A stretch of DNA of 64,000 bases, from positions 19,478-83,477 of the forward strand of contig JBGTNI010000047.1 in assembly GCA_041743105.1 (NCBI GenBank), given 5' to 3'. Positions 1-64,000 of the stretch are shown here, piece after piece. Origin of the DNA: Mycobacteriales bacterium (lineage in GTDB: Bacteria; Actinomycetota; Actinomycetes; Mycobacteriales; QHCE01). Within the stretch, counting starts at the first letter, position 1. Each line of letters opens with the position of its first letter. The translations under genes and the position numbers were made by a program. The notes under the pieces are model-generated. The model was not told the DNA's origin. It saw nothing but the letters and a program-made list of their open reading frames with translations, and ran no database searches.

Positions 1-182
1 CCAACCTGTACGGAGTCATCGGCGGCGGCGGTGACGGCGGCAAGTAGGTCCGGGGGGAGACTGGCGTCATACATCAGCTGCTGCGCGCGACCCACTGCCT
101 GCAATGCTCGGTGGGTAAGCAAACCCGGATCGCCCGGACCTGCACTGGCAAAAGTGACGGCTCCGGTGGCGGCTGAACTCAT
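1..182 (-). CDS. tetrapyrrole (uroporphyrinogen-III C-) methylase family protein, N-terminal fragment; the gene runs off the left edge
   Basis: Not in the ORF track because it is truncated. Reverse translation from the ATG at 182..180 gives MSSAATGAVTFASAGPGDPGLLTHRALQAVGRAQQLMYDA, the GxGPGDPxLLT start typical of CobA/CysG-type methylases. It shares an ATGA overlap with the hemC stop. The hemA-hemC-hemD/cobA order is common in actinobacteria. Confidence 0.7.
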   Translation of the reverse strand, partial: MSSAATGAVTFASAGPGDPGLLTHRALQAVGRAQQLMYDASLPPDLLAAVTAAADDSVQV

Positions 183-1237
183 CGTGTTTCCCCTACTGAA
201 TAGATCTTTGTATCGGAAATTTCTTCGGTCAAGTTACCTATCAATGTCGCGGCGCCGGCGACGAGCAGGTCAGTGGCTAGCGCTCCCCCGACCGCTGCGG
301 CATTGCTGGCTAGTTGGTGGTACGGCACATACGCCGATCGGCGTAGCGCACGAGCACCGTCAATCGATAGAACAGCTGCGTGAAGTTCACATTGCGCGTC
401 GGCGTCAAGTAAACCGCTCTGGACCGAGCCGGCCTGCACGGAGGCAGACAGCCGGCCATAGACACCCAGCGGTGCCATACATCCGACCTCTAGTCGGGCA
501 AGGACGGTTCGCTCGGCAAGCACTACGGCCCGAGTCAATGGATCGTCCATAGTAGACAATAATTCGACTAGAGCGGTATCTGCCACCCGGCATTCCACGG
601 CGAGTGCACCTTGAGCCGGGGCGGGCATCATCATCTCGATTGGAAGAAGCTGACTGATCGCGTCGAGCTGGCCGAGTCGAGCCAGCGCCGCCCCAGCAAG
701 CACGACGCCGTCGAGTTCACCGCGGCGAACCTTCTCCAACCGGGTGTCCACGTTGCCACGCAATGGCTGACAGCTCAGGTCCGGCCGGATCGCTCGCAGT
801 TGCGCCATGCGACGTGGAGCGCAGGTGCCGATTCTGGCACCGGTAGGCAGCTCGTGAAGGCTTGCCCCGTCGATGCTGACCAGCACGTCGTGGGCAATCT
901 CCCGCTCGGGCACCGCGGCGATGGTCAGCTTCGATAGCGGTGAGTCCGGCGGCAGATTCCGGTCGGTAGGTAAATCCTTGTATGAGTGCACCGCGAAGTC
1001 GATTTCATCGGCCAACAGGGCGTCTCGCAGCGCGGTGGTGAACACACCCACACTGCCCAGCTGCTCGATGGGAGCATGCGAGCGGTCGCCGGCAGTGGTT
1101 ATTTTCACCAGCTCTACACGACTACTCGATGTGCATTCCAGCCGATCTGCTACCAACTGGGCTTGGCGTAGCGCCAGGACACTTGCGCGCGTACCCAGGC
1201 GGAGCGTGTGTCGTGGCGAGATCACGGCGTGATTCAT
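179..1237 (-). CDS. hemC: porphobilinogen deaminase (hydroxymethylbilane synthase)
   Basis: 352-aa ORF. N-terminus LRLGTRASVLALRQAQLVADRL...VELVKITTAGDR is the HemC signature. 4-nt overlap with the hemA stop. Confidence 0.95.
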   Translation of the reverse strand: MNHAVISPRHTLRLGTRASVLALRQAQLVADRLECTSSSRVELVKITTAGDRSHAPIEQLGSVGVFTTALRDALLADEIDFAVHSYKDLPTDRNLPPDSPLSKLTIAAVPEREIAHDVLVSIDGASLHELPTGARIGTCAPRRMAQLRAIRPDLSCQPLRGNVDTRLEKVRRGELDGVVLAGAALARLGQLDAISQLLPIEMMMPAPAQGALAVECRVADTALVELLSTMDDPLTRAVVLAERTVLARLEVGCMAPLGVYGRLSASVQAGSVQSGLLDADAQCELHAAVLSIDGARALRRSAYVPYHQLASNAAAVGGALATDLLVAGAATLIGNLTEEISDTKIYSVGETR

Positions 1238-2589
1238 CGAGTCTCCTCCACGCTGCCGTGTTCGCGGGGAAGAGGCCGCGACTGCGCGGCAATAGCATGC
1301 TGCGTCCAGGCAGCCGCCTTGACTGGAGCGGATACAGCGTCTAAGTCGAATAGCTTTCGAAGCGCGGTGGCGTAGTAGGAGCCACCCTGGGCCGCCGCTA
1401 GCTCTTTCGCTCGCACCGTTGGGTCATGCAGCAAGCTGTTGACCAGCCGGCGCATAGCACGCGCCACGTCGGCACGTTCGGTCTCGGTGAGCTGCTGTTG
1501 ACGGGCGACCAGCCCCGCTATCTCGCGACGTACCAACTCGTCGGCGCGCTCACGTAGCGCCACGATGGTCGGCGTGACCTCGGCGGCGCGGCGAGCTGCG
1601 GTAAATGCGGCTAGCTCTTCGCTGAGGATCCGACGCGTAGCGGCTACCTGCTCGGTCGCCGCGCCAGGCAGCTCGGGCGCCTGCGCCAGTGTCACAAGAT
1701 CGATAACTACGATCCCAGGTGCCGATCTCAACTCCGGGGCGACGTCGGCGGGCAGGGCAAGGTCGATCAGCAGCAGCGGACGGGCATGGGCCAGACGCGC
1801 GGCAGCGGCATGCGCGTCGAGCACCGGCTGCGGCGAGCCGGTGGCGCATATGACGACATCCGCGCGGCACAGCGCCGTGCTGAGTTGGTCCATGGTTCCT
1901 GGCTGTGCGCCGACAGCGGTGGCAAGCTCGTTCGCGCGGCGCAGGCTACGACTGAGGACCCGAAGCTCCCTTACGCCGTGACGCCGCAGCGCCTGCGCCG
2001 CTAAAGTTCCCATCTGGCCGGCACCCACTACGAGTCCGCTCTTGCCTTGTAACGAACCGATCTCCTTCACCCCCAGCCGCAGTGCACAATCGGCCACGCA
2101 CGGCCGATTACCGGCTGTTGCCGCCTCGGTGTGAACGCGTTTACCAAGGTGCAATGCCCGCTGCATCACCTCATGCAGTGTGCTGCCGACTGTGCCCAAT
2201 CGAGTGGCTTCGGCATACGCGGTGCGGACCTGACCAAGCACCTGCCGTTCACCTTGCGCCAGCGAGTCCAGCCCGGTTACGACCGTGAAGATCTGCCGAA
2301 TGGCTTCGTCGGCGTAGTGCGCATACAACGCTGGCGCGAGCTGAGTCAGGGATACACCCGAGCAGCGCGCCAGCACCGTTGCCACATCATTGAGGGCTCC
2401 GTGAAAGCTGCGTACCGCCGCATAGACTTCTACCCGATTACAGGTCGAAACCACGATCGCTTCTACCACATCGGAGCTACGCAGCAGTTGGGATAGGACT
2501 TCGCGCGTCTGAGCGGTCCCCGTGGCAAGTGCCGCGAGCATCTGGGTCGGTGCAGTGCGGTATCCCACGCCGACGACAAGTAGCTTCAC
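1234..2589 (-). CDS. hemA: glutamyl-tRNA reductase
   Basis: 451-aa ORF. MKLLVVGVGYRTAP...STCNRVEVYA matches the catalytic Cys region, and a GAGQMG NADPH-binding loop is present. 4-nt overlap with the rex stop. Confidence 0.95.
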   Translation of the reverse strand: MKLLVVGVGYRTAPTQMLAALATGTAQTREVLSQLLRSSDVVEAIVVSTCNRVEVYAAVRSFHGALNDVATVLARCSGVSLTQLAPALYAHYADEAIRQIFTVVTGLDSLAQGERQVLGQVRTAYAEATRLGTVGSTLHEVMQRALHLGKRVHTEAATAGNRPCVADCALRLGVKEIGSLQGKSGLVVGAGQMGTLAAQALRRHGVRELRVLSRSLRRANELATAVGAQPGTMDQLSTALCRADVVICATGSPQPVLDAHAAAARLAHARPLLLIDLALPADVAPELRSAPGIVVIDLVTLAQAPELPGAATEQVAATRRILSEELAAFTAARRAAEVTPTIVALRERADELVRREIAGLVARQQQLTETERADVARAMRRLVNSLLHDPTVRAKELAAAQGGSYYATALRKLFDLDAVSAPVKAAAWTQHAIAAQSRPLPREHGSVEETR

Positions 2590-3386
2590 CTTGCCACCGC
2601 CATACGAGGAGCCTGCGGCAATCGAGTCGGTAAAGCAGTAATTTCCGAGGGCTCGGATTCTGAAACTTCGACCGTTTGCGACTCGGCCTGGGGCGAACTC
2701 TGCGGGGGTAATGGAAGCGAATCGCCGTTGCGGCGACGGTGTTCATGGAAGGACAGGATCTGTAGCTCCATGGCCACATCCACTTTCCGGACTTCCACCC
2801 GCTCAGGGACACTGAGCAGACACGGCGCGAAGTTGAGAATGCTAGTCACTCCCGCGGCAACGAGCTGATCGCAAACCTGCTGCGAGGCGTGAGCTGGAGT
2901 CGCGATAATGCCGATCTCGGCCTTATGCACGGCTACGAGGGCGGCCAGCTGGTCCATTGCGTGCACCGTCAAGCCGGCGACATGCGTGCCGATCAAGCGC
3001 GGATCCGCGTCGGTAAGTGCCGCGATCCGAAATCCACGCGAACTGAAGCCGGCATAGCCGGCCAGTGCGCGCCCCAGGTGACCCGCGCCCACCATCACTA
3101 CCGACCAGTCTCGACCTAAACCAAGTACGTAGGAGATCTCGTCGAGCAACTGCGCGACGTCGTAGCCCACACCCCGCGTGCCGTAGGAACCAAGATAGGA
3201 CAGGTCTTTTCGAAGCTGAGCCGGATTGACTCCGGCAGCGCTCGCGAGCTCCTTGGAGGACACCGAACTCTGGCTGTCCTCACTTAGGTCGTGCAGTGTG
3301 CGCAGGTACAGGGGCAGTCGACTGACCGTTGCCGCCGGAATTTCCCGCTGTGTCAAGGCGTCGTCAGCAGGTAGTTGGTCGGTCAT
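2586..3386 (-). CDS. rex: redox-sensing transcriptional repressor Rex
   Basis: The ORF track gives 2586..3452. The conserved Rex core is present (IPAATVSRLPLYLRTL...VSSKELA...QLRKDLSYLGSYGTRGVGYDV...VGAGHLGRAL). I prefer the ATG at 3386 (MTDQL...) because a Rex operator lies at 3437..3454, inside the longer ORF. The C-terminus has a disordered tail. Confidence 0.9.
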   Translation of the reverse strand: MTDQLPADDALTQREIPAATVSRLPLYLRTLHDLSEDSQSSVSSKELASAAGVNPAQLRKDLSYLGSYGTRGVGYDVAQLLDEISYVLGLGRDWSVVMVGAGHLGRALAGYAGFSSRGFRIAALTDADPRLIGTHVAGLTVHAMDQLAALVAVHKAEIGIIATPAHASQQVCDQLVAAGVTSILNFAPCLLSVPERVEVRKVDVAMELQILSFHEHRRRNGDSLPLPPQSSPQAESQTVEVSESEPSEITALPTRLPQAPRMAVAR

Positions 3387-3436
3387 GCGGCTCTCATAAG
3401 TTGGGCGTGAATGGTCGAGGCCACCACGGTATCTGC

Positions 3437-3454
3437 TTGTGAACGAATGCACAA
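3437..3454. promoter_or_regulatory. Rex operator (ROP-like) upstream of rex-hemA-hemC
   Basis: TTGTGAACGAATGCACAA compared with the TTGTGAA-N4-TTCACAA type Rex operator, with one mismatch in the right half-site. It lies 51-68 nt upstream of the preferred rex start. Confidence 0.65.
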
Positions 3455-3463
3455 AGTTGACAA

Positions 3464-3532
3464 TTAGAGGTGGCGCGGGTAGGGGGTTCGTAGCGCTGCG
3501 GTAGAACAGCTACCTATCCGCGCCACCTCTAA
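3464..3532. terminator. long inverted repeat after the HAD gene (possible terminator or insulator)
   Basis: TTAGAGGTGGCGCGG (3464..3478) is perfectly complementary to CCGCGCCACCTCTAA (3518..3532), with a 39-nt loop. It sits between the HAD stop (3554) and the rex promoter region. No U-tract is present. Confidence 0.4.
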
Positions 3533-3553
3533 GATCAGCGACCCCTATATGCG

Positions 3554-4324
3554 CTACGCCACGAGACGATCAACCATCTCGACAGCCTCGACCAGCGTGT
3601 GCACCACCGGCACACCGGTAGCTTCCAGTTGAGCTGCCTCGTTCATCCCGCCTGCGAAGAGCACACATCCCATGCCCAGGACGCGGGCGGCCGCGGCGTC
3701 GTCAAGGGTGTCCCCGACAAGCACGATGTCGCGCGTCGGGGCAGCCTGCTCGGACTGCCGTGCTCCCCATAGCCCCAGTTGCGCCAGGTGCCGGCGTAAC
3801 GGCTCGGTCTTGCCCTCCAGGTCATCGAGGTTGTTATCACGGCGCCCGTCCACCCGAACGAAGTAGTCGGTGAGCCCGAACTCCGCCACCCGCGCCACGA
3901 GCTCGTCGTGAGTCCACAGCGAGAGCAGCGATTGGGTTCGGCCAAGGGCGCGCCAACGAGCTAACGCCTCCAGCGCACCTTGACTCAACCGACACGCCAC
4001 CATCCGGCGCAGATAGGCCTCGTGGAACAGCTCATCTAGCCGCAGAAACTCCTCATGGCTGACGTCACGCCCGAAGACATTGGTGTAGAACCGCCGCAGC
4101 GGCCGAGCGAATGCGGCTCGATACTGCGCTGCGGTGAGTGGGCCGGCACCAAGTCGACTCAGGCTTGTCGGCACGCTTTGGTCTGGGCGCGCTCCTGCAC
4201 CTTGGCGGGGATCAACGTGCAGCTTTGCAAGCGCTTCATTGGTAGCTTCCAGCACCACGTCTGTATCGCACAGCAATGTGCCGTTCCAGTCCCATATCAA
4301 GTGCGGCGCCATACTGTTCACCAC
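3554..4324 (-). CDS. HAD-superfamily hydrolase (phosphatase-like)
   Basis: 256-aa ORF. Motif I-like LIWDWNGTLL has Asn in place of the second Asp. Motif IV-like VLVGDTLDDAAAA is present. The start is either GTG at 4324 or ATG at 4312. Confidence 0.75.
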   Translation of the reverse strand: MVNSMAPHLIWDWNGTLLCDTDVVLEATNEALAKLHVDPRQGAGARPDQSVPTSLSRLGAGPLTAAQYRAAFARPLRRFYTNVFGRDVSHEEFLRLDELFHEAYLRRMVACRLSQGALEALARWRALGRTQSLLSLWTHDELVARVAEFGLTDYFVRVDGRRDNNLDDLEGKTEPLRRHLAQLGLWGARQSEQAAPTRDIVLVGDTLDDAAAARVLGMGCVLFAGGMNEAAQLEATGVPVVHTLVEAVEMVDRLVA

Positions 4325-4332
4325 AGTACTAC

Positions 4333-4432
4333 CGAGCAGTTCGTTACTAAGTCGGCTCGAAAGTAGCTCATGTGCAGGTGGAGAAGACTGTACTTGTCTA
4401 GAGGGGACCAGCCGCGAGGTCGGCTAGTAACC
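4333..4432 (-). repeat. copy a of a 3-copy imperfect-palindromic intergenic element (gene-proximal orientation on the minus strand)
   Basis: The reverse complement reads ...CTAGACAAGTACAGTCTTCTCCACCTGCACATGAGCTACTTTCGAGCCGACTTAGTAACGAACTGCTCGG. It aligns block by block with copies at 20741..20868 and 28456..28547. It ends about 10-20 nt before the HAD start, and its distal half overlaps the last codons of the glutaredoxin-like gene. Confidence 0.7.
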
Positions 4433-4676
4433 GGTCCTCGTCGACACGCCAGAAGCCGTGCTCTCTGCCGTAGAGCAGTACCACAGGCACGCGATCTCCG
4501 TACTCATAGCGCAGGTCACCGTCACTGTCGGCGTCGACGTCGCGCTCGGCCCATGCGACTTCCGCGACGCGACTTACCCGCGCGATAGCATCCCGGGCCG
4601 CATCGCAGAGGTGACAGTCGCGACGACTCAGCAGGATGATAGGCGGCTGCACCGTCGGCGGGTTTAGGTCACCCAT
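4398..4676 (-). CDS. glutaredoxin-like (DUF836/thioredoxin-fold) protein
   Basis: 92-aa ORF with a CHLC redox motif (LLSRRDCHLCDAARDAI) and a small thioredoxin-fold pattern. A homologous small gene sits near hemA in mycobacteria. Confidence 0.7.
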   Translation of the reverse strand: MGDLNPPTVQPPIILLSRRDCHLCDAARDAIARVSRVAEVAWAERDVDADSDGDLRYEYGDRVPVVLLYGREHGFWRVDEDRLLADLAAGPL

Positions 4677-4854
4677 AGCAGCGGTCCCTAACTCTCATGC
4701 GAAATTTCATTCTGACAATAATGCGCAGTCCGCGCAGCTCAGCGCGGTATTTGGTGCCCGATACTTGAACGAGCCAAAAGTAAACTCCGTATACGCCTGG
4801 TGTTGTGACACCGAACACGTATGATCGCAGAGGTTACTTCCCGGTCGGTTCGGC

Positions 4855-5907
4855 GTGGCTTCAGCGTGGCACAGCTGCGCGCGAGGAGAAGCCGATACCG
4901 CCTGCAAGGCCCTGTACCGCAGTGAGCGCCACCATCGTGGAGGCATTAGCGTGCCCGATTACCGCATGACGCCTTCAGGCACATGCGCGCTGTTCGTGGC
5001 TCCAGCCTGCCTAGAAGCAGCTCAGCAGGATCGGGGCTTCTTGGCCGCTCGCGCCGTGACCGATGGCTTGGCAGCACTACGCGCCGCTATCTGGCTGGCA
5101 ATCCAATCTGCTCCGGTTACGTCGCTACGACTTCCCGGCCAAGACAGTCGGCTCGGAAGTCGCCGTACCGTCGCCGCGCCGCTGCCGTTCCAGCCTTCCC
5201 GTGGGGGCGCCAACGATTCTGCGGGCACAGATCCTACTGGCCTCGAGCCCGATGACTTTGGGTCCCAAGACGACGACCACGGCCGTGACCACACTGGGCG
5301 CCACCGGCGATACGACAGCGAGGAAGCGTCGGATACCGACAGCTCCCCAGGTGAGATCTGGGACATCGTGCGCCGTGCCCAGCAGGGTGACTCCGAAGCC
5401 TTTGGTGAGATCTACGACCGCTACCTGGACACGGTGTACCGATACATCTTCTTCCGGGTAAGCGCGGCAGCCCTTGCCGAGGATCTCACTAGCGAAACCT
5501 TCCTTCGGGCACTGCGCCGTATCGGCAGCGTGACATGGCAGGGGCGGGACCTAGGCGCATGGTTGGTCACCATCGCTCGCAACCTCATCGCCGACCATTA
5601 CAAGTGCGGCCGTAGCAGGCTAGAGGTCAGCACGCCAGAACTCGTTGCCGAAGATCATGTCGATCACGGGACACACGGCCAACCTGAAGCCCAGACGATC
5701 GAGCACCTCACCAACCAGACACTACTGAAAGCCGTGACCGAACTCCCCACCGAACAGCAGGAATGCATTGTGCTGCGCTTCCTCGATGGCATGTCTGTGG
5801 GTGAAACGGCGCAGGCGATGGGCAAGAACGACGGAGCGATCAAGGCGCTGCAGTACCGCGCGGTGCGCGCCCTCGCCCGCCTCCTCCCAGCCGGGTTCAT
5901 GCCGTGA
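4855..5907 (+). CDS. ECF-type sigma-70 family RNA polymerase sigma factor with a long low-complexity N-terminal extension
   Basis: Region 2 (AQQGDSEAFGEIYDRYLDTVYRYIFFRV...DLTSETFLRAL...AWLVTIARNLIADHYK) and region 4 (LPTEQQECIVLRFLDGMSVGETAQAMGKNDGAIKALQYRAVRALARLL) are present. The conserved core starts near 5350, and the true start codon upstream of it is uncertain. Confidence 0.85.
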   Translation: MASAWHSCARGEADTACKALYRSERHHRGGISVPDYRMTPSGTCALFVAPACLEAAQQDRGFLAARAVTDGLAALRAAIWLAIQSAPVTSLRLPGQDSRLGSRRTVAAPLPFQPSRGGANDSAGTDPTGLEPDDFGSQDDDHGRDHTGRHRRYDSEEASDTDSSPGEIWDIVRRAQQGDSEAFGEIYDRYLDTVYRYIFFRVSAAALAEDLTSETFLRALRRIGSVTWQGRDLGAWLVTIARNLIADHYKCGRSRLEVSTPELVAEDHVDHGTHGQPEAQTIEHLTNQTLLKAVTELPTEQQECIVLRFLDGMSVGETAQAMGKNDGAIKALQYRAVRALARLLPAGFMP

Positions 5908-6159
5908 GGACCACAACCGGCATCTACGACATCGGCCGAGCGCGATCGGACCGGACTAGGGCGTTAGGCAATAGGTCAAACACCCGATGTGAAATTCCAC
6001 CGAACGGACCCGTAACTACTTGGCCCTCCGAACCGTTGAACCTGATGGCAGGCGGCATCGCGTTTCTAGATGGCGTCGTTAAATCGAAGCAAGCACTGCA
6101 ATACATAATCGCCATGCTCACGCTCCGTGGAGTAGCGCTGACGTCGAATCGGGAAGGAG

Positions 6160-7275
6160 GTGGGCACCACAATGTCTGGAGTTTTCTCCCGGCGGGACGC
6201 TGAGCGGTTTAACGACCTGCTCGAAGCAGACCGCTCGAGCACCCATAATGATCTGGCTCCGCTGCTGACACTGACCCAGCGGCTGAATATCATGGGCAGC
6301 ACGGTGCACCCCGACGCCGAATTCGCCGCACGCTGCCGAACCCGCCTCATGGCGGTCGCTGCCGTGCAGAGCATTGGCAGCGACGCCGTAGCGCCTTCCC
6401 GAGGGTGGCGCCGCGGCTATCAAGGCCTTCGCCGTTATCCCGATACTCCACGTCGTGTGCCCCGTAGGCTGGCGCTGCTATCTGGCACCCTCGCGGCGCT
6501 GCTCGGCCTGTCCAGCATGGGTATGGCAAGCGGTAGCGCCCTGCCCGGACACTTGCTGTACGACTTCAAGCGCAGCAAAGAGACCGCACAGCTGGCGTTC
6601 GCCCGTTCAGATATCAACCGGGGACAGTTGCACCTGCAGTTCGCACGCACACGCCTGAATGAAGCGCAAGCAATCCAGAATGCCGCAGGCATCGACGCCG
6701 CGCTCGACGACGCCGATGCCGATACTCGCAGCGCCATGCGCGACCTCGGCGAGGCAGCGATAAGCCGAGGATCGACCACGCCGCTCGACGCTATCGACCA
6801 GTTCGAAAGCGCACAGCGCCAAGATCTCCAAGCTTGGATGGACGAGTTGTCCACCGACAAACGAACCCGTCCCGCGGAATCGCTCGCGGTATTAGACCAG
6901 GTCCAAGAGCGTTCACAAGGACTTCGCAACTCCCTGGCATGCAGCGGCGGTGTAGCCAGTTCCGGCATATCTGACGAGTTTGGACCGCTGCCAGGTGACT
7001 GCGCCGCCGCTCCGAACGCCGGCGACAAGAAGTGGGATTTCGCTATCCCTAGCAAGGAAGCCAACACTCCGGCGCGACCGCCCATACCAGGCACGCCGAA
7101 CAGCGGCGCTCCGGCACCTAATACGCCTGGTTCGCCATCGGCCTCATCGACGCCAAACCAGGGGCCGCCGCTCCTGCAGAACCCATCCTCTCCGCCTCTC
7201 GGTGGGCAGCAGGCAGGTACTCCTAAACAGGACCCTCTTGGGGACTTCCTAGGCGGGTTTTTCGAGCCACGCTAA
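6160..7275 (+). CDS. DUF5667-like single-pass membrane protein, putative anti-sigma partner
   Basis: 371 aa, immediately downstream of the ECF sigma gene. It has one hydrophobic segment (LALLSGTLAALLGLSSMGMASG), then PGHLLYDFKRSKE... helical repeats typical of DUF5667, and a Pro-rich C-terminus. Confidence 0.6.
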   Translation: MGTTMSGVFSRRDAERFNDLLEADRSSTHNDLAPLLTLTQRLNIMGSTVHPDAEFAARCRTRLMAVAAVQSIGSDAVAPSRGWRRGYQGLRRYPDTPRRVPRRLALLSGTLAALLGLSSMGMASGSALPGHLLYDFKRSKETAQLAFARSDINRGQLHLQFARTRLNEAQAIQNAAGIDAALDDADADTRSAMRDLGEAAISRGSTTPLDAIDQFESAQRQDLQAWMDELSTDKRTRPAESLAVLDQVQERSQGLRNSLACSGGVASSGISDEFGPLPGDCAAAPNAGDKKWDFAIPSKEANTPARPPIPGTPNSGAPAPNTPGSPSASSTPNQGPPLLQNPSSPPLGGQQAGTPKQDPLGDFLGGFFEPR

Positions 7276-7288
7276 GGCGCACACCCTA

Positions 7289-7349
7289 AAACAACAACGT
7301 GTGCCATCTTCTCCCCGTTCATGGAAGAAGATGGCACACGTTGTTGTTT
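7289..7349. terminator. bidirectional intrinsic terminator hairpin between convergent genes
   Basis: A 24-bp perfect stem: AAACAACAACGTGTGCCATCTTCT (7289..7312) pairs with AGAAGATGGCACACGTTGTTGTTT (7326..7349), with a 13-nt loop. A T-run follows on the plus strand and an A-run precedes it. Confidence 0.75.
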
Positions 7350-7381
7350 GGCCTTGGGCGCCGTTCTACGGCGCTGTGAAG

Positions 7382-7480
7382 CTATTTCTTATTGCGGCGC
7401 TGTACGCGCGTCTTCTTTAGCAGTTTGCGGTGCTTCTTCTTGGCCATGCGCTTGCGGCGCTTCTTGACGACCGAACCCAT
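7382..7480 (-). CDS. ribosomal protein bS22 (actinobacterial 32-33-aa Lys/Arg-rich mini-protein)
   Basis: Below the ORF-track length cutoff. Manual reverse translation gives [32 protein letters not shown] followed by a stop, near-identical to the conserved [30 protein letters not shown] family. It lies next to proC, as in mycobacteria. Confidence 0.85.
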
Positions 7481-7576
7481 TGTGACGTCCTCTCGCAACT
7501 CTTTAGAACTCACCCAGCCTAATCGGCCCGCCGGATCAAGGAGACACCGGCCAGCCTTGGCTGCGCCTGCTAACCG

Positions 7577-8404
7577 TTAAGTATCGACTTGTTCGCTACG
7601 AGTAAACTCGCGCGCCAACTCGGCCGAGCGGTCATGCGCGGCGGAGATCGCCGAGATCAGCGCCGCGCGCACGCTGTGTTTTTCCAGCTCCACAATCGCG
7701 TTGATCGTGGTGCCACCCGGCGAGGTGACCGCCTCCCGCAGCTGCACGGGGTGTTCGCCCGAGTCGCGTAACATCGTCGCCGCGCCAAGCGCGGTTTGCA
7801 CTACCAACTCGGCTGCCGTGGTCCGTGGCAACCCCAACAGGATTCCGGCATCGATCATGGCTTCGACCAGGTAGAAAAAATATGCCGGTCCCGAGCCCGA
7901 CAGCGCGGTCACCGCGTCTTGTTGCCGTTCCGGCAGTCGCAGTACCTTCCCCACCGGACGTAGTATCTGCTCCGCCGCCGCCAGGTGCTCCGGCGAGGCG
8001 TGTGCTCCTGCACTGATCGCACTGATCGCCTTATCGACGAACGCGGGCGTGTTGGGCATTGCCCGCACCACTGGCACATCAGCGCCCAGCTGCCGCTCGA
8101 TGAAGCTGGTAGGCACTCCCGCAGCGACCGAGATCACCAAATGTCCAGCGGTGACGATCGGTGCAAGCTGGGTCAGCAGCACCGCGATGTCTTGCGGTTT
8201 TACGGCGATCAGCAACGTGTCCGCCGCCGCCGTAGCAGCAATCGCGTCCATTGCCTTAACCTGATAGCGCTGCTCAATGTCTTTAGCCCGGTCACGGCGA
8301 CGCGCGACCACTACGATGCGATCGCGTTCCCACCCGGCCCGGAGCAGTCCACCCAGCAGCACCTCTCCAACCGTTCCGATGCCAAAGATCGCAACAGTGG
8401 TCAC
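7577..8404 (-). CDS. proC: pyrroline-5-carboxylate reductase
   Basis: 275 aa. It has an N-terminal Rossmann loop (IFGIGTVGEVLL) and the C-terminal P5CR dimerisation signature (AVTSPGGTTINAI). Confidence 0.95.
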   Translation of the reverse strand: MTTVAIFGIGTVGEVLLGGLLRAGWERDRIVVVARRRDRAKDIEQRYQVKAMDAIAATAAADTLLIAVKPQDIAVLLTQLAPIVTAGHLVISVAAGVPTSFIERQLGADVPVVRAMPNTPAFVDKAISAISAGAHASPEHLAAAEQILRPVGKVLRLPERQQDAVTALSGSGPAYFFYLVEAMIDAGILLGLPRTTAAELVVQTALGAATMLRDSGEHPVQLREAVTSPGGTTINAIVELEKHSVRAALISAISAAHDRSAELAREFTRSEQVDT

Positions 8405-24529: not shown

Positions 24530-25488
24530 ACCCCGACACCGTTCTGGTGCTCACATCACCGCGTGACACTACCGCGGACCTCGTTGTCGCGGCGCTGGGC
24601 GAACGAAACGCCCCAGTCTTTCGCTGCGATACCGCGGAGTTTCTGCAGCAGCTGCGCTTCAGCGCCACTCTTTCCGCTGGTAGGGCAGCATGGTCGGGGC
24701 AGCTCCGCACTCCTCATCACAGCGTTTCGCTAGAGCAGATCCGCTGCGGCTACTACCGGCGCCCCAACGCCTTTAGTCCCGCCGAGAGCTTCGACGCCGG
24801 TACCCGCGACTGGATCAGTATGCAGGCACGTCTGGGATTTGGCGGAGTGCTCGCCGCCGGGATTCGCTGGCTCAACCATCCCAGTCGAATCGGTTACGCC
24901 GAGTACAAGCCAGTGCAGCTCGCCGCGGCGGCCCGCGCCGAGCTAGAGTTGCCATCCACGCTGATCACCAATGAACCGTCCGCGGCGGTCCGCTTTGCCG
25001 CCGACGTCGGGGAGCTGGTCTACAAGCCACTGTCCACCCCAGGCATCCCGGGTACGGCGGTGTACACCAACCGTGTCAGTGCGGCACAGCTGGACGATCC
25101 GACGATCGGCTAGACCGCTCACCTGTTCCAGCAGTGGATTGACAAACACCACGAGGTTCGACTGATCGTCGTAGACCAGCACTATGTTGCGACCGCGATC
25201 GCCGCTCATTCCGACGCCGCACAAGTGGACTGGCGTACCGACTATGCCGCACTGAGCTACCGACCCGTCGAAACGCCTCCGCACATCCGCGAGGGGGTGG
25301 CACGGCTGCTTCGCGACCTGGGTCTTCGGTTCGCTGCCATCGACTTCGCGGTGACCCCAGACGGCGAGTGGATATTTCTCGACCTCAACCCCAACGGGCA
25401 GTGGGCGTGGATCGCTAAGCACACCGATCTCGACCTTGCCGGGACGATTGCGGACGCCCTGCTTGCCGCCCCGCGCGAGGGTGATTAA
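24526..25488 (+). pseudogene. ATP-grasp ribosomal-peptide maturase interrupted by a single in-frame TAG
   Basis: ORFs 24526..25113 and 25225..25488 are in the same frame. Reading through the TAG at 25111..25113 gives one continuous 320-codon ATP-grasp-like sequence (...AAQLDDPTIG*TAHLFQQWIDKHHEVRLIVVDQHYVATAI...FAAIDFAVTPDGEWIFLDLNPNGQWAWI). The TTG start overlaps the precursor stop. Confidence 0.75.
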
Positions 25489-25533
25489 GGCTGTCTTATC
25501 GGGCCCGTGTTGCCTGGCGTTCTATAGGCCGTC

Positions 25534-26691
25534 TCAGCCCCGCACGGGGTGATTGCTGACCATACGCGCCTGACCCTTGCCTGCGACCACTTCTCCCAGC
25601 ACCCATGCATCGCAGTGCCGTGCTACCAGTAGAGCAAGCGCCGTACGCGCCTGCTCAGAGGGAACGATCGCCACCATCCCCACACCCATGTTGAACGTGC
25701 GGTCCATCTCCGTGGCAGCCACCAAGCCAGTGTGCGCAATGAGGTCGAAGATCGGCTGAGGCTGCCAGGTGGAACGGTCAACGATCGCGTCCACATCGCG
25801 CCGCAGCAGGCGGGCGACATTGCCTGGGATGCCTCCGCCGGTGATGTGCACAAACGTTCGCACATCGACCTCTTCGATTAGGGCCAAGCAGTCGGGTGAG
25901 TAAATGCGGGTGGGGGTGAGCAGTTCCTCGCCGAGCGTGCGCTGGTGCCCAAGGTCAGCGACCACATTGGAGAGCGGAAAGTCCGGATGGTTCAGCAGAA
26001 CGTGACGCACCAGCGAAAAGCCGTTGGAGTGCAGCCCCGATGAGCGCATCCCCAGCAAGATGTCGCCAGGTTGGATCCGGTCACCACCGAGCACGCGATC
26101 GGCGTCGACAACACCAACACCCGTCGCCGACAGGTCATAATCGTCGGGATGCATCACGCCGTTGTGTTCGGCGATCTCGCCACCGGTGAGCGCGCAACCG
26201 GCGTACCGACAGCCCTCGGCGATGCCACCGACGATGACGGATAGCTTCTCCGGCGTCACCGTACCGCAGGCGATATAGTCCTGCAGGAACAACGGTTCGG
26301 CTCCGCAGACCACCAGATCGTCGACGACCATGGCCACCAGGTCAATGCCGACGGTATCGTGTATGCCTAGCCGCTGCGCAATCACCAGCTTGGTGCCCAC
26401 ACCGTCGGTAGAGGAAGCCAGCAGCGGCTTGCGATACTTGGTGGTGTCAAGCGCGAACAGACTCGCGAATCCGCCCAGGTCGCCGACAACTTCAGGACGA
26501 TATGTCTTGTGAGCCTTGGGCTTGAACAGCTGCACCGCCCGCTCACCCGCTTCAAGATCTACGCCGGTATCGGCGTAGGTGACCCCAAAAGGGCTGGTGT
26601 AGGTGGTGACCTCGACCGGGTTACTACGGTTACCCGTCACAGGTAACGGCACCTCGTCAGCACTCGTGGTACCCCTTATGGTGTCACTCAC
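25534..26691 (-). CDS. purM: phosphoribosylformylglycinamidine cyclo-ligase (AIR synthetase)
   Basis: 385 aa with PurM motifs (DGVGTKL, GMRSSGLHSNGFSL). 4-nt overlap with the purF stop. Confidence 0.95.
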   Translation of the reverse strand: MSDTIRGTTSADEVPLPVTGNRSNPVEVTTYTSPFGVTYADTGVDLEAGERAVQLFKPKAHKTYRPEVVGDLGGFASLFALDTTKYRKPLLASSTDGVGTKLVIAQRLGIHDTVGIDLVAMVVDDLVVCGAEPLFLQDYIACGTVTPEKLSVIVGGIAEGCRYAGCALTGGEIAEHNGVMHPDDYDLSATGVGVVDADRVLGGDRIQPGDILLGMRSSGLHSNGFSLVRHVLLNHPDFPLSNVVADLGHQRTLGEELLTPTRIYSPDCLALIEEVDVRTFVHITGGGIPGNVARLLRRDVDAIVDRSTWQPQPIFDLIAHTGLVAATEMDRTFNMGVGMVAIVPSEQARTALALLVARHCDAWVLGEVVAGKGQARMVSNHPVRG

Positions 26692-28229
26692 GTAGTTCCC
26701 CTCCCGGTGTGTATCCGCCCCACGCTGCCGGCGAGTTCTGCCGTGTCTAGTGAGACGGTGCTATCCAATGGAATAGTCGCGCGTTCCAATAGGTTCTTTC
26801 CGATCCGATCGCGATCTGGAACGTCAATGGGGTACTCGCCGTCAAAACATGCTCGACAGAGCCGGGACGAGGGCTGCTCAGTCGCGGCGATCAAGCCTTC
26901 CAACGAGACGTAACCCAATGAGTCGGCTCCGATGGACTTACGTATCTCCTCCACACTGATGCCATTGGCGATCAACTCGGCCGGGCTGGCAAAGTCGATA
27001 CCGTAGAAGCACGGCCACTTCACCGGCGGCGACGAGATGCGGATATGCACCTCCAGCGCTCCGGACTCGCGCAGCATACGAACCAGCGCCCGTTGCGTGT
27101 TTCCCCGTATGATGGAGTCGTCGACGACTACGAGTCGCTTGCCACGAATCACGTCGCGCAGCGGATTGAGTTTGAGTCGAATGCCCAGCTGCCTGATGCT
27201 CTGTGACGGCTGGATGAAGGTGCGCCCCACGTAGGCGTTCTTCACTAAACCCAGTCCGTATGGGATGCCGCTTTGCTGGGCGTAGCCCACGGCCGCGGGC
27301 GTCCCCGACTCCGGCACTGGGATGACCAGATCGGCATCGGTGGGGTACTCACGGGCCAGAGTGCGTCCTACCTGCACCCGGGTAGCGTGCACGCTCCGGC
27401 CGGAGATGGTGGTGTCAGGGCGGGCGAGATACACGTATTCGAACAGACAGCCCTTGGGTGACGGGGAGGCGAAACTTTCGGACCGAAGACCGTCGGCATC
27501 GATCGCCAGCAACTCGCCTGGCTCGACTTCGCGTACGAACGACGCGCCAACGATGTCTAGTGCCGCCGTCTCGCTGGCAACCACCCAGCCGCTTTCCAGC
27601 CGACCGAGCACCAGTGGACGTACGCCGTGCCGGTCACGCGCGGCGTAGAGGGTCCGCTCGTCCATGAAGACGAAGCTGAAGGCGCCTCGCAACGTCGGCA
27701 ACACTTCGAGCGCTGTAGCTGCAATGCCGCAGCCACCATTGTCGGCCAGCAGCGCCGTCACCAGTGCGGTGTCGCTGGTGGAGACGGGACCATCGACGGC
27801 AAGTCGGCGATCGGCAACCTGCTTGGCCAGCTCGGCCGTGTTGACCAGGTTTCCGTTATGGGCCAGCGCGACCGTGGTGCCGCTCGGAGTGGATCGGAGC
27901 GTGGGCTGCGCGTTCTCCCACGTTGAGGCCCCGGTAGTGGAGTAGCGGGTATGGCCGATAGCGAGGGTGCCTTCCAGCGAGGCCAGAGTAGCTTCGTCGA
28001 AAACCTGGGCGACGAGCCCCATCTCCTTGTAGACCACCAGCCGCGCACCGTCACTGACGGCGATACCCGCCGACTCTTGACCGCGGTGCTGTAAGGCATA
28101 GAGGCCGAAGTACGTGAGTTTGGCGACCTCACCACCCGGTGACCACACACCGAAGATGCCGCACGCGTCCTGCGGACCTTTGTCGTGGGGGTTGAGGTCA
28201 TGTGTGAGTTTGCCGTCGCCTCTGGGCAC
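26688..28229 (-). CDS. purF: amidophosphoribosyltransferase
   Basis: 513 aa. It has the N-terminal nucleophile context ACGIFGVW, the GHTRYST motif, the PRPP-binding loop VVVDDSIIRGNT, and C-terminal Cys residues. Confidence 0.95.
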   Translation of the reverse strand: MPRGDGKLTHDLNPHDKGPQDACGIFGVWSPGGEVAKLTYFGLYALQHRGQESAGIAVSDGARLVVYKEMGLVAQVFDEATLASLEGTLAIGHTRYSTTGASTWENAQPTLRSTPSGTTVALAHNGNLVNTAELAKQVADRRLAVDGPVSTSDTALVTALLADNGGCGIAATALEVLPTLRGAFSFVFMDERTLYAARDRHGVRPLVLGRLESGWVVASETAALDIVGASFVREVEPGELLAIDADGLRSESFASPSPKGCLFEYVYLARPDTTISGRSVHATRVQVGRTLAREYPTDADLVIPVPESGTPAAVGYAQQSGIPYGLGLVKNAYVGRTFIQPSQSIRQLGIRLKLNPLRDVIRGKRLVVVDDSIIRGNTQRALVRMLRESGALEVHIRISSPPVKWPCFYGIDFASPAELIANGISVEEIRKSIGADSLGYVSLEGLIAATEQPSSRLCRACFDGEYPIDVPDRDRIGKNLLERATIPLDSTVSLDTAELAGSVGRIHTGRGTT

Positions 28230-28455
28230 ACCTTGATTCTAGTTGACAGCGTTTGCGCTCGTCATCAAGGCCCGTAAATCAGCCAAAGGGCTGACTGATA
28301 AGGACACCGCAAGCATGGTTGAATAGCATCATGAGTATTTCACAGCTTTCCCGGCAGCCTGGTTTCGACGCCGATGTAGCTGCGAACTGTATGTGTATGG
28401 CACTCCAGATGCGCTGCCGCTAGCGCTTGCCAGCTACTACCGGTTTGCTGCGCTG

Positions 28456-28547
28456 TTTACTAATCAGTACGAAAGTAGCTAGACAGGTACAGCCTCTGAC
28501 CTGAAAATTCAGCTACTTTCTCCACTGACTTAGTAACGATCTGCTCA
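28456..28547 (+). repeat. copy c of the 3-copy imperfect-palindromic element (plus-strand orientation, upstream of the 28629 gene)
   Basis: TTTACTAATCAGTACGAAAGTAGCTAGACAGGTACAGCCTCTGACCTGAAAATTCAGCTACTTTCTCCACTGACTTAGTAACGATCTGCTCAG. Nested stems are TTACTAATCAGT/ACTGACTTAGTAA, GAAAGTAGCT/AGCTACTTTC and CAGGT/ACCTG. Confidence 0.75.
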
Positions 28548-28628
28548 GTCGGCGTGACGTAACTCCCGCCGCTTTCTCGACAGACCAGTTCTGGCTCTCT
28601 TAAGCCCTCTGACCGCGTCGGCTCAGGC

Positions 28629-29423
28629 GTGTTAACGCCGCCGCCTCATTTCTGGACCATAGTGATGATCAGTCTCACCACACAGTCGCACACAGCGGCC
28701 GATACCGCGACCTATCTCGCACACTACCTGCGTCTGTTACCCGACGATGCTCACCGCGCGGCGATCCTTCGATTACTGCGACAACTGGAGCCCGCCGCGG
28801 CGGGCGAGCTCGCCGATTACCTTCGCCAACTGGACGTCAGCGTGGCGGCTGACCCTCGGTTTCGGGAGACCTACTTGTTCGCACCGCGACAATGGTCTTC
28901 CAGGACCCTCGAGCAGTTGGCGCTCCGCTGGGCGCACCCCGCGCTACGCCATTTGGTCTCAGTGCCTGAAAGCGTCACGAGGGAAGCCGCGACCACAGAT
29001 GCGGCGGCGGCCACACTGTTTTTCCGCGAACCTGGTGGCATCTCCGACATGTGGGTGCTTGCAATCCCCGAGGGTACTGAGGTAACGCTCGCCACGATGG
29101 GCTCGACGCTAGCGATCGCGCCGGTCGGGGATGTCGAGTTGGCTATGGACGGTCATCCGGTAGCCGGCTCCTCGGTGGCGGTGTCGCAGCAACGCACGGT
29201 CAGCGTCACACCGGCCAGCAGCCGCGGGCAGGGATGCTTGGCGATGGTGGTGGCTTCCAGGGCGCTGCTGGACACGGCGTCTGCTGCGCAATGGTTGACA
29301 TCGCACAGTGCCGGGGCACGGGCGGAACCTGTTAATGCCACAGCTGAGATACCGCGCTCGAAATATCAGCACGGACCCCGCTCAAACTCAATCGGCCTGC
29401 GGCACGCGCCTGCTCCCAGTTAA
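28629..29423 (+). CDS. hypothetical protein
   Basis: 264-aa ORF with a plausible composition: a helical N-terminal half and a beta-rich C-terminal half. I recognise no motif. The last ~90 nt overlap the convergent sterol-carrier-family gene, so the 3' end or the coding status is uncertain. Confidence 0.45.
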   Translation: MLTPPPHFWTIVMISLTTQSHTAADTATYLAHYLRLLPDDAHRAAILRLLRQLEPAAAGELADYLRQLDVSVAADPRFRETYLFAPRQWSSRTLEQLALRWAHPALRHLVSVPESVTREAATTDAAAATLFFREPGGISDMWVLAIPEGTEVTLATMGSTLAIAPVGDVELAMDGHPVAGSSVAVSQQRTVSVTPASSRGQGCLAMVVASRALLDTASAAQWLTSHSAGARAEPVNATAEIPRSKYQHGPRSNSIGLRHAPAPS

Positions 29424-29709
29424 GTCGCCCCGTTGCCAGCAGTAGCCACGTCAACGGATCAGTCTCCACCACGTTAGGAGGTGTGCCGCGTCGATGGTTG
29501 GGACCGCGAAAGCCCGCTCCCGGATCGCATTGCACTGCACCGTAGGGCGGTATCCTCAGCTCCACCGCGCGGCCCGGCGCGCGGTGCGCCAACGCGTGCA
29601 GCAGATGCAGCACAGCCGTCCGTAACATATCCGGCTCCGGCGCCTGTCCAGCGTCGACGGCCGACAGCGCCGCTCGCACCGCGTCAGGTGCTACGACGTA
29701 TTTGGGCAT
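29332..29709 (-). CDS. sterol carrier (bacterial SCP-like) family protein
   Basis: The ORF track gives 29332..29796. I prefer the ATG at 29709 (MPKYVVAPDAVRAAL...), which lies downstream of the purL stop. The C-terminus ...DPLTWLLLATGRLNWEQARAAGRLSLSGVRADIS is typical of the family found next to pur genes. Confidence 0.65.
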   Translation of the reverse strand: MPKYVVAPDAVRAALSAVDAGQAPEPDMLRTAVLHLLHALAHRAPGRAVELRIPPYGAVQCDPGAGFRGPNHRRGTPPNVVETDPLTWLLLATGRLNWEQARAAGRLSLSGVRADISSAVSQLWH

Positions 29710-29767
29710 ACGCGATCCTAAACACGGCGATCTGAGGGACGCCATCGCACAAAATGTCGCCTCGGCA

Positions 29768-32062
29768 TTAGCGCATCGCGAGCGGCACGGTGGCATGCGC
29801 CTGCGCCAGCTCGCTCAGGGTCACGGAGAACTCCCCGGCGATCTCCAACCGCCCCGAGTCGGTGACCGCTCCTAGCCGAGTAGCGAGCACTTCGTGCTGC
29901 CGGCAGAGCCGGTCGAACTGTTCGAAGTTCTGCTGCGAAACACACACCAGCGCCCGCGCGGCTGACTCGGAGAACAGCTGCGCAAAAACCTCATTTTCCG
30001 ACTCAGAACCAGTCGGTATCGTCACGGTGGCGCCGCGACCACTATGCAGACACGACTCCACCAGCGCTTGTGAGAGTCCGCCATCGGAGAGGTCATGCGC
30101 GCCGGTGAGTAAACGTGCCGAACCGGCTTGCGCAAGCAGCGCGGCCAGCGCGGCTTCGGCGGTAAGGTCCACCACCGGTGGGGTGCCGCCCAGATGCCGA
30201 TGGGTCACCCATGCCCATTCCGAACCAGAAAGCTCCTCGCGGGTCCGCCCAAGCAGTACCACCACATCGTCGAGTTGACCCAGTCCGCTCGGGATGCGCC
30301 GCGTCACGTCGTCGCTAATGCCCAGCACGCCGATCACCGGCGTGGGATGGATCGCAACGCTGCCGGTCTGGTTGTAGAAACTCACGTTTCCCCCTGTGAC
30401 GGGGATTCCCAGCGTCAAGCACCCGTCGGCCAACCCACGCACGGCCTCGGAGAACTGCCACATGACTTCTGGATCTTCGGGGCTGCCGAAGTTCAGACAG
30501 TTGGTCACCGCAGCTGGGCGGGCACCGCTGGTGGCCACGTTGCGATACGCCTCGGCAAGCGCAAGTTGCGCACCGACGTAAGGGTCAAGCCGGGTGTAGC
30601 GACCGTTACCGTCGGTAGCAAGCGCGATGCCCCGCTGCGTGGTCTCATCGATACGGAGCAGCCCGGCATCGGCAGGCTGGGCAAGCACGGTATTACCGCC
30701 CACGTAACGGTCGTACTGCTGCGTCACCGGAGCGCGACTGCACAGATTGGGGCTCGCCGCAAGCGTCAGCAGTGTTGCCCGCAACTGCTCCGAATCACTG
30801 GGCCGCGGTAGTAGTTCGGCAGCGTCGGCGCGCAGCGCCTCGAGGTCGGCGGGGCGGCGCATTGGGCGCTTATATACCGGACCGGCGTCGGCCAGGCTAG
30901 CCGGTGGCACATCCACCACAGGCTCGCCGTGCCAGGTGATCGTCAGCCGGTCACCCTCAGTGACCTCGCCGATGGCGGTAGCCTCTACACCCCAGCGCCG
31001 CGCCAGCGACAGCACCGTCGGCACGTCATCGGGCCGCACGACGGCAAGCATCCGCTCCTGGGATTCACTGGCCAGGATCTCGTGCGGAGCCATGCTCGCC
31101 TCGCGCAGCGGCACCCGCTCCAGCTCCACGTGCATCCCAGAACGTCCGGCGGCGGCGGTCTCGGTAGTGGCGCAGGTCAATCCGGCGCCACCCAGGTCTT
31201 GGATTCCGACCACGAGCTTGCGCTCGAACAGCTCCAGGCAGCACTCGATCAGGAGTTTCTCGGTGAACGGGTCGCCGACCTGCACGCTCGGCCGAGCCGC
31301 GGCCGCGTCGGCGTCGAAGCTGGCACTGGCGAGCACCGATACGCCGCCGATGCCGTCGCGTCCAGTGGCCGAGCCCAGCAGCACCACCGCGTTTCCGACC
31401 CCGGTGGCCGCCGAGCGCTGAATCTGCTCGATCGGCATCACACCTACACAGAGCGCGTTCACCAGCGGATTTCCCTGGTAGCTAGGGTCGAATACGACCT
31501 CGCCGCCAATGTTGGGCAGGCCCAGGCAGTTGCCGTATCCAGCGACGCCGGCGACCACGCCACGAACCACCCGAGCGGTGTCGGGTGCGTCGGCGGCACC
31601 GAAGCGCAGTGAGTCCATCACCGCGACCGGGCGCGCGCCCATGGTCAAAATGTCGCGGACGATGCCACCCACACCCGTCGCCGCGCCTTGGTAGGGCTCC
31701 ACATAGCTGGGGTGGTTGTGACTCTCGATTTTGAACGTCACGGCAAGCCCGTCGCCGACGTCGATCACCCCGGCGTTCTCACCCATACCCACCAGCATCA
31801 GCTCCGAGGGTGGGGCCTTCTCGCCGAATTGACGCAGGTGCACCTTGCTGGATTTATACGAGCAATGCTCACTCCACATCACCGAGTACATGGCCAGCTC
31901 GGTTTGGGTAGGTCTGCGGCCCAAAATCTCGCGGATGCGCGCGTATTCGTCGTCTCCCAGCCCCAGTTGGGCATACGGCTGCGGTAATTCGCCTGTCTGG
32001 ACGGCGTGAGCGACGGTGTCTACATCTACTGCTTGCGCGGCACCTATAGAACCAGTACTCAT
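29768..32062 (-). CDS. purL: phosphoribosylformylglycinamidine synthase subunit PurL
   Basis: 764 aa with typical PurL blocks ([32 protein letters not shown]). Confidence 0.95.
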
Positions 32063-32733
32063 GTCACCAGCCTTTGCGCGATGGAGGTAAAGAACGCGAG
32101 CCCATCGGCCGATGGACCGGTGAGGGGGTCGATAGCGTGCTCCGGGTGCGGCATCAACCCGACGACGTTACCGGCCGCGTTACTCACCCCGGCAATGCGA
32201 CGTTGCGAACCGTTGGGGTCCTCGCCCGCGTATCGGGCGACGACGCGGCCTTCGGCTTCCAGCTCATCGAGGGTGGCGGTGTCGGCGACGTAGCGTCCTT
32301 CGCCATGCTTGATCGGGATGACCAGCTCCTGGCCAGGCAGATAGTTCTGTGTCCACGTCGTGGTGGTCCGCTCTATGACCAGTCGCTGATCCAGGCAGCG
32401 GAACCGCTGGTGTTGATTGCGGGTAAGCGCGCCGGGCAGCAGATGCGACTCGCAGAGCATTTGGAACCCGTTGCAGATGCCCAGCACTGGGAGGCCCCGC
32501 TGCGCCTGCGTCACGATGACACCCATCACGGACGCGAATCGGGCGATGGCGCCGCTGCGCAAGTAGTCACCGTAGGAAAAACCACCGGGAAGAATCACTG
32601 CGTCCACATCGTGCAGATTCGCGTCGGCATGCCAGAGGCTCACCGGCTGCGCTCCTGCCGCGGCTACCGCGCGCAGCGCGTCGCGGTCGTCGAGAGAGCC
32701 GGGAAATGTGACGACACCTACCCGTGGGCTCAT
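32059..32733 (-). CDS. purQ: phosphoribosylformylglycinamidine synthase glutaminase subunit PurQ
   Basis: 224 aa with the GATase-1 catalytic Cys context ([10 protein letters not shown]) and a C-terminal HPE. It has 4-nt overlaps with purS and purL. Confidence 0.95.
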
Positions 32734-33002
32734 GACACCGAACCGTGGCCGGCGATGGAGTCCTCGGTGCGCAGCGCAAAGTCTTCGATCACCGGATTGG
32801 CCAGCAACGTGCCTGCGATCCGTTCGATAGCGGCGCGCTGCGCGGGGTCGAGCTCTCCCTCGATCTCCAGCTCGAAACGCTTACCTTGACGCACGCTCGT
32901 CACGCCGGTGCAGCCCAGCGCGGGCAGCGCGGCGGCAATGGTGTGACCTTGCGGGTCGGAGATCTCGGGCTTGGGCATAACGTCGACGACGACGCGGGCC
33001 AT
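32730..33002 (-). CDS. purS: phosphoribosylformylglycinamidine synthase subunit PurS
   Basis: 90 aa. The sequence [19 protein letters not shown]...ANPVIEDF follows the PurS pattern, and the gene is coupled to purQ. Confidence 0.9.
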
Positions 33003-33160
33003 AGGGGCAACTCCTACCGGTCAAATCGGCACGATGTGGATATGCGGCGAACTCTTTCAGCCTATCGCCGAACACAGCCGGTCCGAAGGCGGTAACACAA
33101 AATCGCCCAGCCACCACGGCGGGTACGGTGATCGGTGGGCCAGAACCGCGAGCTGCTCAA

Positions 33161-34312
33161 CTACTGCACCCCGCCGGCAACGGTGGTCAGGATTCCCTCA
33201 GCGAGAAAGAGCCTGGCGCGCCCGCGTGAGACGACCTCGGTAAGCACTCCAGCGGCGACGAGTTTGTTCACGTTGTACGTAGCCGACCGGTGGGTCACCC
33301 CGAGTAGAGTCACCGCCCGTTTAATGGTCATGGCAGGGGTTTCAAACAGCGCGTCTATCAACCGCGGCAGCAAACTGGACGCTTGCGCGCTCGTTACGCG
33401 TGCCCGGTACTCATCGCGCAAGGTTTGTAGCGCGACCGCGCGCCGCATCGCGTCTTGCGCCTGATGGGCCAACATCTCTAGAAAAAACCGCACCCATCCC
33501 GACCAATCTCCCTGCGTGCTGACCGCTAGCAGCCGGTCGTAGTACTCGTACCGACGTGGTTCTAGGTATGCCGACAGATCCAACAACGGTGCTGGCAGTA
33601 GTCCCCACTCCACGAGTAATAGCGTTACCAGCAGGCGTCCGACCCGACCGTTACCGTCGAGGAAGGGGTGGATCGCTTCGAATTGATAGTGCAGGCAAGC
33701 GATCGCGACCAGGGGCGGAAGCGTCTGTTCGACGTGAAGGTATTTCTCGAAAGCGTCCAAACATTCCCAGAGCCGCTCCGGGGGTGGCGGCACGAAAGTG
33801 GCGGTATCGAGCACACAGCCTGGCGGACCGATCCAGTTCTGTGAGCTGCGAAAATCGCCTGGCGTAGCGTACCCACCGCGAACGTCGGTCAACAGAATCC
33901 TGTGAGCTTCCCGCAGCAGCGGCAGACTCAGCGGCAAGCGGCGGTTTGGGCTAAGCACGTGTTCAAGCGCCGAAACGTAGTTAAGTACCTCGGCCACGTC
34001 TCCGTTGGGTCGAGCCGGCTGTTCTACCTCGAACATCACCAGCTCCGGCAACGTCGCTTGGGTACCTTCAATGCGGCTGGAGAGCACGGCTTCCCGCCGC
34101 ACAAGTGAATGCGCCAGCAGGCGAGCGCTAGGCATGGTATATCCGATTCCAGCCAGCCGGCCTACCGCCCGATCGGCCACCGAGAGAGCGCCTATCAGCC
34201 CAGCGTTGAACTCTAGGTCTGGCGGTAGCGGTGGCGGGACGAAGGCGTAATAGTCTCCTTCCGCACGTATCCGGTGTGTGCGCTGCGATGGCGCCAGAGT
34301 TGCGTTTCGCAC
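33161..34312 (-). CDS. fic: Fic-family protein (AMPylase-type) with Fic_N inhibitory motif and C-terminal winged HTH
   Basis: 383 aa. The canonical active site is HPFLDGNGRVGR. The N-terminal inhibitory-helix motif SxxxEG appears as LSSRIEGTQ. The C-terminal DNA-binding-like tail is TIKRAVTLLGVTHRSATYNVNKLVAAGVL. Confidence 0.9.
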   Translation of the reverse strand: MRNATLAPSQRTHRIRAEGDYYAFVPPPLPPDLEFNAGLIGALSVADRAVGRLAGIGYTMPSARLLAHSLVRREAVLSSRIEGTQATLPELVMFEVEQPARPNGDVAEVLNYVSALEHVLSPNRRLPLSLPLLREAHRILLTDVRGGYATPGDFRSSQNWIGPPGCVLDTATFVPPPPERLWECLDAFEKYLHVEQTLPPLVAIACLHYQFEAIHPFLDGNGRVGRLLVTLLLVEWGLLPAPLLDLSAYLEPRRYEYYDRLLAVSTQGDWSGWVRFFLEMLAHQAQDAMRRAVALQTLRDEYRARVTSAQASSLLPRLIDALFETPAMTIKRAVTLLGVTHRSATYNVNKLVAAGVLTEVVSRGRARLFLAEGILTTVAGGVQ

Positions 34313-34386
34313 TGATACCTTCTTACCACTAGTTAACGCTTGTGATACCTAGAGGACGTTTTGGTATCACTAACACTAGCTGATTT

Positions 34387-34464
34387 CTATCGAACAGATG
34401 CGTCCGCGACAAGTTCCACCGCACCCTCGGCATCCAGTCCGAACTCGACCTTGGTATCGGCCAC
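34387..34464 (-). pseudogene. 26-codon diverged purC fragment
   Basis: Reverse translation gives VADTKVEFGLDAEGAVELVADASVR followed by a stop, compared with resident PurC ...VADTKVEFGLDATGAVVLADEVL... (nt 35370..35418). The nucleotide copies differ at several synonymous sites. The fragment starts 3 nt after the brnA stop. Confidence 0.6.
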
Positions 34465-34467
34465 TTG

Positions 34468-34773
34468 TCAGGCCGCTTCGGCGGGGTGGGCTCGTTCGGC
34501 GATGAGGCGTTGTAGATCAACTACGGCAACAACAGCTTCAGCGGGATCGGAGTCGAGTCTGTCGAGTATCCATTGCCGCATCAATGCCGTGGTCGGGACA
34601 TTAGCGGCGCGAGCCTGTGCTCGCACCTGATCCATCAGGCTTTTGGGTAGGCGGATGGAAGAGGAGATCATCACTTCTTCTTTGGCCACGTTGTGGCGCG
34701 GGGTAGCTCGGGCGATTTCTTCAGAAAAATCGTGTTCGTCTGCCCAAGCTGCGAGTTCGTCTATCCTTGTCAT
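34468..34773 (-). CDS. brnA: BrnA-type (RHH/CopG-like) antitoxin
   Basis: 101 aa with a C-terminal RHH-like segment (ISSSIRLPKSLMDQVRAQARAANVPTTALMRQWILDRL). 4-nt overlap with the upstream BrnT gene, so the order is toxin first. Confidence 0.7.
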   Translation of the reverse strand: MTRIDELAAWADEHDFSEEIARATPRHNVAKEEVMISSSIRLPKSLMDQVRAQARAANVPTTALMRQWILDRLDSDPAEAVVAVVDLQRLIAERAHPAEAA

Positions 34774-35045
34774 GGCTGGCGTCCTTTCTCGCGGAACGCG
34801 CGCTTCTCGGCATCGGTCATATCTCGTGCGGTCACTACGTAGTCGCGTCCGTCTTCAGCATCGGCGAGCAGCACGAGTAGATATCGGCCGGTAAAGGTTG
34901 TGCCGAATACCGCTGTTGTGCCGTCGCGGCTTGGAATGCCGATGCTGTCGTTGGAGCAGATAACCTCCTCTGCTTCTTCAGGCGTGACGCCATGGCGAGC
35001 GATGTGTTGTTCGGAGCGCTCTGTCCACTTGATCTCCCCGAACAC
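34770..35045 (-). CDS. brnT: BrnT-family (DUF497) toxin
   Basis: 91 aa. ...IKWTERSEQHIARHGVTPEEAEEV...VFGTTFTGRYLLVLLA...VVTARDMTDAEKRAF follows the DUF497/BrnT pattern. It has a GTG start, with TACATT 6 nt upstream that could indicate a leaderless promoter. Confidence 0.8.
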   Translation of the reverse strand: MFGEIKWTERSEQHIARHGVTPEEAEEVICSNDSIGIPSRDGTTAVFGTTFTGRYLLVLLADAEDGRDYVVTARDMTDAEKRAFREKGRQP

Positions 35046-35139
35046 CTAGAAAATGTACCACGTCGGGGTGCGCATTCCAGAAGGGAGCTGAATCTACGTT
35101 GGTTTAGACAAACACAGGCGACCGGCAGTTGCCAAGCAC

Positions 35140-36048
35140 TCACCACCGCTTTCCGGTGAGTCGCTCGTAGGCCGCGACGTACCGCTCACGAGTGGCAGCC
35201 ACCACCTCACCGGGCAACCGCGGACCCGGCGGCGTGCGATCCCAGTCCAGTGTGGACAACCAATCCCGCAGCGGTTGCTTGTCGAAGGCCGGCTGCGGCC
35301 CACCCGGCTGCCACTGATCGGCGGGCCAGAACCGCGACGAGTCCGGCGTCAGTACCTCATCGGCCAACACCACCGCACCCGTTGCGTCGAGACCGAACTC
35401 GACTTTGGTGTCGGCCACGATGATGCCGCGCGGCTCCGCCACTTCCTGGCCTCGACGCAAGATCTCTACGGTCAGCTCGCGCAGCGTCTGGGCCAGCTCG
35501 GATCCAACCTGGCGCACCACGTCGGCGTAGCCGATCGGCTCATCGTGACCGGTGGGGCCGCCCTTAGTGGTTGGGGTGAAGATCGTCTCCGGCAGTTGCG
35601 AACCCTCCACTAGGCCCGGCGGAAGCACCACTCCGGAGACGGTGCCATCTTGCTGGTACTGCACTGTGCCCGAGCCGGAGAGGTAGCTTCTGGCAACGCA
35701 CTCCACGTCCACCATACGCAGCGGACGGACCAGCATGGAACGGTCGCGCAGCTGCTCGCGCAGTGGACGAAGTTGCACAGGATAGGCATCGACGTCGGCG
35801 GTGAGCAGATGGTTAGGCACCAGATCGGCGAGCTGGTCGAACCACCACAGCGACAGCGCGGTCAAGATGGCGCCTTTGTCCGGGATAGCTGTGGGGAGAA
35901 CCACGTCGAAGGCGCTCATCCGGTCGCTGGCCACCATGAGCAGCGCGTCGGAACCGTCGTCGGTGGCGGCGTCGAGCGTCACCGCGTACAGGTCGCGCAC
36001 CTTCCCCGAGTGCACATGCCGCAGCCCCGGCAGCAGCGTCTCGCTCAT
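35140..36048 (-). CDS. purC: phosphoribosylaminoimidazole-succinocarboxamide synthase (SAICAR synthetase)
   Basis: 302 aa with SGKVRDLY and ADTKVEFG motifs. 4-nt overlap with the purB stop. Confidence 0.95.
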   Translation of the reverse strand: MSETLLPGLRHVHSGKVRDLYAVTLDAATDDGSDALLMVASDRMSAFDVVLPTAIPDKGAILTALSLWWFDQLADLVPNHLLTADVDAYPVQLRPLREQLRDRSMLVRPLRMVDVECVARSYLSGSGTVQYQQDGTVSGVVLPPGLVEGSQLPETIFTPTTKGGPTGHDEPIGYADVVRQVGSELAQTLRELTVEILRRGQEVAEPRGIIVADTKVEFGLDATGAVVLADEVLTPDSSRFWPADQWQPGGPQPAFDKQPLRDWLSTLDWDRTPPGPRLPGEVVAATRERYVAAYERLTGKRW

Positions 36049-37463
36049 AGCATCGGCGCTGGAGTGTAGTCGGCGGCGTTAGGCCGCTGCGCCACGACAG
36101 TTTCGATCTGGCTCACCACATCGGCTACTTGTACGCCGGCCACGCCGGTGAGCGCAAGCGGATCGGACAGTACCGCGTCGAGCTGCGCGCGTGTCAGCTT
36201 CAGTCGGGGCTCGGTTGCCAGTAGGCCAATGAGATCTACGTCCTTACCGGCTCGGCCGGTAAGCGCGGTGGCGACCGCATGTTCTTTGATGGCCTCGTGG
36301 GCCTGCTCCCGACCCACTCCGGCACTCACCGCTGCCAGCAGCACCTTCGTAGTGGCTAGGAACGGTAGGTATCGCCGAAGCTCCCGCTCGATCACCGCCG
36401 GGAATACCCCGAACTCATCGAGCACACCGATGGTGGTGTTGAACAGTCCGTCCGCGGCTAAGCATGCGTCGGGCAGAGCCACACGTCGCACCACCGAGCA
36501 CGACACGTCGCCCTCGTTCCACTGGTCGCCAACCAACTCGCTGATCATGGACAAGTATCCGCGTAGCACTACAGCCAGACCGTTGATCCGTTCACAGGAG
36601 CGACTGTTCATCTTGTGTGGCATTGCACTGGATCCGACCTGACCCGGACGGAAGCCTTCGGTGGCCAGCTCGTGTCCTGCCATAAGTCGCACCGTGGTGG
36701 CAAAGTTCGCCGGTGCGCTACTGGCCTGCACCAGGGCGGCCAGTAGGTCGAAATCCAACGAGCGCGGATACACCTGACCGACGCTGATCAGCAGCGAGTC
36801 AAAACCCAGGTGACGCGCAACGCGACGTTCGAAATCGGCAAGTTTGGCCTCATCTCCGCCGAACAGTTCCGCGGCGTCGGCGGCGGTACCGACCGGGCCT
36901 TTGATCCCACGCAGTGGGTAGTGTTCCAGCAGGTCAAGGCAGCGTCGATACGCCAGCAACAGCTCTGCGGCGAATGTGGCGAAGCGTTTTCCCAGAGTCG
37001 TGGGCTGAGCTGCCACGTTGTGAGTCCGGCCGGTGATCACCAACGTCGCGTGTGCCGACGCCAGCGCTCCCAGGCGCGCAAGGGTCGCCACCATGCGGTC
37101 GGCGATCAACCGCAACGCGTCCCGCAACTGGCACTGCTCCACGTTCTCAGTGACATCACGCGACGTCAGACCCTTGTGGATCTGCTCGTACCCGGCAAGA
37201 GCGTTGAATTCGTCTATTCGCGCCTTGACGTCGTGACGGGTGTGTCGCTCCCTGGCCGCGATGGAGCTCAGGTCCACCTGGTCGCAGACCGCTTCGTAAG
37301 CGGCGATGGCTCCGTCCGATACAGCCACACCCAGTTCCCGCTGGGCGCGCAGCACCGCGATCCAGAGCTGCCGCTCGGCGACCACCTTGCGCTCGGGGCC
37401 AAACAACTCAACCATCTCTGGCGAGGCGTACCTTGTCGCGAGCACGTTCGGGATCGTCGTCAT
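36045..37463 (-). CDS. purB: adenylosuccinate lyase
   Basis: 472 aa with the fumarate-lyase signature GSSAMPHKMN and a typical PurB N-terminus (LATRYASPEM). Confidence 0.95.
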   Translation of the reverse strand: MTTIPNVLATRYASPEMVELFGPERKVVAERQLWIAVLRAQRELGVAVSDGAIAAYEAVCDQVDLSSIAARERHTRHDVKARIDEFNALAGYEQIHKGLTSRDVTENVEQCQLRDALRLIADRMVATLARLGALASAHATLVITGRTHNVAAQPTTLGKRFATFAAELLLAYRRCLDLLEHYPLRGIKGPVGTAADAAELFGGDEAKLADFERRVARHLGFDSLLISVGQVYPRSLDFDLLAALVQASSAPANFATTVRLMAGHELATEGFRPGQVGSSAMPHKMNSRSCERINGLAVVLRGYLSMISELVGDQWNEGDVSCSVVRRVALPDACLAADGLFNTTIGVLDEFGVFPAVIERELRRYLPFLATTKVLLAAVSAGVGREQAHEAIKEHAVATALTGRAGKDVDLIGLLATEPRLKLTRAQLDAVLSDPLALTGVAGVQVADVVSQIETVVAQRPNAADYTPAPML

Positions 37464-38755
37464 CGCCGTGCTGCTCCAGCCGCGAGTGTCCTTGCAAGCT
37501 CACCGCTGACGGCTTTGGCGGCGATGTCGGTGCGGAGCTGCGCTCCGTCGAAATCTATGGCCTTCGCCGCTTGGTAAGCGCGGTCGCGGGCTTGCGATAG
37601 GTCGGCTCCCAAACCGGTGACGGCAAGCACTCTGCCTGAGCTGGTGCGCAGCAGCTGGTCGTCACCGCGCACGGTGCCGGCGTGGAAGACCACAGCGCCC
37701 TCGGTGTGCTGCGGCCCGCCGACCATGACGTCGCCAGTGATGACGTCGCCGGTACGAGCGTTCTCGGGGTAGCCGTGCGCGGCCAGCACGACAGTCACCG
37801 CCGATTCGTTGCGCCACCGCAGCGATGGCTGCTCGGCCAGCAAACCAGTGGCGGCGGCGTACAGCACTCCGCCCAGCGGGGTGGCCAGTAGAGGCAGCAC
37901 GGCTTGGGCTTCGGGATCACCGAAGCGCGCGTTGAACTCCACCACCTTGGGTCCGGCGCTGGTGAGCGCAAGCCCGACGTAAAGCAATCCGGTGAACGGC
38001 GTGCCCACGTCACGTAACTGAGCGAGGGTGGGATGGACCACGCTGTTCATCACCTGTTCGGTGAGGCCAGTCGGCGCCCATGGCAGCGGGCAGTAAGCAC
38101 CCATACCGCCGGTGTTGGGTCCGCTATCGGCGTCACCCAACCGCTTGAAGTCCTGCACCGGTAGCAGCGGCAGCGCGGCCTGGCCATCTGTGATCACGAA
38201 TAGCGACACTTCCGGGCCGTCCAGGTACTGCTCGACCACCACCCGTTCGCACGCCATGGCGTGGTTGAGTGCCATGTCGCGATCGGTGGTGACCACGACG
38301 CCTTTACCGGCGGCTAACGCGTCGTCTTTCACCACATACGGCGGTCCGAACTCGCCAAGGGCTTGGGTGGCCTCGGCCATGGTTTCGCATGTTCGCGATG
38401 CTGCAGTGGGAACCCCGGCCTTGGTCATAATCTGCTTGGCAAAGGATTTGGAGCCCTCGAGTCGTGCCGCAGCTACCGAGGGGCCGAAGCAGGCAGCGCC
38501 GGCGTCACGCACCGCATCGGCGACGCCGGCGACCAAGGGGCCCTCTGGGCCGATCACGACTAAGTCCGCGTGCAGGCTGCGAGCAAGTTCGGCTACCTGC
38601 GCCGGCTGGGTCACGTCCACAATCGCAAGTTCGGCCAGCTCGGCGATACCGGGGTTACCTGGGGCGCAGTGCAACTGCGTTACCGCATCGTCGACGGCAA
38701 GTGCGGCACATAAGGCATGTTCGCGTCCACCACTACCGATAACTAGAACACGCAC
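37460..38755 (-). CDS. purD: phosphoribosylamine-glycine ligase
   Basis: 431 aa. MRVLVIGSGGREHAL opens the protein, followed by an ATP-grasp core and the C-terminal motif SSGRVLAVT. Confidence 0.95.
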   Translation of the reverse strand: MRVLVIGSGGREHALCAALAVDDAVTQLHCAPGNPGIAELAELAIVDVTQPAQVAELARSLHADLVVIGPEGPLVAGVADAVRDAGAACFGPSVAAARLEGSKSFAKQIMTKAGVPTAASRTCETMAEATQALGEFGPPYVVKDDALAAGKGVVVTTDRDMALNHAMACERVVVEQYLDGPEVSLFVITDGQAALPLLPVQDFKRLGDADSGPNTGGMGAYCPLPWAPTGLTEQVMNSVVHPTLAQLRDVGTPFTGLLYVGLALTSAGPKVVEFNARFGDPEAQAVLPLLATPLGGVLYAAATGLLAEQPSLRWRNESAVTVVLAAHGYPENARTGDVITGDVMVGGPQHTEGAVVFHAGTVRGDDQLLRTSSGRVLAVTGLGADLSQARDRAYQAAKAIDFDGAQLRTDIAAKAVSGELARTLAAGAARR

Positions 38756-38818
38756 ACCACGAGGGTACGGGCTGTGGCGGCCAACACAGAAGGGCAGGTC
38801 CAGAGAGCCAGCGAAAGA

Positions 38819-39925
38819 CTACGAGTGAGTGGCCGAGATGCTGTAGATCATCGTCTCTCCGTAGTTGTCGCTACTGCACGGTGCGGCGTTCTGGCAGTTG
38901 GCCTGGGTGTACGCACCGGCCTTGAAGTAGCCGCCGGAGAAGTCCTTGGAGAGCCTGGTCTGCAGGGCCCCGTTGTAGTAGACCTCCACCTGGCCACCGC
39001 TTACCACGAACTTGGCTTCGAATCTGGTACCGAGCGTGTAATTGCCGGTGACCAGCTTGTGGTGGGCGATGTCACCGTCGGTGATGTAGAGGCTGCTCCC
39101 TTCGAGGCGAAACACTGTCACATCGTCTTTGGAGTCATGGATCTGTGCTCCCACCAGGTGAGGCCTTCCGTCGGGGAGCTTCGTGAACGCCTCGGTGACT
39201 GTCAGCGTGTGGGTGCCAGAGTCAGACGACCAACTCGCCTCGGTCGAGCCGCCCTCGGTCATCTCCCGCAGCTCCGACCGCGGATTCTTCGAGCCTCTCG
39301 TGGTAACGCCGTCGACCGCGGCGCGGAAGACTGCGGCATCGCAGTTAGGCACCGTCTCGAACCACGGTGGGCCGGCATAGGTAACTAGGTCGGGCTGCTT
39401 GATCTCCGCCGGCCCGTCACGGGAGCTACCCGACCCGGCGATGGGCAGCGTGAGTTTCCAGTTGCTCAGGTCGAGGATCTGGGCCGGATAGCGGCAGCCT
39501 CCAGAAGGCGCGGGAGCCACTGGAGCGGCGACATCCGGCGCAGATGCTGTTGGGGGCGGGGTTGGTGTGGGTACGGTCGGGGCTGACAGCGGCGGTGTGG
39601 GAACGATCTGCTGCGGAACCCCGGGGGCTTCCGATACCTGCGGCCGACCGGTCGTCGGAACCAGGCCGCCGGTCGGCGCCGCGGTCGGTAGCGTCGGAAC
39701 GCTGATGGTCTCCAAGGCATCGGAGTCGGACCCTGATGCAGATGGGCTATAGGAACCCAGGAGTGCGGCGATCAACGTGAACGCGGTGATCACCGCCTTG
39801 ATCAGCTGATCCGACACGGCCACAGCACTCGCCTCTCTATGCAATTTCGTTGTCGTTAGACGGCATTGGGAGCGGGAGCCGCTGGATAAATTGAAGCCCC
39901 GTCCAGCGAGTACTGCTTTACCCAA
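38819..39925 (-). CDS. secreted polysaccharide lyase family 7 (alginate-lyase-2 fold) protein with a Pro-rich linker
   Basis: The PL7 blocks RSELREM, GAQIHD and GGYFKAGAYTQAN are present. An N-terminal hydrophobic anchor is followed by a P/T/A-rich linker. The first ~70 nt overlap the upstream GH16 gene, so the real start is probably internal and is uncertain. Confidence 0.75.
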   Translation of the reverse strand: MGKAVLAGRGFNLSSGSRSQCRLTTTKLHREASAVAVSDQLIKAVITAFTLIAALLGSYSPSASGSDSDALETISVPTLPTAAPTGGLVPTTGRPQVSEAPGVPQQIVPTPPLSAPTVPTPTPPPTASAPDVAAPVAPAPSGGCRYPAQILDLSNWKLTLPIAGSGSSRDGPAEIKQPDLVTYAGPPWFETVPNCDAAVFRAAVDGVTTRGSKNPRSELREMTEGGSTEASWSSDSGTHTLTVTEAFTKLPDGRPHLVGAQIHDSKDDVTVFRLEGSSLYITDGDIAHHKLVTGNYTLGTRFEAKFVVSGGQVEVYYNGALQTRLSKDFSGGYFKAGAYTQANCQNAAPCSSDNYGETMIYSISATHS

Positions 39926-41160
39926 TCCACCTGCATGGCGCTGGAGCCCGTGGAGCCGTCAGGAAACCAATCCAGTTGGATGCACAGGTGCATCGGCCCG
40001 GGCGGAAACTTGTCGGCCTCGGTACTGCTCCACCATTCCTTGCCGTTAACGAAGGCGGTCATCTTCTTCGGGGTCCATTCCAACGCCCAGTTTGTCCACT
40101 GGGTGGCGTCGTGCTTGACCTCGCCGCTGATCTGGGCGTTCTTAGCGCCGTAGTGCAGAAACATATTGGTGGTCTGTCGGTCCGCGGACATGATCTCGGC
40201 AAAGTCGACCTCGCCGCCGACTGGGAAGTTCTCCGCGTCTGGCCAGAGCAACAGCAGGGCGTTGTAGCTTTCGGGTCCAACGTCAGCCCTCATGCGGCCT
40301 TCCCACCGGCCGTACTTCTGCCCCGGGGTCCACGCCATTCCGGCGGAGGTGCCGGCGGAGGTGCCGTTGATGGTGAGAACTCCGTTGTCAACCTTGGCTT
40401 GATCAGGTGAGCGGATGCCCTTCCCCGCGTGGCCCGGACCGTCGTAGACACCCCACTGTTCGGTGCCAGCGTCGAACTCGTCGACCCGGTTGGGCGGTCC
40501 CCAGTTAAAGGTCTCTGCCGCGGTGGTACCGCTACCGCTCAGTGCTACCGGAACGGCAGGCGCGGTCGGGTTGTCCGACGTCGCAGGCGCACCCGCGGTG
40601 GGTGCGGCAGATGAGCATGCAGCGACGTCGGCTGTGGGTGTGGCATCGACCTCTTCGCCCGGGGCCTGTACCTCGTCGCGGTCGACCGCTACAGCATCGT
40701 CGTCGGTACCGTCCTTGCCGGGCCGGCCATCGACACTGTCCTTGCCGCGTCCGTGAGGTGAACCTACGTCACTGTTCGCGCCTTCTCCGTCGGCGTAGCG
40801 GGCCACGTGGGCCGGAGTTTCGCGCCTACTGACAGCGGCGGCGTTCAGCGGCTTGTCGGAGACTACGCCCGGATCTTTGGATGATTGAGCTTCGTCAGGG
40901 ACAACGGCTTCGCGCGGCGTGCTGGCGGGGACGGCTCGCGGCGCAACAGTGGCCTGCGCGGGAACGGCGGGCGGCGCAACGGTGGCCGATGTGGTGGGAC
41001 ACGGCTGCGGCGCGGAAGGGCTGCTGACGATCGGCACGTTCGACACCGAGTCTTCAGTTTGCGGGGGCGTCCCTTGGTAACCTCCCGCCATCGCCAGCAA
41101 GACGGCAACCAGTGCTGTCAGGACCTTCAGAAACTCTGGGATCCCCGGCACGAAACTCAC
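39856..41160 (-). CDS. secreted glycoside hydrolase family 16 protein with a long Pro/Ala-rich N-terminal region
   Basis: 434 aa. It carries the GH16 catalytic motif EVDFAE (ExDxxE) in a beta-jelly-roll-like C-terminal domain, and an N-terminal signal anchor (LKVLTALVAVLLAMAGG). Confidence 0.8.
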   Translation of the reverse strand: MSFVPGIPEFLKVLTALVAVLLAMAGGYQGTPPQTEDSVSNVPIVSSPSAPQPCPTTSATVAPPAVPAQATVAPRAVPASTPREAVVPDEAQSSKDPGVVSDKPLNAAAVSRRETPAHVARYADGEGANSDVGSPHGRGKDSVDGRPGKDGTDDDAVAVDRDEVQAPGEEVDATPTADVAACSSAAPTAGAPATSDNPTAPAVPVALSGSGTTAAETFNWGPPNRVDEFDAGTEQWGVYDGPGHAGKGIRSPDQAKVDNGVLTINGTSAGTSAGMAWTPGQKYGRWEGRMRADVGPESYNALLLLWPDAENFPVGGEVDFAEIMSADRQTTNMFLHYGAKNAQISGEVKHDATQWTNWALEWTPKKMTAFVNGKEWWSSTEADKFPPGPMHLCIQLDWFPDGSTGSSAMQVDWVKQYSLDGASIYPAAPAPNAV

Positions 41161-41443
41161 CTCACACGCCCCGACGAGACACCGGAGCAGTCATCATCTC
41201 GTTCCTACTGCCAAGGTTAGAGTGACGCGCGAGTACATCAGCACCAAAGACGCATAACGGCCGCTTCTGCGCTGAAATTCGACCGAACAGACGAGCACAG
41301 ACGTCTGTTAGTCGGACAGCATCGCCTGCAGCGCGTAGCCACCGCCCTCAGTGGTCTACGGCACACGGCTTCAACCGACCCAGTCACTTTGGCAAGCTAA
41401 CGAGCGGACAACTCGCACGAACCCTTAAGTGAGAGAAGGTGGC

Positions 41444-42451
41444 ATGTTCAACAGAATCGCTATCGTGGGCATGGGCTTGATGGGTGGTTCCATCTGGAAG
41501 CGCCTGGCGGCGGCCGGTTATCCCGTCTGTGGGTTCGACATCAACCCCGAGACCCGCGCCGCAGCCCGGGTTATCGCGGCTACCACATCCAATCGCGATG
41601 CCGACCGCATAGCGACTACCATTCCGGCAGCGGTGGTCGGCGCAGATCTGGTGATCATCGCAGTAGGCACGTCGGAGGTCGAGGGTGTGCTGCGTGACAT
41701 CGCTAGCACTGGTTACCGGGGCCTGCTCACCGACATCACATCCATCAAGGCGCCCGTGGAGAATTACATACGCGTGAAGCACCGCGGCACCCGGTGGATC
41801 GGCGGGCACCCCATTGTGAGCTTCGAGCAGGCCGGATTTGCCCCCAGTGACGCGCACCTATTCGATGGCTGCCCGTGGGTACTCTGCATCGACGCCGCCA
41901 CTAAGAGCTCCAGCGCCCTAGCGGACTGGTTGGCACTCGCCAAACTCATCACGGATCTGGGTTACCGGGTCATGCCGATGACCGCCATTGACCACGATGT
42001 ATCGCTGGCACGCATCAGTCACATCCCCCACCTGGTGGCCAGCGCCGTGACTAGGACGGCCATAACGGGACCGGTAGCACCGGTCGCGTTGTCATTGGCG
42101 ATGGGCGGAGACACGTTCGCACAAGTAACCGAGGTTGCAAAAATCCTGCCCAATCGCACGGCCGAGTTCTGTGCCTTCAATCTCGCTGCGCTGGATGCGC
42201 AGCTGGACGATCTGATCGAGCAGTTGAATGCGGCGCGTCACATCATGCGACGTCGAGATGCTGTGGCGCAGCTGAGCCGGTGGTTCGAGCCTGCCCATCG
42301 GGCGCGACACGCGTGGCCCATGGTGGAGGGAACACCGCAGCGCCTTCCGGCCAGCATCGATCAGTTACTAGCCGTTGGCCGGGACGGAGGTTGGGTGACA
42401 GCGGTGCACGGCGGTGAAATCACCGCCGTGCGACCGCACCCCCGTTCCTAA
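41444..42451 (+). CDS. tyrA: prephenate dehydrogenase
   Basis: MFNRIAIVGMGLMGGSIWKRL forms the Rossmann loop, and HPIVS is the catalytic His context. I prefer the ATG at 41444, which has GAGAGAAGGTGG upstream, over the GTG at 41429 used by the ORF track. Confidence 0.85.
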   Translation: MFNRIAIVGMGLMGGSIWKRLAAAGYPVCGFDINPETRAAARVIAATTSNRDADRIATTIPAAVVGADLVIIAVGTSEVEGVLRDIASTGYRGLLTDITSIKAPVENYIRVKHRGTRWIGGHPIVSFEQAGFAPSDAHLFDGCPWVLCIDAATKSSSALADWLALAKLITDLGYRVMPMTAIDHDVSLARISHIPHLVASAVTRTAITGPVAPVALSLAMGGDTFAQVTEVAKILPNRTAEFCAFNLAALDAQLDDLIEQLNAARHIMRRRDAVAQLSRWFEPAHRARHAWPMVEGTPQRLPASIDQLLAVGRDGGWVTAVHGGEITAVRPHPRS

Positions 42452-42735
42452 GACGCTGAGGGCGCCGGATCAGGGACAGGAGCCGATGGTGCTGCTTCCG
42501 CGGGAACCGATGGTGCTTCCTCCGGCGCCGATGGTACTTCCGCGGGCACCGCGGGAGCCGCGGGCACGACGGGAACGGCGGGAACCGGTAGCGGGTCGTT
42601 CGCGCCAGGCAATGCCGGAACGGCTGGAAGTGGCACCGGCGGTTCGGCAACCGCGGGTGCGGCTCCATATGCCACAGCTAACACCACTGCTCCACTTGCC
42701 AATGAAGCCTTCACAATCATTGAGCGTGTAACCAT
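42448..42735 (-). CDS. small secreted Pro/Ala/Val-rich protein
   Basis: From the ATG at 42735 the protein reads MVTRSMIVKASLASGAVVLAVAYGAAPAVA, which is signal-peptide-like, followed by PVPxxP-type repeats. Its low complexity makes the coding call moderate only. Confidence 0.5.
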   Translation of the reverse strand: MVTRSMIVKASLASGAVVLAVAYGAAPAVAEPPVPLPAVPALPGANDPLPVPAVPVVPAAPAVPAEVPSAPEEAPSVPAEAAPSAPVPDPAPSAS

Positions 42736-42950
42736 TGCAATGCACCTCCAGGCGCGAGAAATAGGTATGGCGGCAATGCGACAACACATCCCAGCTACCA
42801 CAGCCGGAAGAATTTGCAACCGCCATAGACTATTTGTCTGATATATGGACCTTATTCCCCTTGATGACGTAATCGCATATATTTGACACTGCGGAGAATG
42901 TAGCCCATATCGCCCGAACGTGCAAATAGAGATATTTCGTGCACAAAACG

Positions 42951-43598
42951 TTATATATATAAACCATTGGGGGATTTAGCCCAGTAGGTGCTAGCCGCAC
43001 CTCCCTCCCGGCAACCCCGACCGTTGGCCGCGCAGAGCTGCGGTGGCCCATTCGCAGCTCTGGCAGCCGCCTTCTCGCGTTCACTCAAGAAGGTGCCGAC
43101 CGTCGGTTCGGTCCCAGCGGAAAAGCCGCGTGCGGACTCCCTCGTCGTCTCACCGAATATGTCATGGAACAGCCGCCACCGTTGCTCCAGAAGATTGGGC
43201 TCCGTGGCGCCTGGCCCTCCTGAGATGGCGCCCCAGTATTCAGAGTCGAACTCCGCATCACCACGTTGTCCGAACGGGCCCTTTATCCGCAACACTGGGT
43301 TCCCACCTCTAGCACCAACCGCGTTATCGTTGTCTTGCGCTTGTACTGCCGATGTCTTTGCGTCGACCCGCCAGCCATGGGCAAGGTTCTCCAGACCGAT
43401 CAAGTCCAAATTTCGCGCTCGTACCCGCACGTCGTCTGCTGCCTTACTCTGCTCCCAATCGGTTACTTGCGCCGCACCAAGCTCATCCTTGGCACCTGGA
43501 GCGAGTCGGCATGGCGCTGGGAAAGCACTGCAGGCTGCGTTGTGGTCACCGTGGAGGGCGTAGGCGGCGCGGCCGACCCATGGGGCGCAGCGGGACAC
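42951..43598 (-). CDS. hypothetical protein (possibly a decayed gene)
   Basis: 215-aa ORF. The central part looks protein-like (FDSEYWGAISGGPGATEPNLLEQRWRLFHDIFGETTRESARGF), and the opposite-strand ORF 42988..43563 is S/A/P/R-rich. The 3' end runs into an AT-rich patch. I recognise no domain. Confidence 0.35.
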   Translation of the reverse strand: MSRCAPWVGRAAYALHGDHNAACSAFPAPCRLAPGAKDELGAAQVTDWEQSKAADDVRVRARNLDLIGLENLAHGWRVDAKTSAVQAQDNDNAVGARGGNPVLRIKGPFGQRGDAEFDSEYWGAISGGPGATEPNLLEQRWRLFHDIFGETTRESARGFSAGTEPTVGTFLSEREKAAARAANGPPQLCAANGRGCREGGAASTYWAKSPNGLYI

Positions 43599-43855
43599 AC
43601 CTCATGCTCCTGTGGAATAGCGGACGAATCGAATTACGGCTTCGAACGCAGGAAGGTGCTTAGGCGCCAATATCGCGTTATTAACCCCTAAAAACCGCCC
43701 AAAACGGTCCACGCCAACAAACCGCTTCGCCCCTAATGACCCGTTATGCGTAGGAGCGAGAGGCTCCCTATACGGCCCGGCGCCCATACCGCCCGACAGC
43801 CAGCCGCTATCCTCAACGCGACCGCGAGAGGGTCAAGTCCAGTGAAGGATGACCT

Positions 43856-44299
43856 ATGAGCTACAACACCGACGCAGCCGAACGCGAACATTTCAAGCGC
43901 AGCGTGCTAGCCGGCCTCGCGGTATTGGCCGCTGCGGCCGTGTTCGTACTCGGCTGGTATTGGATCGTTGGTGTCGACAAACCCAAGGACGGGCCCCGTG
44001 TCACCGTCGGCAAGTACATGAACGCTATCCGCACCAAAGACGTCGACACCGCCCAAGGCCTACTCTGCAACGAGCTCGCCAGGAATAAAACCGACGTGCA
44101 GGAGCGGGCCAAACGATTCCGCAAACTGGACTACAAAATCGGCAAGTCCACTAAGACATCCGAGTCTGAGTATCGGGTAGATGTCGGTGTCGACGCCGTC
44201 GTGAACCTTTCCGGCACCGACACCCCCAGTCGAACCACCTACATCTTCAAAGTGGTCGAAGAGGAAGACGAGTGGCGCGTCTGTGGGATCACCACCTGA
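43856..44299 (+). CDS. membrane-anchored small protein with an NTF2/SnoaL-like ectodomain (hypothetical)
   Basis: 147 aa with one N-terminal TM segment (VLAGLAVLAAAAVFVLGWYWIV), followed by VGKYMNAIRTKDVDTAQGLLC...YIFKVVEEEDEWRVCG. A GAAGGATGA-type RBS lies upstream. Confidence 0.6.
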   Translation: MSYNTDAAEREHFKRSVLAGLAVLAAAAVFVLGWYWIVGVDKPKDGPRVTVGKYMNAIRTKDVDTAQGLLCNELARNKTDVQERAKRFRKLDYKIGKSTKTSESEYRVDVGVDAVVNLSGTDTPSRTTYIFKVVEEEDEWRVCGITT

Positions 44300-44328
44300 G
44301 CGGCGTAGCTCGACGGGCCGCACAGCAC

Positions 44329-45585
44329 CTACGCCGGGGGCGGGAAAGCCCGGGTCAGCGCTACGACTTCCTGACGCACGCGTTTCGCGACGTCGTCGGC
44401 GTCGCCTTTAGCCACCGCTGTCACGACTTCATCGATCCAGGCCGCCACCTGCGGCATCTGAGCCGGTGTCATACCGCGGGTAGTCATCGACGGTGTCCCA
44501 ATACGTAGGCCAGAAGGATCGAATGGCTTACGGGGATCGAACGGGACAGTGTTGTAATTGGTCTCGATCCCCGCGGCATCCAATGCTTTCGCCGCGGCCT
44601 TGCCGGTGACTTCTTTAGACGTCAGGTCGATCAAGATCAAATGGTTGTCGCTGCCACCGGAGACCAGATCGAAACCGCGTTCGGTCAAGCCGTCGCTCAA
44701 CGCGCGCGAATTCGCCACCACCTGATGGGCATACTCGGCGAATTCAGGCGTGGCTGCCTCTTTCAGCGCCACCGCAATTCCCGCCGTAGTGTGGTTGTGC
44801 GGTCCCCCTTGCAGTCCTGGGAACACCGCTTTGTCGATCGCCTTCGCGTGCCGATCGGGGCACATGATCATGGCGCCACGAGGACCACGAAGCGTTTTGT
44901 GAGTGGTCGTGGTAATCACATCGGCATGCCCGACCGGGGAGGGGTGGGCGCCGCCAGCCACTAGACCGGCGATGTGGGCGATGTCTGCTACCAGCACCGC
45001 GCCTATTTCACGCGCGATCTGCGCGAACGCGGCGAAGTCGATGATGCGAGGAATCGCGGTGCCGCCGCAGAAAATCAGTTTCGGCCGCTGCTCAAGTGCC
45101 AGATCACGCACTTGGTCCATGTCCAGCCGACCGGTTTCACGGCGCACGCCATATTGCACCGAACGGAACCATGTGCCCGTGGCCGACACCGACCAACCAT
45201 GCGTGAGGTGACCACCCATAGGAAGCGACATCCCCATTACCGTCTCGCCGGGAGCGAGGAACGCAAGATAGACAGCGAGGTTAGCCGGCGATCCCGAGTA
45301 CGGCTGCACATTCGCGTGCTCCACGCCGAACAACGCCTTGGCGCGCGCGATTGCCAACTGCTCGATCGGATCGATGAACTGCTGGCCTTCGTAGTAGCGC
45401 TTACCGGGGTAGCCCTCGGAGTATTTGTTGGTCAGCACCGTCCCGGTGGCTTCCAACACCGCGGCCGATACATAGTTCTCGGACGGGATGAGCCGAATTA
45501 CCTCATCCTGGCGCCGAGCCTCGGACGCAATCAGCTCAGCGATATCGGGATCGGCAGACCGCAAGGCGGTAGCGGTATCAGTCAC
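44329..45585 (-). CDS. glyA: serine hydroxymethyltransferase
   Basis: SHMT blocks are present (DPDIAELI, IPSENYVS, TNKYSEGYPGKRYY, and TTTTHKTLRGPRG with the PLP Lys). I prefer the GTG at 45585, which is 11 aa before DPDI and has an AAGG site upstream. The ORF track extends to 45642. Confidence 0.93.
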   Translation of the reverse strand: MTDTATALRSADPDIAELIASEARRQDEVIRLIPSENYVSAAVLEATGTVLTNKYSEGYPGKRYYEGQQFIDPIEQLAIARAKALFGVEHANVQPYSGSPANLAVYLAFLAPGETVMGMSLPMGGHLTHGWSVSATGTWFRSVQYGVRRETGRLDMDQVRDLALEQRPKLIFCGGTAIPRIIDFAAFAQIAREIGAVLVADIAHIAGLVAGGAHPSPVGHADVITTTTHKTLRGPRGAMIMCPDRHAKAIDKAVFPGLQGGPHNHTTAGIAVALKEAATPEFAEYAHQVVANSRALSDGLTERGFDLVSGGSDNHLILIDLTSKEVTGKAAAKALDAAGIETNYNTVPFDPRKPFDPSGLRIGTPSMTTRGMTPAQMPQVAAWIDEVVTAVAKGDADDVAKRVRQEVVALTRAFPPPA

Positions 45586-45733
45586 CTGGCAAACCTTACC
45601 TGGCGCACTCGTTAAAGTGTCCGCCAGTAGGTTTACTGCCACAACAGCAGAGGCGCATCGCTACGCTGAGCCCACCGCCGACTCCTAAACCGCGGCGGGT
45701 GCGATCCCGTCCAAGCACAGCGATAGCAGGGGA

Positions 45734-47954
<2,221 letters not shown>

Positions 47955-48179
47955 ACGAAGTCCGCCCGAGTAACGATAGGCTTGGCCAACACTAAGAGTG
48001 TCCGGCAACAGGACGTTCGTAGCGAGGTCTCGAAGTTAGGTGGCTTGTCTGGTCAGCATGGCAAGGCGTAGCAGGAGGTCATGCTGGATAGTATGGACAA
48101 CGTTGATCACGCAGCCAGGCGAAGTGCCGGGGAACGCCGCGGTAGAACAGCGCCTATTGCCGGGCGCTCTAGGTAGGGG

Positions 48180-50486
48180 GTGTTATCTGTGCAGGACACC
48201 AACCGAAACTCCGACAACCGCGTGGAGTCTGACGCAGCGAACCACGGCGAGGCCGAGCAGCAACCAGCCTGGGCGCCACCACAGGCAAGCCACAACGCGT
48301 ACTTCGACGATCAACGCACTGTGTACCAACGAATGACGCACGAGGCTAAGACCTCTCCCGAGGACGACGTCGATGACGTGTTCAGCGCCCCTCTGGAAGC
48401 TGCCGATGAGCACCCCACCACACAGCTCGATCTTCCCGGTATGCAGACTCCGAAGACGCCAACCGACTCGATTAGCTCTGGCGACGACCCAACTACGCAA
48501 CTGACTCCGGGCAACTGGACGGTAGTCGCCGGCCAAAGCGCTCAGCCGGAAACCTTTGGCCCTCCTGGGGCAGCGCTGAGCGACCTACACGACGAGGGGC
48601 TCGGCGCTACCATGCACGGCAACCAAGCGTTTGCCTCCTTCCCTGCCCAGGAAGACGCGCAGGACTCGCAAGAGACCACGATGCTTGCCGGCACCCAACA
48701 GCCACCCGAGTCAGAGCAGGTAGCAACGGGTGAGCCTGCCCTGCCGGCAGACGGCAACTCGGCGGACTCGGCAACCAACCAAACGAGGAACGATGAGGCA
48801 GGCGGGCAGACTCCGCTAGCCGATCCCGAAGATGCCGCTACGACCATGCTCACACCGGAGTATGCGCAGCAGTACACCGAGCTATCCGACCAGGCAGCAC
48901 AGCAGGCGGCCCCGCAAGCTAGTCAGCAGACCGGCGGCGACGGACAGGCCGACTACAGCCAGCAGCTCCAGCCCCATCACCAGACGACCGACGGTCAGCC
49001 CGACTACTTTGCCCCTCAGTCTGTACCCCCCCAGCCTTACCAGGACCAGCCCTACGGCGGGCAACAAGGATGGGGTGAGCAGGCGACGTATCTGCAGCAG
49101 CCATACGCCGAGCAACCGTTCTATCCCGATCCGCAACAGAATTATCAGGCTGACACCGGCTATCTGCCGTACGAAGCCGAACAGCCCGGTTACCCGGCCG
49201 GCTATACGCCACAACAGACACCGTTCGACCCATCCCACGGCGCTGCTTTACGTGACGCGCCAACGGGATACCCGCCCTACGCCGAGCCACAGCCCGGTTA
49301 CCACACACCTGAGCAGCAGCATTATCTACCGGCGGAACACCAGTACACGAAGCACCCGTACACGGCGCCCGAACAGCACTATCCCGCACTAGAACATCAG
49401 CACGCCGAACCTGCTCTTGGCGAACCTCCGGTGCCTGAGCACCCAGTGGAGATGGCATCACAACAGGTACCGGTACTGCCCGTCGGCGCCACTCCGATAG
49501 GCGAGGAAGCACAGCACCGCCCCTACATGGTTCCGCAGAACGTTCCCGGTCGATTCGTACCGACAGCAGAAGAGTTCGCTGCTCGCCGCGCTCACAAACC
49601 ACAGACCCCAGAGGCCACTATGGGTCTACCGGGGTTGGTCAAACGGCTCACCTTCGGCATCTTCGCTCCGCCCATGTCGAAGAAGGAAGAAGAGCACCGC
49701 GAGTACGTCACGACGGTGCGCCGCAACTTCGGCGGTCTGCGCCAGATCACTGTCGTCAACCCCAAGGGTGGTGCCGGCAAGACCGTCGCCAGCTTGATGA
49801 CGGCCATGACTTTCGGTCAGAACCGTGGCGGTTATGTGCTGGCTTGGGACAACAACGAGACCCAAGGAACGCTGGGGATGCGGGCGCAACCCGATTTCCA
49901 CGCCCACACGGTCCGCGATGTGTTGCAGTCGCTGGACACGTTCCTGGCAGCCAGCGGAAAGGTCGGAGATCTGTCCAGCTTCGTCCGCTCGCAGGGTGAG
50001 GCGATGTTCGACGTCTTGGCCTCCGATGAGTCGGCGACCGCAGGCGAGATGCTTACCGCTGCCGCGTTCAAGCAGATCCGCGAAGTCGTGAGCCGGTTCT
50101 ACAAGCTCATCATCGTCGACACCGGCAACAACGTGCGTGCCGAGAACTGGCAAGCCGCCATCGACCAGACAGATCAGCTCATGGTGACCATGTCGGCCCG
50201 AGGCGACTCCGCCGAGACCGCTGCCCGGATGCTCGACCACCTGGAGCAGACTGGGCGTTCATCCCTGGTGCGTCACGCAGTCACCGTGGTTTCCATGCCA
50301 CCGAGTCGACGCGGCCTAGACCTACCGGCCATCGAACGGCACTTCTCTGCCCGCACTCGAGCGGTGCTGATTGCACCGTACGAGCCGATCATCGACTCTG
50401 GCGAGCCAATTCACTACGAGAACATTAGTAACGCGAGTAAAGAGGCGTGGCTACGAATCGCTAGCGGCGTCGCCGAAGGCCTGTAG
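48180..50486 (+). CDS. MinD/ParA-family ATPase with a ~480-aa disordered Q/P/Y/E-rich N-terminal region
   Basis: The C-terminal ~280 aa contain ITVVNPKGGAGKTVASL (deviant Walker A) and LIIVDTGNN (Walker B). The N-terminus is low complexity (QQPYAEQPFYPDPQQNYQADTGYLPYEAEQPGYPAGYTPQQ...). The architecture resembles EspI-like proteins. Confidence 0.8.
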   Translation: MLSVQDTNRNSDNRVESDAANHGEAEQQPAWAPPQASHNAYFDDQRTVYQRMTHEAKTSPEDDVDDVFSAPLEAADEHPTTQLDLPGMQTPKTPTDSISSGDDPTTQLTPGNWTVVAGQSAQPETFGPPGAALSDLHDEGLGATMHGNQAFASFPAQEDAQDSQETTMLAGTQQPPESEQVATGEPALPADGNSADSATNQTRNDEAGGQTPLADPEDAATTMLTPEYAQQYTELSDQAAQQAAPQASQQTGGDGQADYSQQLQPHHQTTDGQPDYFAPQSVPPQPYQDQPYGGQQGWGEQATYLQQPYAEQPFYPDPQQNYQADTGYLPYEAEQPGYPAGYTPQQTPFDPSHGAALRDAPTGYPPYAEPQPGYHTPEQQHYLPAEHQYTKHPYTAPEQHYPALEHQHAEPALGEPPVPEHPVEMASQQVPVLPVGATPIGEEAQHRPYMVPQNVPGRFVPTAEEFAARRAHKPQTPEATMGLPGLVKRLTFGIFAPPMSKKEEEHREYVTTVRRNFGGLRQITVVNPKGGAGKTVASLMTAMTFGQNRGGYVLAWDNNETQGTLGMRAQPDFHAHTVRDVLQSLDTFLAASGKVGDLSSFVRSQGEAMFDVLASDESATAGEMLTAAAFKQIREVVSRFYKLIIVDTGNNVRAENWQAAIDQTDQLMVTMSARGDSAETAARMLDHLEQTGRSSLVRHAVTVVSMPPSRRGLDLPAIERHFSARTRAVLIAPYEPIIDSGEPIHYENISNASKEAWLRIASGVAEGL

Positions 50487-50500
50487 TCTTCTTCGGCACG

Positions 50501-51328
50501 ATGACAACGGTGAAGCTTCTCCCTGCGGTGTTTCTCACTAGGTGCAAACCAACTCTGTGTGGGGCATTGCTGTTGGCGATGTTCGCGTTGAGTATCAGCG
50601 GCGTCGGAATGGGTGCGCTGGCCCTCAATCCGGTGGCTCAGTCCGAGGGCTCTTGGAGAGAACGAGCGCCACAGGAAGGGCCCGGCGCTGTAGACCCGCT
50701 TGGCCCCCTGCCGCTACGGGTCATGCCACTGGGAGATTCGATCACCCACGGACTGCAGTATCCGGGCGGTTATCGACGCCAGCTGTGGCGGCTGGCACTG
50801 GCCGCCGGCACCCCCATCAGTTTCGTTGGCAGCCAGCGCGACGCGAGCACTTATTTGCTCGATCCCGATCATGAGGGTCACCCTGGCTGGCAGATCCAGC
50901 AACTGGATCAACACGTCTCGTCGTGGCTTCGGATCTACCGGCCACACGTAATCCTGCTACACATCGGGACCAACAACTTCTGGCAGAAGGGCGAGCTACC
51001 CGAGCTCGCGCCGAGGCGACTAGCCCAACTAATCGACCGGATCATTACCACAGCGCCCAATGCCCGGCTATACGTCGCCACCTTGATTCCTTCCGGCCAG
51101 GGCGATGCGAAAGTGCGACGGTTCAACGCCGCCGTCCCCGCCATAGTGGCGGACCGGGCTGAGCAAGGTGCGCGTATTGCGCTGGTCGACCAGCATGCCG
51201 CCCTCACCTCAGCCGATCTCATCGACGGCATCCACCCCACTCGGCAGGGGTATGCCAAGATGGCAGCATGTTGGTGGCGCGCCATGGCCGCTGAGCTTCC
51301 ATCGTTGCGGAATTTTAGAGTGCAATAG
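50501..51328 (+). CDS. secreted SGNH/GDSL-family hydrolase
   Basis: 275 aa with a signal or TM segment, block I VMPLGDSITHG, block III GTNN, and block V DGIHP. Confidence 0.8.
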   Translation: MTTVKLLPAVFLTRCKPTLCGALLLAMFALSISGVGMGALALNPVAQSEGSWRERAPQEGPGAVDPLGPLPLRVMPLGDSITHGLQYPGGYRRQLWRLALAAGTPISFVGSQRDASTYLLDPDHEGHPGWQIQQLDQHVSSWLRIYRPHVILLHIGTNNFWQKGELPELAPRRLAQLIDRIITTAPNARLYVATLIPSGQGDAKVRRFNAAVPAIVADRAEQGARIALVDQHAALTSADLIDGIHPTRQGYAKMAACWWRAMAAELPSLRNFRVQ

Positions 51329-51397
51329 CGCGACTCCCACACATTCTCGACTAGTGCGGACTATTTTGAGTTCATCCCCACCGACAGGACATAGGAC

Positions 51398-52519
51398 ATG
51401 CCCACTCGCCGTCAGATACTCACCGGGGCGGCTGCCGCCACAACGGCCGCACTGTTGCCAGGAGCTATACCCGCGATTGCGGAGACGGTTGCCCCCGCCG
51501 CAAACCCGGAGAAGGAAACCATCCGCACCCCAGCGACCATAGCGACACGGACCCGAGCGAGCCGGGCTCCGGTGAGCGCTGCGCAGCCCATCGACTTTGT
51601 GGGGTTGAAGTTCGACCGCACGGTGTCCAAAGCGGGCGCTATCCGATTTCGCACTGGGGATTCCTTCGGGCCCTGGCGGGCGCTAGAGCTGTCTCATCAC
51701 GGCCGCGACGACAAACCCATCGGTGCCGTCACGGAGCTGCTGCCGGCCGCGCCGGGCGCGACCGGCTACGAGCTAGACCTACCGGACGGTATCGAAGCCG
51801 CCGAGGTGGTGGCGCTCAACACCACCACTGGCCCGACCCGCAGCAGGTACGCGATCCCCTACGTCGCGCTGCCCAGTTACAGACAGGCACCCGGAACCAA
51901 GTTCTACAGCCGAGCCGGCTGGGGAGCCGACGAGTCGCTGCGGTTCAGCGACGACGGCACCAACTTGTTTCCCGACGAGTTTTACCCCGTGCAGACTCTC
52001 ACGGTGCACCACACCAGCTCCGAACCCGACACCGACCGTAAGGCGGCCGTCCGCGGAGTCTACCGGTATATGGCGGTGGACCGCGGGTTCGGCGACATCG
52101 GTTACCACGTGCTTATCGACCCTGAGGGTAACGCCTATGAGGGTCGCCACTCCGGCGAAGAGTTGTTCCCGATCTTCGACGGGGTGCCGATTCGAAGGTT
52201 TGGTCCCAAGGCGGTGACCGCCGCCCACGTGAAGGGTTTCAATTCCGGCAATATCGGCGTCTGCCTGCTTGGCGACTTCACCAACCAGAACCCAACACCA
52301 GCGGCTCTAGAGACCTTGGTGCGGATGCTGACCGCGCTGTGTTCGCTCTGCGACATCGATCCCACCGCGTCTATTACATATGTAAACCCCGTCGACGGCT
52401 CGACTCGCGATACCCCCACCATCGTCCGGCATCGCGATTGGGCGCCGACGGAGTGCCCGGGCAACACCTTCGCACCGAACTTCAGTAGCATCCCGCAGCG
52501 AGTCGCTGCGCGGCTGTAA
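51398..52519 (+). CDS. N-acetylmuramoyl-L-alanine amidase (Amidase_2/PGRP family) with a Tat-type signal
   Basis: MPTRRQILTGAAAATTAALL supplies a twin-arginine-like motif. Amidase_2 blocks are TVHHTSS, GDIGYHVLIDPEGNAYEGR, NSGNIGVCLLGDF and HRDWAPTECPG. Confidence 0.85.
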   Translation: MPTRRQILTGAAAATTAALLPGAIPAIAETVAPAANPEKETIRTPATIATRTRASRAPVSAAQPIDFVGLKFDRTVSKAGAIRFRTGDSFGPWRALELSHHGRDDKPIGAVTELLPAAPGATGYELDLPDGIEAAEVVALNTTTGPTRSRYAIPYVALPSYRQAPGTKFYSRAGWGADESLRFSDDGTNLFPDEFYPVQTLTVHHTSSEPDTDRKAAVRGVYRYMAVDRGFGDIGYHVLIDPEGNAYEGRHSGEELFPIFDGVPIRRFGPKAVTAAHVKGFNSGNIGVCLLGDFTNQNPTPAALETLVRMLTALCSLCDIDPTASITYVNPVDGSTRDTPTIVRHRDWAPTECPGNTFAPNFSSIPQRVAARL

Positions 52520-52551
52520 AGCAGCTGCCGGACGCCTCTAAGAAGGCCACC

Positions 52552-52647
52552 CCAATAGGTTCTGCCTAGGCCGCAGGAGCCCGCCGCCTACGAGGAAGCG
52601 TGGAGCAAGGCGGCTCGAGCAATGGAACGCCGGCAGAAACCTATTGG
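52552..52647. terminator. long-range inverted repeat between convergent genes (bidirectional terminator candidate)
   Basis: CCAATAGGTTCTGCC (52552..52566) pairs with GGCAGAAACCTATTGG (52632..52647), with one bulge. The inner pairing is CCGCC/GGCGG. It lies between the amidase stop and the DUF3151 stop. Confidence 0.5.
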
Positions 52648-52648
52648 T

Positions 52649-53071
52649 TTAAATCAGCAGCTCGGCGGCGGCGGGGTCGCAGTCAAACAGTAGCTGCGTG
52701 CAGCGGGTGGCCTCGTCGGTCTCGTTGATGTCTGCGGCGGCTCGGGCTAGCGCGGCAACGCACCGCAGAAAACCACGGTTCGGCTCGTGCGACCACGGCA
52801 CCGAACCATGACCAGTCCAGCCGTTGGCGCGCAGTGCATCCAGGCCACGGTGATAGCCGGTGCGGGCATAGGCGTAGGCAGCGATCGTGTCACGGCCGTC
52901 TTGAGCATGCTCGGCAAGGGCAGCCCAAATAAAACTCTCCGCCGGAAAGCGCGCGGCAGCGGTGGCAAGGCCGGTCGTGCCGTCGGCTACCTCGCGCAGT
53001 GCGTCCTGTACCTCGGGATGTTCGGGAAGCAGAATTGCGGGCGGAGCTGCGAGTAGGTTTCTTGTCTGCAT
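52649..53071 (-). CDS. DUF3151 family protein
   Basis: From the ATG at 53071: MQTRNLLAAPPAILLPEHPEV...YAYARTGYHRGLDALRANGW.G.GSVPWSHEPNRGFLR, the conserved DUF3151 core. The family is commonly found next to fba in actinobacteria. Confidence 0.8.
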   Translation of the reverse strand: MQTRNLLAAPPAILLPEHPEVQDALREVADGTTGLATAAARFPAESFIWAALAEHAQDGRDTIAAYAYARTGYHRGLDALRANGWTGHGSVPWSHEPNRGFLRCVAALARAAADINETDEATRCTQLLFDCDPAAAELLI

Positions 53072-53192
53072 AAGGCCATCCTTACTTGTGATGGGGTAAT
53101 TGCCTAGAGTCGGAGTCACCGATGTGGGCTACGCCACTTATTTATCGCCTAGGTAATAGGCAGATTTCTGCTCGAAGCGTATGCTTATCTGC

Positions 53193-53429
53193 ATGAGAAC
53201 AACTCTTCAACTTGACGACGACCTTATTAGCGAGGCGAAAGCCACTGCCGCTCGCACTAAGCGGACACTCAGTCACGTCATCGAGGATGCACTACGGCAA
53301 GCAGCCAGCACCCGCTCGACACGGCCACAGGTACCTGTTTCGGTACCGACCGTTCCGGGCGCACTACGCCCCGGAATCGATCTGAACGACAGCGCCGGCT
53401 TGTTGGAGTTCATGGAGGACGCCAGGTGA
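53193..53429 (+). CDS. vapB: VapB-type antitoxin (DUF2191-like)
   Basis: MRTTLQLDDDLISEAKATAARTKRTLSHVIEDALRQ is the typical N-terminus. 4-nt overlap with the downstream PIN gene. Confidence 0.75.
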   Translation: MRTTLQLDDDLISEAKATAARTKRTLSHVIEDALRQAASTRSTRPQVPVSVPTVPGALRPGIDLNDSAGLLEFMEDAR

Positions 53430-53866
53430 TTCTGTGCGACGTTAATGTGTTGGTCTATGCGCACAAGGAAGGAGCGATCGATCATCGACGGTACCGTTCG
53501 TGGCTTAATCAAAGGCTTGCCAGTGACGAAGCTTTCGGGGTATCGGATCTAGTTCTCAGCGGATTCTTGCGGATAGTGACTCATCCACGCATTTTCGATA
53601 CGCCAAGCACATGGGCTCAGGCACGTGGATTTGTTGATGTTGTTCGGTCAGCGGGTCCAGCGGTACCAGTGAACCCAGGGACTAGACATTGGGAAATTTT
53701 CACTCGCTTGGGCGCGGCGGCCGGCGTCCGTGGAAACCTTGTGCCAGACGCTTACCTGGCTGCACTTGCTATCGAATCGGGCTGTGAATGGATCACCGCT
53801 GATCGTGGCTTTGCTCGGTTTCCCGGTCTGCGGTGGCGTCACCCTCTCACTCCGGCAGCCCTCTGA
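53426..53866 (+). CDS. vapC: type II toxin VapC (PIN domain)
   Basis: 146 aa. MILCDVNVLVYAH supplies the first Asp, and later residues follow the PIN pattern (PDAYLAALAIESGCEWITADRGFARF). Confidence 0.85.
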   Translation: MILCDVNVLVYAHKEGAIDHRRYRSWLNQRLASDEAFGVSDLVLSGFLRIVTHPRIFDTPSTWAQARGFVDVVRSAGPAVPVNPGTRHWEIFTRLGAAAGVRGNLVPDAYLAALAIESGCEWITADRGFARFPGLRWRHPLTPAAL

Positions 53867-53875
53867 TCCAAACCT

Positions 53876-54910
53876 CTACTTACCGATTGTGGTGCCCACC
53901 GAACGCAAATCGCGGCAAGCCTGCACCACACGCTGCGCCATGCCCGTCTCGGCGGCCTTGCCGTAAGCGCGCGGGTCGTAAACCTTTTTGTTGCCAACCT
54001 CGCCGTCTACTTTCAGCACGCCGTGGTAGTTGCGCAGCATGTGATCGGCGATAGGCCGCGTGAATGCGTACTGGGTGTCGGTGTCAACGTTCATCTTCAC
54101 CACGCCGTAGTCCAGAGCCTCGTGAATCTCCGAGAGCAATGAGCCCGAACCGCCGTGGAATACCAGGTCCAACGGCTGCGATCCGACCGGAAGACCCAGC
54201 TTGTCGGCCACAACGTCCTGACCTTCTTTGAGGATCGAAGGTTTGAGTTTGACGTTTCCAGGCTTGTAGACCCCGTGCACGTTGCCGAATGTGGCCGCCA
54301 GCAGATACCGGCCGTTCTCTCCGGTACCCAGCGCATCGATGGTCCGTAGATAGTCATCCGCGGAGGTATAGAGCTTGTCGTTGATCTCGTTGTCGACGCC
54401 GTCTTCCTCGCCGCCCACCACACCGACTTCAACCTCCATAACAATGTCGGCCTTGCGGCACCGCTGCAACAGCTGCTGCGCGATCTGCAGATTCTCTCCC
54501 AGCGGGATGGCCGAGCCGTCCCACATGTGCGACTGGAACAGCGGCAGTTTGCCGGCGCTCACTCGATCCACGCTCAGCTCCACCAGTGGGCGCATGAACC
54601 CGTCGAGCTTGTCTACTGGGCAGTGGTCGGTGTGCAGCGCAATGTTCACCGAGTAGTTCGCCGCCACCTCGTGCGCGAAAGCGGCCAAGGCACTCGCGCC
54701 GGTCACCATGTCCTTCACCGTGCTACCGGAAAGATACTGCGCGGCACCGTGAGAAATCTGCACGATGCCGTCGCTTTCGGCCTCGGCGAAACCACGAATC
54801 GCCGCGTTGAGTGTCTGCGAGGAACTCACGTTGATCGCAGGATATGCAAACGATCCCGCTTTCGCGCGATCGAGCATCTCGGCGTACACCTGCGGGGTGG
54901 CGATGGGCAT
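53876..54910 (-). CDS. fba: class II fructose-bisphosphate aldolase
   Basis: 344 aa. MPIATPQVYAEMLDRAKAGSFAYPAINVSSSQTLNAA..., HTDHC, FHGGSG. Confidence 0.95.
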   Translation of the reverse strand: MPIATPQVYAEMLDRAKAGSFAYPAINVSSSQTLNAAIRGFAEAESDGIVQISHGAAQYLSGSTVKDMVTGASALAAFAHEVAANYSVNIALHTDHCPVDKLDGFMRPLVELSVDRVSAGKLPLFQSHMWDGSAIPLGENLQIAQQLLQRCRKADIVMEVEVGVVGGEEDGVDNEINDKLYTSADDYLRTIDALGTGENGRYLLAATFGNVHGVYKPGNVKLKPSILKEGQDVVADKLGLPVGSQPLDLVFHGGSGSLLSEIHEALDYGVVKMNVDTDTQYAFTRPIADHMLRNYHGVLKVDGEVGNKKVYDPRAYGKAAETGMAQRVVQACRDLRSVGTTIGK

Positions 54911-55090
54911 CTTCTACTCCTTGCGGGAAGTTCCGGCGCCTGTAAGTCATTTATAGGAACAGCCTTGGCAAGACTGTTCGTTTGCGGGCGCGGTCGTCGT
55001 GTGCGAATACGTCTACGTCGAAGTATCGCCTAACGCCCCCGACCACAGCCACCTAGGGTTGCCAGGTAGGCGACGGGTAACCTCGCATAC

Positions 55091-64000: not shown

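What the first reader, a model, noticed from the sequence alone, without database searches (positions are those of the whole stretch)
28456..28547. Three copies of a ~90-130-nt nested-hairpin element, each in the same orientation immediately 5' of a gene
Seen: the copies are at 4333..4432 (minus-strand sense, before the HAD gene), 20741..20868 (minus-strand sense, abutting the J/TPR-Hsp70 operon) and 28456..28547 (plus-strand sense, before the 28629 gene). Read in gene orientation, all three share these blocks: TTTACT.ATCAG...AGTAG-CTAGACA(A/G)GTACAG-(5-8 nt)-ACCTG-(variable loop; +37 nt in copy b)-AGCTACTT(T)C-(3-6 nt)-(G/T)GA(C/T)-(T/G)(T/C)AGTAACGA(A/T)C-(3 nt)-CTC(A/G)G. The outer (TTACT.ATCAG/CTGA..AGTAA), middle (AGTAGCT/AGCTACT) and inner (CAGGT/ACCTG) blocks are mutually complementary, giving a long imperfect hairpin. 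In copies a and b the element ends 0-25 nt from the start codon. Inference: it may be a shared cis-regulatory RNA or operator that defines a small regulon including the Hsp70/FtsK operon, or a REP/MITE-like repeat with an insertion preference for 5' regions. I do not recognise it as a known riboswitch class.
Basis: seen in the sequence. Interest (0 to 1): 0.6.

Follow-up and report, generated by a model that had tools for sequence, protein, structure and literature searches.

The report
Small hairpin-forming dispersed repeat, lineage-specific
Three copies of a roughly 95-base AT-rich hairpin-forming sequence sit just upstream of unrelated genes in an uncultured actinobacterium, but related genomes lack it at the same sites, so it is most likely a small mobile repeat and not a conserved regulatory RNA.

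Summary
The repeat is real. Block patterns hit exactly three sites against about zero expected by chance, and an HMM built from the three copies finds no further copy in the window. All three lie in sense orientation upstream of a gene: 18, 23 and about 113 nt.

Only two copies are complete hairpins: c (28456-28549) and b (20740-20868, with a ~37-nt internal partial duplication). Copy a (4331-4401) is only the 3' three quarters. Its supposed 5' arm is conserved coding sequence of the upstream Glrx-like gene.

The element is absent from orthologous intergenic regions of every relative I could fetch:
- Locus b is empty in three relatives. In L146 the flanks are 52/60 and 69/80 identical and 11 nt apart, against about 130 nt in the window.
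- Loci a and c each lack it in one relative.

There is no match in Rfam, plasmids, phages or viral contigs, and no true match in the genome or metagenome collections. GC is 42-49% against 62% for the window.

Best reading: a lineage-specific, MITE/ERIC/Correia-like palindromic repeat inserted into transcribed leader or intercistronic regions. The transposition mechanism and genome-wide copy number are unknown. A recently acquired regulatory role is not excluded but is not supported. It is a new member of a known kind, of low to moderate interest.

The parts
28456..28549 (+). Copy c. Complete element, 94 nt, 41.5% GC. It forms a long imperfect hairpin (outer stem TTTACTAATCAGT/ACTGACTTAGTAA, middle stem GAAAGTAGCT/AGCTACTTTC, inner stem CAGGT/ACCTG) followed by an unpaired 3' tail CGATCTGCTCAGT.
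   Evidence: MFE -34.4 kcal/mol, z -4.0; nhmmer E 4.5e-27; the hairpin persists in the 257-nt leader context.
20740..20868 (-). Copy b. Complete element, 129 nt, 48% GC. It is inserted between a conserved -10-like TATAGT (20892-20897) and the Shine-Dalgarno/GTG (20717) of the TPR-Hsp70-FtsK operon.
   Evidence: The site is empty in L146, L145 and L003.
20777..20813 (-). Internal extra segment of copy b, about 37 nt, coordinates approximate (…CTGCGCACGTGTTTACTGAGCTGACGCTTAGCAACG…). It is a diverged partial duplication of the element's own 3' arm (GCTACTT-N12-AGTAACGA unit).
   Evidence: the b-a and c-b alignments, in which a's 3' arm aligns equally to b's insert. TTTACTGAGCTG is a 2-mismatch match to the 5' arm.
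4331..4401 (-). Copy a. 5'-truncated element, 71 nt, running from CTAGACA to CTCGGT. It lies in the 85-nt spacer between the Glrx-like gene and the HAD gene. The Glrx-like stop codon TAG (4398-4400) lies inside the CTAGACA block.
   Evidence: profile positions 24-96 only, E 2.2e-17; no hairpin, -9.7 kcal/mol.
4402..4432 (-). NOT part of the element.
   Evidence: L144 has CGGTTACTGGCAGATCTC against CGGTTACTAGCCGACCTC in the window. Both encode RLLADL and differ only at synonymous positions. Pfam Glrx-like match.
20892..20897 (-). -10-like hexamer TATAGT upstream of copy b (TATAAT in L003), conserved in four genomes. It implies that b is transcribed inside the 5' UTR. This is an inference; no transcript data were available.
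   Evidence: (alignment A8).
28331..28423 (+). Conserved cysteine-rich short ORF (MSISQLSRQPGFDADVAANCMCMALQMRCR) 32 nt upstream of copy c. Copy c therefore lies in the leader between this sORF and the gene at 28662-29423.
   Evidence: L003 encodes MQIQQLSRSFQLDADVAVCCMCSMSTACCCR and L019 encodes MHISRLSRQRSYDADVAVVCMCVVSQMCCCR.

Best explanation
The three sequences are copies of a small (about 95 nt), non-coding, AT-rich, imperfectly palindromic dispersed repeat. It is specific to this lineage of an uncultured actinobacterium that NCBI labels 'Mycobacteriales bacterium'. It belongs to the general MITE / ERIC / Correia class.

The copies were inserted or copied into short intergenic spacers that are probably transcribed:
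- the 5' UTR of the TPR-Hsp70-FtsK operon (b);
- the leader between a Cys-rich sORF and its downstream gene (c);
- the Glrx-like to HAD intercistronic spacer (a).

They have since diverged to about 85% identity, with one truncation (a) and one internal duplication (b).

Shown here: homology of the copies, their absence at orthologous sites, and hairpin potential for b and c.

Inferred: mobility as the means of spread, transcription as part of the mRNAs, and any effect on expression. If there is an effect, the most likely one is a structural effect of the hairpin on mRNA processing, stability or translation, as described for Correia and ERIC elements.

Unknown: the mobilising enzyme.
For: - Copies far exceed chance and are 85-87% identical.
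- Empty site at b. In L146 (TPR protein 74% identical) the left flank is 52/60 and the right flank 69/80 identical to the window. The two flanks are 11 nt apart there, against about 130 nt in the window.
- L145 (TPR protein 79% identical over 74% of the query) and L003 (68%) also lack the element, while keeping the TATAGT/TATAAT box and the CGAAGGGAAGAGCTAGTGGCCGGGCTGCA start region.
- Locus c in L003 and locus a in L144 show no element. nhmmer finds nothing in any relative's locus, even at E <= 100 for L144-L146. Local alignment of the L144 spacer to the copies is no better than to shuffled sequence.
- GC is 41.5-49%, against 62% for the window.
- Structural variants typical of such repeats are present: the 5'-truncated a, and b with an internal partial duplication.
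- The outer stem of b versus c keeps pairing through changes on both arms (CAGT/ACTG to CAGC/GCTG, and AA/TT to CA/TG with a shifted bulge).
- No match in Rfam, plasmids or phages, viral contigs or GTDB genomes. The JGI metagenome scan gave only chance matches.
- The literature describes the same behaviour for Correia and ERIC: location immediately upstream of genes, co-transcription, and RNase III/E processing (PMC10969869).
Against: - Only three copies are known, all from one 64-kb window.
- No clear target-site duplication. At b there is ACTCAGAG on the left and ACTCAGTG at the element's 3' end, but the left copy is offset by 4 nt. Nothing convincing is seen at c.
- No transposase or parent IS with matching ends was found.
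- The 3' tail (GAWCNNCTCRGT) has no partner on the 5' side, so the element is not a simple TIR-bounded unit.
- The 14-mer CTAGACA(A/G)GTACAG is 13/14 conserved in all three copies, and all copies share orientation relative to genes. Both could reflect function.
- The relatives compared are different species (purF 87%, HAD 62% amino-acid identity), not strains.
Confidence: 0.65

Rival explanations
1. Functional cis-regulatory module, either an RNA hairpin in the 5' UTR or a DNA operator centred on CTAGACA(A/G)GTACAG. It ties the TPR-Hsp70-FtsK operon, the HAD-rex-hem operon and the 28662 gene into one regulon. It may have been spread by a mobile element and then domesticated.
For: - All three copies share orientation and lie close to start codons.
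- The 14-mer, AGCTACTT and AGTAACGA blocks are nearly invariant, while the loops vary.
- Copy c is a very stable hairpin (z -4.0; z -3.1 in the leader context).
- The outer stem covaries between b and c.
- Correia elements are known to supply promoters, IHF sites and RNase III sites (PMC10969869).
Against: - The element is absent upstream of the orthologous genes in every relative fetched.
- Copy a has no 5' arm and no hairpin.
- Copy b is not unusually stable in its UTR context.
- The downstream genes are functionally unrelated.
- No conserved sigma-70-like promoter: only c has a 9/12 match.
- With three copies at about 85% identity, a 13/14 block is not surprising.
Confidence: 0.15
2. Non-mobile origin. 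A local regulatory or spacer sequence was copied to two other sites within 24 kb by ectopic recombination or gene conversion, without any dedicated transposition machinery.
For: - All known copies lie within 24 kb of each other (4.3, 20.8 and 28.5 kb).
- There is no clear target-site duplication and no transposase in view.
Against: - The flanks of the copies share no homology that could drive recombination.
- At b the boundaries are sharp and only the element is added.
- No locus in the relatives carries an ancestral version from which the others could derive.
- AT-rich composition suggests a foreign or selfish origin.
Confidence: 0.1
3. Single-strand hairpin element of the IS200/IS605 (PATE) or REP/RAYT type. 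It would be mobilised by a Y1 (HUH) transposase, insert 3' of a short target such as TTTAC, and make no target duplication.
For: - The element is strand-asymmetric (hairpin plus one-sided tail) and has no clear TSD.
- At b, the relative L146 has ATGAC where the window has ATTTAC immediately before the inserted block, so TTTAC could be flank/target and not part of the element.
- GTAG occurs next to the stem. That REPs carry a conserved GTAG is from my own knowledge of REP elements.
Against: - No Y1 transposase or RAYT gene was seen, but I did not screen the window's ORFs systematically.
- Copies a and b are on the minus strand and c on the plus strand within 24 kb, whereas this family usually shows a strand bias on one replichore (from knowledge of the family).
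- The element is one long hairpin and not two subterminal hairpins.
Confidence: 0.1

Closest known systems
Correia repeat-enclosed elements (Neisseria MITEs)
   Same: - About 100-200 nt, non-coding, with inverted-repeat ends that form a hairpin in RNA.
- Mapped predominantly immediately upstream of genes and co-transcribed.
- Show presence/absence differences between related genomes (PMC10969869).
   Different: - No sequence similarity.
- Correia elements have defined 26-bp TIRs, a TA target duplication, more than 100 copies, and demonstrated promoters, IHF sites and RNase III cleavage.
- None of these could be shown here.
- The host is an actinobacterium, a phylum that review does not mention.
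ERIC / IRU (enterobacterial repetitive intergenic consensus)
   Same: - An imperfect palindrome of about 127 bp, lying in transcribed intergenic regions.
- Size variants arise by internal insertion or deletion.
- Copy number is lineage-dependent, and effects on mRNA decay are known (PMC10969869; the size and the variants are from my own knowledge).
   Different: - Unrelated sequence and a different phylum.
- ERIC is found across many genera, whereas this element was found only in one species-level lineage.
MIRU (mycobacterial interspersed repetitive units)
   Same: - Actinobacterial host (Mycobacteriales).
- Sits in intercistronic spacers in the same orientation as the flanking genes, and can overlap the stop or start codons of neighbours. 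Copy a contains the upstream stop codon.
- These MIRU properties are from my own knowledge.
   Different: - MIRUs are 40-100-bp direct tandem repeats and are not hairpins.
- Here there are single palindromic units; only b has one partial internal duplication.
Riboswitches / structured 5' leaders (Rfam families)
   Same: Position in 5' leaders, and a stable nested hairpin in copy c.
   Different: - No Rfam match, even at E <= 10.
- Not conserved upstream of orthologues.
- One copy lacks half of the structure.

Membership tests
MITE (miniature inverted-repeat transposable element) | Small (under about 300 bp), with no coding capacity | tested here: met
   Copies are 71-129 nt. Copy c has stop codons in all three forward frames (read). 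No ORF is shared between copies.
MITE (miniature inverted-repeat transposable element) | Terminal inverted repeats | tested here: inconclusive
   Copies b and c have a 12-13-bp imperfect outer inverted repeat (TTTACTNATCAG / CTGA..AGTAA). However, a conserved 12-nt tail follows the 3' arm without a 5' partner, and copy a has no 5' arm.
MITE (miniature inverted-repeat transposable element) | Target-site duplication flanking each copy | tested here: inconclusive
   At b, ACTCAGAG lies 4 nt left of the element and ACTCAGTG lies at its 3' end. Nothing convincing is seen at c, and a is truncated. Three copies are too few to decide.
MITE (miniature inverted-repeat transposable element) | Multiple dispersed copies in one genome | tested here: inconclusive
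   There are three copies in 64 kb.
MITE (miniature inverted-repeat transposable element) | Presence/absence at orthologous sites (empty sites) | tested here: met
   Locus b is empty in L146, L145 and L003, with alignable flanks. Locus c in L003 and locus a in L144 carry no element.
MITE (miniature inverted-repeat transposable element) | A parent IS or transposase with matching ends | not testable with these tools
   No further arm matches in the window beyond chance: 7 found against 4.6 expected.
REP/BIME with RAYT | Palindromes of 20-40 nt with a conserved 5' GTAG, very many copies, and an associated RAYT gene | not tested
   The element is longer (about 95 nt). GTAG is present next to the middle stem. 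I did not screen for a RAYT gene, and the copy number is unknown.
Conserved cis-regulatory RNA (riboswitch/leader) | Present upstream of orthologous genes in related genomes | tested here: not met
   Absent at locus b in three relatives, and at loci a and c in one relative each.
Conserved cis-regulatory RNA (riboswitch/leader) | Common secondary structure in all members, supported by covariation | tested here: not met
   Copy a lacks the 5' half. Copy b is no more stable than shuffles in context. Some compensatory change is seen in the outer stem between b and c only.
Any Rfam 15 family | Score at or above the family's gathering threshold | tested here: not met
   There were 0 hits in the whole window. 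In 28300-28700 there were only chance-level hits at E <= 10; the best was 16.6 bits against a gathering score of 50.
MIRU | Tandem direct repeats of 40-100 bp in intercistronic regions | tested here: not met
   These are single units. The repeat finder lists no tandem array at these sites among the families it shows. Only b carries one diverged internal partial duplication.

The most novel reading that the evidence does not exclude
The element is a mobile regulatory cassette that has been domesticated in this lineage. Its invariant 14-mer (CTAGACA[A/G]GTACAG), or its hairpin, would be bound by a host factor or cut by RNase III. Its spread would then have newly wired an Hsp70-like/FtsK-like operon, the HAD-rex-hem operon and a Cys-attenuated gene into a common post-transcriptional or transcriptional control. 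That would be an observable case of regulon birth by repeat insertion in Actinobacteria.
Probability: 0.1. Interest if true: 0.55.

Novelty: new member of a known kind. Interest (0 to 1): 0.25.

Why it matters
This would be a modest result. Small palindromic mobile repeats are well known in proteobacteria, cyanobacteria and firmicutes but are little described in Actinobacteria; the 2024 MITE review read here does not mention the phylum. A family caught soon after insertion into 5' leaders would give a handle on how such repeats reshape UTRs in high-GC Gram-positives. Here the leaders include an unusual TPR-Hsp70-FtsK operon and a Cys-sORF leader.

It also matters as a caution. Repeated 'nested hairpins upstream of genes' should not be taken as a riboswitch class without checking orthologous loci.

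Tried and rejected
1. Known RNA family. Rfam gave nothing at gathering threshold on the whole window, and nothing meaningful at E <= 10 on the c region.
2. Finding more copies by DNA pattern.
   - GTDB genomes: 0 hits.
   - JGI metagenomes: 12 hits, all chance. None has the CTAGACA block. The best-looking pair, L008/L012, is the coding 3' end (…EMVVTLACPK*) of a gene on the opposite strand.
   - Viral contigs: the loose pattern gave only chance hits and the strict pattern gave 0.
   - Plasmid and phage blastn: no match.
3. Protein-anchored scan of GTDB with the Hsp70-like protein.
4. Extending the source contig. Look-ups of the right-end protein and of purF P0001 were not on record. The left-end Logan contig L141 adds about 2.5 kb and holds no copy.
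5. Promoter ideas.
   - A sigma-70-like TAGACA-17-GAAAAT exists only in c.
   - GTAACG as a SigD-type -35 box (consensus recalled from memory) has no consistent -10 box at 16-20 nt in the three copies (reading).
   - ECF-type CGTT on the reverse strand would point away from the genes.
   - All three were rejected.
6. The idea that locus a is the ancestral source. The MAFFT alignment to the L144 spacer looked suggestive, but local-alignment scores are no better than shuffles: 282 of 1000 shuffles scored at least as well for a.
7. An antisense peptide (E-Q/S-I/F-V-T-K/A-S-x-x-K*). It is shared only as a consequence of DNA identity, and c is frame-shifted, so it was rejected.
8. Target-site duplication. 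This remains inconclusive; see the membership table.
9. Covariance model. I did not build one. With three sequences, and MAFFT mis-registering the middle stem, nhmmer was the more reliable scanner.

Full report
**What is in the sequence.**
- The block CTAGACA(A/G)GTACAG occurs exactly at 4388-4401(-), 20830-20843(-) and 28479-28492(+).
- The patterns AGCTACTT-N4-20-AGTAACGA and CTAGACANGTACAG…AGTAACGA each hit exactly these three places, with 0.00 expected in dinucleotide shuffles.
- A profile HMM built from the three copies finds them again at E = 4.5e-27 (c, 28456-28552), 8.2e-25 (b, 20737-20867) and 2.2e-17 (a), and finds nothing else in the 64 kb.
- Aligned positions are 85-87% identical.
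- The copies have 41.5-49% G+C, in a window of 62%.

**Anatomy.**
- Copy c (28456-28549) is a clean long hairpin plus an unpaired 3' tail (CGATCTGCTCAGT). It folds at -34.4 kcal/mol with z = -4.0, and the hairpin survives when the whole 257-nt leader is folded.
- Copy b (20740-20868) keeps the outer and middle stems when folded alone. It carries about 37 extra bases that are a diverged duplication of its own 3' arm. With flanks or in its UTR context it is no more stable than shuffled sequence.
- Between b and c the outer stem stays paired through changes on both arms.
- Copy a is different. Homology begins only at CTAGACA (profile positions 24-96).
A distant relative encodes the same peptide with synonymous changes (L144).
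- Copy a alone has no hairpin (-9.7 kcal/mol).

**Context.**
- Pfam and the called genes in related contigs give the gene order.
  - Locus a: Glrx-like, then [a], then HAD, rex, hemA and hemC.
  - Locus b: BldC-like HTH, then [b], then TPR protein, Hsp70-like, an 87-aa protein and FtsK/SpoIIIE-like.
  - Locus c: purF divergent from a Cys-rich sORF, then [c], then a 252-aa protein of unknown family.
- Copy a ends 18 nt before the ATG at 4312, the start used by the database protein P0121.
- Copy b ends 23 nt before the GTG at 20717. That start and its AAGGGAAG Shine-Dalgarno are conserved in relatives.
- Copy c ends about 113 nt before GTG/ATG 28662/28665, by comparison with L003.
- A -10-like TATAGT/TATAAT box upstream of b is conserved in four genomes. 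Copy b is therefore very probably inside the 5' UTR.
- Copy a is intercistronic, and c lies in the leader behind the sORF. Transcription of all three is inferred, not shown.

**Where the window comes from.**
- The purF protein is 100% identical to an NCBI MAG protein on a 91,844-nt contig. Its 90% cluster carries the label 'MAG … [Mycobacteriales bacterium]'.
- Logan assemblies SRR28170472 and SRR28170461 contain identical a and b loci.
- Named relatives are only about 80% identical in purF (Cryptosporangiaceae, Micromonosporaceae). This is a poorly sampled lineage.

**The key test: orthologous loci.** I fetched syntenic contigs of relatives through purF, HAD and TPR homologues.
- L146 (JGI; TPR 74% identical) is the clearest case. 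Sixty bases left of b are 52/60 identical and eighty bases right of it are 69/80 identical to the window. The two flanks are 11 nt apart there, against about 130 nt in the window.
- L145 (GCA_973789825.1; TPR 79% identical over 74% of the query) and L003 (TPR 68%, purF 87%) likewise keep the -10 box and the start region and lack the element.
- The purF to 242-aa-gene spacer of L003 keeps the Cys-rich sORF but has no element.
- The Glrx-like to HAD spacer of L144 has none. Its similarity to the copies is no better than to shuffles.
- nhmmer found no copy in any relative's locus: about 165 kb at E <= 10, and L144-L146 even at E <= 100.
- Exact-pattern scans of GTDB genomes, JGI metagenomes and IMG/VR, and blastn against plasmids and phages, gave no true match.

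**Interpretation.** The following combination is the signature of a small dispersed, probably mobile, palindromic repeat:
- a sequence about 85% identical at three unrelated intergenic sites of one genome;
- AT-rich composition;
- a truncated variant and an internally duplicated variant;
- cleanly missing from the same sites in related genomes.

This is the class that includes MITEs such as Correia, and ERIC. It is not the signature of a conserved riboswitch or operator. The review read here notes that Correia elements map predominantly immediately upstream of genes. They can carry promoters and IHF sites and are cut by RNase III in transcripts, and ERIC insertions alter mRNA decay (PMC10969869). 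That is the most likely kind of effect here, if there is any. I put 0.65 on this reading.

**What remains open.**
- I could not define a target-site duplication. ACTCAGAG/ACTCAGTG at b is offset, and nothing is seen at c.
- I could not find a transposase, count copies genome-wide, or test closer relatives. The >= 90% purF contigs P0257/P0258 turned up only after the look-ups were exhausted.
- The element is asymmetric: the conserved 3' tail has no partner. At b, the TTTAC at the left edge might be flank and not element, since L146 has ATGAC there. An IS200/IS605- or REP-like single-strand mechanism therefore stays possible (0.1).
- A recently domesticated regulatory role (0.15) is not excluded. 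The 14-mer is 13/14 conserved and all copies are in sense orientation, but three agreeing orientations have a 1-in-4 chance.
- Simple ectopic duplication without mobility (0.1) is disfavoured by the sharp boundaries and by the lack of flank homology.

**Verdict.** This is a real repeat with an ordinary explanation: a new, lineage-restricted member of the small palindromic intergenic repeat class, in an under-sampled actinobacterial lineage. Interest is low to moderate.

**Noticed in passing.**
- A roughly 175-nt structured leader is present twice, at 47985-48182(+) and 56552-56748(-). It has a 17-bp closing helix with compensatory changes and no Rfam match. It looks more like a true candidate cis-regulatory RNA than the element under review.
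- The Cys-rich sORF upstream of copy c resembles the polycysteine attenuator sORFs described in mycobacteria (bioRxiv 10.1101/834739).

Noticed in passing
window 47985-48182 (+) and 56552-56748 (-): A second, unrelated repeat. It is a leader of about 175-200 nt, about 80% identical between the two sites. Each copy ends just before a GTG start: a 768-aa AAA_31/ParA-like protein at 48180, and LemA at 56554. RNAalifold gives a multi-branched fold (-56 kcal/mol) closed by a 17-bp helix. Four of the 49 predicted pairs show a compensatory change between the two copies, three of them in that closing helix. There is no Rfam hit even at E <= 1. It is a candidate unknown structured 5' leader or riboswitch. 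I could not check it in other genomes because the look-ups were exhausted.
   Followed up: partly
window 28331-28423 (+); L003 about 3311-3406 (-); L019 about 20-115 (-): A conserved 30-31-codon cysteine-rich short ORF lies between purF and the divergent gene of unknown function. The peptide tails are …DADVAANCMCMALQMRCR (window), …CCMCSMSTACCCR (L003) and …VCMCVVSQMCCCR (L019). It resembles the polycysteine attenuator sORFs of mycobacteria (bioRxiv 10.1101/834739). The window's version has fewer Cys codons and has copy c inserted 32 nt behind it.
   Followed up: partly
window 47944-47986 (+): The short stretch TTGCTAGACGAAGTCCGCCCGAGTAACGATAGGCTTGG contains loose versions of two of the element's blocks (CTAGAC… and AGTAACGA) only 12 nt apart, just 5' of the structured leader above. 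It falls below the nhmmer threshold and may be chance: its AGTAACGA-containing half is a 3-mismatch hit to the 18-nt block pattern, where 5 such hits were found against 1.1 expected.
   Followed up: partly
window about 20962-21000 (-): Three tandem copies of CACAGATT(T)AGGTG(G/C) start at the stop codon of the BldC-like HTH gene (20994-21203). They are identical in the Logan contigs L001 and L002. L146 has a looser version (GGATCAGGTGGTTCAGATTTGGGG).
   Followed up: no
window 14199-14258 (+): A tandem array of four 15-nt units, GGTGCGGCGAAGTTA / GGTGCGCTGAAGTTA. Its AGGTG…A(G/A)TTA content resembles the repeat next to the BldC-like gene.
   Followed up: no
window 14548-20717 (-); L003, L006, L145, L146: A conserved operon of TPR (J-domain-like in some relatives), an Hsp70-like protein, an 87-aa protein and an FtsK/SpoIIIE-like ATPase of about 950-980 aa, usually next to the BldC-like gene. 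It is syntenic in all relatives fetched. I did not pursue its function.
   Followed up: no
window 7276-7362: A 40-nt-arm inverted repeat, 83% complementary with a 7-nt loop, directly after the ORF 6160-7275. It is probably a large terminator-like hairpin.
   Followed up: no
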